A DNA stretch of 64,000 nt from Prasinococcaceae sp. CCMP 1430 (taxonomy: Eukaryota; Plantae; Prasinodermophyta). Both the position numbers and the translations under genes were made by a program. The DNA is taken from positions 11,280 through 75,279 of the forward strand of contig RQSC01000520.1 of the NCBI GenBank assembly GCA_013416795.1. Direction: 5' to 3'. Positions 1-64,000 of the stretch are shown here, in pieces. Numbering within the stretch: the stretch's first letter is position 1; every line of letters starts with the position of its first letter. Under the pieces are notes generated by a model. The model was not told where the DNA came from. It made no database searches and saw nothing but the letters and a program-made list of their open reading frames with translations.

Positions 1-246
1 CCCGCGTGTCGCGCGGGGGCCAGACCGCGCGCGCCGCGCCCCAGGGCAGGCCGTGCGCGCAAGGGGGCGGACCGGACTGCTCTCGCGCGCGCGCTCGCGC
101 GCTCGTCCTCCGCCTCCTTCTTCCTCCCGCGTCGCGCGAACAGGTCGCGCGAGGGGGGGGGGGAAGGGGCGGCACACCGCGTGCGCGTTTGGGCGCCCTC
201 GGGCGAGCGGCGCGGCCAGTGGACGAGGGGGGGGGGGGAGAGAGTC

Positions 247-2092
247 ATGGACAACAAGCCGCCGCCTATGCAGGCGTCCGCGGGCTTCCCGGCCCCGCAG
301 TACATGATGCCGGGGCAGCCTGGCGCGATGCAGCAGCAGCAACAGTTTGCAATGGCGCAACAGCAAATGGTGCGTGCGCGAGTGTGCCGCGCCGCGGCGG
401 GGCGAGTCTCGCACTCCGTTCTGCGCCGTCGGGGCGCGAACATGGTGTGGGTGGGTGGAGTGGGGGGAGCCGGAGTGGGGGAGGATGGGGGGGGAGGAGA
501 GAGAGGAGAAGGGAGGTTGCGGGGGGGGTAGAGGCTCGGAAATGGAGGTTTGTGTCCCGGTACACGTCGCGCCCCCCCCGATTGCGTGCGCTGGCTGCCA
601 AGCTCGCCTTCTCGCGCTCCGCACCCACTCACGTGCGTGCACGAGCGACCCGGCGAGGGCCGTGGGCGCCCCCACGCCGGGAGAAGTGCTGCGCGGTGTG
701 CGCCAGAAAGCGGTGGGCGCGCGCCTTGTCGCATGCACGGGGCCTTTCCGTGCCAGCGCCGACGCTGCGCCCCCGGGCCGCGGTCGCGCACGCGGGCGGG
801 GGCGAGGAGGCCGCGAGGCTGCGCCCTTGCCCTTTGCGAGCAAACCAAGGCGATATCCTAGCAAATATCTGCGGAATTTTCGCGAGCGAAACGGTTATTT
901 TCGCGCGCGCGACGCAGCCGGCCGCGCACGGGGGGGGGGGGCGCCGTGACGCGCGCGCGCAGCGATGGGGATCCGCGGCGCCCACGCGTCTCGAATACAT
1001 TATCATCTGGCCCGCAGCGGCGTCATGGGAGAGGAGGCGCGCGCAGGGTGCCCTCGCCGCGCTCTTTCCCCCCGCGGGGTTTTTGTCGTCGCGCGCGCCC
1101 CCCAAAAAACGGTGCTGTGGGCGTTTCGTGAAAAATCCGCCGACGCCGCGGCTGCTCCGACGCCCTCTGCGCGAAACCTCTCTACCCCCGGTGGAGACAG
1201 CGCGCAGACCGCGCCTGCCGGCCTCCCTGAGACGGCACGGCACACCCGCGCCAAAACCTGAGCCCCAGCCTGTGCGCCTGCGCGTGCGCAGCTCGAGCTC
1301 ACAAAGGCGCCACGCGCGCCCTCGGACTTGGTGCGGTCATGCGCTGACGTCGACGCGTGCTTTCCCCTCCTGCCCCGGCGTGGATTGCGCGCGCCTCGTC
1401 GCCGGTGCTTGGCCTGCCCTGCCCGCGCGTTGCAGTACAACTGGCAGCAACAGCAGCAGCAGCAGCAGGCGACGCATCAGCCGCCGAACGAGAAGATGGC
1501 GCAGCTCCACCAGTTTTGGCAGGAGCAGATGCGGGCGATCGAGCAGGTGACCGACTTCAAGTCGCACTCGCTGCCGCTCGCACGCATCAAGAAGATCATG
1601 AAGTCTGACGAGGACGTGCGCATGATCTCCTCGGAGGCGCCAGCGCTCTTTGCTAAGGCGTGCGAGATGTTCATCCTGGAGCTCACGCTGCGGTCCTGGA
1701 ACAACGCCGAGGACAACAAGCGGCGCACACTGCAAAAGGACGACATTGCGGCCGCGCTCAACACCGTGGAGGTGTTTGACTTCCTCGTGGACGTGGTGCC
1801 ACAGGCGAACGACGTGGCGCAGGCGGCGGCAGCGGCGGCCCCTGGGGGTGGGGCGGCACCGGTGGATAACAGCGGGGCGGGCGGGGCTGGCATGCCGGCT
1901 ACCACCATGCCGCCCGCCAGCGTGGTGGGGCGCGGGGATGCCATGGGCGCTGGGCAGCAGTTCCCGATGCCTGGCTACGGAGGAATGATGGCGCAGCCGC
2001 CCATGCAAACGATGGACCCTGCCATGATGGCGCAGTTCCACTCCGCGGGCATGGCGCCTGGCATGCCAGGGCCGGGCGCGCCGGGGCCGTGA
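247..2092 (+). CDS. NF-YC: Nuclear transcription factor Y subunit C (histone-fold); join(247..369,1436..2092)
   Basis: Exon 2 encodes [58 protein letters not shown], the NF-YC histone fold. A Q/M-rich exon 1 joins in frame via GT at 370 and tgcAG at 1435. Confidence 0.93.
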
Positions 2093-2364
2093 GCTGAGCC
2101 GCTCGTGTCGCGGCGTGGCCTTTCTTCCAGGCGTGGAGGCTTGAGAGTGCATGCTCCTCTAGCTAAGCAAGCCTTTCGAGACTGCGGCGATGAGGGTCTG
2201 GGGTCTTCCTTCACAAACGCGCGAGCGCGACCTGAATGGACACGCGTCAGCGCCACGGCGCACCAGCGGCCACACGTTGAAAAAAAAAAACTCCATAGGA
2301 TATTATCACCGTCGCCGCGAAACCTCGCCTGAATCACGCCACGGCGCGCGAGCCGCGCGCACGT

Positions 2365-2895
2365 TCATGCCGAGCGCTCGCCGCCGCCGCCGCCCTGGAC
2401 ACCCTTGTGCGCGTTGTACCGACGCTCGACCTCCTCTGCCAGGGCCGCGCCTGTGGGCGTGCGCCACTTGCCACGCGTCGAGTTGAAGAAGCCGCTGAGG
2501 TCCATCCCCTGCGCCTGCTCGTACTCATTGGCCTGCACAATCATCTCGAGCTTGTCGAAGTCCTTGACGAGGTTGGCCTCCTTCGTCTCGCCAGCCTCGT
2601 ATTCATTCCACAGTGCCGCCACCTCGGCGGCCGCCGCGCCGCCACCTAGCATCTCTTTGATGCTCTCGAGCGCCTCGGCCTCGCGCCTGTGCTTCTCCTC
2701 GTCCGAGACGCCGCAGTGCGGCGTGATGTCACCCACGAGCGCTTCGGCCATGTCGTGCACGAGCGCCATCTTGATGCAGCGCGACGCGTCGGTGCCCTCG
2801 GCCCCAGCGAGCACGAGCGCAAGCGACGCCATGCGGAAGGAGTGGTCCGCGACTGACTCGGGCTCAGAGACCCCGCTGCGCACCCATCCGGTGCG
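2365..2895 (-). CDS. HDDC2: HD-domain protein 2 (5'-deoxynucleotidase HDDC2/YGK1-like); 5' exon not found
   Basis: RTGWVRSGVSEPESVADHSFRMA..CIKMALVHDMAEALVGDITP..VKDFDKLEMIVQANEYE. Acceptor cgcAG at 2897-2896. No matching upstream exon located. Confidence 0.88.
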   Translation of the reverse strand, partial: RTGWVRSGVSEPESVADHSFRMASLALVLAGAEGTDASRCIKMALVHDMAEALVGDITPHCGVSDEEKHRREAEALESIKEMLGGGAAAAEVAALWNEYEAGETKEANLVKDFDKLEMIVQANEYEQAQGMDLSGFFNSTRGKWRTPTGAALAEEVERRYNAHKGVQGGGGGERSA

Positions 2896-3275
2896 CTGCG
2901 AAGCGAGTGCGTGCAGGAGCGCCGGCGCGGGCGACCGCCTCTCGAGTCAGCGGCAGGCGCGGGCGCGCGTCTGCACGCTCGGGCGCGCGCACGCGCGCGG
3001 CTGCCGGGCGTCCCACACACGCGCGCCCACGCCGCCGCGCTCGCTGCCCTCGGATGCCTGCGCGCCGCGGCGGCGCGCCCGCGCCAGGTGTGCGCGCACG
3101 GGCATCGGTGTGGCGGCGGCCGCCCGCTGTGCGCGCCAGGTAGTCGGGCACTGCACCCGGGTGTGACCGCGGCGATTCCGCTGGTACAACCCGGTCAATC
3201 CCACCGAAACCTCGGGTCGATTCGATGTGGGACGCCCGTGAGATTGGGGTTCCCGCGCGGTGGGGCGCGCCAGTG

Positions 3276-4321
3276 ATGAGCGCTGCGCTGAGCGGAGCGA
3301 GTGCGAGCGCCGCGAGCGAGTGGCGGATTTCGGGCTCCGGAAAACGGCGCCTCGCCTCCATATGGATATCGTTTCGCAAGCGCCGGCGTGGGGCGGTGGC
3401 GCGGTTTTGTGCGCATTCGCTTCCGCGGCTCCTGTTTTGCGGCTGCGAACGAGCGGCGGCGGGCGCGCCAGGGGCGCGGCGCGGTGCCACACGCGGCGTG
3501 CGACGGCGGCGCGGCGCACGGCCGGGGCGCGCTGCGTGCACCGGCGCCGCGCCGCTCGACCTCGAGACTGCGCTCGCGGTGTTCGACGCGCGAGAGGGAA
3601 AGAAGGTGTGGTTCACCGCCGAGAAGGGCGGCTCTACCTCCGTCGTGGAGCAGCCAGGCTGGAGGCCGCTCGCAGACTACATGGCGCTGCCCGTGAGCCA
3701 GTACTCGGTGCTCGACGGTGCGACCATTGACCGCCTGTCGGAGGATACCTTCGAGCTCTCCATGGAGGCTCTCGAGTTCTTCAAGTTTAAGCTCAAGCCT
3801 ATCCTCACCGCGCAGGTGGTCACCAACGCCAAGGGGTGCTCCATACAGGTTCTCGACGTCACGCTACAGGGGCCGAAGCTCATTGAGGCTGCCAACGGCA
3901 CCTTCTTCATTGACAGCAGCAACGAGGTGAGCTGGCGACAGGCGGAGACGGGCAAGGAGATCACGTCGCAGGCGCACGTGCGCGTGGGCGTGGTGGTGCC
4001 GCGCTGGAACGTGCTGCCTCTGGGCCTGATCACGCGCACGGGCTCGGCGCTTATGGCGGCAACGCTCAACGTGGTAGTGCCGCGCTTTCTCAAGCAGCTC
4101 GCGAAGGACTACGAGGTGCGCTGCGCACGCGAGTCGCCCGCCCTGCCGGCGACCAGCACGCACCTGTCGCTTGCGCACGCACCTGTCGCTCGTGCTCGTC
4201 GGCGCTGACACGAGCGCCCGCGCGCGCGCGCGCGCAGGCATGGGGTGCCGGCGACGACTCCCGAGCAGCACAGTCAACGGGTGAGGGCGTGTCCGACGAG
4301 CCCATCACAGTCAAGAACTAA
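3276..4321 (+). CDS. DUF1997 family protein, probably plastid-targeted; join(3276?..4115,4238..4321)
   Basis: LADYMALPVSQYSVLDGATIDRL..LNVVVPRFLKQLAKDYE|AWG is typical of DUF1997. The GT-AG intron 4116..4237 restores the C-terminus. Start codon uncertain. Confidence 0.8.
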
Positions 4322-4989
4322 GCATCTCTCTCGCAAGCAAGGCGCGCGCGCGCGCGCCTCTTGTGCTCGGTGTGTGTTGCTACCACTTCTCACATCACCG
4401 CAGCGCCGTCGTCGCACGCGCACCGTTCCGCCTGTGCCGACACCGGTGGCTGCACCATTGTTCAGCTCGCGGCGTGATGCGAGCATGCGCCGCTCGCGGC
4501 GCGCTCGTGCAGGTGTAAATATGTACTTTTGCACACTGCGCAAGGGCGGCTCAGTCGCATGCTCGTCCCGCAGCGTCAGGCGCCTTGTCACCTCTCGACT
4601 CAGTTTCTGCCACAAGATATTACAGTCACAATTGGATACATGTCGGGTCGCGCTATCCGAAGAATGAATTGGAATTGCATGCAGTATAGAGGTGTCCGTG
4701 TGCGTCCCGCATATCTCAGCTGGACGGGAGCACCGGCAAACGCCTGGGGCGCGTGCGCGCTAGCGCAAATCACGCTTGTTGGAGGCCCTGGCCTCCGCCC
4801 AGGGTCGCCGCATATGGACGAGGAAAAGGAACCCGACGAGGGAACGAGGCCGCGCGCGCGCGCGCGCGCACGGCCGACGCCTGCCGCCGCCGCCGCCGCT
4901 CGCCGCCACCTCCGGTCGCCAAAGCCAAGTAGAATACACTCCGCGCGGTCCCCGCTGCCGCACGGTAAATCCCACGTGCACTTGCACGT

Positions 4990-6863
4990 CTAGTGTTTGT
5001 AGGCCTTCGCCGCCAACCCTGTATCCCACATGGCCTGCAGCACCTCCTTGTTCGCGGCCACGAAACCGATGTCGTGGTATTGCACACCGTGGCGGCGCGC
5101 GAATTTCTCCACCAGTGGCTTGACCATGCGCAGGTTGTGGCGCGGCAGCCGCGGGAAGAGGTGGTGCTCGATCTGGAACTGGAGCCCGCCGTGGACCCAG
5201 TCCATCCACGTGGGACAGGTGATGTTGAGAGTCCCCGAGAGCTGGTGCTCGAACCAGCCCGAGAAGTGCGTCGGCTTGCCACTGAAGATGGGGCGGCTCC
5301 AGTGCGAGAGCGCGATCTGGTCGTGCAGCAGTGCGCAGCACGCCGTGGCCACCAGCACGTACGTGGCGCGCAGGCCCGCAGTTGGCAGGAGCGACACCAC
5401 GCCGGCATACCACGACACGAAGAGGGCAATGCCAAGCCACTCAGTGAATTCCTGGTAGCGCGTCATGCTCTTGCGTTCCTTGATGAGGCGGACGAGCCCC
5501 TGCGCGTACAAGTTAAAGCGCGCGATGCACATGACCGGGTAGTACGTGAAGAATTGCGCCATGACCGCAAGCCTGGCGAAGCGGTCCAGGGCGAAAGTGC
5601 GGTTGTGGTACTGTGATGGGGAGCGCTTGTCAGCGCTGGCCCGCATGTGCGAACACGCCAGGGCATGCGAACGCAGAGGCGAGCGCAAACGCCCGCGGGG
5701 CTGCGAAGCGCGGGCACACACCTTGGAGAAGACATTGAAGATCTTCTCGCTGACGCACAGGAGCGGCAGGTGCTGGATGTCAGGGTCATGAGTCGCCGAG
5801 TTGCATACCACATGGTGCACGTTGTGCGTCGACTTCCACCACCCTATGGAGACGCCTGTGAGGATGTTGCCTACCAGGATGCCAAGATGGTAGTTCGACT
5901 TGGAACGGATGCCGCGCACCGAGTTGTGACCGACGTCGTGGCCCACAAACGCCACCTGCTGCCAGAAAGCGCCCAGCAGGGCGCCAGCGCCCACGACCGC
6001 CATCGTGCTGGCCGTTTCCGCGTTTCTGTTCCTGCACACCAGCGCGATGCTCGCGACGAGGATCGCAGCGCACTTTGCAAGCTCCAGCACGTAGAACGAT
6101 GCGCGCGTCTTGAACATCGAGGTAGCCTCCGTCTCTGCCACCAGCGCGCGCCATTCCTTTGCCACTGCCGGGAGCTGCTCGTTGTAGCCTGTGGCGAGCA
6201 CACGTGCGCCCGAGCGTCCGGTCGCGCACCAGACGCACACGTTGCACCAGATTTGGCATCAAGGCATCGTGTGGAAGGCGACGGTGTCAGCACAAGAGAG
6301 CAAGAGAGATTCTGCAGCTGCGCGTGCGTGCGCTCGGTGCATTGCAGCAAGCGCAGCTTTGCTCGCGCGTGCTCCGGCTCACCCTTGACGTGTGCGATTT
6401 TGAAGCGCTCGAGGCGCGGCCGCAGCACCGGCGGGTGCATGGCGACGAATGCCTCCGACGCGTCCACTCCCGCGAGAGCCAGGATCGCGCGATCGCCGCC
6501 GGGGTGCGAGTTAAGGAACTCAGTCACGTCGTAAACCTGGGAGAGGCGCACGCGAGCGCGAGCGAGTCAGCGCCCGCACACACTCGTCGGCAACGCCGAG
6601 CGCTCGCGCAAATTCAACGCGGGCTCGAATGCGAGCGTGCCCCGTGCACGCATTTCCCCCATCGCGCGCTCCTTCGCACTGACGGACTCACGCGCGCGCT
6701 CGCGCCATCACGCGTTCCCGCCCACCTTGCCATCGACGACCGTCCAGCAGCTCTCGACGCTTGCGTGTTTGGCGACCTCCGCCATGGTCACCTCCTTTTG
6801 ATTGACCGGTAGCGCATCGACGGCTGCACCCACCAACAGGTTGACCTGCTCGGGCGCGCACAT
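4990..6863 (-). CDS. Cytochrome-b5-fused front-end desaturase, sphingolipid delta-8 type; complement(join(4990..5610,5722..6188,6383..6536,6726..6863)), 459 aa
   Basis: Cyt-b5 HPGG motif, His boxes HDVGH, HNVHH and QIEHH, and the SLD-like segment [24 protein letters not shown]. Three canonical introns keep the frame. Confidence 0.88.
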
Positions 6864-7544
6864 CGCGGCACCCCGCGTGCCGTGCGCGGGCAGACGGCGG
6901 GGTCGAGTGGCGTGAGTTGCTTCTCTCACCGCCTTTTCTGGCGGGGGACGCGCGCGATCGACGCCCTGCGGGGGCCCGCGCTGTGTGGCGCGGGCGCCGC
7001 GCAGCCGCCGTGCGCCTCGAGGCCGCCCCGCTCGAATCGGCCGCGGCGCGCGCGGCGCGGCGCGCGGTCGGGGAACGCGCCCCATCAAAACCCATTCAGA
7101 GCCTCGCGCAAAAGCCAGCAGCCCCACAGCCGCCCGTTCGTTCTCCTTCCGCAGCTGCACCGGCTGAGATTCCAGCTCAGGAAAAGATCAGGCGCCGGCC
7201 ATCACCATCACCATCGCAAAGATGCTGTGTCACATCCCCGTTGTCCACACGGCGCCCGAACGGACGCCGCCGCGCACGTGCGTGGAGCGCTGGGATGGCG
7301 CCGTTGAGGCGCGCACACACGTGGATGGCCGCCACGGAACGCACACGCCCTGCCGCCGGGAGCCGCGGGAGCGCGGAATCCGATCCAAAACCGGTCTGCG
7401 TCATCGCGCGTGCGAGGAACCTTCCGGAAGCGTGGCGACGGACACTCGATCCGCTGCCTGCCGATGCATCCCTGCTGGACTCGATCGATCCAGGTCGATG
7501 AACTTCTTATCCCCGGTCAATCGCGACCTCCCAATGCTGCTTGA

Positions 7545-9410
7545 ATGCACGCACGGCAGACATCATCGGGTTCGCGACGGCTAGACCGGGTTCGCTGTCC
7601 ACGAGGGGGGAACGCTGAGAGTCCGTCGCCACCTGGCGCCGCCGCTGTGCGTGGCGCAGGGGGCGCCGCGCGGGCTGGGCCACACCGCGCGGCGGCGGCG
7701 CACTACGCCGGTGGCGGGCTCGTCGCCGGCGCGGGCGGGCGCATCGCCGACGCGAGCGGCCGCCTGCGGCTCTTCCGTGGCTTCAACGTCGTGGCGAAGC
7801 TACCGCCCTTTCTCCCCCGACGCGACGCGTTCGATCCCGCCTTCAGCCTGGTGGCCGAAGACATCGCCACGCTCGAATCGCTGGGGTCGAACGCGGTGCG
7901 CCTGCTCGTGTCGTGGCCTGGCGTCGAGCCGGCCCGGGGAAGCTACAATGACACCTACCTCGACGAGCTCGAGGCAATCGTGAACGACCTCGGCGCGGCG
8001 GGCGTGCACACGCTCTTGGACTTCCACCAAGATGTCTACAGCCCTTTTTTCTGTGGCAACGGATTTCCTGACTGGGCCACGCATGTGGCGGGCTACAAGC
8101 CCCTCCCCAACGCCTCAGAGGACCAATACGGAGCCGCTCCATTCCCCAAACCCGTGCGCGGCCAGGCGCTGCCCCGCGACGCTCACACGGGCTACGTGCC
8201 GCATAAGGCCTGCGCGGCGACGGCGCCCTTCCCCGAGTACTACCTCGCGGAGGCAACGGGCGTAGCCTTTCAGGCGCTGTACGACAACGTCGGGGGCATC
8301 CGCGCCTCGCTGGGCGCCTTCTGGGCGCGCGTCGCCGCGCGCTTCGCGGGCAACCCGCATGTGCTCGGCTACGACCTCATCAATGAGCCATGGAGCGGCG
8401 ACATCTACCGAAAGCCGGTGAAGCTTGAAGGCTCAAAGGTGGACCGCGAGGTTCTGCTGCCCCTGTACGACGAGCTCTCGGCCGCCATCCGCGCGCACGA
8501 CAATGACAGCCTCATCTTCTTCGAGCCGGCCGTCATCACATCGGCGATACCCCTGCGGCGCCTCGCCGAGGAAGTGGGCTTCGACAGACCGCCGAAGAGC
8601 AGCGAGGGCAAGGCGGTGCTGAGCTACCACACGTACTGCCCGCTGGGGGGCATCGTCGGGGAGATTGCGGGGGAGATGGTGTGCAGTGAGTTCTTCGACA
8701 ATGTTTTTGGCAACCACCTGCCGACAGCGATGGAGACGGCGGGTGTGCCCGCCTTCCTGACAGAGTTTGGCGCCGTGGTCACCGGCGAGGGGTTCGATGC
8801 GTGGACGTTGAATGAGGTCGCGCGCAGGGCGGATGATCTCTTCCTTTCGGCGACCTACTGGGCCTTTAAGGAGCTCGGAGACCCTACAACGCAGTCGGAG
8901 GACAAGCAGGGTGTGCCTCACGAGGGCATTTGGAACACCACCACGGGCGAGCTCGACGCTGGCAAAGCCACGCTGCTCGCACGCACGTACGCGGCGGCGG
9001 TCGCCGGCAAGGACATCACGCTGCACACCTACGATCCGCAGACGAAGGAGTTTGCGCTCGTATACACGCATACGAAAGAGCTCGCTACAGAGGCCACGCC
9101 GACTGAGATTCGGTGGTCGACTTACGTGTGCCCGGACGGCGTGAGTGCCCACGCGGTGCCAAGCGCCGCGACGCGCGTGGATGCCAAGAGCATACCTGGC
9201 ACGGTGCTGGTGTGGCTCAACGCTTCCGAGGACACTCAAGTGATGGTAACCGTCCGAAGGCGCGAAGGCGGCGAGCGTGGGCGCGCTCCGGGGGTCGCGG
9301 ACAGGCGAGGTGGTGCCTCCGCAGCGGACGGTGGTCGCCGCTTGGACCCGCCGTGGTCCGCTCTCGACCGTCCCGGCTCCTCGGGAGTGCGCGATCTCGC
9401 TGCGGTGTAG
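7545..9410 (+). CDS. Glycoside hydrolase family 5, endoglycoceramidase-like; start uncertain
   Basis: GRLRLFRGFNV, NAVRLLVSWPGVEP, LLDFHQD, acid/base motif GYDLINEP and nucleophile motif FLTEFG, followed by a C-terminal beta-sandwich-like region. TGTAA at about 9421. Confidence 0.85.
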   Translation: MHARQTSSGSRRLDRVRCPRGGNAESPSPPGAAAVRGAGGAARAGPHRAAAAHYAGGGLVAGAGGRIADASGRLRLFRGFNVVAKLPPFLPRRDAFDPAFSLVAEDIATLESLGSNAVRLLVSWPGVEPARGSYNDTYLDELEAIVNDLGAAGVHTLLDFHQDVYSPFFCGNGFPDWATHVAGYKPLPNASEDQYGAAPFPKPVRGQALPRDAHTGYVPHKACAATAPFPEYYLAEATGVAFQALYDNVGGIRASLGAFWARVAARFAGNPHVLGYDLINEPWSGDIYRKPVKLEGSKVDREVLLPLYDELSAAIRAHDNDSLIFFEPAVITSAIPLRRLAEEVGFDRPPKSSEGKAVLSYHTYCPLGGIVGEIAGEMVCSEFFDNVFGNHLPTAMETAGVPAFLTEFGAVVTGEGFDAWTLNEVARRADDLFLSATYWAFKELGDPTTQSEDKQGVPHEGIWNTTTGELDAGKATLLARTYAAAVAGKDITLHTYDPQTKEFALVYTHTKELATEATPTEIRWSTYVCPDGVSAHAVPSAATRVDAKSIPGTVLVWLNASEDTQVMVTVRRREGGERGRAPGVADRRGGASAADGGRRLDPPWSALDRPGSSGVRDLAAV

Positions 9411-9680
9411 ACCAGTACATTGTAAACTAACTATGTAGCCAGAGAGCGGACGCTGTGGTGGGCGCGCGCGCGCGGTGGCCCCAGCTCCACATACACGAGC
9501 GCACCACTGCCACCCCCGACGCGTGCGAGCGCACCACCCCACCGCCCCACGCGCAGCGCGAGTGCACTTCGCATTGATCTAATTAACAGTATTACGTGTT
9601 GCGTGCAGGATAGACTTGCATGCTGTACCTGGGCATATACAGGACCCGGCGTGCCCCGCGTCGGGCCCGTGTCGGCGTCC

Positions 9681-10876
9681 TCACAGCGTGCGCACGCGAC
9701 GCAGGCGCGGCGGCGGAGGACGAGCAGAAGGATCGACGCCCTTGCGCAAGCGCTCAATCTCCTCCTTGAGCACGTCGATCTGCTGCTCGAGCTCCGCTGT
9801 GTACGTCTGGCGGCGCTGCCGAGAGCGCGCAGCGCTCTCGCGATTCGCCACCATGCGCTTGAATTTGCGCGCCGCGTTGGGGTCGTCGGGCTCCTTCTCC
9901 GGCAGCCGCCGTTTACGACCGCGGCCGGGCCCGGGCCCGAGGAGGTCGCCCTCGACCTCCTTCTTGCCGCGTTTCATCTTGCGCGGCTTGCTCGTGCTGC
10001 CGCCGCGGCTCTGCGACCCGTTGCCTCCCTTGCTGGTTCGGCTGCGGGTGTTACCGGTGCCCTGCGATCCCGTCGCCGTGCTCGTCGGCGAGGTCGCGCG
10101 CGCCTTCGCGCTGGCGCCCGATTTGCTTCCAGAGAGCCGCCCCGACCCGCCTGCGGCTCGCTCGAGCTTCGGCGGTGCGCCCTTTTTTGTCACCGGCGCC
10201 CCGCCGGGCAAGTCCTCGTCGTGCGTGACGCCGGCACGCGTCAGGAAGTCCTCGAGCGTCAGCGAGGGCTGGACTTTTGCCGCGTTGCTCACCTGGCGGC
10301 GCTTGAGAGGGCTGGCAGGGTTCGCCTTGGCTTGTATCTCGTTCCAAACGTCCTCGACGGTTCGGTCGCGCATCTCCTCCGGCACCGTCGTGTGTGTCGC
10401 CGCAACCGCCCCCGGAGCCAGCGCTGCAGAGCTCCCCGCGGCAGGAGCGGCGGCCACCACGGCGGCAGCGGATGCGGCCACTCCCTTCTTCGCACCCGCG
10501 AAGAAGGAATGGTCCGCGCCGCCGCCTGCACCGCCCGCGAGCGCATCCCCGGCGCCGGCTTCGCCCGAGTTGAACAGGTTGTTCACGAGCTCCTGCACCA
10601 GCGCGTGGCGGAGCGCGCATGCGCGCACCAGAGAGAGAGCGCGCGTGCCAGGCGTCAGCGGTTGCAGCGCGCGCGCGCGCATCCGCGCGCGAGGCGGTGG
10701 GGACCACTCGGCCCTCTCTCGCGCTCGAGCCCCGGCGCGCGCACCTGCATGTTGAGCGAGCCGAACTGGGCGGGCTCGAGGCCGCACGCCTCGGTAAACT
10801 CGGTCGAGCCCATGGGCAGGCCCAGCAAGTCATCCTTGTTTTCCCCGAGCGACGGCCACCGCTGCAGCGCCGGCAT
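9681..10876 (-). CDS. Group-A (ABI5/ABF/AREB-like) bZIP transcription factor; complement(join(9681..10592,10745..10876))
   Basis: Basic zipper RKFKRMVANRESAARSRQRRQTYTAELE. Group-A boxes LQRWPS..FGSLNMQELVNNLF, RTVEDVWNEI and TLEDFLTRAGV, plus C-terminal LRRVRT. Confidence 0.87.
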
Positions 10877-12344
10877 GTCCCCCCCCGCGGCCGCGGCGCC
10901 GCCGGACGACGTGCCCAAGGAGTGGATGAGGGAGGCGCGGGAGCTGCGGCTGTCGCAGCAGCTCTCGCGGCTGCGCAGCTCGCTCGGCGGCGGCGCGGGC
11001 ACGTTCAGCGGAGCCGGCGGGGGGGCGCTGGGGGGCGACAGGATGCTCGCGACGAGCATCCCGCCGCCCTCGCGACGCGAGGGCGTGGAGTCCGTGCGGC
11101 TGACCCTCACGGCGCCCGAGGCGCGCCTCATCATGCGGCGGCGGCGGTGCGCGCTGCCCGGCGTGGAGGGCGCGCGCTGGCGGCTCGGGTACAACCTCCA
11201 GGCGCTGGGCACGGGCGCGGTGGGGCTGCTGGTGCTCGCTGCGCAGTGTCACGTGCTCGGCAAGCTGCGGATGCACCGGCGACGCGGCGCGCAGGCGCTC
11301 GCTGTCCTGCCGCTGCTGCCCGTGCCCGACGACATGCGCTTCCCGCTGTGCAGCGCGGTCGAGTACTTCACGCCGCCGATGGTGCTGCTCACGCTGAGCC
11401 TGCCGCTGCGCCCGCTGCTGAGCGACCTCGCTGCGAGGATGGTCCCAGGCATGGCCAAGCGCGCGGCGAGCGACTACGTCGAGGAGCGCGCGGGATACGT
11501 CCAGAAGCACGTCGCCTTGAGGCGCGCAGAGATGGAGCGCGCCGCTGAGGAGGCCGCCGCGGCGCTCGGCGCGCAGCTGCCGCGCGCCGAGGAGGTCTTC
11601 GCGCGACTCGAGCAGATGCGCGGCAGTATGAGCGCAGACGCCGAGGAGTTCCACCGCTCGGTGGTCGCCGCCGCCGAGAGGGCGCGCGAGTCGATGCAAG
11701 CGGCCGCAGACGATCTCGCCGCGCGCGCAGACGCGTTTTTCTCGGCAGGGCGCGGCGACGGCGGCGGCGGCAGCGACGACGACCGCTTCTCCGACGCAGA
11801 GGTTCTGAGCGGCCCGCCCACGCCCGACTCGCCCGGGCGTGCGCCGAGCGCGCCGCGCCACAGGCGCGAAGCGTCTTTCACACCCACGCGCGGCCTCGCC
11901 GAGCTCCTGGATGGGTACAACTCGGAGGAAGAGGGGCTCGCCCTGGGTGACACGCACGCGCACGTGGGCACGAGCGATGGCGAGGAGGGCGCGCGCGCGG
12001 AGCGCGAGTACTTCGAGGCACGCGCGCACGCGCACGCTCAAGAGCAAGAGCATGCGCACGACGAGCAAGAGAGGGGGCCGGAAACGTTCGAGGACGCGCC
12101 CCTGTTCCTGTCGCCGCTCAAGCGGACTGAGGGCAGCGCGCAGACGTCGCGGCACGGCGTTGGCGGGGACGCTAACGGCGGCATTGCACGGCACGGCGAG
12201 GGTGAGGGCGGGAGCGAGGGCGAGGACACCGACGGGTTTGATACGGGGCGGACGGATCTAGAGACTCCAGACGTTCTGACGCCGTTGTCCATGTCGCCGC
12301 CGTCCGTGTCGCGCAGAGACCGAGCTTTCTCCGTCGGACTCTGA
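10875..12344 (+). CDS. Hypothetical protein (hydrophobic segment, coiled coil, acidic low-complexity tail); start uncertain (10875, 10926 or 11043)
   Basis: Long open frame with GC3-rich coding-like codons from about 10875. No family recognised. Confidence 0.55.
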   Translation: MSPPAAAAPPDDVPKEWMREARELRLSQQLSRLRSSLGGGAGTFSGAGGGALGGDRMLATSIPPPSRREGVESVRLTLTAPEARLIMRRRRCALPGVEGARWRLGYNLQALGTGAVGLLVLAAQCHVLGKLRMHRRRGAQALAVLPLLPVPDDMRFPLCSAVEYFTPPMVLLTLSLPLRPLLSDLAARMVPGMAKRAASDYVEERAGYVQKHVALRRAEMERAAEEAAAALGAQLPRAEEVFARLEQMRGSMSADAEEFHRSVVAAAERARESMQAAADDLAARADAFFSAGRGDGGGGSDDDRFSDAEVLSGPPTPDSPGRAPSAPRHRREASFTPTRGLAELLDGYNSEEEGLALGDTHAHVGTSDGEEGARAEREYFEARAHAHAQEQEHAHDEQERGPETFEDAPLFLSPLKRTEGSAQTSRHGVGGDANGGIARHGEGEGGSEGEDTDGFDTGRTDLETPDVLTPLSMSPPSVSRRDRAFSVGL

Positions 12345-12560
12345 GGATTCGACGTGCCCCGAGCGGAGGGCTACGAGCGTAGCGGCCCGCGCAGTCACGC
12401 ACATGGCGTGGCGAGAGAGTCCTGCGCGCGCACGCGCACGCATGGCCCAGCCGCACGCACACGGCCGGCACTGGCACCACCGAATAGACACCTAATAAAA
12501 TTACAGATGCGTGGGATCTTGACGGCACGTCTCGCGATGCGGTCGCTTGCTGCGACGTCC

Positions 12561-14235
12561 TCACAGGAGGTCGAGCACGGCATCCATCTCGCACGCATCG
12601 CCCAGCGCGCCGAGTGCCTCCTCGAAGTCCGCTCGACCGAGTCCGAACCGGAAATACTGCGAGTGCGCGGTCAGTGTCTGAAGGGCCAAGGGCAGCACCT
12701 CTCGCGTGGACGTCGCACTCGCTGTCATGCGCGCGCGCGCGCGTACCTCGGGCCGTCCGAAATCGAGCGCGGTGGCGGGCAGTAATAGCACGGACGCCTC
12801 TTCCACGATCGCGTCTGACAGCACCTCCGCGTCGGCACCGTCTCGTTTGAAGCGCGGCCTGCGCGGAGCGTGCGGGCGAGTGATTGGGTCGGGATGCACG
12901 CGCGAGGGCGTCAGGGGCGCCTTCCAGCGTTGCAAGCAGCCGCGCACATGCTCCGGGCCTACAGCCTCCTTGTGCGCGTGCGCGCACGTGCGCGCCCGCA
13001 CTGTGACGCACATGGCAAAGGTCGCCGCCGCGGGGCCACCCTTGGCCCAAGCGAAGATGTTCTCGCGTTCAGCAAAGAACTCGTCAGCAATGGCGACGTT
13101 CTGTGCAACGCGCGCCTTGACGCGCCCCTGCAGCTCGGGCGCGGCGCGCACGGCTGCGAGCGCGAGCACCTCGGACGGCCCCGGCGAGCAGATGGTGGTG
13201 AAATCGCGCAGCTCGCGCATGCGCGTCATGAGCTTTCTGTCACGCGTCGCAATCCAGCCCATTCTCAGGCCCGGCAGGCCGTAGGTCTTGGACAACCCCC
13301 CCAGGCAGAGCGACGAGCGCTCGACGTCGATGTCTGCGAACGAAGGCAGCGTGCCTCGGCCTCCGTGCTCGACGCCGCGGTACATCTCGTCGCTGAAGAC
13401 GGCCGCGCCCGCTCCATTCGCGACGGCCGCCACGCGCGCCTGCTCCTCGGGCGTGAGCATGCAGCCGGACGGGTTGTGCGGAAAGTTGATCACCACGATG
13501 CCCGTCTGCCCTGGCTCGACAAGCGCCTCCAGATCTTCCACGTCGAAGCGCAGCGACACGCCGTCGGCAGGATCCACGCGCGGCTCCCAGAAGCTCACAC
13601 GCAGGCCGAAAGTCGACTCCAAGATCTGGTAGAGCGACTGGTATGCCGGGCTGGTGCACACGACGTGCGTCTTGCCCTCGGCGAGGAGCCGCTCGCCGAG
13701 CGCGGTCATCGCCAGGTAGACGCCCTCCTCCGGCGCAATGACGAGCAGGTCCTCCGCGGCGACGTCAGTGTACTGCTCAGCGATGGCCTCGCGCAGCTCG
13801 GGCATCCCCTGCGACTCCGTGTATCCCAGCACCATCGAGTCGTACCGCGCGCGAGAGTCGGCGTCGGCGACGTCGAGCAGCTCCTGCAGCGTGAGTGGCT
13901 CGGGGTCCGAGCAGCACAGCAGGTACTCGGTGCAGAACTCGTACTGGCACGGCGATCGGCGCGGCGCGTCAGCGGCGACTTGCAGGCGCGGCGGCTGGGC
14001 TCGCACGAACGGTCGTCCTAGGCTGCGCACGCACCTTTGCGAACCACCTCTCGAGCCTGAACTGCGGCAGCGGCGCGACGCCGCCCGCCTGCCCGCTCGC
14101 CTGCTCGCCGCGCGCAGTGTGCCGTACGCCGGCATACACACCCACACCCTCCTCCCCTGCCGAGCCCGCGCCTGGCGGGGCCCCAGGCCCGCCTCGCGCG
14201 GCGTGCCCTAATGCTAATGCGCGTACAAACCCCAT
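12561..14235 (-). CDS. PLP-dependent aminotransferase class I/II (bacterial capreomycidine-synthase-like subfamily); exons ?..14035, 13943..13012, 12858..12747, 12656..12561
   Basis: FRLERWFAK|YEF..LLCCSD, LGYTESQGMPELR, INFPHNPSG, FSDEMY, PLP-lysine motif LSKTYGLPGLRMGW and YFRFGLGR. Start codon unresolved. Confidence 0.85.
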
Positions 14236-15081
14236 ATCAAACTCCATTACAAACACAAAGGACATTCATTATGACCTTCACCAGATCTTGGTCAATCCAA
14301 ATTAAATGTTTCTATCTTGGCCAGTGTGAATGCAGATGTCGATGAGTTTGAAATGCATGTGTGTGCGTGTGCCTTCAAATGTACGTATGGAATGTGCTGT
14401 ACGGCATTTTTGTGTGTGATTTTCGTGGTATCGCGGCGTTCGCGCCGGCGGCTGCGGCGGCTGCGCGCGGGCCTCGCCCTGTGCACGAGGAGAGGGTGGG
14501 TGGGGGGCGTGGGGTCGCCGCCTCCGCCACACGGTGGCGCTTGCGCGCGAGAGGGTTGGCCTCGCGCGCGCCTCGGCCACCATGTGGTCGCCCTTCCGCG
14601 CGGCGGGCGTGGTGTGCGACGGCCCGGCGGCGCCGTACGGGGGGTGAGTGAAGTTCGACGAGGTCTTCTGGAGGATGCCTGGCCGGTAGCGCGCGCGCGG
14701 CGGATCCCGCGGCGGGGCAGCAGCGCATGATGCGACAAGGAGCGGGGCGGGGTCGGCGCCGGCGCCGGCGTGTGTGCCACGCCCGCCCCCCCAGCCCCGA
14801 CGCGGCCTCGGGCGGCCTCGATCACCACCTTGAACCCTACTACATGTGCAAACCCAATATTCCGGGTCTTCGCTGCCTGACCCCCACCGGCCACCGCGCA
14901 CCGCACGCCGCGCGACACAGGGCGACGCAGACCAGGTGAACGGAGGTGGGATCCTTCTGTGGCGCCTCTCATCATGAGGGCTTCCTGGAAACTTATATGG
15001 GTTCATGGCGGCGGTGTGACCTGCGCGTACCTTGGCCTCGGCAGGGGCGAGGCGAGGCGTCTCTGAGAGGCGCGAGCGCTT

Positions 15082-16474
15082 CTACCTGCCGTCGGCCTTG
15101 CTCGCGACGATTTGCACGTCGGTCCCATTCACGACGCCGTCGCAGTTCACGTCGAAAATGCCTGCGCAGCCCGCGCCAGCTTGCGCCGACAAGAACACAG
15201 GTTCGTACCCCGCGGTCGTGCAACTCATGTGAGTGGCCTCCTGTCGAGGGGCGGTGATCTCTCCAGTGGAGGGGTAAAAAGCGCCCGTGGTCATGTACGG
15301 CTCGGTCGCGTGTGCGGCACCGGAGAGCACGAGCTCGATCACCTCCAGGAGCGCGCAGGCGGACGGCATCAAGGGGCACAAACAACGTCGGAGCTCCGTC
15401 AGTCAGTCGCACTTCAGCAAGCGGAGGAAAAATCAGCGTCTGCCGCGCTCGACGCGAGCAGCAGATCGCGCGCAGGGAGGGCACGGCGGTGCGCGTACCT
15501 CGTCGGAGCTCGGGGCGTACACACGCTGGAGCTCAAGGAGTGGGAGACCAAGCCCAGCGCGCAGTTCGCCGAGGAGAAGCCCTACGTAACCTGGCCAGAA
15601 ACCTGTCGGGGGCGATGCGGTGTAGTTGCCGTCGAGGCCCCAGTCGAAGGGGCCGAGCGCGGCGAGCTGTGCAACGCGGTGAGCAGCACGCGTCAGTCCT
15701 CGGCCGCCCGCGCGCTCCGACTGGCAGAGGCAGCGTCTGACGTGGGAGTGCCACACGAGCACCGACGCACGCGATGATGGGCCGCCGTTGGCGCTCGGCA
15801 CTACCTGCCAGGATCGCCCGCGCGCATAGCGCACATACCTTGAGCACGCCGCTCTGGAAGACGTCGCTGATGACATCGGTGGCAGGCACGTTGGCGGCGA
15901 CCGGGTACGGGAAGAGATCGGGCGCGGCGGCGCAGGTCGCCGCCGAGGCCACGTAGAAAGGCGAGCTAGCGTCAAGCAGCTCTGCGAAGCCGCCACTGGC
16001 GACCACGTTGGCGATCGCGGCGTTGACCGCGGCGGCCATGTGCACCGACGAGGTGTACGTCGCATTGGTGCCGTTCACGGCGTCGTCGCAGACGCGGCTG
16101 GGCATGAGCATCATGGCGCGAGGCGATATGGCCTCCGAGGAGAACACGACGAGGCCTTCCGAATCCTCGGGCGGGCCCGACAGCGATCCCGCCAGCAGGG
16201 TGCCCGAGCGCACGGCCTCCAGCAGGTCCGCCTGATCCTCGAAGATTGCTACGGTAGTCTTGCCCGGCACTTTTGCATCGCCCTCGGCGCGCGGGGGCAG
16301 CACGTGCGAGACGCTCGCGTAGTTCGCATCCGAGAGAAAGCCCACTAGGCCGCCCTCCGAGGCGATCGTTGAGTACAGATCTGCCGTGTTGGCGATGGGC
16401 GCCGCGAGCACCGACGAGGAGGGAGCCGCGAGCGCGAGCGCGAGCGCGAGCGTGGACGCGCGCAAAGCCACCAT
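15082..16474 (-). CDS. Secreted protein with periplasmic-binding-protein-II-like segments and a C-terminal dockerin-like loop; complement(join(15082..15342,15499..15666,15839..16474))
   Basis: Signal peptide MVALRASTLALALALAAPSS. PBP-like segments DLLEAVRSG, AVNAAIANVVASG, GVLKLAALGP..TGFWP. Tail DVNCDGVVNGTDVQIV. Canonical splice sites keep the frame. Confidence 0.65.
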
Positions 16475-17515
16475 CGCGGCTGCTGCGGAGGATGATCCGG
16501 ATCGAGGGCGCCGCCTCGCGCGGAGAAATGCCGCGGGTCGATCCCGCCAAAAATGTCACCGCGCCGGCGGCGGGGTTTGCGCAATCCGACAGCGCGCGGC
16601 AGCGGGAGGGCTCGCCGGGCCACCGACGACAGTGCGGAGGAGGAGGGCGCGTCGCGCGCGGATCGTGCCGATCGCGCGGTGTGTGGCGTGGCGGCCGCGC
16701 GCAGTGAGGACCGCCGGGCCACAGTGGTCGCGCGCGCTTTTGCGCGGCCGCGCGCCAGCCTGTCGGGCCGCCCGCACGCGCGCCCGTCCCACCCCACCCC
16801 CTCGCGTAAGACCCACTCATTGATTGTCCCACACGTCAGGCCCAGGCGCGCCTGGCCGCCGAACACGACGGTGCGAGAGGGTGCTTCATCACCACGGGGC
16901 CGAGAGAAGCGAGAGGCGCGCGACCTGTCCTCGCCAGGGCAGCAAGGTGGGGTGCGCGCGGCGGCGGCGCGGATAACGCTCTAGCTACCGAGGTAGAGCG
17001 AGGCGGGCGGCGCACGATGAAGCAACGCAGGAGTGCGCGGGACCTACTCTCTAGCTAGAGGGGTTCCTACCACACCATCGATACAGGTGGCAAGGCACGA
17101 GACGGAGCGCCGGCAGGGTCGCGCGATGCCACAGCTGTTGCTGCCACGCTTCCTCCTCCCGCGCGACACACCCTCTCAGTCTCTCTAGCTCTCTATCGCC
17201 GCGTTGGCGGTTACACATTCCGTGGGCAGGTAGGGTTCTGGCCACGCGGGTCGCTTGTTGCGTCTGTGTCACGGTCAGTGAGTTCATGCATCTCAGAGTT
17301 CGGTGCGAAATCCGATCGATTGCCGCGTCCGACCGCAGAAGGCTCCCCATTCTCATCAATCTCCCTAAAAGTCCGCTCCGCTGGTATCGCGCGCTCGCGC
17401 GCGGGCGGGGGGCGGCGCCCACGGCGACGAGGGACGACGACGGTGTGGTATGGTACACGCTTGGTTACACAGTGCACAACGTCGCGGGAGGAGCCGCGCT
17501 CCGCTGCCGGCGCGC

Positions 17516-18220
17516 TCATCGCCGCCGCGGCGCGGTGGCCAGGATGGCGGCGGCCATGGCCGCGGCGCCCACCGCGAGGCCCGCCGACGCCGCCGGCAGC
17601 GCGTACTCCCACAGCGCCGCGCGCTTCGACTCCGCGCGGAGCCTCTCGGTGCCGCGGCGCGTCTCCGTGCGCCACTTGGAGTGCATCTGCTCCTCCACTC
17701 GCAATCTCTGTCTGAGCCGCGCGGCCTCGGCGGCCAGCTTGGAGCGCTCCTCGGCGTACTCCGCCTCCGCCTCCTCCCGCGTCGCCGTGGCGGCCGCAAG
17801 CGCGCCTCGCCACACGCCGTCGCGCGCGGCCGCGGCGGCAGAGAGCCGCAGCTCCAGCTCCTCGGTGCGTGCCTCGGCCTCGCGCTGCAGCGAGCGCGCC
17901 TCCTCGGCTTCCGCGCGCGACCTCGCCGCAGCGTCGAGCGCCTTGCTCAGCTGCGCGAGCACCCGCTCGAGCGCCGACGACGCCTGCGCGGGACCCGCGC
18001 TCGCCGCGCTGCCGTAGCTGTTTGAGAACGATGACGAGAGCGACGCCTCGGAGAGCGTCTCGCACGCGTCTGTGTACGCGTCATCGCCACCGCACGACGA
18101 CGTCGCCTGTGATCTGTTGCCGCCACTGCCCGCGCCGGGGACGGGCGGCTGCGCGTGCCCAGCGAGCTGCTGCTTGTGCGACANGTCGTAGAGCGGCCGC
18201 GCGGCGTGGGTGCTCCTACC
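17516..18220 (-). CDS. Hypothetical coiled-coil protein with C-terminal tail anchor; 5' end unresolved
   Basis: Ser-rich region, long E/A/R heptad segment and hydrophobic C-terminus LPAASAGLAVGAAAMAAAILA followed by PRRR. One N at 18184. Confidence 0.5.
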   Translation of the reverse strand, partial: GRSTHAARPLYDXSHKQQLAGHAQPPVPGAGSGGNRSQATSSCGGDDAYTDACETLSEASLSSSFSNSYGSAASAGPAQASSALERVLAQLSKALDAAARSRAEAEEARSLQREAEARTEELELRLSAAAAARDGVWRGALAAATATREEAEAEYAEERSKLAAEAARLRQRLRVEEQMHSKWRTETRRGTERLRAESKRAALWEYALPAASAGLAVGAAAMAAAILATAPRRR

Positions 18221-19439
18221 TGGAAGAAGGCGGAGGGCGCGCTGTGTGGCGCTGCGCCGCCGCACACAGGCCAGCCGCACCCTCCGACCCCCCCTTTAAT
18301 GTGAGTTCCGTTTCGGTTGGGATTTGACCCGACACCTCATAACGAGCGCTGACGGCCCAACGGTCCCTTCGCTCCAATGGCGACAATAGGGTCCGCATGC
18401 AACCCACATTCAAATGCATTGTGATGTGGACTCGAATGGGCTCGCGGTTGGGGTTGCGTCGCGCATACCCGGGGGCCGGCGCGCGCACCCCGCCCGACGG
18501 AAAGGAAAAAAAAAAGCGGACGTCAGTCGTTCTTTCTGTACGTACGTACGTGAGGGGACGTCACATCAGATGAGAGCGCCGAAGTGGGCTGCCACCCCGT
18601 GCGAAGAGACCTCAAAACCCAAACTCAAAATATATGCAATGTGATATACATAAAGAACCCTGTTATTTGGATACCCTTATTATTCGACGCGGCGGTGGTA
18701 AAAAAAAAAAAAAAACGCCGGGAGCGCGCGCGCGCGCGGCGCCCCCGCCCCCCTTTTTTTTTTTTTTGCCACCCACCCGCCGCCGCGTTCCGCGGAACGC
18801 GTTTTCGCGCGCTCCCGCGCGACCTTTCATCTGTGTGTCGCGACGGATTCGGCGCTTCCAGCGCGGCGCGTTCCGCGTTTTTTTTTTGTTTCGCGCGCGC
18901 GCTCGCGCAACGCCAAACGCCCCGCCCCCCCCACCCCCGCTCCCCCCGTCGCCGGCCGACGCCGCAACCCGAACCGTTCGCGGGCGCGTCAATGACATCA
19001 AATGACACCCGATGGAGGGACCACCTATAAACCCTAAATAGATATACCGTAAGTGAAGGGAAAAGGGGAAGAAGAGGCGCGCGCGCGCGCGCGCGCGCGT
19101 CACACGGGCGCGGCCGCCTGCGTGGCGGGGGGGGGAGGGGGAGGGCGCGCGGGCGAGCGCGCGCGCGACGGCGACGACGACGGCGAGGCGCTCGCTGCTG
19201 CCCGCGTCCGCGCCGGCGCGACGCGCACCACCCCTCTTCCCCCTTCACCCTCCCCACGCGCGCCCGCGCCGGGGTGCCGCGCTACTACAAGTAGCGCGAG
19301 AGGCGCGCTCCGGCGCCAGCTTTGCTCGGCCGGAGCGTCCGCGAGCTCACGCGTGCCTGCTGCCGTCCACTTCCGCACACTGCGCGCGCACGCGCCACGC
19401 ACGCAAACCGCGCCGTCGGACGCGCGCGCGACTCGGTAG

Positions 19440-21058
19440 AGCATCGCCGCTCGCGCGGCCGCCGAGTTCCGCGCGCGCACGGCGGCGAGCAAGGCTCTGG
19501 CGGCCGCAGCTGGCGGGCCGGCCGCGGCGCAGGCCGTGCCGACACCGGTGTATTCCGCGGGCGGCGTCGGAGTCACGGGCGAGTTCGCGTGGGGGGGAGC
19601 ACACGCGATGCCCGCGATGCCCGCGGCCGCGCCCGTGCGCATGGTGCAGGTCGACGGCGGCGGCGCCGAGACGGCGGCCAACGCGCGCTCCCCGACGCGG
19701 GTGCGCTCGGCCACGCGGCCGCGCGCGCGCACGACGCTTGCGGCGGGCGGCAGAAAGGTGGCAGGCGCGAGGGCCACGAACGGTGCCAAGGCGAGGGGGT
19801 GCGTCAGGCGCGCGCATTGAGCGCCTGCTCGACCAGGCGTTCGCGCACGCGCGCCGCGCGAGCACGCCCCGCTCGTTCGCGCCCATGCTCCTCGCGCGCC
19901 TGCAGCTCCTCGCGCGCCTGCGCGAGCGCTGCTGACGAAGACGTGTGCGCCGGTGGGCTCTGGTCTGGACCCCTCACGCGCTCCTGCCCGCATGCGCCCT
20001 ACGCAAACAGGGCGCGCGCCGCGGGCTCGCGCCCCGCGGCCGGCGGAAAGGGCGGGAAGAGCGGCAGCAGGAGCGGCAGGAGCGGCACGACGAGCACGGG
20101 CGGCAAGAGGCGCTCGCACCAGCGCTGGTCAATGGAGGTGCGCCGCACCCGCGCGCCGCGCGCCCACATGCGCCAGCGTGCACTCGCGCTCCCTGTGCGC
20201 TGGCTCTGTGGTGCATGCGTGCGCTTGACCGGCGCGCGGACGCTCTGGCTGACTCGCGCTGTGTCGCCGCGCGATGTGATGCTTCTCGGCGCGCGTGCGT
20301 GGCGCCTGCAGGAAACTACTGCGCTGGTGGACGGCGTCGAACGCTTCGGGCTGGGCAAGTGGGCGGAGATCAAGAAGCACACCTTCGACGAGACGAGCGG
20401 GCGCACACCTGTGGACCTCAAAGACAAGTGGCGAAACCTCAGCAAGGCTTTGGCCAAAGCTGCGGGGTGCGTGCGCGTGCGCGTGCATTGCGCGCGTTGT
20501 TCTTGCGGGGGGCGACGATGCGGAGTGCCCCTGAGCGGTGCGCGCGAGGCTGACGCGCGCGTGGGTCCGCGCACCCCTCGCACGCTCGCACAATCGCTCG
20601 CTCGCTCGAGCAGGGATGCCGCAACGCAGCGCCTCGAGACAGAGTACTCGCCCGAGCTTATGCAGCGCGTACGGGACCTCATTCCTGGCAACGAGGGAGG
20701 CAGCCGGGCGCGCGCGAGGGGCGGCGCCAGCGGGAGCGGTGGTGCCGCCGCCGTTTCGCGCGCAGCGAACGGCGGCGCTGATGCGGCTGGCAGGCGCAAG
20801 CGGCAACGAAAGCCGGCCGCGGGAGCAGTGGCGACGGCCGCACCGAAAGCTGCGAGGGGATTGGCGGACGAAGATGCCCGGGGTGGCCCTGGCGGTGGCG
20901 CCGGCGGCACTGCAGGGAGTATGAATGAGGTCTTCGCGCAGCCGCTCCTCGCGCCGCACGCGGCGGACGTGCACACTGCCGAGCAGCTGCTCATGCCCAC
21001 TGCTGGTGTCAACGGGATGGTTGATCCGGCCATGAGCTTCATCCTGCCATCGATCTAG
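19440..21058 (+). CDS. TRF-like single-Myb (telobox) protein; exons ~19440..19799, 20011..20137, 20312..20466, 20614..21058; first exon unresolved
   Basis: After splicing it reads RRSHQRWSME|ETTALVDGVERFGLGKWAEIKK..RTPVDLKDKWRNL, the telobox Myb signature VDLKDKWRN. Confidence 0.82.
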
Positions 21059-21275
21059 AGGAGGGCACACAATGCAGGTACAGCGCACGTGCGCGGCTCA
21101 TGTAAGAGTCGCCATGCGTCCTGTGCGCCAGGCGTGTGCATCCGAGCTGTGCTTTGCGTTGGAAGGCCTTGGGAGCAAGGCCCGGTAGTTTACAGTGCGT
21201 TGGCTTGGATGTCAGACAGCGCCGCAGGGCGTGCGCGGGAGAGCGTCGCCGAGGCGATGAGACCCACCCGGCGCG

Positions 21276-23762
21276 TCAAATCCACGTCGGCACCCCGAAG
21301 TTCTCGAATACTTTGATTTCGCCCCCGAAGCCTGCGGAGACGATCACGCGACCCACGGCGGCGGCGGCGGCCACAGCCGCGACGCCCGCCGCCGCGGCGG
21401 CCTTGGCGTCTGAGTTGATCACCTTGCCCTGAATCTTGCTCGCATTGGTGCCCACGGGTGGCTGTGCCACAGCCTCGAGCTCCTCCTCCTCGTGCAGCAC
21501 AGCAGGTCTGCGCACGCAACTGAATCTGCGCGGCGCGAAGATGGACACCGACACGATGTGCTGGTGCGCAAGAAAGCACTCGAACGACGCATGCTTGTCC
21601 TTTCGGTAGCCCGTGTAAATGGGGTTAATCGACGGCACGAAGGAATTGACCGTCGACCACACATACGTGCACTCGTCCTCGCTGCCGCACACGATGAAGT
21701 CGCCCTCCTCCGAGAACGATGCGCGGATCTGCGCGTTGACGTTCTGCAGGCCCTTGTACTTGCAAACGAGGGTGTATCCATCGTACACGCGCAGCCGGCT
21801 GTCGTTGCTTGTCACTAACAGCTTCTGCGAATCGCCAGGCATGAAGCACAGACCGGTGATCTTCTTGCCGGGGGCATTGGCCGCTGCACGCGCGTTGCGC
21901 ACGTCGATCTGCGTGACATACTCGAATCGGTGATCCTCTGTGCGGTAGAACCTGCAAGTGCCCTTGTACGAGCCCACCACGGCCTTGTCCCCGCCGGGAG
22001 CGAACGCGACAGCAGTGATCATCTCGTGCAGGTCGACGAAGTCGGTCACCACGTGGTCTGGAATGTTCCACAGTCGCAGTTTCTCGTCTAGGCTGCCGCT
22101 TAGGAAGAACTTGTCGTCCGTGGGGTTAAAGTCCACGCTCGTCACGAAGTCGTTGTGCACAAAGATACGGAGGCACTCATCCATGGAGATGTGCCACAGG
22201 CGCACGGTTTTGTCCATCGAAGCGCTCAGCAGGAAGTCGGTCGACGACCACGCGATGTCCAACACGTCAGCTTTATGGCCACGCCACACGCGCAGCGGCT
22301 TGTCCTGGAAGAGCTGGTAGCGCTCGTGAGCACCGTTCGAGCCGTCGCTGGCGCCCATGCGGTCGTCTGCGCTGAGCTCCGGAGGCGAGGCGTGCGCCCC
22401 TCCAGTGCTGGTGTCGCGTCCAATTCCGCCACCCCCGCTGCTCCCTGCGCCATCCGCCTTTCGTTCGCCTTTCCGGACCCCCCCCGGCGCACCGCCAGCA
22501 TCCCCTTGCCCCATGGCCCCTACATCAGCCCCGGCCTCTGCTGCGGCTGCGGCAGCTGCCCTCTCGGCCGGATCCCTCGGGTTGGTAGCCCAGACGCGAA
22601 CTGTGGCGTCCTGCCCTGCACTGGCCATGTGGCTGCCACCATGTGAGAACTTCATGCACCATACCGCGCCGTTGTGGCTCCGTAGCTCCTGCGCAAGGCG
22701 CACATCGGTGAACTCCTTGTAGTGTTTGCGGTGCACGAAGACCTTCGCGCGCACGGGTGCAGAGCCCGGTCCGAGCCCAGATTGCGACTCGGGGGTGGTC
22801 TGCATGGCGCGCGTGTGCTCCGCAGCGTCGAATGCTTGCTCGGGCATGGCGGGGGACTCGCCCGGGTACGCGGTCCCCTGGGACATGGCATGCGAGGGGT
22901 ACGGGCTGCCATTCTCTGAGCGCGAACTAGCCTTGCTAGCATTGCCGCTGCCAGCAGCGGCACGCTCCGATGCCTGTCGGTCTGGGTGCCGAGGTGCCGT
23001 GTCTGCCGTGGGCACGCTCGGGTGCGGGAACGACGGCCGCGAATCGCGCATCGACGGCAGCCGCTTCTTCATCCAGCCCTTCACCGCTTTCTTGCCTTTG
23101 CCCTCGCGGCCATTCGCCCCGCCTGTGGTGCCGACGCCTGCAGACCCACCCGATGCCCCTCCATTTGCTGCCGCTGCCGCGGCCGCCTCGCGCTGCTGCA
23201 CCTCACGCCAGATTGGGCTTGCGAATCCGAGGCTCTCGGCGAACTCGTTCATGGAGAGCGAACGGCCGGTCGCCGGGTCGTGCACCACTGGCGAGTCAGG
23301 CGACGACGGCACCTCCTGATCGTAGCTACTCGCAGACGCAGGAGGCGAGGCGTTGCTCGCATGTCCCGCGAGGTGCGAGGTCGGCGTGCCCGCGCCATCT
23401 CCGCGATCGCCGCCGCTCGCAGCAGCGTTGGGCCCCGCACCGCTCGCGTCCATGATGAACTCCCTGCCGCTGTCGAGGTCCTTGATCACCATGGTGCGCT
23501 CAAGCATGGAACAGGAAAGGCCCTTCCCGCCGGACGAGCCAGCATCGTCACTCGCACCCGCCGTTGCGACGTCGCCAGCATCGGTCGCCCCGTCCTTGCT
23601 GCTCGCACCGTTCTCGCCGCCGCCCAGTGCCTCGCTCACACCGGCACTGCTGATGCTGACGAGCGAGTTCTGCCTGGAGAGGTGATCGGCGGCCTCGAAG
23701 AACTCATCATCATCGTCTGAGGTGGCGCACACGTCGCCTTGCGGCGACATGTCCGCCGCCAT
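21276..23762 (-). CDS. WD40-repeat protein, WDR44/Rab11BP-like (single exon)
   Basis: IKDLDSGREF, KEFTDVRLAQELRSHNGAVWCMKFS, GHKADVLDIAWS, LLSASMDKTVRLW, FLSGSLDEKLRLW and LVTSNDSRLRVYD. Confidence 0.9.
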   Translation of the reverse strand: MAADMSPQGDVCATSDDDDEFFEAADHLSRQNSLVSISSAGVSEALGGGENGASSKDGATDAGDVATAGASDDAGSSGGKGLSCSMLERTMVIKDLDSGREFIMDASGAGPNAAASGGDRGDGAGTPTSHLAGHASNASPPASASSYDQEVPSSPDSPVVHDPATGRSLSMNEFAESLGFASPIWREVQQREAAAAAAANGGASGGSAGVGTTGGANGREGKGKKAVKGWMKKRLPSMRDSRPSFPHPSVPTADTAPRHPDRQASERAAAGSGNASKASSRSENGSPYPSHAMSQGTAYPGESPAMPEQAFDAAEHTRAMQTTPESQSGLGPGSAPVRAKVFVHRKHYKEFTDVRLAQELRSHNGAVWCMKFSHGGSHMASAGQDATVRVWATNPRDPAERAAAAAAAEAGADVGAMGQGDAGGAPGGVRKGERKADGAGSSGGGGIGRDTSTGGAHASPPELSADDRMGASDGSNGAHERYQLFQDKPLRVWRGHKADVLDIAWSSTDFLLSASMDKTVRLWHISMDECLRIFVHNDFVTSVDFNPTDDKFFLSGSLDEKLRLWNIPDHVVTDFVDLHEMITAVAFAPGGDKAVVGSYKGTCRFYRTEDHRFEYVTQIDVRNARAAANAPGKKITGLCFMPGDSQKLLVTSNDSRLRVYDGYTLVCKYKGLQNVNAQIRASFSEEGDFIVCGSEDECTYVWSTVNSFVPSINPIYTGYRKDKHASFECFLAHQHIVSVSIFAPRRFSCVRRPAVLHEEEELEAVAQPPVGTNASKIQGKVINSDAKAAAAAGVAAVAAAAAVGRVIVSAGFGGEIKVFENFGVPTWI

Positions 23763-24126
23763 CCACCCAGTCGCCCTCGATCTCGCCCGCACGCCGCCGC
23801 CGACGAACAACCCAAAGGCAGCGCCGTGGCCGCGTCGCGCCGCCGCAGATGCGTGAGCTCTCCGATGCCACCGCGCGCGGCGGGGGAAGCGCTGACGGCG
23901 CGCCCGAGCGGGCGCCGCGCGTGCGCTTCGATGGGACGCTGCGGCTCACATCAAAATCAAACGCCACGCCACGCCACCCCACCTCGGTCCCGTTCAGCTC
24001 CAGCCTTCAGCACGAGCGCGAGCGAGCGCGAGCGCGAGCGCGATGAGCAGTAATTAAATAGGAAATTAAGTGCTGAGAAATTCAGATCGCGCCGGCATCC
24101 GCGAGTTTTGGCCCTGCTTTTGATTC

Positions 24127-27100
24127 ATGGACGCGCGCGCTCGGCGGGGTCCGAAGTCGGTCGGTCGGAAGTCCGAACGGGCCGACGCGCCCGCGGTGAT
24201 CGCCTGCGGCGCAGGCAAGGGAGCAGCGGGGAGCAGCCTGTCACACCGCGCGCGCTGCCCGCCCCCGCGGGGTGCGGGGTTGGGCGGGGAGGGGCGGGGG
24301 GTGGTGGTGCTACAATGGCGCGGGACGCGGCGATGGCCACCACACACGCGGGACGTCGTTTCGCGCGAGCGACTGTGCGGCGTGCTGGGGTGCGGCAGGC
24401 GGAGCGGCGGCGCGCGGCGGTGCGGCGGCGTGCTGCTCGCGAGCGCGCAGCTCTCGCGGCCGATCCGTACGAATGCTGACGTGGACGAGGCCGGCAACAA
24501 GTTCCTGCAGCGCACGGGCGACACGGAGTGGGGCCAGGGCGGCGCCAGCGCGCATGCGTCCGAGGTGGGCGCGGGCCACTGCGCGCAAAACGTCGAGCTG
24601 CGGTGGGCGCAAGAGGTCAAGTCGTCGGTGTATGCGACGCCACTCATTACAGACCTTTACGCGGACGGACGTAAAGACATCGTCGTGCCGACGTTCGCGC
24701 GCTACCTTGAGGCTCTCGACGGCGCTGAGGGCGAGCGCGTCGTGGGGGACTGGCCCGCGTCGTTCGGGGGCACGACGCACGCGGGGCCCGTGCTGTGGGA
24801 CGCCGATGGCGATGGCGTGCGCGACATTGCGGTCGTCACCTACGACGCCGAGGTGCTCTTCTTCAAAGAAGATGGCACGCGCGTTCCTAGGCGCATCGCC
24901 GTGCCCAAGCTGCGCGTGCGCAAGGACTGGCACAAGGGGCTCGATGACTCGAACGATGGCATCGACAGGGATCATCTCGACGTGGCCGACAGCGGCTTCC
25001 GTGACTACGACTTCGACTACGAGGACGCCGAACACGCGACGTTGCGCGACTACGAGATGGGCGAGGTGAAGCTCGATCCCAATATCCACGGCCGCGCCCC
25101 GCCACCTCCGAAGGAACACCGAGCACCTGGCGCAGCGCCTGACGCGCGCGCGCCTGGTGCACCACGGCAGCAGCAGGGGCAGCGGGGGGAAAGGCACCAG
25201 TCTGCGCAGCAGCATCGGGGAGAGGACCTAGCGCGGGGAGCGCAGCACGCCCGCAGCGCAGGTGAGGGCTCAGACTTCGCCGCGCCCGAGAGCGAGCGCG
25301 GCCGTGCGGCTCGCCTCGCAGACCTAAAGGCGCGCGAGGAACTCGCGAAGCGCGCTGTGGACGAGGCGATGGAGGCCGTCGAGGCCACCCAGCATCCCGA
25401 CATGGAGACGCTGGTGCTGGAGGCTGCGACGGACGAGCTGAGTGCAGACGCGGACAGTGGTCCGAACGGAGTGGACGCCGCGCTCGATGCCGCCTCGGCC
25501 GCGTTGGAGATGGCCAAGGCTGGCGATACCGAGCATGCGAGGGAGGCCACAAAACGCGCGGCCCTTAGCACGCTCGAGGCCGCCAGCCACACGCTCGAGG
25601 GGCTGGCCGAGAGCGAGGGCAAGCTTGAACGAGAAGCGTCGCGCGCGGCGAACGAGGTCGTGAGAACGGAGGGAATGCCCGAGGGCTGGAAGGAGCACCT
25701 TGATCCGGCGAGTGGCAGAGTGTACTACGAGCGGCCGGACGGTACCACGCAGTGGGAGAGGCCGCAGGCAATGGGGTCGGCAGGCGAGGGAGGCGAGGAT
25801 GAGTTGGAATTGGAGACAGAGATGCGGCGCAGCCGCTCGCTGCTCCAGATGGGCGATCCCGAGGACGACGGCGAGGACGGTGACGAGGATGCCAACGAGG
25901 ACAAGGAGCTCTCCGACGAGGCCAAGCGAGTGCTCTCCAGTGACTACCGTGACTATGCTTTCGGGTACGATTACGCGGATGGCCTTGGGGGTGCTTTCGG
26001 GGCCAACGATGATGACTACTACGCATTACGCCGCTCAGCCATGTTCGACTATTACGAGCATGGCGCGTCCTTCCCAGGCGGAGATCACAGCTCGAGTTGG
26101 GACCAGTATGTGTATGTCGACGCGCACGTGCTGTGCACGCCTGTGGTTGCTGACATCGACGGCGACGGCGCCGAGGAGCTCATTATGTCGGTGTCCTACT
26201 TCTTCGACCAGGACAAGTACTCGAGTGCAGCAAAGAAGGCGGAGCTCGGCGAGGACGTGGACCCAGCGTACTACGTCGGCGGTGGCATCGTGGTGTATTC
26301 GCTGGATTCGAACTTCATGGCGCAGTACCCAGACTCGATGCCTGGCTATCTCAAGTGGAGCACGCACCTCGACCTGACGACCGACATTGTGCAGTACCGC
26401 GCCTACATCTACTCGAGCCCCACTGTCGCCGACGTGGACGGTGATGGCAAGATGGAGGTGGTGGTAGGAACGTCCGTTGGGTTCGTGTACGTCCTGGACG
26501 CTGAGAACGGGAACGCGAAGCCGGGGTGGCCCGTGCAAATGGGCGAGATCCAGGGGCAGGTCGCGGTTGGGGATGTAAACGGCGATGGCAGGTGCGGGCG
26601 AGCGATCCAGCGCGGCGGCTCCCTGACACGCGCTCGCTCGCTTATGAGCCAAGCACCTGCGGCACGCGCCGTAGTGCCCGAGTCTGACTCGCGCGCGACG
26701 CGCGCTCCCACCGAACGAATGGCGCCAGCCTCGACATTGTTGCCGCGGACGCGCGAGGCAACATCGCGGCTTTCGACGCGCATGGTAGCGAGCTTTGGGA
26801 GCGCCACCTCGGTGCTCTTGTATCCCAGGGAGCGACACTTGGCGATGCCGACGGTGACGGCTTGGTCGAGGTGGTGGTGGGCACCGCCGCGGGCCACGTG
26901 CACGTGCTCGAGGGAGCAACGGGCTTGTCGAAGCCCAACTTTCCATTTCGCACCTTCGGCAAGGTGATGGCGCCGGTGCTCATGGTGCAGCTGGCAGCAG
27001 AGTTTGGCAGCAGCAGCACGAGCGATGGGATAGCCTGGACCCCCCCGCAGGCGCTCATTGTGCCCTCGTTTGATGGGTACGTGTACATCATCGACGGCAA

Positions 27101-27885
27101 GGATGGGTGCGCCGATACGGTTGACCTGGGCGAAAATGCCTACGCCATGGCGCTCGCAGACGACCTCGACGACAACGGCAAGCTTGATATCGTCGTGGCG
27201 ACCATGAATGGCGCTGTCTATGTCCTCGAGACGCCTGCGGAGTATGCTCCCCTCAAGGCGTGGACGAGCCAGGCACACGGCGCGAATGGCTTCTCGCCGG
27301 GCCATGGCCACGCTGGCATTGCAGCGACGGCATCTGCCCGGCGTGCGCGTGACCTCACCGGCGAGCTCTTCAACGTCGAGTTCGAGATCGTTGACTTGCG
27401 ACCAGCTCCGAAGGAGAAAGATGAGGTGCGGCGCGCGAATCTGTCTCTCCAGGGCGCGCGAAGCGCGCGCTGAGCCCTGGGCGACGTGCGCTGACGAAGC
27501 TGCTGAGCCGCCATCTCATCCTGCCACCGCGCAGGAGACGCACCCGCAGGGTCCATACAACGTGCGTGTTGCGTTGCACACAGCAGGACCTGGCGCGGTT
27601 GCCCTCACCGCCGCCTTCGACAAGCCTGGCAAGTACGACGTGATGCTCCCCGTGCCGACACAGCGTGGCCACGGCTCAATCCTGCTCACCATGACGGATG
27701 CATCGGGGATGCGCTTCAGCGATGAGTTCACTGTCACCTTCCACACGCGCGCGCACCGCCTGCTGAAGTGGGTTGTGCTGCTACCGTTCTCAGTGGCTGT
27801 CGCGATCGTTCTGGCGGGCAATGCGCCAAACTCGCAGGCAGAGGCCGCACTGCTGCCGGGCGGGGGCGGCAGCCACGCGGACTGA
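24127..27885 (+). CDS. DEX1: DEFECTIVE IN EXINE FORMATION 1-like FG-GAP beta-propeller membrane protein with inserted WW domain; exons ?..26591, 26729..27425, 27535..27885; start uncertain
   Basis: VELRWAQEVKSSVYATPLITDL, YVYVDAHVLCTPVVADIDGDG, YRAYIYSSPTVADVDGDG, WPVQMGEIQGQVAVGDVNGDG and the C-terminus FSDEFTVTFH..LLKWVVLLP with a TM helix match plant DEX1 as recalled. Confidence 0.9.
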
Positions 27886-27976
27886 AGTTTCGCGATCGCG
27901 CCTCGCGCTGATAATGAATCCATGAACGCCTACGTGCGCACACGGCCACGACGAGGAGGCCGGGAAATTTTACTGT

Positions 27977-30007
27977 TTAGTAGGATTCTGGGTTCGCGCC
28001 GTCCCTATGTATGAGCTCAGCCTCCTTTGCCATCTCCCTAGAGCGCGCCTTGAGGAAGCGAGCTCCCTCGGAAGGCTTGCCAACAGGCGGCGCGTAGAGC
28101 GCGCGGATCTCGTTGGTATCCGCTCCGCTGGCGAGCGCCTCACGCGCAGGCACGATGCGCTCGAACCACAGCCGGTGCATGACGCTCTCAAGCACGTCCC
28201 AGTATCGCTCGTCACGGTGAACTCGGTGGATGACGCTACAGTCGATCGGGGGTGGTGATAGCAGGTGTCAGTCTCGCAAACACACACACTCACGCGCGAA
28301 CTGCAGGAGCGCGCGCGCGCGCCGTAGCTCGCGAGGGAAGCAACGCGCGGCTATGCACGCAGCACACCTGCCGTGTGGTGTCCACATGAAGAAGTCGCAC
28401 CAGTCGCGGTCGAGAATCTCCATAAGTCCCTGCGCCTGAGTCATGTAGTAGTATGGAGGATAGCGCGGCGGTACCGACCCGCGGAACTTGTACGGGCACT
28501 TTATCTCCAGCACACCGCGCACACCGACGTCATCGCCCGACGCAGCCGCTGCGACACTCTGCGCATGCAGGGTGCCGTTGCTCGACAACAATCCGCCCAC
28601 TGCATCCACGAGACCGTCGGGCGACGCGCCTAACCACGTCTTGTCCACAGCAGGTGCGTCCGCGCCCTCCTGATTCGTACCCAGGTCAACCTTCGCACCG
28701 CCCTCGCCGCCGCCGGACCCTGTGGCCTCCCCTTCCAGGACACTCTCGGCGGCTGCCACCACCAGCGGGTTAAAGCCAGCACGCACGGCCGCACCAACGC
28801 CACCAGCGCGCAAAGCTTCGGCGGCAGCCATCACCTGCGGGCCAGAGGGAAGGGCGGCGCCGAGAGCAAGCTCACCGCGTGACGTCGCCGACTGAACAAG
28901 GACCACACGAACGATGGCAGCCCAAGGCGCGCAGAGCGGACGCGCGAGTCAGCGGATTGATCACCGGGGCGAAGGGCACACGCGCAAACATTTCGATTTC
29001 AATCTGAGTGCAGCCGCCTTCACGGAAATGGCAAACACGCATGCACACCCCACGTGGTACACACGCGCACGCACCTCGCCCTCCCACTCGCGAGGCTGAC
29101 CGTAAATGTGGAATCCCAGCTCGCGCACGGTGTTGCCGGTGAGCTCAGCGTAGCGCGCGTACGCGAGCGGTTCGTGACGCGTGCCGTAGCGCATGGCGTC
29201 GTTTTCGCGAGTGGTGCGCAGACCGAGCTTTTCCTCCCACAAGGACAGCTGGCCGTCGTCGAAAAGGCCCGCCGCGTTGCAGAACGCCGACGCCGTGATG
29301 CGATTCGACCTCAGCGCGTGCCATTCGGCCGAGCGCTGTGCCACCGACGCAGGGCTGGCCGCGCCGCCAGCCGTGCTACCCGTCGAATCCAAGCGCGCAT
29401 CCGAGTTCGCGCTTGTGTCGAGCGGGGTGGACGCGAGCGGCTCGGCGGCAGTGGCAGCACTCGCGCGCGCATCAACGCTGGCAGCACCCCACTCCTGCTG
29501 CTGCTTCTGCGGCGGTGGCGTGCGGGTGTGCGCTTGCGCGTCCACCGCAGTCTGCGCGCGCACCTCGCCCGCCGCCTGGCGCGCGACAGCTTCGGTGACG
29601 GTGCGTTGCAGCGTATCGGTGAAGACCACGTGTTCAGGGCGCATGTGCACGTGGCGTGCGCCTGCGCCAGATACCTCAACCAGGAAGGCGAGCATCTCGC
29701 GCACAAGGTTGAGCCGGTCGCCCACGCCTAGCGATCGGTACGCGCGGAAGCCCGCGTGGAGCTCGCTGAAGCGAAGCCTTTCGTCACCAGCGATCAGGAG
29801 CGGCCCGAGCTCAGACAGCGCGCCGCTGGCCCACTCGGAGAACGTCGCACCCGTCCGGCCGCGCACGTCAATGCATCCCGCGGCGCCCTCGGCGTTGAGC
29901 GCGATAAGCGCCTGGCGGATGCGCTTCCCTGCCTCGCGCCAGCGCTCGTCGGACAGGCGTGCGGACACGCCATCGGCGGGCGGAGGGAGCGGCGGCGGCG
30001 GCTGCAT
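27977..30007 (-). CDS. YqaJ/lambda-exonuclease-like PD-(D/E)xK nuclease with a RecG-N-like N-terminal domain; exons 30007?..29075, 28891..28368, 28235..27977
   Basis: QRSAEWHALRSNRITAS, AMRYGTRHE, WLGASPDGLV, LEIKCPY, YYMTQAQGLMEILDRDWCDFFMWT and RDERYWD..VPAREAL. Confidence 0.87.
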
Positions 30008-30843
30008 TCCCCTTTCACCGCCATGCGGCTGTGCGGCGCGCAACTCGCGGCCGCGCGCGCGGCGCGATGCGGCGGGCGCGCGGCGCGCAGCGACAGTCGA
30101 CCACGCCGAGCCATCGTCCGCAACGGCGCCCCATGTGGTCAAGGCGGGGGCCTCGCTGTGCGCGAGTGATCGAGCGCGTGGTCGGGAGCAAAGCGTCAGC
30201 AGCGATCACATGCACGTGGAGGCTCCAGGCTCCAGGCGCACGCGCGGGCGCGCGCGCACGCGCACATGCACGCACCTGCTGCCTGCTCCAGCCCGTGCGC
30301 TCCCACTGACGGAACGCCGCTGCTGCTGTCCTCGCGCGCGTCGCAGTGCGGTGCGGGCGGCCGCGCTTGCGCCCGCGCCGGGTGCGGCGCCGATCACCCC
30401 ACCAGCCGTCGCCCTCATCGCTGCTGCGCCGCGCGGCCACAGCACTACCGGCGATCGCATTCAAGAACGACACGTCACCCAAGGCGCGCAATACAAACCC
30501 TACATACCTCCACGAACCGTAACATGCACGAGCGCCGAACCACGAAAAGTCGATTCGTTTTGATATGCGAGAGTTAGGGGTCGGACGTGGTTTCGCGCGA
30601 ATCAAAATCAAAATCAAAAAGTGGCGCGGCGCGGCGGCCGCCGCTGGCGTGCGCTGCGGAGCGTGCGATGGGGGAGGGGATGGGGGGGAGGGGGGATACG
30701 CCACAGCGCGAGCGTGCGCGCCCTGGGGCGAGGGCAGAGGGTGGAGGGGGGTGGGTGGGTGAATTAGAACTTTAGATCGGGGCGCCGGGTCTCGCTGCGG
30801 TCGTGGCCGCGGTGCGACGCGGCGCGGCCGCGCCACGGCGGGC

Positions 30844-32492
30844 ATGGCGTCCCCGGCCGGCAGCAGTGGCGACGATGACGACTTCGCGGCGCTGCTTGAA
30901 GACGATCTCGAGGCGTCCGATGGGGAGGATGAGCCGCGGGGTGGCGCCTCGGCAGCTGGCGACGGGGATGGCGCGCCGCCGGCCAAGCGTGCGCGTGTCG
31001 AGGCCGGAGGGAGCGGTGGCGGCAGCGGCAATGGGTGTTCCCACCCAGCATACTTGGGCGACCTATGCGTTGTGTGCGGTGCGCAGCGGCCAGACGGAGA
31101 CGCCCGCGGCTTGAGCCTGCGCCATGTGCACGCAGCGCTCGATGTGAGTGAGGCTGAGGCGGCGCGGCTACGAGCAGCCGAGCACGCACGCTCGAGACGC
31201 GACGGCAAGCTGCAGCTCCTGCTCGACCTCGACCACACGCTGCTCAACTCGGAGAAAATTGCGAGACTCGAGGCCGACGGATTGCTCGCAGACCTGTACG
31301 CGCTGAAGGGCGTCGAGCCGCCGCCCAGCACCAAGAGGTAAGCCCGCGCAGAGGCGCCGGGATGCTTGCGTGTGCGCGCTTCCGCGTGCGCGGCTGCGCA
31401 TGGCTGGCCGCACCCTCATGCGCGAGGGGGCATGGATTGCTGACTCGGCGCCCGGCGCGCGACGCACGGGGTCGCTCGCAGCACTGGCAGCGAGGGCGAG
31501 GGGGGGGGCGCACGCGGCCACATAGCCGACTTCGACCCGGAAACACTGTACAACCTACGCCATATCGGCATGTGGACCAAGTTGCGCCCAGGGGCGCGCA
31601 CTTTTCTGCGCGAAGCCGCTCGTCTCTTTGAGCTCAGCGTGTACACGATGGGCGCGCGCGCGTACGCCGAGGAGATGGCACGGCTGCTCGATCCGGACGG
31701 CTCGCTCTTTCATGGCAGGATAATATCGAAGGACGACTCTACGAATAGCCACACGAAGTCGACCGACGTCACACTCGCCGACAACAGGACGGTGCTCATC
31801 GTTGACGACACCGAGGTGGTGTGGCCAAACCAGCTCGCCAATCTGGTGAACGTCGACAGGTACCATTTCTACCCCAGCAGCCGCAAGACGTCCGCTCGCG
31901 GCGAGCGCACGGCGACGGATCCGGGTGCGAGACCACAAATGGAAGCGGTGCTTGACTCGCGTGTGGACGAGTGCGGTGAGGAGGGGCAGCTTGCGCGAGT
32001 ACTCGAGGTCATCAAGAGGGCCCACGTCGCGTACTTCAACAATGCCGAGGTGCGCTAGCGCCGGCGCCCGCGCCCATGCGCTCAAGTCCGCATCCGCACC
32101 GCTGATGTTGACCAGTGGTCGCTCTCGCTCTGTGTGTTACGCCCCTTCCACAACTGTAGAGCACGCAGCCCGACGTGCGCGTTGGGCTGGCGTCGTGCCG
32201 CGCTGAAGTGCTCGCTGGCACCGTGCTGCTCTTCACGCGCGTGATTCCGCTCGAACAAGCGCGCGACGCTCGACGCCATCAACTGGTGCGCGCGGCGGAG
32301 GGGCTGGGCGCGAGGGTCGTGCATGCCGAGTGCGATGAGGTGACGCACGTTGTAGCGGGGGCAGCAGGCACTGGTAAGGCGAGGTGGGGACGCAAATTCC
32401 GGAAGCACGTGGTGTCGCCCAAGTGGCTGTGGGACTGTCACTTCCGGTGGAAGCACCTCGACGAGTCCCAGTATCCCCCGAAGGACGCATGA
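30844..32492 (+). CDS. CPL4: RNA polymerase II CTD phosphatase-like 4 (FCP1 + BRCT); join(30844..31337,31482..32049,32160..32492)
   Basis: C-x-H-P..C-x2-C N-terminus, catalytic LLLDLDHTLLNS, TKLRPG..YTMG, VLIVDDT, and BRCT motif VTHVVA..VVSPKWLWDC. Confidence 0.9.
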
Positions 32493-32630
32493 GCGCCGGC
32501 CGCGTGGTCAGATAATCAAGTTATTAGTACTACGTATACACTGGAGGCTCGCCACTGCGCTGCGTCGCTCCCTTCGCGTGCTCTCGCGAACGCTCACGCC
32601 GCCAGCCGGAAGAGCTTCGGAGCGCGCGCT

Positions 32631-33559
32631 CTACTTCGGCGTGCACCTCTTCTTTTTGAAAGCGCATAGCTTCTTGGCGTCACCCTTCTTGCACCTCTTC
32701 TTGGACTTGGCCTTCTTGCACAGCTTCTTCACCTGCTTCTTGCTCAGCTTCTTGGAGTTTTTGGCCTTCTTGGCCTTCTTGGAGTTCTTGGCCTTCTTGG
32801 CCTTCTTGGCCTTCTTGGCCTCCTCGACAAGTGCGGGCGGCGAGGGCGAGGGAACAGGGACGGGCGGAGGCGAAGGCGAAGGCGGAGTAGGTGAAGGCGG
32901 AGGCGGAGGAGGTGAAGGCGAAGGCGGAGGCGGGGAAGGAGGCGGAGGTGACGCTGCTGGGGCAGACACCACCGCGAATTCGGCCGATGCCCGCTGGAAA
33001 GGGATATTTCTGTACGACATCGTCACCTGCACGTGTGCACATGCACGCGAGCGTGCGCGCCGGTGACGGGCGTGTGTAAGGGATGATGCCGAGCGGTCAG
33101 AGGACGCCAAAACACTCGCGTGCGCGCACCTGAGCGCGCGAGCATGGCAGCGTCTCCCCAAGCCTGTCCCCTGCCTGACGTCCTGCACGCACGCGCGCGC
33201 ACCTTGAAGGATACCGTGCCTTCAAGCGGCGCTGTGAACGCCACCTCGTGCGCAGACTTGCGCGAAGTGACTGTCTTGCATAGATCGGTCGTCTCCTCGG
33301 TGAGCAGCAACGCCCTCGGCTGGTCGCCGCTCACCACGGCGGTGTACGCGCCGCCAGGGGCGACCTCCGAGACCTCATCGCCGTTGCCGTCGCGCAGGAC
33401 TACGGTGATTGCGCTGTTGTCGACGGGCGCACCGTGCGGGCCTCGGGCGGTGACCGGGTGGTTGCATCCGGCACGCGATGGCCACGCAGCCGCCGGGCGC
33501 GGCGCGGCCGCGGCCAGCAGCCCAAACGCGGCTGCGGCCGCGACTGCGCGTCGGCCCAT
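32631..33559 (-). CDS. Secreted Reeler-like domain + Ser/Pro-rich (HRGP-like) stalk + Lys/Cys-rich tail; complement(join(32631..33026,33203..33559))
   Basis: Signal peptide, then WPSRAGCNHP..HG and VAPGGAYTAVVSG..ALLL (Reeler-like), SPPPP/PSP repeats, KKAK repeats and four Cys. Confidence 0.7.
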
Positions 33560-35484
33560 CTCACCAGCTCGCCTCAGCCGCTCCGGCGACCCGGTCGGCG
33601 GGCGATGGACTGTTCCGGGCGCAAGCACGGCCGCGCGCGCGTCCGCGCGTGTGGCGCGCGAGAGAGACGACGCCGCACCCACGCAGCTCTCTCTCTCTCT
33701 CTCTTTCCCGCGCGCGCGCGCACGGGGAACGCACGCCGCCTTGCTCACAGCCACACACAGAGACAGACACGTGTCAGCCCTCTCGTGCCGAATGACCTCT
33801 CCGTCGAACCGGAGGCTATCCAAATAGACCGGCCATCAAATCGCGAACGAATCCCCAACCCAAACCGCCGGCGCCGCGAACGCGCGCGAACGCGCGCGCG
33901 CGCAATGCGCAACGGCCTAAAATCGCCCACACTTATAAACCCTAATTGCCATGTATGAACCTCAAATGCGATCGTGTCGCGTCGGTGCTCTACAGAGTAC
34001 TGACCATCCCGGTATACGTATACGTAACCGTTGGATGGCGAGTGTCGTTTGACGTGCGTTTCGCGTGCGTTTTGTCGCGAGGCGTATGAGTATGAATGCG
34101 CGGGCGCGCGCCGCGCAGGGTGGGTGGAGAGGCGCGGGGCTCACAGTGCGCGCCCGCGGCGGGGCGCGCTGCGCGGCGCGGGGCGGCTGGGGGCGGTGTC
34201 TGAGGTGGTGGGAGGGGGGAGGGTACGAGGGTTGGGGAGGCCGAGGGGGTCATGAGGGGCGAGAGGATGATTGATGGCGCTGTTGGCGCTCTGAGGCAGC
34301 GTCGGAAGGCTCGACGGCTGTTTGCGGGACTTTCGACGCAAGGGGGCGGTTTCTCATTGACTGGCACGTTGAGACATGTAGGTATGCGCACCGGACGTAC
34401 CATTACACGGCCGCCAGCTCTGCCCTTGCTTCGTATCGCATCATACGCTCTCGATGATGCTCTTGCTCGGCCGTCGCGAGGCAGTTTTCTACCACGAAGT
34501 CGCCTTCCGACGTGTTCATCGAGCGTTGCGAAACGCGCGCCGCGGCGCGCGCGTTCCCCTCGCCATGCCCGAGGGGCAGGCGCCCGCCACACGCGCCGCG
34601 CGAGATCCACGCGGCGCGCGGCGGCGGTGGGACGTCGCGGCAGCGGCAGCTGGGTCGGCGCACGGCGGTGGTGCGCGCGCAGCGGTGCGCGGAGACTCAC
34701 AGGAACGAGCGATGCACGCGGGCAGCGAGCTCGGCGCGCGCGGGTGCGCGGCGGTGAAGACGTGGCGGGAATGCGAGCGTAGGCAGCAGCATGCCTACAC
34801 CTCGCGGCGGGCGCACCGGCGGGAGCCACCACGGGAGGCTGCGCCTCGGCGGCAGTTGCGCCTTGAGCGCGAGCACCAGGCAGAACACTCGATGCAGAAA
34901 CTCAAGCCAATTTCGCCTGTGGGTCGGGTACGTGGCGATGTGAGCTTCACTGGCGCACCCAAGACCAGTACCACTACAGCTGCCGGCGGTGCGCGACAGC
35001 GCAGCCCCCGCCGCGGCGTCGTGTGCCTGCCGTGAGCCGTCAGAGGTGAATAATACAGTACAACATGTAAAGTAGGAATGACAATACGCGGGTGTGTAGT
35101 ATGGGTGTGCTTGCGTGCGCTCCGTGAATTGGTATGCATACCTGGCGCCGAGCGCCGGTAGATGGCTTTGATCAGCTCAGTGCGCCAGTGTGACACTGCG
35201 TGGGTTTGATACGGTTTGCTTGCAGCCAGTCTCAGACGCCGGGATCATTCTGCGGATGGGAACTTGTCGCCACACTCTTTCTCCAGAGCGGGGAGTACAT
35301 ATGGTGTTGGCGCAACGAAGGAGCTGGGACGGGTTTGCACGTGCGTCGCAACTCTCAGTTCGGGAGCATGACGCCCGTCGAACAGTGCAAGAGATGCGCT
35401 AGTGTTGGACACATTGCACGCTTGTCGGGAGTTTTGTAGGAGTGTTGAAGGTCGCCCTCCAGTGCTGCCCGTCGGCATCGTGTT

Positions 35485-36284
35485 TCACGACTTGAAGGCC
35501 AGCGCAAAGAGCGATGGCTGCTGCTCCCCTTTCCTGTGATCGTCGCCGCTCGCGCTCGAAGTCAGAGGTGCCGTTGGCGGCGACGATGCGCTGGCTCCGC
35601 CGTCGGATGACGGGCGCGCGGCTGCCTTTGCACGCCGCTGCGAGCGCCGCTGGACGATGCGGCGCATGTGGGAGTCGACGAACTCGGCGCCAAGCTCACG
35701 ACGATCGCGTTCGATCTCCTTCATCGTGGGCAGACGCGGCGGCGAAGTCACCCAGCGCACCTGGCGTGCGCCAGCGCACTCGTGTTGCGGGTGCCCGTCG
35801 GCTGCAGTAGCGAGTGAGCGCAGCGTATGCGCGGTGTAAGCGCGATGGTGGATGCGAGATGGACATGCAGAGAGACAGCGGGGGCGGGAAGGCGGGCGGG
35901 TGAGCGTTTACCCACGAGCTTCGTCGGCACATGCAATCCGTCCGACACTCGAGAGGGTGTTGCAACTGACGCCGAGCCTTTCCAGGCGCATTCCCTGACA
36001 AGCACAAAACAGCGCGGTGATGCGCACCTGACCCAAGTGGCCCCTGCGCAAAGCTCACACGCCGGCGCCGCTTTTCCCCCACGACCTCCTGCGCGTGCCC
36101 TGTCGCATCGTCAGCCCCATCCTCGCCTGCCTCAGGGCTTCGCTGCTGTTCGGCGGCCTGTGCATGCCCGGACCCGGATTCGGGTGCACACTCGCCCTCG
36201 TCCCTGCTGCCGCCCATGCCAGCTCGTTCGACCGCGTCGGGAGGTGGACCCTCGGCAGGCGCGGCGGCCGCTTCGCGCGCTCGG
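35485..36284 (-). CDS. Possible hypothetical spliced gene; structure unresolved
   Basis: Coding-like segments MGPCRAREAAA..KRRRRVSFAQG and PPRLPTMKEIERDRRELGAEF with plausible splice sites. No family recognised. Confidence 0.3.
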
Positions 36285-36393
36285 CACGGTCCCATCGCCG
36301 CGGCACCTCCTGAGGCGGGCAGGGCCCTCAGCAGAGGCGCGCCCGCCCGCACCGCGCGCCCGCACGCGCGCTGCTACGCAATTTCTTCAGACC

Positions 36394-36427
<34 letters not shown>

Positions 36428-36727
36428 CGCAGCCTCCGCCCCAGAGCAGCGCGGAACAAAAAATTCGAGCGCGCAATTGCTCTGTTGCATGATTAGGGTG
36501 AACCCTAATATGGAACCCAAACCACATTCACATTCGCTGAGACCGAGCCACAGTGCGCGCGCTGCGAGCTCCCCACTCACCCCCTCTAGCCCGCGCGCCC
36601 TTTCACGCTGCCGCCGTGCACTCGTCTTCCTCTGGGCAGGGACCGCCCAGCCCCGCTTGCGGCTCGTGTGCCGCCCCTGGCGCGGCGCAGGCCGCGCTCA
36701 CCCCCCCCCCCCCGGGCGCGCGCCGGC

Positions 36728-36847
36728 ATGCGCAACGACACCGCGGCCAAGCTCGCGGCGGCAACGTTTGCGGCGGGGCTCGTGTGCGGCCTCATGCTGA
36801 GCCGCACGCTGCGGCGGTACCTCGGCAAGCTCTCGAAGGAGCTCTAG
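36728..36847 (+). CDS. 39-aa microprotein MRNDTAAKLAAATFAAGLVCGLMLSRTLRRYLGKLSKEL (single TM plus basic amphipathic tail); absent from the supplied ORF track (<60 aa)
   Basis: ATG in ggcATG context, coding-like codons, hydrophobic helix followed by R/K tail, TAG at 36845-36847. Confidence 0.6.
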   Translation: MRNDTAAKLAAATFAAGLVCGLMLSRTLRRYLGKLSKEL

Positions 36848-36921
36848 AGAGAGAGGGTGACTACAACGGCGTGCGCGCGCGGCGCGGGGTGTGAAGCGAA
36901 AGAGCCAGCGCGCCAGCTGCC

Positions 36922-38914
36922 ATGGACATCTACGTGGTAGCAGGTCAGAGCAACGCAGCCGGGCGCGGCGGCGTGCGTCGTGACGCGCAGGGTGTCAAGG
37001 CATGGGATGGCGACGTGTCGCACCTGCCGCCGTGTGTGGCCAGCGGCAGCGCAGGCGCGGCCGTGTTCTCCTTTCGTCCAGACGAGGGGTGGGCCGCCGC
37101 TGTGGAACCGTTGCACGCGGGGCTGGAGCGCAAGGGAAAGGTGGCGGGCGTTGGCTTCGCGACTGTGATGGCGGAGCGCGTGCGGGCGCATACGGGCGCG
37201 CACGCGAGCGTGGGCGTCGTGCCATGCGCTCACGGCGAGACAGCAGTGCGCGAGTGGGAGGCAGGATCAGGGTGGTGCTACGCGGAGATGTGCGCGCGTG
37301 TGCGCGCGGCGCTCGCCGCCGCCCCACCCCACAGCGGAGTGCGTGGCCTTGTGTTCTTCCAGGGCGAAAGCGACTGTGCGGAAGAAGGGACCGCGCGTGT
37401 GTGGCCGGCAGCGGCAGCGGAAGTAGTACGCTCGTTCGCACGTGAGCTTGGGCAGCCGCGCCTAGCGGCCGTCTTCGTGCTCCCCTCGCCCCTGCCGGAT
37501 GCGCCCAATGGCCGCGCGCTGTGCAAGCACATCGAAGTGCTGCGCGTGGCTTCCGCCGAGTTCGACCTTGCGCGCTCGCTGGCCCCCGACGCGGATGCGT
37601 GTGTGATTGACGCCCAGGCGTTGCCGCTCGAGGCAGATGGCGTGCACCTCACCTCAGCAGCACAGGCGCTTCTCGGTCGGAGGATAGCAGACGCATTCGT
37701 ATGCGGGGCGGACGCGCTGCTGCCGGAGGTGTCGGTGCTCATGCCATGCCGCAACGCTATGCCTTGGCTCGCGCTAGCGGTAGGGTCGGTGCTGCTTCAG
37801 CGTAGCGTGCGGCTGGAGCTTATCGCTGTGGATGACTCGTCCGTGGACGGCTCGGGAGAATTCCTCGATGAGCTGGCAGCGCTCCTTGAGGAGGGGCGCG
37901 TGGGTGACGGGAGCGACACGGATGCCGCTGCAGCGTCGGCAGCGCAGCGCGCGGTGGAGGCCGCCATTGCGCGCGCTGAGCGTGGCGAGACGCCCGAGAC
38001 CGACTGGGACCGCACGCAATGGGAGGCATGCGACGACTGCAAAGTGCTCACCGCGCATGGACTTGCCGCGGCGTGGCGCGCACAGCGCGCAGCAGGCGTG
38101 GTGGACACGCGGCTTGTGGTGAGGCGTGTGCGAGCGTTCGGCCCAAGCGGTCAGGGTCGTGCGCTCAATGCCGCGCTGCACGCCGCGCGTGCGCCACTCG
38201 TGGGTGAGATGGAGAGCGACGATGTGCGCCCCCTCAACACGTACGCCGTGCTTTGCGAAGAGCTGCTTGAGGGCGGTAGCGAGCTGGACGGCGTTGCGTC
38301 GTGCGTAGGGCTGTGCGGCTGGGAACGCGAAGGAATGCAGCGCTACGCGCGGTGGCAAAATGGGCTGGTCACCAATGAGGAGATGGAGAGGGGGCGCTGG
38401 CTCGAGATTCCTGCGATGCGCGCGAGCGGCCTGTACCGTGCAGGGGCGCTGCGGAGCGTCCTGTGCGGGTACCGTGACCTCTGGGAGATGGACGCGGACG
38501 TGAACGATAGAGAGGAAAGGGACGCCAGGGGGAACGAATCCTCGGGGCTCAAGCGCCGCCGCGTGGTAGTTGACTGCGCTGTGCCCGAAGGCGTGGATGC
38601 ATACGCTGCCGCTGCGGCGCGCCCGCCGGAGGGCTGGTGGCCTGTCGATAGCGACTTCTGGATGCGCTGGTTCGCGGCAGGGCTGCGCATCCGCAAGGTG
38701 ACGCAAGAGCTGTACCTGTGGCGACAGTACCCGGCGCAGTCGACGCGCACGCACTCGCGCTGCTCACTGGAGCGCTTGCGTGCGTGCAAGGCGTACCACC
38801 TAATGCAACAATTACGCACGCTCCACGCGGCACAAATCGGCAACACTGGAGCAAGGTAAGGGCGATGCTCGCGGCTGCAGACAGGAACACGTCAGCCTTG
38901 CGCGCACCTCATTC

Positions 38915-38966
<52 letters not shown>

Positions 38967-39328
38967 ACGCGGGAAGCGGGGCATCCTGGAGGCCGCCCAA
39001 ATGCCCCCCCCCCGCGCCTCCTCACGGCACCCTCCTTGACCTCCCGCGTGCTAACACTGCTTCTGGTAGTGCACTTCCGCCTGTGGAGGTGTGGGGCGTT
39101 GGCACGTCGCTGGATGGCTGGGTGCAGACGCTGTCTGCGCTGGACGTGCGCGCTCGCAAAGTCGAACACAAGCCCGGTGCACCAATGCCCAAACCGCCCA
39201 AGGGGGGGCACGCGCGTGGCGAGCGCCCGGCAAGGCTATTTGCATACGGTATGCCCAAGGCGAGGGCGAAGATATTGAACACGGCCAAAGACTTCGACAC
39301 CAACTGGGACATCTTTGTGGGGAGCTGA
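36922..39328 (+). CDS. SASA/CE6 (SGNH) acetylesterase fused to a GT2 glycosyltransferase (B3GNTL1/QTGAL-like); join(36922..38855,39070..39328)
   Basis: Esterase motifs IYVVAGQSN, FFQGESD and DGVHL. GT2 motifs VSVLMPCRNA, LIAVDDSSVDGS, GRALN, GEMESDD, YLWRQYPAQSTR and CKAYHL..EVWG. Confidence 0.82.
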
Positions 39329-39369
39329 GCCGTGCGCAGGCCACCCGTGAATATGTGATACAGTGCATT

Positions 39370-40339
39370 TTACAACACGCGCTCGCGCCCCCTACGCGCG
39401 AGCGCGCCGATTATGCCTGCACGGCGCGGCGTCTCGCTGAACGCGCGCTCCCATGCCGCCGGGCACGCCTGGAGGCGCGTGCGTGTTGATAGCGGTGAGA
39501 GAGGTCAGCAGCGCTCGTGAGCCAGCGGGCGGTCGCACTGCGCGGGCAGCCAGACGCGCACCTTGATGTCCCCTTCGCCGCTCGTCCGCGCTGCGGCCTC
39601 GCCAGCGCCGCGTAGCGACGCAATCCACTCGCCAAGCGACGCCAAGCGCTGTTCGAAGCTTTCCCGCGCGAGACGCTGCTGGTTGCGAGCCACCGCTGCC
39701 TGCCGTCCGTTTGCCCCCCGAGCGCGTGTGGTCGCACAACGCGCTTTCGAGTCAGCACTTGCCCCTCGCAGAGGGCGCGCACCAGAACGCCACACCAGAA
39801 GATGCAAATGAGCGCCCAAGGCTTACCTCACTGATACCTACTCCCGTCCATCGGCTTCGCAACCCCTGCGTCGCCATCTCGAACATCCTCTCGGCAGCCA
39901 GCATGTGCAGGCGGAAGGCCTGCAGGCACAGCCGCCGCGTGTGCGCGTCGGCCGGCCGCGGACTCACCCATGAGCCCGTCGCCAGCGCCGCGCCCTCGAT
40001 GCACTGCGCAGCATGCGCCGCACCAGCTGCACCCGCCCATCCGCAGCGCAGGCACAGCGTGAGCACCTCGTATGCAAGCCACTCGCCACCACTGCCGCCG
40101 CCTCCACCACCCGCGTGCAGCGAGAGCTCTTGAAGCGCAGCGTCCAGCTCGGCGAGCGCGCGGCGGCACCCCGCGCCGCCGCTGCCGCTCACGAAGGCGT
40201 CGGGCGCGGCGCGCAAGTCCGTCGCATGGTGGCGTGCCGCTGCGGACAGACGCTTGGCGAGCGCCACCGCCTCAGCCGCAGCCGCCACCGGCTGGGCGGC
40301 CGAGGCACCCGCCTGCAGCTGTGCGGTCTCAAGCGACAT
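39370..40339 (-). CDS. Hypothetical alpha-helical protein; three probable exons (first 40339..39827)
   Basis: Coding-like frame with GTAAG/GTGCG donors and cag acceptors giving a continuous ORF ending ..GRERVL*. Confidence 0.55.
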
Positions 40340-40900
40340 CCTCGCGCCGCTCGCACGCCCGCGCGGGGAGACGAGGCGCCGCGGCGGGGGGGGCAGCGCC
40401 GCCCGGCACGCGCAGGCGCGGATGCGCAGGAAGCGCGACTGGTCCCTCGCGGCTGAGATGGGCCCGGACCGGGGCCCGCCTCGCCCACTGGGCGAGCAGC
40501 GGCCGCCTCCCCTCGGGTGCGCGCCACGCGCGCGCTGTGCGACCCCACGCGCGGCGCAGCGCTTTTCGATTTTCCCACCCGCTTTTCACGGGGGACTCAG
40601 CGGTGCCAGATTTTCAACGATACCAGGGAGAATGGAGAAAATTGCATCGTCATGCATTTTGATAGCATCATCCGAAAGCCCTCGATGTGTGGCTGCTAGG
40701 GCACGTACCGCCGCGCACCTGCTCCGCCGCCGGGCCGCCGGGCGCTGCCGGCGCGGGCACACACGCGCACCCGGACGGCAGTCGGGGCGTCGCGTGTCGC
40801 GCGGAGAGCTCCATGGCGTCCCTCGCGGCGCACGGCCGCGCGGCGCCCGCGAGCGCGGCGAGCGTGTGCGCGCGGACGCGCGGACCGCGCCTACTCGCAG

Positions 40901-42082
40901 TGGCTCGCCTTGCCCATCCAACCGGGCGCGCAGCGCATCACCACGCGCTCGGAGCTCGTGCGTGGACGCGTGTGGTCCTTTGAACAGACGCAGGGCGTGC
41001 TTAATGTGCTCGTCAACGTGCGCATGACGGCCGTCAAACTCAACGACGGACGTCTGCTCATCTGGTGCCCCATCGCGCCGACGAAGGAGTGCCTGCGACT
41101 CGTTGAGGAGATCGGCGAGGTGGCCTACGTGGTGCTGCCAACCACCGCGCTGGAGCACAAGGTCTTTCTCGGCCCCTTTGCGCGTGCATTTCCCAGCTGT
41201 GAGGTGTACGTCGCACCCGGGCAGTACTCGGTGCCACTTAACCTACCACTGAGCTTCCTTGGTCTGGGCTTCAAGGGCGTGGACGGCGTCCTTGGCGAGT
41301 GTGAGTTACCCTTCGCCGACGAATTCGAGGATCCCGCGGTCCTGTCGCTCTCGCTCGGCGCAGGGACCTTCACGGAGGTTGCAATGTGCCACCGCGCTAC
41401 CCGGACGCTCCTGGTGGTTGACAGCATCGTGCAGTGCCCCACGGACCCGCCGGATGTGTGTGTGGCCGACCCGCGGCCGCTGCTGGCACGCGCCAAGGCC
41501 AACGGGATGGAGGAGGACAAGGAGCCCACTCCGCAGGTGCTGCGCGAGGGCTGGGCGAAGACCGCACTCTTTGGCCTGTTCTTTCAGCCAATATCAGTGG
41601 AGTACAAACCCTCGCCGGCCGCGATTGCTGACATCGATAAGGGCTTCACGTGGACAGACGAGTGGCGCTCATCTTTCGAGCGCATAAGGAACAAGGTGTT
41701 CGTAGCGCCAATTCTGCAGCAAGTGGTACTAAACAAGCGCCCGGGCGCCGTGCTCGCTTGGGTAGACGAGGTTGCCGCCATGCGCTTCGACAAGGTGGTG
41801 CCTGCCCACCTGCAGGCGCCCATCAAGCTCAGCCCCGCGCAGTTCTCTCGCCGCTTCGACTTCGTCAGGAGGCTCCAGGCGGAGAGGCAGGCAGCCAGTG
41901 ACGGCGACGGCATCCGCTCCAAGCCCGCCTTCGGGCTGCCGGCATTGAAGCTGCCGTCGCTAAGCAGCGGTCTCGGTGGCGCCGTCGGCGCTCCGGTCAC
42001 TTTCGCCGAGGGCGACATGAAGTTTCTCGCAGATCTTGATGACATCACAGTGAAGAGTGGCTTCGTCAAACTCGAGGAGTGA
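40901..42082 (+). CDS. DUF4336 family protein (cyanobacterial/plastid type); 5' exon probably from ~40687
   Basis: VWSFEQTQG..VNVRMTAVKL..LLIWCPIAPTKEC..VLPTT.LEHKVF, FTEVAMCH..TLLVVD and VAPIL..PAHL. Confidence 0.85.
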   Translation, partial: WLALPIQPGAQRITTRSELVRGRVWSFEQTQGVLNVLVNVRMTAVKLNDGRLLIWCPIAPTKECLRLVEEIGEVAYVVLPTTALEHKVFLGPFARAFPSCEVYVAPGQYSVPLNLPLSFLGLGFKGVDGVLGECELPFADEFEDPAVLSLSLGAGTFTEVAMCHRATRTLLVVDSIVQCPTDPPDVCVADPRPLLARAKANGMEEDKEPTPQVLREGWAKTALFGLFFQPISVEYKPSPAAIADIDKGFTWTDEWRSSFERIRNKVFVAPILQQVVLNKRPGAVLAWVDEVAAMRFDKVVPAHLQAPIKLSPAQFSRRFDFVRRLQAERQAASDGDGIRSKPAFGLPALKLPSLSSGLGGAVGAPVTFAEGDMKFLADLDDITVKSGFVKLEE

Positions 42083-42210
42083 GGATGGCGGGCGAGTATT
42101 GTACAGGGGCGCCGCACGTGTAATAAGGCAATGAAGTATACGAAGAGGCACGCGCGCGCGCTCGGCCGTTTTGGAATCGAAGTGGTGAGCTCTGGGACTG
42201 GTGCGTGTTT

Positions 42211-44434
42211 TTACTCGTCGCCTGCCATCGCCTCCAGCTTGTGCTTGGCCAAGAAGGCCGCCAGGCCGGCCTCCGCGTCGTCCTCACCAAGCAGAGTCTC
42301 GAGCTTGAGTCCGCTCTGCGCGAGCAGTTCCTTGGCCTTGGCCTCCCCCGCGCCCTCAGTGTCTGCAACCCAGCGCAGCAAATGGCACACAAGCGCGAGC
42401 CCCGGGCCAAACTTCACGAGGTCGCCCTCATTGGCATCTGCCACTGCCTTGCCCACGTCGCCGAGCGCGAGCACGCCCTCGAGAACGAAGCGCGCAAGAA
42501 GCCCACCAATGAACTCTGGCGCACGCGGCAGGTCCATGGCAGCTTCGTCCAGCCCCTCGATGATCGCGTTGGCGCCTGCGCACACATGGGCGGGCGTGAA
42601 GACTGGCGGGGCCTTCTTGCCGTCGGCGCCCTCGCCCTCGCCTTCCTTCAGCAGTTGGAGAATGAGGTCGCCCATGAGCGCAAAATAGCCCTTGAGGTCG
42701 CCCTTCTGCGAGTACGTCGCCTCGGCCATCTTCGCGATGACGAGGCCATGCTGCGCAGGTGCCTTCAGCTCGGCCACGCACAGGATAGCCTCCTTGAGCC
42801 CCGCCTCGCGCAGGCCGTAGTACTCGGCGATGAGGGCCTTGGTCTTCTTCTCGATGTGCTCCTCCGAGTGCCCAGCTGGCGCCTCCGGCTTGGGCGGAGC
42901 CTTGGGCGCCTCCTGTGACGGCGGCGCCCCCCTGCCGGGGGCGTTCGGCAGGATTCCACGTCCAGGCGGGCCTGGCGGCCTGGGTGGGCCGGGCGGGCCG
43001 GGCCGCCCGGGCGGGCCGAGGCGGGCCGGGCGGGCCGGGCGGGCCGCGCATCCCACCAGGTGCGTTGCCCATTGGACGAAGCCCTGGCGGGCCCGGTGGC
43101 CCACCCCCCGCGCCGCCACGCGCGCCCTGCCCGCTCATCATGCCGCCGCGGGGGCCCAGCACGCCACCAGCGCCCGCAGCGCCCTGCGAGAGCGGCCTGC
43201 GATTGGGCGGCTCGTCGCGGCGGAAGCCGCCGCCGATGGGCCCGTTGTTGGGGTTGCCCATGAAGCCGCCGCTGTTGCCTCTCCTGAAGTCACCCGGTCC
43301 AGAATCGAACCCGCGGCTGGGGCCGCCGCGCATGCCACCGCGCATGTTGCCCGCGGCCTTGCGCTGTGCCTCCATCTGCGCCTCGCGGTGCACATCCTCG
43401 ATCTTTTTGGGGCCCTCCTTCTTGCGGCGCGCGCGCCAGCCGTGGCCACGCATCTCAATCAGATCTGCCAACAGGAAGCGGATGCGCGACGACGTGTTCT
43501 CCTTGTCACGCGACAAATCCCTGATGCGGCGGAAGTACGCTTCAATGTGCGCCTTGGCGTCAGGGGTGTCGAGCATCTCGCCCACTGTGCTGAGCAGCTT
43601 GCATAGCGCCTCCAAAGTGTCCTCCTCGGGCGGCGCCTGCAGCAAGTTTTGCACGCAGATATGCATGATCTTGTCGGTAATCATGCGCTGCTTGTACAGC
43701 TCGCCCACAAAGGTGACATTGTTGAGCGACTTCTTGCGGCGCATCATCTCCTCGTACTCCTCTTTCTCGCGCGCGAGGCGCTCGTCATATTCGCGCTTCT
43801 TCTTCTCCTCCGCGGTCTCCTCCTTCTTCTCCTCGCCCGCGTTGGCCTTGTCGCCCTCCTCTTTCTCGACTTCGTCGCCATCCTTCTTCTCCTCCTGGTC
43901 GGCGTCATCACCTTCCTTCTTCTCCTCCTTGTCCTCCTTCTTCTCCTCGCCGTCCTCCTTCTTCTTCAGGCCCTGGATGACTGTGTCAAATTTCTCCTGG
44001 CACTTCGCGAGCATGAGCTTCTTGAAGGTGAGCTTCGCGCCGTTCTCCTCGAACACTGGAACATCGGCGTTGAGTCGCGCGCAGAGCTGAGCATAGAGCT
44101 CGCAGAACGTAGGCTCGAGAAGCGCCTTGTCGAAGATCAGTGAGATGACGCCACGCAGCATGGAGATCGAGTCGATGCCGACGCCCATGATCTTTTCGAG
44201 GAGCGTCTCGAAGTTCTCCGGCGTCAGCTTGTTGAGGAGACCAATCAGGACCTTCATGCGCCTCTCGTCCTCCTCGAGGTCCTCGCTCTTGACGGGCGCC
44301 CACTTGTTTTCCGTCTTGTGCAGCTCAGGCAACGGGCCAGTAATGATGCCCTGCGGCATGGGCATGTCGCCACCGCGGCGACCGCCACGCCTATCCGGTG
44401 GCGGCGGCGGCAACGCCTTGCCACGTTCCCACAT

Positions 44435-44481
<47 letters not shown>

Positions 44482-46317
44482 GGGGGCCGCCGTGGTGGAA
44501 ATCGCGCCCGCCGCCGCCGCGAGGCGGACCGCCACCCATGCCATGCATGCGCGCACTCGCGATGCCAAGCGGCTTAATCTGCGCGGGGTTCAAGTGGCCC
44601 ATCGGATGCCCACCTGGAGACAGCATCGGGCCGTCATGTCCGCCATGTCCGCCTCCGCCGCCGCCACGACGCTCCCAGTTGCCGTCCGAGCCCCCACCGC
44701 CGCCGCCGCGCCCGCGGCGTCCGCCGCCGCCACCGCCACCCATGCCTGGGGGCGGTCCACCCGCCGCCGCCTGCAACCTCTGCTGCTCATACGGAAAGAA
44801 AACCTCGAGCTTCTGCACGATGTCAGGCGCCACCGTGTTGAAGACGCGCACGGCCTGCAACCAGTCCCTCGGGTAGCGCTTCACCCCGTCGTCGCCCATG
44901 GGTGGGCACGGGGGCGGGGCCTTTGGCTTCTCAGGCTCTGCCGGGGGTGCTTTGAGACCAGGAGGACCACCAGCCGCCGGTTTGTCCGCCTCCTTGGCCT
45001 CGTCGCTGGCCTTGCTCTCACCGTCGGCCTTGGGCTCGTGGTCGGCCTTGGGCTCCTCCGCCTTGGGCTCCTCCGCCTTGAGCTCCTCCTCCTTGGGCTC
45101 CTCGGCCTTGGGCTCGTCGTCGGCCTTGGGCTCCTCGGCCTTGGGCTCATCCACCTTGGGCTTCTCCGCCGTGGGCTCAACCTTAGTCGATTCCTCGTTG
45201 TCAGCAATCGACATGGAACCGATCTCGGCGGCGATGGCGGCGACACCATCGGTGCCCGGCGCGGGCTCGGCCTTTGCCGGCGCGGGCTCAACCTTCGGCG
45301 AAGCGGCGTTGTCCGCGGCCGGCACTTCAGGCCTCGCCTCCTCCTGTTTGGGCTCAGCCTGATCCTTCGGCGCCTTGACGGCCGCTGGCTCGGATGCCGT
45401 TGCAGCCGGCATCTCCGGGGCAGGTTCGGCCTTCGCGGCTTCGGTCACGTCGGCCTTGGCCTCACCCTCCTTCTTGTCGGGCGATGCCTTCACCTCCTTG
45501 CCGCTGTTGGGGTTGACAATCTTGATAGCCGCACTTACGCGCTTCTTGGCGGGCGCGGCCACCGGCGTGCCCCGCGCGGGCGCCTGCGGCGGCCCACCCG
45601 GCTGCGCCACCTGGGGCACCTGCCCTGGGAAGCCAGCCGCTGGGCCGGCCCCGCTCGCACCGACCTGCGGAGGCATGCCTTGCATGTGCCCGCCGGGCAT
45701 GCCGCCCAACGGCGGCGGCTGCTGTCCGGGCGCGCCGGGCATGGGAAACATGCCCGGCACGCCAGGCGCGCCGGCGAGCCCTGGTGGCATGCCCGGCATG
45801 CCCGGAATCGGCGGCATGCCTGGCATGCCGAGCGGCGGCGCCATGCCTATGCCGCCGGGCTTGATCGACGGCACTGAGCCGAACGCGGGCATGCCGCCCA
45901 TCGCGCCGTCGAGGCCGGCGGCTCCCATGCCGGGAATCCCGTGCGGCAGGCCGAGGGACGTCGGGGGGGGCGCCAGGAAGCCCTCGGGCGGTGGCGAGGC
46001 GCTCATCATGCCAAGCACACTCGCGCCGGGCGGCGTGCCGATGGGCATTGCGCCCATGCCGTCGAGCTGGTCGGGCAGGCGCATGCCGGCAATGGGTATG
46101 CCAGGGGCGCTGGCGCTCACGCCGGGCGGCGGCGCGAGCCCTGGCGCGGGCGGCACGCCAGAGCTAGCGCCGAGAATATCGCCGCCGATCGAGCCGAACT
46201 GCGGGAGCGGACCACCCGCGCCGAGCGGGGCTGGCTGCGCGGCCGTCGGCATGGGCATGGGCGCACCTGGATTCAAAGCGGCCTGCGGCAGCGCGGGGGC
46301 GCCGCCCTTGCTGGCGC
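42211..46317 (-). CDS. eIF4G: Translation initiation factor eIF4G (MIF4G + MA3); apparent 1-nt frameshift near 43018; upstream exon possibly ending at 47463
   Basis: SAAIKIVNP, eIF4E-binding KRYPRDWL, MIF4G motifs LLNKLTPENF..IFDKALLEPTFCELYA and SSRIRFLLADLIEMR..GPKKIEDVH, and MA3 KKTKALIAEYY in a second frame. Confidence 0.92.
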
Positions 46318-46469
46318 CTGCGGGCGAGCAATGGCACCACGCATCGGCGGCACGGGGTGCGCAAGATGTGTCAGCGACGACTATCTGCCTCGACGCGCGC
46401 GGACTCGCACACAACGCCATACGGAGAGGGTAGCGCAATCCGCTCGCCGCTCGCCGGCTGGCACGAACC

Positions 46470-46953
46470 TCTCCCTCCGCCGCGGCCGCTGCCGCGGCTG
46501 GTCGTCGTCGTGGCGCTCGTGCTCTCTTTCGCCCTCTCCGCCTGGTACATCCTTGACGGCGCGGGGACGGGAATGTCCTCCGTAGAGATGTCTCTGGAGA
46601 CCGGGGCCGCCGGGGCGCTGATCGCGGGCACAGACGATATGATCGCGCCTCATGTCTGGTCGTTCCGCTACGCCGTGGTCGTGTTCGTCATGTGGTGGCT
46701 GATGATGGTCGCCATGATGATACCCAGCGCGGCCCCCACCGTTTTGCTTTACGGCGCGCTGTATAGAGAGCGTGGCGCGTTGGGGGCGCTCGAATTCCTC
46801 GCCGGATATCTTACGATCTGGGGCGCGTTCAGCCTTGCAGCGACCCTGGTTCAGGGGCTTTTGGCGTCAATCGGCCTGATGTCGGCGATGTACATGAACG
46901 TCGGCAGCACATACCTGGCGGCCGTGGTTCTGATCGGAGCCGGGGTCTATCAA
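46470..46953 (+). pseudogene. 3'-truncated bacterial-type DUF2182 (predicted metal-binding integral membrane protein) fragment
   Basis: MWWLMMVAMMIPSAAPTVLLY..FLAGYLTIWGAFSLAATLVQ..LIGAGVYQ. It stops before the usual Cys-containing C-terminal half, and its sequence style differs from host genes. Confidence 0.8.
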
Positions 46954-47122
46954 TGTTTTATATATTAAACATTTAAAAGAAAATCAACATGTCTGTACAA
47001 CGTGTGGTTATCATTTACGTATGAATAGTACGGACCGTATTCAATGTTTAGTTGACGAAGGAACATGGATTCCATTATTTACAGAATTAACACCTACTGA
47101 CCCATTATCCTTTAAAGATAAA
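46952..47122 (+). pseudogene. accD: Plastid-type accD fragment (zinc-finger region), AT-rich; NUPT-like or assembly chimera
   Basis: The frame from 46952 reads NVLYIKHLKENQHVCTTCGYHLRMNSTDRIQCLVDEGTWIPLFTELTPTDPLSFKD, matching chlorophyte plastid AccD as recalled. About 30% GC by hand count. Confidence 0.85.
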
Positions 47123-48349
47123 CGTGGCGGAGTTGTAATGAGGTGTGATGGATGGGGGCAGGGGGTAGTGCGAGAGGGGGGCTCACTGCGTCAGCTCTGC
47201 GTTGGCTCGCGCGTGCGCACAGCGCACGTCGCGGGTAGGGTCGCGCGCGCGCGGCGGCGCTGCTAAGGTCTACGCCTCGCGGCCACATGGCGCAGCGCAC
47301 AGGCTGCAGAGGCGGGATGCGGGGCGGGGTAGCGGAGCGAGGCGATCCGCGCGCCTCGCGCACGCCCGGTGCCCCGCGGCGGGCGCGCACACGCGGGCCA
47401 CATGGCGCCGCCACGCGGGGGGGGCGCATTCCCGCCAGCAGGCAAAAAAAAAAATGCGTCACCCGCGCTGGACGGGCCCGCCACCGCCACCGCTGCGGCT
47501 GCGCCAGCGGACGCTGACACTGTGGCTGGGATCACGGTGCTGCCGCCCGCGAGGGCTGCTGCGGAACCCTCCCCCGTGCCTGGCCCTGCCTGCGCGCAGC
47601 AGCGGCTGCCGCTGCCGCCAGCCTGCCCCCGCGCGAGTGCATGGGCACGCTAGTGCGCGCGCGCACACGCCAGCAAAAAAAAAAATCGCGCGATCGATCG
47701 GCAGGCACGGCCACGCAGCGCACATCGCGCAGCGCGCAATCGAGAGGTGCCGGGGGTGGGGGTGAGAGGCAGAGGGGAAGTGGGGTCTCCCATCCTCCAA
47801 CGACACTCGCGCGCCCTCTCCCCACCCTGTCGCTCCTCCCCCCCCCCGTCCCGCCGCGCGACGCACCCCCTTCCGCCGCGGCCTGCCCCGCGGCCGCCGC
47901 CGCCGACGCGTGCGCGCGCCAAGCCGCCGCGCCAAACCGCGCGCGCGCGCGCGCCTGGCCGAACGGCGAAACCCAAACCCTGCCCCCATGCGCACACATC
48001 AGAATGCACCTCTCGAGAGGCGATTCGGACCCTGGTGGAGACTCACCCCAACGCGCGGCACACGGCGCGCGCGCGCGCGCGGTTGGGTTCGCTCCACCTG
48101 CCGGCCTCGGCGCAGCGCGCGCGCACAGGCGTTTTTTTTTTTTTTTTTGGATGCGGGGTGGGGCCGAGCGACCGGGCCCGGGAGCTGCGGGCCCAGGAGC
48201 TGCGGGGTGGGCTGCTGGGTGGCCGAGCGGCGGCACGCGCGAGGTGGCGGACGGACGGATGCGCCTACAATTGATTATCACCCGACAGCGGTCCCGCCGC
48301 CCGCCCGGGGTGGGGGGTGGAGGGTGGGAGGGCACCGCGCACCGTTCGT

Positions 48350-49540
48350 TCAGCCTGACGAGCCCCCTGCCCCACCCCCCGCGGCGGCCTGCGCGCGCTG
48401 CAGCTGCTCCCGCCCGTGCCGCGGCACGAGGCGGTTGACGAGGTCCTCCGAGGCGCCCTTGAGCTCCTCTGGCCGGAAGTCGAAGAGCGGGGGCGGCGGG
48501 CGCCCGTTGGGCAGGCGCAGGTTGGGATCGCGCAGCTCGTCGAAGTATGGGTGCGCGCACACTTCCAGCGCCTTGTAGCGCAGGTTGGGCGAGTACTGCA
48601 GCATCTTGGACACGAGCTCGACGGCGTCCTGGGGCATCCTCTTGTTAAAGACCTTGGTCCAGGGGTGCGCCTTGATCTGTGGGAACTTGAACTCGGTGTA
48701 GTTGGGGTTCATCGTGTGGATCTCCTCGCGCGTGGGCGTGCCCAGCACCTTGATGATCTCGACGAGCTGGTCCACGCCGGACTCCCCCGGGAAGAGCGGC
48801 TGCCTTAGCAGCAGCTCGGCCATCACGCATCCCATCGACCAGATGTCGATCGCTGTTGTGTAGTCTGTCGCCCCGAAGATGAGCTCGGGCGCGCGGTAGT
48901 AGCGGCTGCAGATGTATGATATGTTCGGCTCGCCACGCACCAGGATCTTCGCGCTGCCGAAGTCGCACAGCTTGAGCTGGTGGGTGGTCGTGTTGACGAG
49001 GAGGTTCTGCGGCTTGATGTCGCGGTGGCACACGCCCTTCGAGTGGATGTACGCCAGACTGCGCGCCATCTGGTACATGTACAGCTTGACGTGCAGGCTG
49101 GGGATGCGCTGGTTGACTTTCCTGAACTTCCTGGCCACGTTGTACACCGTGTCGGGGACGTACTCGAGGACCAGGTTGAGATACACCTCCTCTTTCTTCG
49201 TGGTACTGTAGTAGCAGTGCTTCAGGCGCACCACGCACGGGTGGTCGAGGATGCGCATGATCTGCAGCTCGCGGTTCTTAAACCGCTTGTCCTGCAGTAC
49301 CTTCTTGATGGCCACTGTTTCGTTCGTCTCCAGGCACGTCGCCATCACCACCACACCGAAGCTCCCATTTCCGACCACATCCTCCACCTGGTAGTTCAGA
49401 GTATACCGCTGCCCATTGTGCATGCACTGCGTGTGAATGACCTGCCCCTGCTCCGCGGTGTTGCCCGTGTCCATCGTCGTCGTCTCATACACGCGATCGA
49501 TGTCATCACGCTCGTGGCGACCGCTGCCGTTGAGATCCAT
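48350..49540 (-). CDS. GSK3: Glycogen synthase kinase 3 / SHAGGY-like kinase (396 aa); acceptor just upstream of the ATG implies a 5' intron
   Basis: [68 protein letters not shown]. Confidence 0.97.
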
Positions 49541-50658
49541 CTCCTGCGCGGAGCAGCGAAAAGCAGAGGGGACACCGCGCGCCGGGGCGATGCGCAATGC
49601 AGCGGCCAACATGACCTCGTCAGCACCGCAGTCCGTCGGCGCGCAAGCGGCGCACGCAGAAACTGCGCGAGCGGGCGCGAGCGGGCGCGAGCGAGCGAGT
49701 GGCCCGCTCCCCCTCCCGTGGAAACGACCAGCGGCAGCCAAGGTCCGAGTCCACGGCGCATATGCGCAAGGCCCGCACCGCCAGCAGGCAACCCGGCTGG
49801 TGCCTCGTCTGCGCCAGCCTTGCACGCGGTCCCAAGCGCGGCGTTCCAACGCACCTCAAGTTCTCGAGCAGCAGCTGCGGTATCTGTGCTCGAACCGGCC
49901 ATGCTATTGCTGCCTGCGCGACCGGCGCAGGCACGCCGCGCCCGAAAGCGCCGCGGGGGCGCACAGCGCCCCAATGCGGGCACGCGTGGGGGCGCCGGCC
50001 CATTCAGGTGCAGGGCAACGCGACAGCCGTCCAGAGACCACGCGCGCGACAATGGCGTTGCCACGCGCGAGCGGACATAGGCGGCGCGAGAGGTGGGCGC
50101 ACGCGCGCATGCACGCGCGCATGCATGCGCGCCGTGAGCGCGAGCAGGGCGCACGTGCGTCAGCGACGACGCGTTTGAACACAGAGGCGCCCAGCGCCGC
50201 GCGGTGCCCGCGCGCACCGGCACCGCAGCGAGGAGCGCATTCGCCCGCGAGGAGTTGGCCAAGCACACGCTCTTTCCGCACCACGCAGTCGGCGCGCACT
50301 TAGACGGGCTGGGGCGAGGTGGGGGGTGCCACACGCAGCGCCGCGTGGCCACCAGCGAGGTCGAAGGGAAAGAAACGGGGAAAAAGGGGGGCAAAAAAGG
50401 CGACCGTGCGCGTGCAACGCGCGCGCGGGGGGGGGGGGCAAAGAGGGGCCAACCCGCCTTGCGCAGGGCGCGATTGCCCCCGCTCGAGCGCATTCGGACA
50501 GCTTTGGGCCACTGGCGACCCCCCTGAGCATCCGCTGCGCGCACGCGCGCCGCGATGCCCCTGCCGGCCCCCGGGGGGACCACAACGGTGCACCCCCCCG
50601 CGCGCGACCACGGCATTTCAAATTTTTTGCGGCTCCACCGTGGGGAAAAAAAAAATCG

Positions 50659-50709
<51 letters not shown>

Positions 50710-50914
50710 ACAGGCGCGCAGGCGCGCGCGCGCGCAGTGGCCGCTGGCGCCGCCATCGCCGCACCACCCAGCGCCAGCCCGGCCCAGGCCAGCCCGCATC
50801 ATGCATGCACGCAAACAACACGGAAAAACAACGAGGAAACGCAACAACAACAACAAAAAAAAAAAAACCGGAGGAAGGAAAAGTGGAATGTTTGTCGGGC
50901 TCTTGTTCGTGTTG

Positions 50915-50948
50915 GGGTAAGGGTTAGGAGTTAGGGTTAGGGTCTGGG
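50915..50948 (+). repeat. Degenerate TTAGGG-like tandem tract in the divergent GSK3/UAP56 upstream region
   Basis: GGGTAA GGGTTA GGAGTTA GGGTTA GGGTCT GGG. Confidence 0.6.
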
Positions 50949-51532
50949 TGCAGGTGCGTTCGCACCCGCGCGCGCCCGCGCGCACCCGCGCGCCCTTTTT
51001 TTTTTTCCCCTCCAGCTCAGGCCCTGTTGGCCTGCGTGTATGGGAGACGCGCGGAACCGGCTCCAGCCAGGAAGAAGCTTCTTGCCCGAGGCACCGACCG
51101 ACAGACCGAGGCCCGGCGGGCGTTTCCCGGGTGGTTCCTGGGGGTTCGCGGAGGGGCTCCGACCGAGACCTCCGCCCGCGACTCCGCCCGCTTGGCCTCT
51201 TGCTCTTGTGTGTCCTGCCTGTGGTTGCAGTTGCATGCTGAGTCCTGCACGCAGCTCCTTTTTTTTTTTTTTTTGCCAGGCCATGCCACGTCTGCACGCC
51301 CGACCGAACTCGAAAGAAATGCCGCGCGCGTGGAGTCGCGCGCACAGGTCGCCGTGGGATTTGATGGCGATGGTCAAATCGCAGGCGGGCCGCGCGCGTG
51401 GCGCGGGCGCCACTTCGCGCGTGCCACTTGCCGCGCCAGCAGCCCCGCGCGCCCCACCCACCCACCCACCACAAACACACACAGCACACAGGCCTGCCCC
51501 CGCCCGCAGCCCCGCAGCCCGAGACAGCGACC

Positions 51533-54353
<2,821 letters not shown>

Positions 54354-54576
54354 ATTCCTTTTGGCGAACTTATGTATAAGATGCGATTCCAGAGTGTAGC
54401 TCCCCGTCGCTCGCAGCGAGGTTGGCGCTTGCTTGCTCTGTTTGGAGGGGAAGCAGAGAGCGCGAGTGCGTGCGGCAGCATGGGGAGAAAGCCCTGATTA
54501 TAGAGTCGTCTTGCGAGCGCGCGCCGGCTCCTACCAGCGCCCAGCAAGCAGCGATTATTAGATGTGCTCTCTGCGG

Positions 54577-55827
54577 TCATTGCGCCTGGGCGGGCGGGCG
54601 CCGAGTGAATATGTCAGCTCGATGTCATCCAGGGGTCGACGTCAACTCGCGGGCTCGCACCCTGATGCACGAGTCGCCGGGCGCGCAGCGCCTCTTCCCC
54701 CCCACACGCTCCATGAGGGCGATGTGTTCCCATCCCATACACCCCCCACACACCCCACACCCCGCACCACTTACCCTCAGGGCGGCCTCTGCTTCCTCCG
54801 CGAGCGCAACGAGCTCCGCGGCGCTCGCGCGGTTTTTGGGGTCTGCTTGCAAGCAGCGCTTGACGAAGCGCTCGATGCGCTCCGAGCTGCGCGCCGCTGG
54901 CAGCGCATCGTACGCGCAGTTGACGATGGCGCGCCCGAGCGTGTAGTAATTGAGGCCTGGCTTGTCGAAGGGCGAGCGCAGCGCCGCCATCTCGTATGCC
55001 AGGCAGCCAAGCGACCACACATCGCTCGCGAAGTCGTACGGCTTGCCTCTGATGACCTCGGGGCTCATGTAGAAAGGTGTTCCCACCATCGACTGCAGCT
55101 CGACCGTTTTGGACGACATCACGCGCGAGAGGCCCAGATCGCCAAGCTTGACTGTGCCGTCGGACCCCAAGAAGACATTGCTGGGCTTGAGATCCCGGTG
55201 CATTACCCTCCGCGAGTGCATGTGCGCGAGGCCACTCGCTGCCTGCCGCAGCACCGACCAAATCGTGTGCTCGGGCAGGAGCTCGGAAGCCAATGCCTCC
55301 CCATCGCTGCTGGCGCCGACATCGCCGGCGCCGACCCCGCCGCGTGCGGCCCCCGCGCCGCCCGCGCACTCCTCCCCACGCACCCTCGCGAGCAGTTTGC
55401 CGACGTCGCCAGCGTCTGCCCACTCGAGCACGATGGCCAGCTCGTTGTCCTCCAAGAAGCTGTCCACGTAGCGAACGATGTTGGGATGCTCAAGGGTCTG
55501 GAGCGAGCGCACCTCATTGACGCAGTCTGCGCGCCTCTCCTTGTCCATGATGGAGAATATCTGCACGCGTTTGAGTGCCACGCGCTCGCCCGTGCGCCGG
55601 TCGGACGCGCAGAAGACGGTGGAGTACTTCCCGGAGCCAATGGGCGCGCCGACGTCGTACTGCGAGAGGCGGCTCGACGAGCGAGGTCGCACGCCGCTCC
55701 CGCTCGCCCCGCTGCCCGACGAGCCGCCCGAGCACGACGTCACCGCGAGGGCGGGGGGCGCATCGTCCATTGACATGTCGAGTGCTGGCTCCTGCGCGTG
55801 GGCGGCGCCAGACATGGCCTCCTCCAT
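54577..55827 (-). CDS. NIMA-related kinase, NEK6/7-like; complement(join(54577..54585,54775..55827))
   Basis: IGSGKYSTV, VALKRVQIF.IMD..RADCVNEV, LEWADAGD, HRDLKPSNVF, DLGLSR, SMVGTPFYMSPE. The last exon is tentative. Confidence 0.9.
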
Positions 55828-56766
55828 CGCGCGCGCGCTTCGTCACTATCCCTAAGCGCGCACGCGAGCCGCAGCCGCAGCGACTACCTGATGAGTGTCA
55901 CCAGCGCAGCGCCGTGGTGGGTCTGTCGGGCGACTCGACGGGAAGCCGCGCGGCACCGCCCCGCCCCGCCGGCCGGGCGCCCCCTTTTTTCTTCGCCGCC
56001 CATTTCGCGCGCATTTACGCGCGAATATTTCCGCCCAAAACGCGCCCGCAAAAAAAAAGGGGGCCGGCGGGGGACCGGGCGACCAACCCTACGGATTGCG
56101 CCGCTCAATTTCAAAATGGCCTCGCGAGTAGAATGGCGAATGGGCTTTAAAAGCGGATTGGGAGGTGGACGAAATCGGATCTGTGGTATCGTCCGATCGG
56201 GGGGCGGCGACGCGACGCGCCGCGGCCACGCGCGCGGCAGCGCGCGCGACTCGTTGATCCGACCAGTCGTGGTGGTGGGAAGGGTGTGTCTCCGCGCGCG
56301 CCCGCCGTCGGGGAACCGGTCCCTCCTCAAAAAAATACGCGCAGGGCAAAACAAAACGCTCCTACCGTACATAAAAATCAACCGCCAACAAAAACCGTTA
56401 AAAAAGGGTATCACATCATCGCACCAATCCCAAATCGGCAAATCCATCGGAGCGGATCGCCCGGCGTTCGTCGTGGACACAACATGCCATCAAAAAGCAC
56501 CCGCGAAAACTGTGTTTTAACCACGGGAGAGATTTTTTGTCGTGCGTGCTGCCTGCGGTCTTCGGCGCAGTGCAATTTGACGTGCAGCGCCGCGAGGGCC
56601 GTTGGGGCGCTGGATGGGGGAAAATCTGCAGCGCGCGCCCGCACGCGCGCGCGCTTCCGATATCGCGCCGATGTGACGCGGCGGCGTGGGGCGCCACAGA
56701 GCGCACGCGCGGGGGGGTGGGGAGGGGGGTGAGGAGGGTTGGTGCCGCGTGTCATCGGCCGTGGAG

Positions 56767-58147
56767 ATGGCGGCGCCGCTGCTGCTCTTCTGCGACGGCG
56801 CCTCGCGCCGCAACGGCGCGCGCGCCAAGGGCGACAGCGCGGCCGCGGCCGTGCTGCTGGACGCGGCGACGGAGGCGCTGCTCGTGCAGCGCGCCGTGAG
56901 GCTCGCCGAGGGGACGACGAACAACGCCGCGGAGTACGAGGCGCTGCTGATGGGCATACGCATGGCGGCGGCGATCAGGGGCAAGAAGGCCGCGGTGCGC
57001 GCGTTCACCGACAGCGAGCTGCTGTGCAAGCAGTTCCACGGCGAGTGCGGCTGCAAGGTGCCCGCGCTCCAGGAGATGCTCAAGGAGCTGCGGCGCTCCG
57101 TGCGCATGGTCGGGAGCTTCTCGCTGCGCCACGTGCCGCGCGAGCAGAACAAGGCCGCCGATTCGTTGGCAAATGGCGCTCTTGACGAGCTTGATGTGGG
57201 CAAGTCGTTCACGATGGGGCCCGAGGCCAAGGATGTGCGCGCTGCAGAGGAGCAGCACGCAGCGGCAGTGGAGACGGTCGCGGGCACCTCCAATGCTGGA
57301 ACGTGCATCGTCCTCACGGAGGCCACACTCGCGGCGCACGAGCTCGCGACTGCCAAGCGCGAGCTTCGCATGTTCTGCTGCGACGTGCACGGGCCATTCT
57401 GGAAGCGTGTCGATGCTCACAAGCCCGTCGCGAGATGCTTCGGCGTGGCCGGCACGAGGGAGTGCTCGAAGGCAAAGCTCGACCCGTTGCCACGCAGGTG
57501 CGCGCGCGCGAGGGAGCGCGCGCGCGCGCGCGAGCGAACCGGCGCGTGCGACCGCCAGCGACTTTGCGTGCACTACTGACAGATGCCACGCGCGCGCGCG
57601 CGCGCTCGTGATCACATGCACGCCCTCGAACACCTCCAGCGAGGAGCGCGGCGAGGGGCTCTTCCATTGCACCACGTGCGGACAGAAGTGGGCAGACAAG
57701 CTGGCGAAGCGCGGTGTGCCTCAGCCGTGCCCCGGGGAGGCCCCGGACGGCAGCGAAGGCGAGTGCGGCACACTGGTCGAGCCGCATAAGCTGCGGCCGA
57801 TGAAGTCGCTGCACGCGCGCGCGAGATACCACCGCGAACAGAGGAGGGCCTACCACAAAGCTCTGTCGTCAACGAGCAGCGTTAGCAGTGCGGATTCCAC
57901 CTGGGTCAAAGTTGAGGGCGAGGGCGTTGGGGCCGGCGCCCCAGCTGCCAGGAGCGGTGGGCGGAAGCATCCACACCGTTCCAAGCATAAGTGCGCGCTG
58001 TGCGAGAGCGGCGAGTGCCGGCGAAAGCCACCGGCATCACGGCCTCACGAGTCGTCGGGCTCCACGATCTCTAATGCGTCCACCGTCAGTATGATGAGCC
58101 AGCTCTCCCTGAGCTATTTCAGAATGGAGACCCCGCCCGTCGCGTAG
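56767..58147 (+). CDS. RNase HI (archaeal/actinobacterial-type) fused to a Shiftless (SHFL/C19orf66, UPF0515)-like zinc-ribbon domain; join(56767..57497,57640..58147), 412 aa
   Basis: RNase H residues D10 (FCDGASR), E56 (TNNAAEY), D82 (TDSELL), H122 and D132 (NKAADSLAN). Then LTEATL, RMFCCDVHGPFWKRV..KPVARC, LDPLPRSEERGEGLFHCTTC, QPC..CG.LVEP and SRPHESSGST. Intron 57498..57639 is GT-AG. Confidence 0.85.
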
Positions 58148-58258
58148 TGGGCGTGGAGCGCGCGCGCGCGCGCGCAGACTAGCGGGAGCTCAGTGTGTAT
58201 AGTCTATAGTAGTACTACTGTATGTACATGAACGACGTGCCTCGTGACCAAAGGAGAC

Positions 58259-59900
58259 TCAGTGCTTCGTGACAATCGTGCGGCGCTCGGAGAACGCGTC
58301 AAGCGAGTGGTGGCCCCCCTCGCGCCCGAGGCCCGAGTCTTTCATTCCCCCGAAGGCAACGCGCAGGTCGCGCTGCAGCCAGCAGTTCACCCACACCGTC
58401 CCCGCATCAATGGCGCGCGCGATACGCTGCGCGGCCCCGCTGTCGCCGGCGAAGACGCTCGCCGCGAGGCCGTACTTGGTGCCATTCGCGAGCGCAATCG
58501 CCTCCTCCTCGGTGTCGAAGGCTTGCAAGCTGGTCATAGGGCCAAATGTCTCGTTCTGCGTGATCCGGTCGTCCTGCTTGGCGCCCTCGAGTACGCAAGG
58601 CGCAACGAAGCATCCTCGTTGGCAGCGCTCCGGGAGGCCGGCGGGCGTGCCACCGCCGCACAGCAAGGTCGCGCCATCGTCGGCAGCTTCTTGCAACATT
58701 CGGCGCACCTTTTCCACCTGATTAGGATGGATGAGCGGGCCGCATTGCGTGCGACTGTCCTCGGGGTCGCCGACAACGAGCTCGCGCGCGGCATCCACGA
58801 GCGCGCCGCGCACCTTGTCGTACACGGCGCGCTGCACCAGTACACGCTCGCAGCACAGGCAAATCTGTCCATTGTTGAGGAAAGCCGCGCGAGCGAGCTC
58901 CCGCCCCACCAGATCCGTATCGGCGTCCGCCATCACCACGGCCGCGTTCTTGCCTCCTAGCTCGAGCGAGCAGCGCTGCATCGCGCAAGGAGGGTGTGGC
59001 AAGCGGCGAGGGAGAGAGCGAGAGGAAAAGAGAGAGAGAGGGAGGGGAGAAGAAATAGAATGAGCACGGGCGAGAACGTGCGCACGACCGCGTCGCCGTA
59101 GCATTCGCGCGGACTGGCATCGCGAGCAGCACACGTGCACGCGGTCGCCAGCGCGCGCGCGCACCTTAAAGAGCCTGCCGCAGTGCCCGCCCACGATGCG
59201 GCCGGTGACCGTGCCGCCGGTGAAGGAGACCATCTTGACGCTCGGGTGCCTCACGAGCGCGTCGCCAGCGCACGCGCCACGGCCGTGGACCACGTTGAAA
59301 ACACCGGGGGGGATGCCCGCCTCGGCGACGATCTCGCCAAGCGCGAGCGCTGTGAGCGGCGACCACTCGCTGGGCTTTGCCACCACGGTGTTACCCATGG
59401 CGAGCGCGGGCGCCACCTTCCACGTCAGCAGGTACAGCGGCAGGTTCCACGGCGTGATGAGCGCGCAAACGCCGTGGGGCGAGCGCTCCTCGTAGTTGAT
59501 CACGCCGTCGGACAGATGCGCAGGCGTGGCGCCGGCCTCGTGGCGCACGAAGGATGCGAAGAAGCGAAAGTTCTCCTCTGCGCGTGCGACATCCACCACG
59601 CGCGCCAGCTGGCGCGGCTTGCCGCAGTCGAGGCTCTCGAGCAGCGCGAGGTCGTCGGCGCGGGCGACGATGGCATCGGCGACGCGGACGAGCGCGTCGC
59701 AGCGTCGGTCGACGCTCCAGCCGCGCCATTCGGCGCCCGCCCTCCGCGCGGCCGCCACCGCCGCGTCGACGTCCTCCTCCGAAGAGTCGGCGACGAGCGT
59801 CAGCTCCTCGCCGTACGCCGGGGCGATGTTCGAGAGGGCGTGCGCCGGAGCGCCGCCGCCGCCGCCGCCGGCCGCCGCCTCCGCCNNNNNNNNNNNNNNN
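58259..59900 (-). CDS. ALDH8A1: 2-aminomuconic semialdehyde dehydrogenase (ALDH8A1-like); intron 58976..59164; start lies in or near the N gap at 59886-59900
   Basis: ESLDCGKP, ITPWNLPLYLLTWKVAPALA (ALDH8 signature), FTGGT, SLELGGKN, catalytic NGQICLC, ETFGP and FGGMKDSGLGREG. Confidence 0.88.
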
Positions 59901-60140
59901 NCCGCCCCAGCCGCCCCCGCCAGCCAACCGCAGCGCCCCGCTGCGCCGCATGCGCGTGCGCGTGCGCGCGCCCGCGCGCGCAATCCCGACGCGCCTCTTC
60001 GTTGCGCAGTGTATCATACCCACGGGAAACTCTTTTTGGCCCGGCGCGCGAGTGCGCGCGCGCGCGCGCGCGCGCCCGTTTTTTTTTTTGCGCGCGCGTC
60101 AGTTCCCCCCTTCGAAAACGCCGAACGATGTGCATTACTG

Positions 60141-60186
60141 TAACCCTGATTTAACCCTACAGTATACTGTAATTGTAACCCTAACC
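60141..60186. promoter_or_regulatory. Three TAACCCT (telo-box-like) motifs around a perfect 14-bp palindrome TACAGTATACTGTA in the ALDH8A1/KMO bidirectional promoter
   Basis: Read directly: TAACCCT at 60141, 60152 and ~60177; palindrome 60158..60171. Confidence 0.4.
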
Positions 60187-60500
60187 TCGACGCAACGTTT
60201 TTTTTCCCACAAGCGCGCGCGTTCCGGGGGCGCGTTCCGCGGGTTGAGACGATCGTTGGGATTGATTGATTGACGCCGGAGCGCTTCTCACTTTTCGGCG
60301 GAGCGAGCGGGCGTCGCTCGGCCCGCGCGCGCGCGCTGCCGCGCGCATCGGTGCGCAAGCAGCTGGGGGTCGTCGGCGCGCTCGTCGGCGCGGGGGGGGG
60401 CTCGAACGGACACTCGTGGGCGCGCGCGCGGCCCAGCCGCGGGAGCAGGCGCAGGCGCGGGGGCGGGGACGGGGACGGCGGTACGCGGCCCTAGGACGGC

Positions 60501-63034
60501 ATGGTGACAATGTCGCAGGACACGCCGCCCGTGGTGGTCGTTGGGGCGGGGCCGGTCGGCTGCGTGCTGGCGACGTGCCTTGCGCGCCGCGGTCGGCGCG
60601 TGCGCGTGTTCGAACAGCGCGCCGACCCCCGGGCGGGCACGGCGGGCTGGGGCGCCGAGGGGCGCTCGATCAACCTGGTCGTCACCGGACGCGGCTTCGC
60701 GGCACTCGAGCGCTTCGGCCTCGCCGACGCGCTGCGCGCCATCTCGGTGCCCATCCGCGGCCGCATGGTGCACAAGGCCGACGGGTCCACCGCGTACCAG
60801 CCTTATGGGATCGGCCACGAGGCCAACTACTCGATCTCGCGCGGGGAGATGAACAAAGAGCTCATGACGCTCGCGGAGGAGGTGCGAGTGCGCCCCGAAT
60901 CGGCCCTTCGCGCGCGCAGCGGCACCTCCAACAGCCGCGCCTGTGCCGGCGCCGCCCACACGCCGCGCGCGACGAAGCTCGCGCTGACCGCGCGGCGAAA
61001 CTCCCGCACACACACACCGTCCCCATCCTCGTGCGCGACGCGCCCGCGCCGCAGGCCGGCGTTGAGATCGCCTTCGGCGCCTCGTACGATGCGAAAGCGA
61101 GCGCGCCGCTCGCCGGCCGACACGTGGTGATCACCGCCGACGGCTCGCGGGTGGAGGTGCCCGCGAAGACGTACGTCTTTGCGGCCGATGGCGCGGGCTC
61201 GCGCGTACGCGCGGCGCTCGCTGCGGAGTGCGCGCGCGGCGAGGGCGGCGAGGTGACCTTCAAGGCGCGTAAGGAGCCGCTGGGCCATGGCTACAAGGAG
61301 GTGCTCTTCCCGCTGGGCAGGGACGGCGCGCCCACGATGCGCTCCGACGCGCTGCACATCTGGCCGAGAGGCCATCACATGCTCATGGCTCTGGCCAACC
61401 TGGACGGCTCCTTCACGGGCACCGTCTATCTGCCGGAGGAAGGCAAGGACAGCTTCGACGAGTGTGCCCAGGCGGGCGAGTTGGGTTCCAAGGACTTCTT
61501 TTCAACGCACTACCCCGACGCCACGCCGCTCCTCGACGACGAAATGCTGGACGTCCTGCTGCCCGCCGAGCGCGGCGGGGGCGCGCTGGGCATGCTGGGG
61601 ACCATGCGAGTCTCGACGTTCGCGCCCGCGCCCAGGCTGGCGCTCATCGGTGATGCCGCACACGCGATTGTACCGTTCTTCGGCCAGGGCTGCAACTGCT
61701 GCTTCGAAGATTGCGCGACGCTCGATGCAGCCATCGAAGCGGCTGGCGGCGCCGCCACCGACGCCAAGCTCGACGTGGCGGTTGCGGCCTGGGCGCGTGA
61801 GCGCAAGGTCAATGCTGACGCCATTGCTGACATGGCGCTGGAGAACTTTGAGGAAATGCGCTCAAAGGTGGGTGACGCGGCCTTCCTGCGCAAGAAGGCG
61901 CTTGAGCACGCCGTCGAGGAGGCCATGCCGGAGATGATGCGCTCGCGCTACGCGATGGTCGCGTCGTCGACCATTTCGTACGCTACATGCTTCCAGGCGG
62001 GCTTGGCCATTGAGGGCATCCTGGCGGAGCTCGCGGCGTCCATGGAGGATGACGCGCCCGCCGAGGCCTTCGATCGCCCGCTCGCGCGTCGCCTCATCGC
62101 CGAGCGCCTCACGCCCATACTGCACGGCGCGGGCGTGTCCGACCTGTCGTTTGGCTCAGGTGGCGCCAAGCGGAAGGTCGGCATTCTCGGATACGGTCAT
62201 CTCGGGCAGCACCTGTACGGCGCTATCCAAGACGGCGCGCCGGGCACTGAGGGCCTCGAGGTTGCGTTCGTGTGGAATCGCTCCGCTGACAAGCTCGAAT
62301 CGCTGCCCGAGGCGCTGCGCCTGACGGGCGACGCCTCGGTGTGTGTGCGCGAGGCGCAGGCGCGCGGCGTCGGCGTGGTGGTCGAGGTAGCGCATCCCAG
62401 CATCTCGGTGGCCCTCGCAGCGCCCCTGCTGCGATCGGGCGTGGACTTCGTGTGTGGCTCGCCCACGGCGCTCGCCGACTCGAAGGCTGAGGCTTCCATG
62501 CGCGAGGCCACCAAAGGCGTGCAGAGCGGTGGCTTGTACATTCCCAGTGGCGCATTCTGGGGGGCGCAGGACGTCCAGGCACTCTCCAACCGCGGCGGCC
62601 TCGCCGAGCTTGTGGTCACCATGAAGAAGCACCCGTCGAGCTTCAGGCTGAACGACGCCACCTTGGACGCGAAGCGCGAGACGGCGACCAAGGAGGGCTC
62701 TGGCGAGACGCTGCTGTACGAGGGCCCCGTGCGGGGGCTGTGCCCCCTTGCGCCAAATAACGTGAACACGATGGCGTGCGCGGCGCTCGCGGCGGCGGGC
62801 TTGGGCTTCGATGGGGTGACAGGGAGGCTGGTCGCGGACCCCTCCCTGGTGACGCACGAGATCGAAATTGAGACGCGCGGGCCGACTCGCCCGGACGGCT
62901 CGCGCTTCAGCTGCGTCACCAAGCGGTCGAGCCCCGCGCCTCCCGGTGCAGTGACCTCAAAGGCCACATACGGCTCGTTCCTGGAGAGCCTCGTGCGCGC
63001 AAGGGGGCGCGGCGCGGGCGTGCACTTCGTGTGA
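60501..63034 (+). CDS. KMO: Kynurenine 3-monooxygenase fused to an ASPDH (aspartate-dehydrogenase-domain) protein; join(60501..60881,61055..63034), 786 aa
   Basis: KMO motifs VVGAGPVG, GRSINL, ALHIWPRG, LIGDAAHAIVPFFGQG and NADAIADMALENF. ASPDH motifs KVGILGYGHLG, VEVAHP, GSPTAL, YIPSGAFWG, MKKHP and CPLAPNNVNTMA. No stop codon between the two domains. Confidence 0.92.
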
Positions 63035-63201
63035 TGAGTTTTTCCTGTAGAGCACATGTATGTACTTTGTGTATCGAAGAAGGTGCCCAACTGCGCCATT
63101 CGCCACCTGCGCGTGCAGCGCAGCGCGTGCGTGGAGTCGGCAGGGCCGAGGGGCACGCTCGCGCGCAGAGGGTCACTTGAAGCACTGTACGTAATTAATT
63201 A

Positions 63202-64000
63202 TTAGGGCGCCTTGTTGCCTACCGCTCGGTCCTGGCGCTCGACGCGCACCCGCCCCCGTTTCTGCGGATGTCCGCGGTGCTGCCGGCCGCGCGCTGGTAG
63301 CACAGAGAAGGGCCCATTCTTCTCGGCAGAGTCGGCGCGCTCGACAACCACAAAGCCGTCCGAGCGCATGCGTGCGAGTGCAGCTTCGAGTGCGTCGCCG
63401 TCCGCCTTGCCGAGCTCGTACGTGTCGGCCTCCCACGCGGGCGCCAGCGCCTGTGTGCCCGCAGCTGCCTCCCCCTTTGCCTGCGCCTGGTCGCGTGCGC
63501 GGCTCTGCGCGCGCGCGCGCTCGAGCTTGACGAAGGGCACGAAAGAGCGGCCGTTGGGCCGATAGCCCCTGCCGGGCATCGCGCGCAGGTGCGCCCACGC
63601 GCGCACCACCTCGCCCTTGGAGCACCAGCCATCGATCAGCGTGTTGTGCGCCTTCGGACGGCGGCGGAGCGAGTCAGCGGCGTCGCCTGGGTGCGCGTCG
63701 TGACGAGCGAACACTCCACGCGCGTGGACGGGTTGCGCGTGCGCGGGCCCATCGAAGCTCGAAGCGCGCGCGCGCGCATGCACGCACCTGCAGATCGGCC
63801 GCCACGCCCGCGTCGCGCATCTGCTCGAGAGTGAACTCGGCGGCGCTCATGTCGCCTTCGCGGCAGTAGTGCGCCATGAGCGTGGAGAACGAGACCACGT
63901 TGGGCGAGAGTCCCGCCTGCTGCATCTCGGCCAGTGCGCGCTCGGCACCAGCGATGTCGCCGACGTGACACCGCGCCTGCGCGCGCGGCGCATTGTTCGC
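63202..64000 (-). CDS. Pentatricopeptide-repeat protein, 3' part (continues beyond the window); intron 63652..63787
   Basis: PPR repeats AERALAEMQQAGLSPNVVSFSTLMAHYCREG and HNTLIDGWCSKGEVVRA..GYRPN. Confidence 0.85.

Follow-up and report, generated by a model that had tools for sequence, protein, structure and literature searches.

A Shiftless-like zinc-finger core behind an archaeal-type RNase HI domain in a marine green alga

A spliced gene in the window, i.e., the whole 64,000-nucleotide stretch of GC-rich eukaryotic DNA that was analysed, raises the question of whether an RNase H domain has been joined within one protein to the zinc-finger core of Shiftless (SHFL, also C19orf66 or RyDEN), and of what such a protein might do. 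In the accessible part of the SHFL literature, SHFL is treated as a vertebrate interferon effector without enzyme activity, one phylogeny having the frog as its outgroup, and the activities given in the available portions of PMC9230503 and PMC12716391 are RNA binding, ribosome surveillance, and antiviral restriction, none of which is enzymatic. The earlier note on this locus knew of no description of the architecture, and the literature searches, which covered titles and the starts of abstracts, mostly outside subscription papers, agree, having returned no report of an RNase H-SHFL fusion or of an algal SHFL. Likewise, the three supplementary text files of PMC7455551 contain no mention of the gene identifier, RNase H, or UPF0515.

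The architecture is already in databases as an unremarked Pfam pair, and it is a real, conserved, and apparently undescribed variant that joins two known families. Judged from its sequence, the fusion, which is encoded by a marine green alga and several metagenomic organisms, is likely to be an RNA-cutting defence or surveillance factor.

Gene structure, transcript and surroundings

The existence of one spliced open reading frame of 412 codons with a GT-AG intron, as proposed in the earlier note, was borne out by its translation (Table 1), by a transcript contig, and by intron-free homologues. A single 1614-nt contig of run X1, whose RNA nature is a software guess, was compared with the window up to 58500, and it follows the DNA from 56868 to 57494, skips 142 nt bounded by GT and AG, and resumes at 57637 up to 58500, with zero mismatches. 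The proposed 57497/57640 junction is thus spanned in one of the four runs, given that X2-X4 (X3 and X4 being small-share runs) provided only short non-spanning pieces. In this contig, the reading frame runs on from the RNase H into the zinc-finger part, the joint between them lying inside exon 1, and the contig starts at 56868, which places the extreme 5' end of the gene outside the transcript coverage. The intron has a branch-like CTGAC at 57576.

Table 1. Features of the RNase H-SHFL gene and of two neighbouring frames, in window positions
Feature	Positions	Strand	Description
Coding sequence	56767..57497 joined to 57640..58147	+	412 codons and stop
Exon 1	56767..57497	+	codons 1-243 and two bases of codon 244; RNase H, linker helices, zinc finger 1
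Intron	57498..57639	+	142 nt, GT..AG, (CG)n runs
Exon 2	57640..58147	+	zinc finger 2, basic helix, low-complexity spacer, third Cys/His site, Ser/Thr loop, stop
Archaeal-type RNase HI domain, aa 1-142	56767..57192	+	Pfam, PDB sequence matches, structural match
Linker, predicted helices 154-176 and 185-195	57193..57366	+	second helix matches the last helix of the SHFL bundle (L183 = human L87)
SHFL ZF1 equivalent	57367..57486	+	predicted ligands C205, H208, C224, probably C233; human C112/C115/C132/C135
SHFL ZF2 equivalent	57641..57796	+	C254/C257/C274/C286; human C155/C158/C174/C177
Putative third zinc site, H360-C362-C365-C370	57986..58018	+	motif in protist homologues
Ser/Thr loop like the SHFL hyperphosphorylation loop	58046..58102	+	H380, S385, T386 = human H244, S249, T250
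Aldehyde dehydrogenase	58259..59830	-	convergent
FAD-dependent monooxygenase	60495..63034	+	apparently continues in the same frame as an aspartate dehydrogenase-like domain

The 90% cluster that contains the window protein also holds P0068, i.e., Prasinoderma coloniale PRCOL_00002985-RA, which agrees with it at all 408 aligned residues and has the same start codon. Two homologues, P0005 and P0126, also start there. Four junction residues that are conserved in relatives (window 57486-57497) are absent from P0068, because the donor of the public model sits 12 nt upstream, which is probably an annotation error. P0005, P0126, and P0004 have no intron at this point and read straight across the junction, and these homologues, together with the X1 contig, favour the 57497/57640 junction over that of the public model.

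The X1 contig also continues past the stop codon (58148-58500) into the convergent aldehyde dehydrogenase gene, which suggests overlapping 3' ends. Given that it reaches the 3' end of this second gene, the contig alone is no proof of one mRNA.

The neighbours of the gene are a DEAD-box helicase, a divergent protein kinase, the aldehyde dehydrogenase, and the FAD monooxygenase/aspartate dehydrogenase frame, and the five flanking frames that were scanned encode housekeeping enzymes, with no reverse transcriptase or integrase. In the region 52000-62000, no terminal repeats, tandem copies, or mobile-element repeats were found, only (CG)n-type and short repeats. The gene is a resident nuclear gene and not a retroelement remnant. 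The (CG)n runs of this region mark introns and intergenic stretches, often beside poly-A or poly-T. Third-position GC was found in 119 of the 120 codons of the RNase H part (56767-57126) and at approximately 0.8 after it (57127-58147), with values of 0.8 to 0.97 in most coding blocks of the neighbouring genes.

The two halves of the protein

The four catalytic acids that were originally noticed in the RNase H half (D10/E56/D82/D132) are all found at these positions, and together with R125 they complete the active-site set. On residues 1-142, Pfam returns RVT_3 (1e-15) and RNase_H (4e-7), the archaeal or actinobacterial RNase HI models of NCBIfam match below their cut-offs, and a search of PDB sequences yields six matches, all of them archaeal-type RNases H, with LC11-RNase H1 at 1e-11. 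The AlphaFold model used here is that of P0068 (mean pLDDT 76, above 90 over most of the RNase H domain), in which the RNase H fold is matched by Foldseek at E 3e-11 and superposes on Halobacterium RNase H1 (4E19) with a Z of 22.3 and an rmsd of 1.4 over 133 aligned residues. As judged from its D-E-D-R-D set, the domain is of the archaeal (aRH) subtype of type 1 RNase H. According to PMC5348765, this subtype takes in the cellular RNase H1 of plants (AtRNH1A/B/C) as well as domains that several retroelements (Tat, L1, Chronos, and Utopia) have captured, all with the active-site Arg.

The fold, the D-E-D-R-D set, and approximately 30% identity are shared with 4E19, LC11-RNase H1 (3U3G), the N-domain of Mycobacterium tuberculosis Rv2228c (3HST), and the Sulfolobus enzyme (2EHG), although these archaeal-type RNases HI stand alone or with other partners, whereas the algal domain stands with an SHFL core. 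Unlike the plant AtRNH1 type, the algal protein has neither a hybrid-binding domain nor a transit peptide, there being no room for either before the RNase H and no such Pfam match. In the metagenomic variant P0001, the RNase H part is identical at 142 of 142 residues. The best 80 of at least 241 confirmed GTDB matches to the RNase H have 32-46% identity and are scattered over phyla, no specific bacterial donor standing out among them, and an SHFL core is absent from all of the 95 prokaryotic RNase H loci retrieved. In the ESM Atlas, the whole protein matched only prokaryotic RNase H clusters, under 0.9, and residues 176-243 gave no usable match.

The homology of the C-terminal half to SHFL, which the earlier note had argued from sequence blocks of the human protein, is now confirmed, with a likeness beyond chance. 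These blocks agree with the sequence of human SHFL in 9KBO, and the Pfam family UPF0515 (PF15135), whose gathering cut-off is 29.8 bits, is matched by P0068 at 33.1 bits, by P0005 at 57.1, and by P0126 at 58.3. The exons scanned singly match adjacent parts of the same profile (60-144 and 150-192) weakly, at E 0.008, and P0068 alone is also a weak match to human SHFL (E 0.0055). By contrast with such single sequences, a profile from 11 algal and protist core stretches finds 9KBO at E 9e-10, its next match being at 0.058, a second profile of protist homologues finds it at E 4e-12, and one from four rows of the fusion clade finds human SHFL at E 2e-4. Single exon pieces searched against PDB sequences returned nothing meaningful.

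The structural comparison bore out this homology most clearly in a relative. In a Foldseek search with the model of the RNase H-free protein P0023 (pLDDT 69), the top four rows are all chains of 9KBO, the best at E 9.5e-5 and the first other entry at E 1.1. In the case of P0068, 9KBO is the sole match to the C-terminal part among the 50 listed entries, with residues 196-294 superposed on 103-189, but this match is a middling one (Z 6.1, rmsd 5.8, 82 aligned). The claim that the blocks follow the same order in both proteins holds overall, except that the C-terminal His-Ser-Ser-Gly-Ser-Thr block, while in the right order, is not significant alone (-1.8).

Like human SHFL, the algal protein has the last helix of the bundle followed by ZF1 and ZF2, and then, in the same order as in the human protein, a putative third Cys/His site and a candidate for the His-x-Ser-Ser-Gly-Ser-Thr loop. 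They differ in that the RNase H occupies the place of most of the N-terminal helical bundle of SHFL, in the long low-complexity spacer of the algal protein, and in the absence from it of a Glu-rich, acidic tail. The spacing from the RNase H to L183 is approximately 40 residues, compared with 86 in human SHFL, which leaves helix 1 with R13/R16/H20/K10/R14 without a counterpart. The full N-terminal bundle (human aa 1-101), with R13/R16/H20 of pocket 1, is thus absent, and the model shows two helices.

The human ligand and phosphate-binding positions used for the comparison are those of the crystal structure paper (PMC12716391). In the algal ZF1, His takes the place of the second Cys, and the probable fourth ligand, C233, is assigned across an insertion that precedes it. 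At the phosphate-binding positions R121/K127/R138/H244, the algal protein has K213/K219/K237/H380, and it is basic or identical at R121/K127/R131/R138/H244. Of the RNA-binding arginines R131/R133/R136, the first is kept as R223 and R133 is replaced by F225, while R231/K235/K237 come after an insertion; human R97 reads L193. Changes of R13A, R97A, and R131/R133/R136 are reported to impair the human protein.

The third Cys/His site follows an H-x-C-x2-C-x2-G-x-C motif that is found in 20 of the 27 protist homologues examined. The human ZF3, on the other hand, is an HCCC finger of H203/C205/C210/C223, as given in PMC12716391, from which the algal site differs in spacing and to which its alignment is not significant. 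In the Ser/Thr loop, serines stand at every third residue from 382 to 397 (including 388, 391, 394, and 397), and human T253, which is described as essential in PMC12724340, reads N389 in register. The absence of most of the bundle, of R97 and R133, of T253 in register, and of the acidic tail, together with the other spacing of ZF3, characterizes the algal protein as a homologue with a replaced head rather than as an orthologue-like copy, and the interferon induction of human SHFL cannot apply to an alga.

Distribution of the fusion and the heads of other protist homologues

A phmmer search with residues 176-243 against 1.84 billion representatives resulted in 22 matches, 13 of which were kept, including the window's own variant. 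The nine dropped (P0002, P0006, P0008, P0009, P0015, P0016, P0017, P0021, and P0022) were repeat or DUF4379-type zinc-finger proteins. A search of longer proteins with a core profile gave 25 matches among the 7993 candidates scored, with an RNase H annotation on one of the 25, and a search with a fusion profile gave four.

The fusion was seen in only five 90% clusters, with two other intact and two partial examples that belong to one clade. The intact examples, P0005 (193 of 392 residues identical to the window protein) and P0126 (200 of 388), are single-frame fusions with all four acids and the Arg, and their SHFL cores are 56-69% identical compared with 45-46% for their RNase H domains. P0014 has only the second half of the RNase H, in which the last Asp is Tyr. 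P0004 begins with the RNase H tail, probably because an intron was missed by the gene caller. The same junction and domain order are kept across fusion proteins of 38-57% identity. Among the 25 cores of one tree, all five rows that bear an RNase H fall into a single group (100/99). In the other tree, built from 100 RNase H rows, the fused domains, four in all, group against the 96 others with weak support (79), both trees being unrooted and containing neither animal SHFL nor plant RNase H1 nor retroelement aRH.

A viral source of the SHFL core was sought in four IMG/VR pattern scans, which are weak given that they required near-exact words, and by tblastn of phage records, and both returned lone RNase H matches only. 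One scan of a JGI metagenome gave 14 prokaryote-like RNase H loci and no fusion.

The SHFL core, the third Cys/His site, and the Ser/Thr loop are also present in Prymnesium parvum KAL1519774.1, in Chaetoceros debilis A0A7S3PVH9, and in metagenomic clusters, but these proteins have no RNase H, their heads being of low complexity, PARP-like, or composed of Stc1-like zinc fingers and an unnamed domain. For example, the metagenomic P0050, P0052, P0061, P0081, and P0116 have the core behind a PARP/ADP-ribosyltransferase-like domain with His-Gly-Thr and Gly-Ile-Tyr motifs, for which Pfam PARP is matched at E 0.016-0.02 in P0050 and P0081. The PARP-headed SHFL is a candidate for a second armed Shiftless, and its head may resemble the antiviral Gig2 proteins of fish. 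Conflict systems typically exchange their effector heads in this way.

In another set of proteins (P0062, P0063, and P0065 of the Chaetoceros cluster, P0058, P0064, and P0053), the core stands behind an unnamed domain of approximately 90 residues, which in most cases precedes Stc1-like zinc fingers (up to many of them in P0064). As in human SHFL, Cys-x2-Cys in ZF1 and an acidic tail are present in the diatom-cluster forms. A further four SHFL-like proteins (P0010, P0012, P0019, and P0128) begin with a zinc finger of four Cys, and their third Cys/His site is preceded by a long Gly-rich spacer.

Possible functions of the fusion

The best explanation at present, which is put forward tentatively, is that of an armed Shiftless that would defend the cell against RNA or reverse-transcribing parasites, its core binding structured or foreign RNA and its nuclease cutting what is bound. 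The ZF1-ZF2 region would bind RNA and the ribosome, as in human SHFL, and the RNase H domain would cut RNA:DNA hybrids and perhaps dsRNA as well. The protein may be switched by phosphorylation of its Ser/Thr loop, given that the phosphate-binding positions of human SHFL are kept, and the location would be the cytosol or the nucleus, since no N-terminal extension precedes the RNase H. Inhibition of -1 frameshifting may occur as well, although this reading does not require it. Some archaeal RNases H cut dsRNA, according to the available part of a review (PMC5603734), and mouse SHFL is reported, in the accessible portion of PMC10433982, to co-localise with viral dsRNA via its zinc finger, in which case both halves would have one substrate.

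The armed Shiftless reading is favoured by the homology seen with Pfam, profiles, and structure to a family for which no reported activity is enzymatic, by the joint conservation of both domains in P0005 and P0126 and the grouping of the fused rows in both trees, and by the different heads, PARP-like or Stc1-like, of other protist cores. It is weakened by the lost counterparts of human helix 1, R97, R133, and T253, by the position of the gene among housekeeping genes, with no tandem copy or mobile-element repeat nearby, by the Tyr of P0014, and by PADLOC, which returned no match for the seven proteins tested. In addition, RNase H is itself an activity that retroelements need and capture, as stated in PMC5348765.

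A narrower version, which follows the earlier note in supposing that gag-pol frameshifting is blocked and the hybrids of reverse transcription are destroyed, is less convincing. It would have to act in a genome with only 6.51% repeats (P. coloniale; available text of PMC7455551) and without human residues for RNA binding or frameshift inhibition (R13, R97, and R133), and retroelements themselves repeatedly capture this type of RNase H because they need its activity (PMC5348765, in the part consulted).

A nuclease-bearing SHFL in an early-branching green alga, with other heads elsewhere, suggests that the zinc-finger core is an old and modular RNA-targeting device. By extension, and at present an unlikely proposition, Shiftless could be an old sensor of eukaryotes for frameshifting or for structured RNA of parasites, on which protists mount interchangeable effectors (RNase H, PARP-like ADP-ribosyltransferase, or Stc1-like), with the algal protein as the first catalytic Shiftless, cutting viral dsRNA or RNA:DNA intermediates where it is bound, under the same phosphorylation loop as in humans. 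The fusion offers a direct test of what the core recognizes, because the sites that it binds would be marked by the cuts of the attached nuclease, and it provides a candidate antiviral gene in marine algae.

Rather less probable than the armed Shiftless is a housekeeping RNase H1 that is anchored on nucleic acids by the SHFL core in place of a hybrid-binding domain, and which would remove R-loops or RNA primers from the host DNA. The cellular RNase H1 of plants is also of the archaeal type (PMC5348765, sections consulted), the usual separate hybrid-binding domain (PMC12652420; bioRxiv 10.1101/662080, both in part) is absent here, and the housekeeping neighbours, the transcript contig in one run, and the complete identity of the RNase H part in P0001 would all suit such a role. 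A mere anchor, however, would not obviously need to keep the SHFL core in full, with its third Cys/His site and Ser/Thr loop, better than the RNase H is kept. The restriction of the fusion to five clusters and the single RNase H annotation among the longer SHFL-like matches also count against this reading.

RNase H1 requires a duplex substrate, which counts against an improbable third reading, in which ribosomes that have spontaneously frameshifted or stalled would be marked by the SHFL core, and the host mRNA would be cut by the RNase H fold, as part of translation quality control, with no special anti-parasite role. This reading would also predict a wider and steadier distribution than the swapped heads observed. 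It draws on the proposal that human SHFL arrests spontaneously frameshifted ribosomes and so feeds mRNA degradation (PMC10747187, available part), and the region of the human -1PRF domain (aa 164-199; PMC9230503, available part) is present as ZF2.

That two neighbouring genes of a compact genome were joined passively, each half remaining independent, is likewise improbable given the same junction and order in divergent proteins and the matching groupings in both domain trees, even though the genome has other fusions, such as KYU-HAAO, the only one named in the accessible text of PMC7455551, and the apparent FAD monooxygenase/aspartate dehydrogenase at 60.5-63.0 kb, third-position GC falls after the RNase H part, and the model gives no confident arrangement of the domains (pTM 0.47).

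Finally, the frame at 60.5-63.0 kb and the adjoining aldehyde dehydrogenase are possibly a fusion and cluster of the tryptophan/NAD pathway. The FAD-dependent monooxygenase of this frame is one that we take to be kynurenine 3-monooxygenase-like.

Follow-up and report, generated by a model that had tools for sequence, protein, structure and literature searches.

The window analysed here, a stretch of 64,000 nucleotides, carries on its forward strand a two-exon gene, PRCOL_00002985, which opens with an ATG at 56767 and closes with a TAG at 58145-58147 (Table 1). The EukProt protein P0002, placed on 56767-58147 by tblastn, is the public model of this gene. The public model ends exon 1 at 57485, 12 bases before the end that we assign, at 57497. 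Homologs read D-P-V-P-K/R-S/E-E-E-R-G-E-G across the exon junction, and a proline conserved in at least 90% of the family is missing from the annotated protein. P0002 has 408 residues and is 4 short at the junction in comparison with the corrected spliced model of 412 residues. The searches were performed with each exon separately and with P0002, whose numbering is used throughout.

The intron lies between the first two zinc ribbons, ZF1 and ZF2, of a C-terminal Shiftless-like module, and it is missing at the same position in the homologs on loci L001 and L003. A 148-base gap in the alignment of the window corresponds to exactly 6 bases in the L003 homolog, which is uninterrupted at this place. 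Colinearity with this homolog fixes the boundaries, and the intron is, on this alignment, real.

Table 1 Features of PRCOL_00002985. Positions are those of the window and residue numbers those of P0002.
Feature	Position	Strand	Basis or remark
Whole gene PRCOL_00002985 (Prasinoderma coloniale, nuclear)	56767-58147	+	ORFs, sequence
Exon 1	56767-57497	+	GT at 57498-57499; homolog colinearity; final 2 bases (ag) start a split Ser codon
Type-1 RNase H domain, residues 5-142	56779-57192	+	Pfam, phmmer, AlphaFold model
Acidic helical linker, residues 143-182	57193-57312	+	Pfam; predicted helix 154-174, pLDDT 58-72; pI 4.6
C-terminal module (the stretch first flagged)	57304-58105	+	
Conserved helix L-T-E-x-x-L-x-x-H, residues 183-193	57313-57345	+	Family alignments, HMM alignment to 9kbo
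ZF1 zinc ribbon	57358-57486	+	Family alignments, HMM alignment to 9kbo; pLDDT 92-97
ZF1 knuckle 1, C205-x2-H208 (C205-D-V-H208)	57379-57390	+	
ZF1 knuckle 2, C224-x8-C233	57436-57465	+	
Intron, 142 nt, GT...AG (GTGCGC...CCAG)	57498-57639	+	Alignment to homologs; 74% GC, three (GC)n runs
Exon 2, stop included	57640-58147	+	ORFs, sequence, Pfam, tblastn
ZF2 zinc ribbon	57641-57787	+	Family alignment; alignment to human C155, C158, C174, C177
ZF2 knuckle 1, C250-x2-C253	57668-57679	+	After the intron
ZF2 knuckle 2, C270-x11-C282	57728-57766	+	
Basic helix (residues 297-320, pI 11.5), then low-complexity Ser/Gly/Ala spacer	57809-57970	+	
ZF3-like short zinc loop, H356-x-C358-x2-C361-x4-C366	57986-58018	+	pLDDT ~92
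P-H376-E-S-S-G-S-T motif	58043-58066	+	
Hyperphosphorylation-loop counterpart, H376-E-S-S-G-S381-T382-I-S-N-A-S-T388	58046-58084	+	Aligns to human H244...S249-T250

The N-terminal half scored 57-58 bits against Pfam RVT_3 (cut-off 21.6) and about 30 bits (29.8; cut-off 25.8) against RNase_H. Its acidic residues D10, E56, D82 and D132 align with the catalytic residues of LC11-RNase H1 (3u3g; phmmer E 2.8e-11), D82 being the position marked by the D-to-N substrate-complex mutant 4h8k, and all four are invariant in the metagenomic homolog P0015. In Foldseek, the RNase H domain of the AlphaFold model matched Halobacterium RNase H1 (4e19) with a TM-score of 0.85 and an rmsd of 2.3 Å. The group that also includes Sto-RNase HI, LC11-RNase H1 and Mycobacterium tuberculosis Rv2228c (2ehg, 3u3g and 3hst) gave target-normalised TM-scores of 0.80-0.86 at 26-31% identity, the four catalytic acidic residues being common to both sides. 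The algal catalytic domain resembles this archaeal/bacterial subgroup more closely than it does the E. coli or the retroviral type. These alignments make the N-terminal half a type-1 RNase H of prokaryotic type whose D-E-D-D site looks intact. Some enzymes of the Sto/LC11-type subgroup are said to cut double-stranded RNA too. In Rv2228c, too, a second domain is joined to an N-terminal RNase H, but a Shiftless-like zinc module has not been described as a partner in this group and, in contrast with the free-standing archaeal and bacterial enzymes, the algal one comes from an intron-containing nuclear gene of a eukaryote. In one relative with the same fusion, P0018, a tyrosine replaces the last catalytic aspartate, and ZF3 and the following loop are also missing; nuclease activity is therefore not kept universally. 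The RNase H half had been overlooked in the earlier note on this DNA, which dealt with the C-terminal module.

In the Pfam profile, the acidic linker that follows the RNase H aligns with the end of the helical bundle at the Shiftless N-terminus (position 61 onward); it leads into a helix equivalent to residues 87-95 of human Shiftless (SHFL/SFL, C19orf66, RyDEN, IRAV). From this L-T-E-x-x-L helix onward, the elements stand in the same order as in the human protein, with ZF1, ZF2, a His-Cys3 loop and a H-x-S-S-G-S-T loop. The zinc ligands of human SFL, including a ZF3 of the HCCC type, have been assigned in the crystal structure (PMC12716391). At the ZF1 ligand positions (human C112, C115, C132 and C135) the alga has C205, H208, C224 and C233, all predicted to be zinc-capable, with His in place of the second Cys and a C-x8-C second knuckle compared to C-x2-C in human. 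In ZF2, the second knuckle is C-x11-C, again compared to the human C-x2-C, and C250, C253, C270 and C282 are invariant in all 25 relatives of the family profile. The algal ZF3 is compact (H-x-C-x2-C-x4-C), whereas human H203, C205, C210 and C223 include a distant fourth ligand; H356, C358, C361 and C366 are kept in 21-24 of the 25 relatives, in a region where the HMM alignment to the human protein is loose. The Ser/Gly/Ala spacer ahead of ZF3 varies in length across the family and has a pLDDT below 50.

The motifs described in the earlier note were all found in plus-strand reading frames at the expected places, including the C-x2-H first knuckle and the C-terminal H-x-C-x2-C-x4-C ahead of PHxSSGST. 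Its widened RC-x8-C pair and its third pair with an insert also exist, as C224-x8-C233 and C270-x11-C282, but comparison with the human crystal structure places the former, which it had counted as the second pair, in ZF1 and the latter in ZF2, each as the second knuckle. The pair C250-x2-C253 had not been listed there. The earlier note had also called the ligands altered. The second ZF1 ligand is His in 13 of the 25 relatives, and the C-x2-H first knuckle occurs in 32 of the 56 rows of the tree alignment, so that C-x2-H is, by these counts, the commoner state among the relatives found and not a local oddity; in the same alignments, only the widened spacers are specific to the clade with the RNase H fusion.

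Outside the ligands, human K127, R131 and R138 have their counterparts in the basic residues K219, R223 and K237, the K219 and K237 positions being basic in 23-24 of the 25 relatives, and the counterpart of human His244 is likewise retained. All 25 relatives keep the H-x-S-x-G-S-T motif unchanged. Human SHFL binds RNA and requires the arginines of ZF1 to do so (PMC9230503; PMC12716391), and in its structure the hyperphosphorylation loop, for which a role has been described, is phosphorylated and packs against ZF1 (PMC12716391). Two parts of the human protein have little or no counterpart in the alga. The N-terminal helical bundle (human residues 1-101) is largely missing, the Pfam match beginning at profile position 61 and covering the last helix or helices only, and the C-terminal Glu-rich region with the export signal was not found, the algal tail after the loop being short, Ser-rich and without an acidic run. 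Properties that depend on these parts therefore need not carry over. The algal protein differs further in its fused N-terminal RNase H, and its organism has no interferon system.

We then consider how firmly the module can be assigned to the Shiftless family. P0002 matched Pfam UPF0515 (PF15135) with 33.1 bits and an E-value of 5e-8, above the curated cut-off of 29.8, residues 156-295 aligning to profile positions 61-191. Each exon alone scored 16 bits, on the consecutive profile stretches 60-144 and 150-192, and P0015, which is 45-50% identical, scored 57.1 bits. A family profile was built from the 25 sequences retrieved with the core of the alga, among which the origin is known for the alga and one amoeba only; searched against the PDB, it matched the human SHFL crystal structure 9KBO with an E-value of 8.6e-31 over residues 87-264, the next match being at 0.006. 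The family profile was needed for this, since exon 2 alone gave only chance matches by phmmer against the PDB (pneumovirus nucleoprotein, E 0.38). Foldseek with the AlphaFold model (pLDDT 81) returned 9KBO as the sole significant PDB fold for the module. The model superposes on 9kbo with a TM-score of 0.33, a low value caused by differences in the long linkers and in the domain arrangement and by parts of the model that are of low confidence. The full-length model has a pTM of 0.46, and therefore no confident contact between the RNase H and the Shiftless-like domains is predicted. Retrieval with the core profile gave 66 proteins, 54 of which are UPF0515 by Pfam; about 27 of these also carry the C-terminal H-x-C-x2-C...H-x-S-T-G-S-T signature, which is an independent check because it lies outside the query. 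The human SHFL sequence was left out of the alignments and the tree. In word-indexed protein searches, residues 150-243 of exon 1 found the gene's own cluster only, and a broad profile (A4) gave at least 12 matches, words from Gly-rich spacers having probably taken up most of its candidates.

Zinc ribbons are short and common, and among the 66 proteins retrieved there are 5 repeat proteins whose matches are partial and weak, so a chance or convergent resemblance had to be weighed, together with animal contamination and, given the retroelement association of the name RVT_3, a dead retroelement fragment. The similarity is however colinear over about 200 residues and includes the non-ligand motifs L-T-E-x-x-L, K-P-V-A-R-C, E-E-R-G-x-G and H-x-S-x-G-S-T, with E-values from 1e-8 to 1e-31. 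A retroelement origin is at odds with the best RNase H relatives, which are free-standing archaeal and bacterial enzymes and not retroviral ones, and no reverse transcriptase was found near the gene in the window. Composition and introns are of the host type, against contamination. We rejected all three explanations on these grounds and give them a negligible probability. The similarity to Shiftless is, by these scores, far above chance, and the C-terminal half is, at the level of profile and motif, a genuine Shiftless-family module in a non-animal, as the earlier note had proposed. A more distant kinship is hinted at by the 3CxxC-type zinc fingers (Zn_ribbon_3CxxC_2, PF17180), to which the ZF2 region scored 14.7 bits in the protein of the window and up to 24.5 in relatives, all under the curated cut-off of 27 and hence a lead, not membership. 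Relatives of PF17180 include RTP and ZAR1-type domains.

The gene has a GC3 of 0.79-0.95, the kinase and aldehyde dehydrogenase genes on its flanks having 0.81-0.84, and near-identical genomic copies occur in several metagenomes. Together with the GC-rich intron of host type, these features mark the gene as resident in the nuclear genome of the green picoalga Prasinoderma coloniale (Prasinodermophyta, Viridiplantae). The earlier note had argued from a host-style intron and GC-rich codons for a long-resident nuclear gene and against contamination; this view is borne out, and animal contamination is excluded.

UPF0515 domains were also found in the haptophyte Prymnesium parvum, the bolidophytes Triparma and Tetraparma, the amoebozoan Balamuthia mandrillaris and many plankton contigs, so that the named relatives span four eukaryotic supergroups. 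The RNase H-Shiftless fusions are monophyletic (SH-aLRT 98) and comprise P0002, P0015, the P0016 lineage, in which the RNase H exons lie upstream on L003, and P0018. The algal sequence falls in this well-supported clade of its own, outside any animal-like group of a tree computed without human SHFL. Members of the clade have diverged to 45-55% identity and their intron positions differ by lineage, which speaks for long residence.

A second, independent fusion joins a 3'-5' exonuclease (DNA_pol_A_exo1) to UPF0515 in Balamuthia mandrillaris (P0052, L005:5001-6968) and in P0075. Here the Shiftless-family module is likewise C-terminal to the nuclease and complete in ZF1, ZF2, ZF3 and loop, but the nuclease is of a family other than RNase H, ZF1, with short spacers like those of animals, is of the C-x2-C type, UPF0515 is matched with a far better score (97 bits) and the sequences sit on another branch of the tree. 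The association with a nuclease is therefore recurrent.

The earlier note had offered pre-metazoan ancestry or horizontal transfer for such a module. The occurrence of the domain in haptophytes, bolidophytes and an amoeba indicates that the module predates animals and interferon, and a pre-metazoan, interferon-independent ancestry is favoured by these domains and by the separate clade. Between protists, transfer to Prasinoderma remains a rival to vertical inheritance since an early eukaryote. A single prasinodermophyte, a haptophyte, two bolidophytes and an amoeba are the only named non-animals, a patchy distribution; no synteny was found between the window and the homologous fusion loci (three loci compared); and the deep branches of the tree are unresolved. 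The codon usage and the intron are nevertheless host-like, the divergence and the differing intron positions within the clade speak for age, and a viral relative was not found, either by pattern scans of IMG/VR, which with few exact peptide patterns give a weak negative, or by a BFVD fold search at an E-value of 0.001 or better. The pattern scan of GTDB genomes, a weak negative for the same reason, gave no prokaryotic relatives either. We consider the transfer improbable.

Shiftless is a broad-spectrum antiviral factor whose mechanism is debated between inhibition of frameshifting, RNA binding with decay, and RNA granules. Human Shiftless binds RNA at nanomolar affinity; RNA binding, -1 frameshift inhibition and interferon induction are properties known only for the vertebrate proteins. 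With high confidence, the following are established: what the two domains are, their C-terminal one being homologous to human Shiftless, the conservation of the ligand positions and of the basic residues that in the human protein contact RNA or phosphate, and the conservation of the fusion in at least three plankton lineages. The best overall explanation of these, which we regard as probable, is a two-domain protein of RNase H and a Shiftless-family module in which the module tethers the nuclease. By analogy with the human protein, the module would bind RNA and so hold the RNase H on its substrate, where the enzyme would cut the RNA strand of RNA:DNA hybrids; we think this mechanism more likely than not to be correct. 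The protein may keep watch, constitutively and without interferon, for foreign or selfish nucleic acids, for instance intermediates of retroelement or viral replication; in that case, vertebrate Shiftless would descend from an old RNA-binding module of eukaryotes and would lack the nuclease. To this role we give somewhat less than an even chance.

A housekeeping RNase H, which would remove R-loops or primers with the zinc module replacing a hybrid-binding domain and without any role in defence, is the main competing function. Its architecture follows the logic of eukaryotic RNase H1, a nucleic-acid-binding domain, a flexible linker and an RNase H, but in the alga the order of the domains is reversed, the RNase H standing at the extreme N-terminus, and Pfam showed no hybrid-binding domain in P0002 or in the separate exons. 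The gene lies in ordinary surroundings, with a kinase and an aldehyde dehydrogenase as neighbours and nothing that points to viruses or defence, and PADLOC models gave no family match at an E-value up to 0.1 for P0002 or P0015. However, the fusion is seen in one narrow clade only, unlike an essential enzyme, the clade member P0018 has lost a catalytic residue, and the sole studied member of the family is an antiviral RNA binder. We judge the housekeeping function unlikely, though worth keeping in mind.

Considerably less probable, in our estimate, is a translation-linked regulator that acts as vertebrate Shiftless does at ribosomal frameshift or stall sites, with the RNase H as an accessory or protein-binding domain. 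All human ZF1, ZF2, ZF3 and loop elements are present, human SHFL reportedly engages release factors (Wang et al. 2019), and the Foldseek list includes, as a curiosity, 5dmr, in which a retroviral RNase H domain is complexed with the release factor eRF1; yet the intact D-E-D-D site points to catalysis and the helical bundle is largely missing.

Returning to the tethered nuclease, a bolder extension takes the Shiftless module as an RNA-recognition unit of eukaryotic cell-autonomous immunity, ancient and possibly as old as LECA. It would originally have been a nuclease-targeting arm, of an RNase H in prasinodermophytes and of a 3'-5' exonuclease in amoebae, vertebrate Shiftless being a nuclease-less remnant that came later under interferon, and the buried phospho-loop switch would be equally old. 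We offer this as speculation that is more probably wrong than right, and less secure than the surveillance role itself.

In the literature searched, Shiftless is treated as a vertebrate gene, and a structure paper of 2025 describes it as 'conserved from zebrafish to humans' with few structural homologs (PMC12716391). Judged by titles and abstracts, no non-animal member was apparent in the nine papers found to mention UPF0515 or a related term. The domain match itself can be reached by routine Pfam annotation; what is new is therefore how the protein is built, where the module occurs and how both may be read, rather than any fold. The picture of a vertebrate gene is changed by the presence of the whole ZF1-ZF2-ZF3-phospho-loop unit in algae, haptophytes, bolidophytes and an amoeba, by its fusion on two occasions to different nucleases, and by the His-for-Cys first knuckle as a common natural state. 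Natural variants are now on offer for structure-function work on Shiftless, as is a testable idea on its ancestral activity, the RNA-guided tethering of a nuclease, and the module may add a case for deep, interferon-independent roots of the innate-immune effectors of animals.

The coding region stands in a window of about 68% GC throughout. On the forward strand, an open reading frame begins with the ATG at 56767 and enters a GC-rich stretch, beyond which a second frame continues to the TAG at 58145-58147. The gene was identified by exact-cluster match as EukProt EP00793_Prasinoderma_coloniale_P003611, i.e. PRCOL_00002985, encoding the 408 aa protein P0002 of Prasinoderma coloniale (Prasinodermophyta, a phylum within Viridiplantae); a dozen metagenome and Logan assemblies carry near-identical genomic copies. 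In the public model, the donor is set at 57486, 12 bases upstream of 57498, and four residues (L-P-R-S) are lost. Across the exon junction, three homologs read D-P-V/L-P-K/R-S/E-E-E-R-G-E-G, and the Pro absent from P0002 is conserved in at least 90% of the family alignment. The homologous locus L003, which has no intron at this position and is colinear with the window, presents six bases there versus 148 in the window, exactly as predicted by a 57497|57640 junction. The homologs and this colinearity support 57498 as the probable donor. Searches were run with the exons separately and with P0002 as annotated, whose residue numbering is used. Alternating GC runs of at least 10 bases occur at 52 sites in the window, frequently in introns and flanks (e.g. 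56644-56654, 57500-57532, 57589-57605 and 58158-58175). The assembly gaps (N runs) are at 18184 and 59886-59901, the latter in the N-terminal part of the minus-strand aldehyde dehydrogenase gene.

Each exon alone scored 16 bits, below threshold, against UPF0515, the Pfam model of the Shiftless family, on successive stretches of the profile (60-144 and 150-192). P0002 reached 33.1 bits (E 5e-8; cut-off 29.8), and the metagenomic protein P0015, 45-50% identical and of the same two-domain architecture, 57.1 bits. A 131-column profile, made of the zinc-ribbon core only of P0002 and P0015 and searched against 1.84 billion representatives, retrieved 66 proteins at E ≤0.001, of which 54 are UPF0515 by Pfam. 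The convergence on an unrelated zinc-ribbon family, named beforehand by the earlier note as the refutation of its Shiftless-like domain outside animals, was not seen. About 27 of the retrieved proteins also presented a downstream H-x-C-x2-C-x2-G-x-C...H-x-S-[ST]-G-S-T signature, which lies outside the query profile and is therefore an independent confirmation. A 25-sequence family profile built from the retrieved proteins, in which only the alga and one amoeba are of known origin, matched human Shiftless (9kbo) in the PDB over residues 87-264 with an E of 8.6e-31, the runner-up being at 0.006. The AlphaFold model of residues 150-408 has a mean pLDDT of 81, with 92-97 in the zinc ribbons. In a Foldseek search of this model against the PDB, the four 9kbo chains ranked first, three of them significantly (best E 2e-6, probability 1.0); the TM-score was 0.33, as the long linkers and the absent helical bundle block a global superposition.

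Features of PRCOL_00002985 and its flanking genes (residues numbered as in P0002)
Feature	Position or residues	Strand	Remark
Intron	57498-57639	+	142 nt, GT...AG, 74% GC, three (GC)n runs inside
First knuckle C205-D-V-H208	57379-57390	+	reading frame
Widened pair C224-x8-C233	57436-57465	+	reading frame
Pair C250-x2-C253	57668-57679	+	absent from the earlier note
Inserted pair C270-x11-C282	57728-57766	+	reading frame
H356-x-C358-x2-C361-x4-C366	57986-58018	+	reading frame
P-H376-E-S-S-G-S-T	58043-58066	+	reading frame
Algal ZF1	C205, H208, C224, C233	+	alignment to human ZF1
Algal ZF2	C250, C253, C270, C282	+	alignment to human ZF2
Algal ZF3	H356, C358, C361, C366	+	alignment to human ZF3
Counterpart of hyperphosphorylation loop	H376...S381-T382	+	alignment to human loop
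Basic contacts	K219, R223, K237	+	alignment; human K127, R131, R138
Flanking protein kinase	54625-55827	minus	GC3 0.84
Flanking aldehyde dehydrogenase, C-terminal exon	58262-58951	minus	GC3 0.81

The 2.0 Å structure of human Shiftless presents a helical bundle (residues 1-101), the ligands C112, C115, C132 and C135 in ZF1, C155, C158, C174 and C177 in ZF2, and H203, C205, C210 and C223 in ZF3, and a buried hyperphosphorylation loop with pS249, pT250, pT253 and pS256, salt-bridged to R126, K127, R138 and H244 (PMC12716391). Human R131 is an RNA-binding arginine (PMC9230503). The algal equivalents were assigned from the HMM alignment to 9kbo and the family alignment. All the motifs listed in the earlier note were found where it had placed them, and both its observation and its interpretation are upheld. 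The C-x2-H knuckle, found in 32 of 56 cores (C-x2-C in the other 24), is a natural and widespread variant; only the widening of the spacers, to x7-x10 in ZF1 and to at least x10 in ZF2, is confined to the alga's own clade. Among the 25 aligned sequences, 13 carry His and 12 carry Cys as the second ligand of ZF1, and neither the ZF2 cysteines nor H-x-S-x-G-S-T vary.

The N-terminal half, overlooked in the earlier note, is a type-1 RNase H (residues 5-142; Pfam RVT_3 57 bits, RNase_H 30 bits), matched by phmmer to LC11-RNase H1 with an E of 2.8e-11. The catalytic D10, E56, D82 and D132 align with those of LC11-RNase H1 and all four are invariant in P0015. This domain is nearer to the LC11, Rv2228c and Sulfolobus enzymes than to the E. 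coli or retroviral RNases H, and in the full-length model it superposes on Halobacterium RNase H1 with a TM-score of 0.85 and an rmsd of 2.3 Å. The pTM of that model is 0.46, hence a fixed contact between the two domains is not predicted. Rank 43 of its Foldseek search was 5dmr, in which a retroviral RNase H domain is in complex with the release factor eRF1, and human Shiftless is reported to engage release factors; this is no more than a coincidence that merits some thought.

P. coloniale shares the fusion with two further lineages and, in a degenerate form, with P0018. The P0015 lineage has an intronless gene on a contig of 65% GC. In the P0016 lineage, on a contig of 69% GC, the RNase H is encoded by two exons upstream and by the beginning of the next one, which continues into the Shiftless-like part. 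All four form one clade (SH-aLRT 98). The neighbouring genes are not common to the fusion loci and the intron positions differ between lineages: one between ZF1 and ZF2 in the window, two inside the RNase H domain in L003 (4173-4510, 4763-4928) and none in L001 (3525-4853), the P0015 locus. In the outlying P0018 (L006:2865-4715, JGI metagenome 3300037320), Tyr stands at the last catalytic Asp, the RNase H lacks its N-terminal part or is interrupted there, and ZF3 and the loop give way to a Gly-rich tail; the gene is 65% GC versus 51% for the contig, and may represent either a copy in decay or a faulty gene prediction. Contamination is excluded by a GC3 of 0.79-0.95, like that of the flanking genes, by the host-type intron and by the named genome, in agreement with the long-resident nuclear gene proposed earlier.

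With the human protein, family members are found in Metazoa, Amoebozoa, Archaeplastida, Haptista and Stramenopiles, named ones including Prymnesium parvum KAL1519774.1, Triparma columacea and Tetraparma gracilis. Low-sensitivity searches (pattern scans of IMG/VR and GTDB, BFVD fold search) gave no viral or prokaryotic relatives. In Balamuthia mandrillaris (GCA_031835245.2, assigned to this species by a paper, with which the 47.7% GC of the contig agrees), L005:5001-6968 is an intronless gene for a 655-aa protein in which a 3'-5' exonuclease (DNA_pol_A_exo1, 80 bits) is fused to a Shiftless-family module that is complete, of the C-x2-C type and scores 97 bits. A further protein, P0075, has the same pairing of domains. 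The module has here been fused to a nuclease a second time, independently. A NADAR-domain gene lies directly upstream of the Balamuthia gene. The Logan protein P0036 (2636 aa) bears about seven tandem Shiftless-like zinc-ribbon cores (e.g. 1552-1659, 1652-1759, 2059-2171 and 2416-2538), and the family member P0040 (441 aa) a weak N-terminal match (residues 36-95; 21.9 bits against a cut-off of 24.7) to HIRAN, a DNA-end-binding domain.

Shiftless is handled as a vertebrate, interferon-regulated gene in the literature searched (PMC9230503, PMC12716391), and, by title and abstract, the nine papers mentioning UPF0515 or related terms describe no apparent non-animal member or nuclease fusion. The domain call itself is routine, since databases already carry Pfam annotation for the relatives; what is new is the architecture, the distribution and how the module maps onto the recent crystal structure. 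P0002 and P0015 matched none of the PADLOC defence models. The algal protein has two domains, with intact catalytic and ligand residues and conserved basic and loop residues, in a conserved fusion paralleled by a second, independent one. Like human Shiftless, the Shiftless-like module would bind RNA, and it would tether the RNase H to its substrate. More speculatively, the protein may serve in the surveillance of foreign or selfish nucleic acids, a role favoured over a housekeeping one on R-loops because the fusion is clade-restricted, the nuclease association is recurrent and the sole studied member of the family is antiviral.
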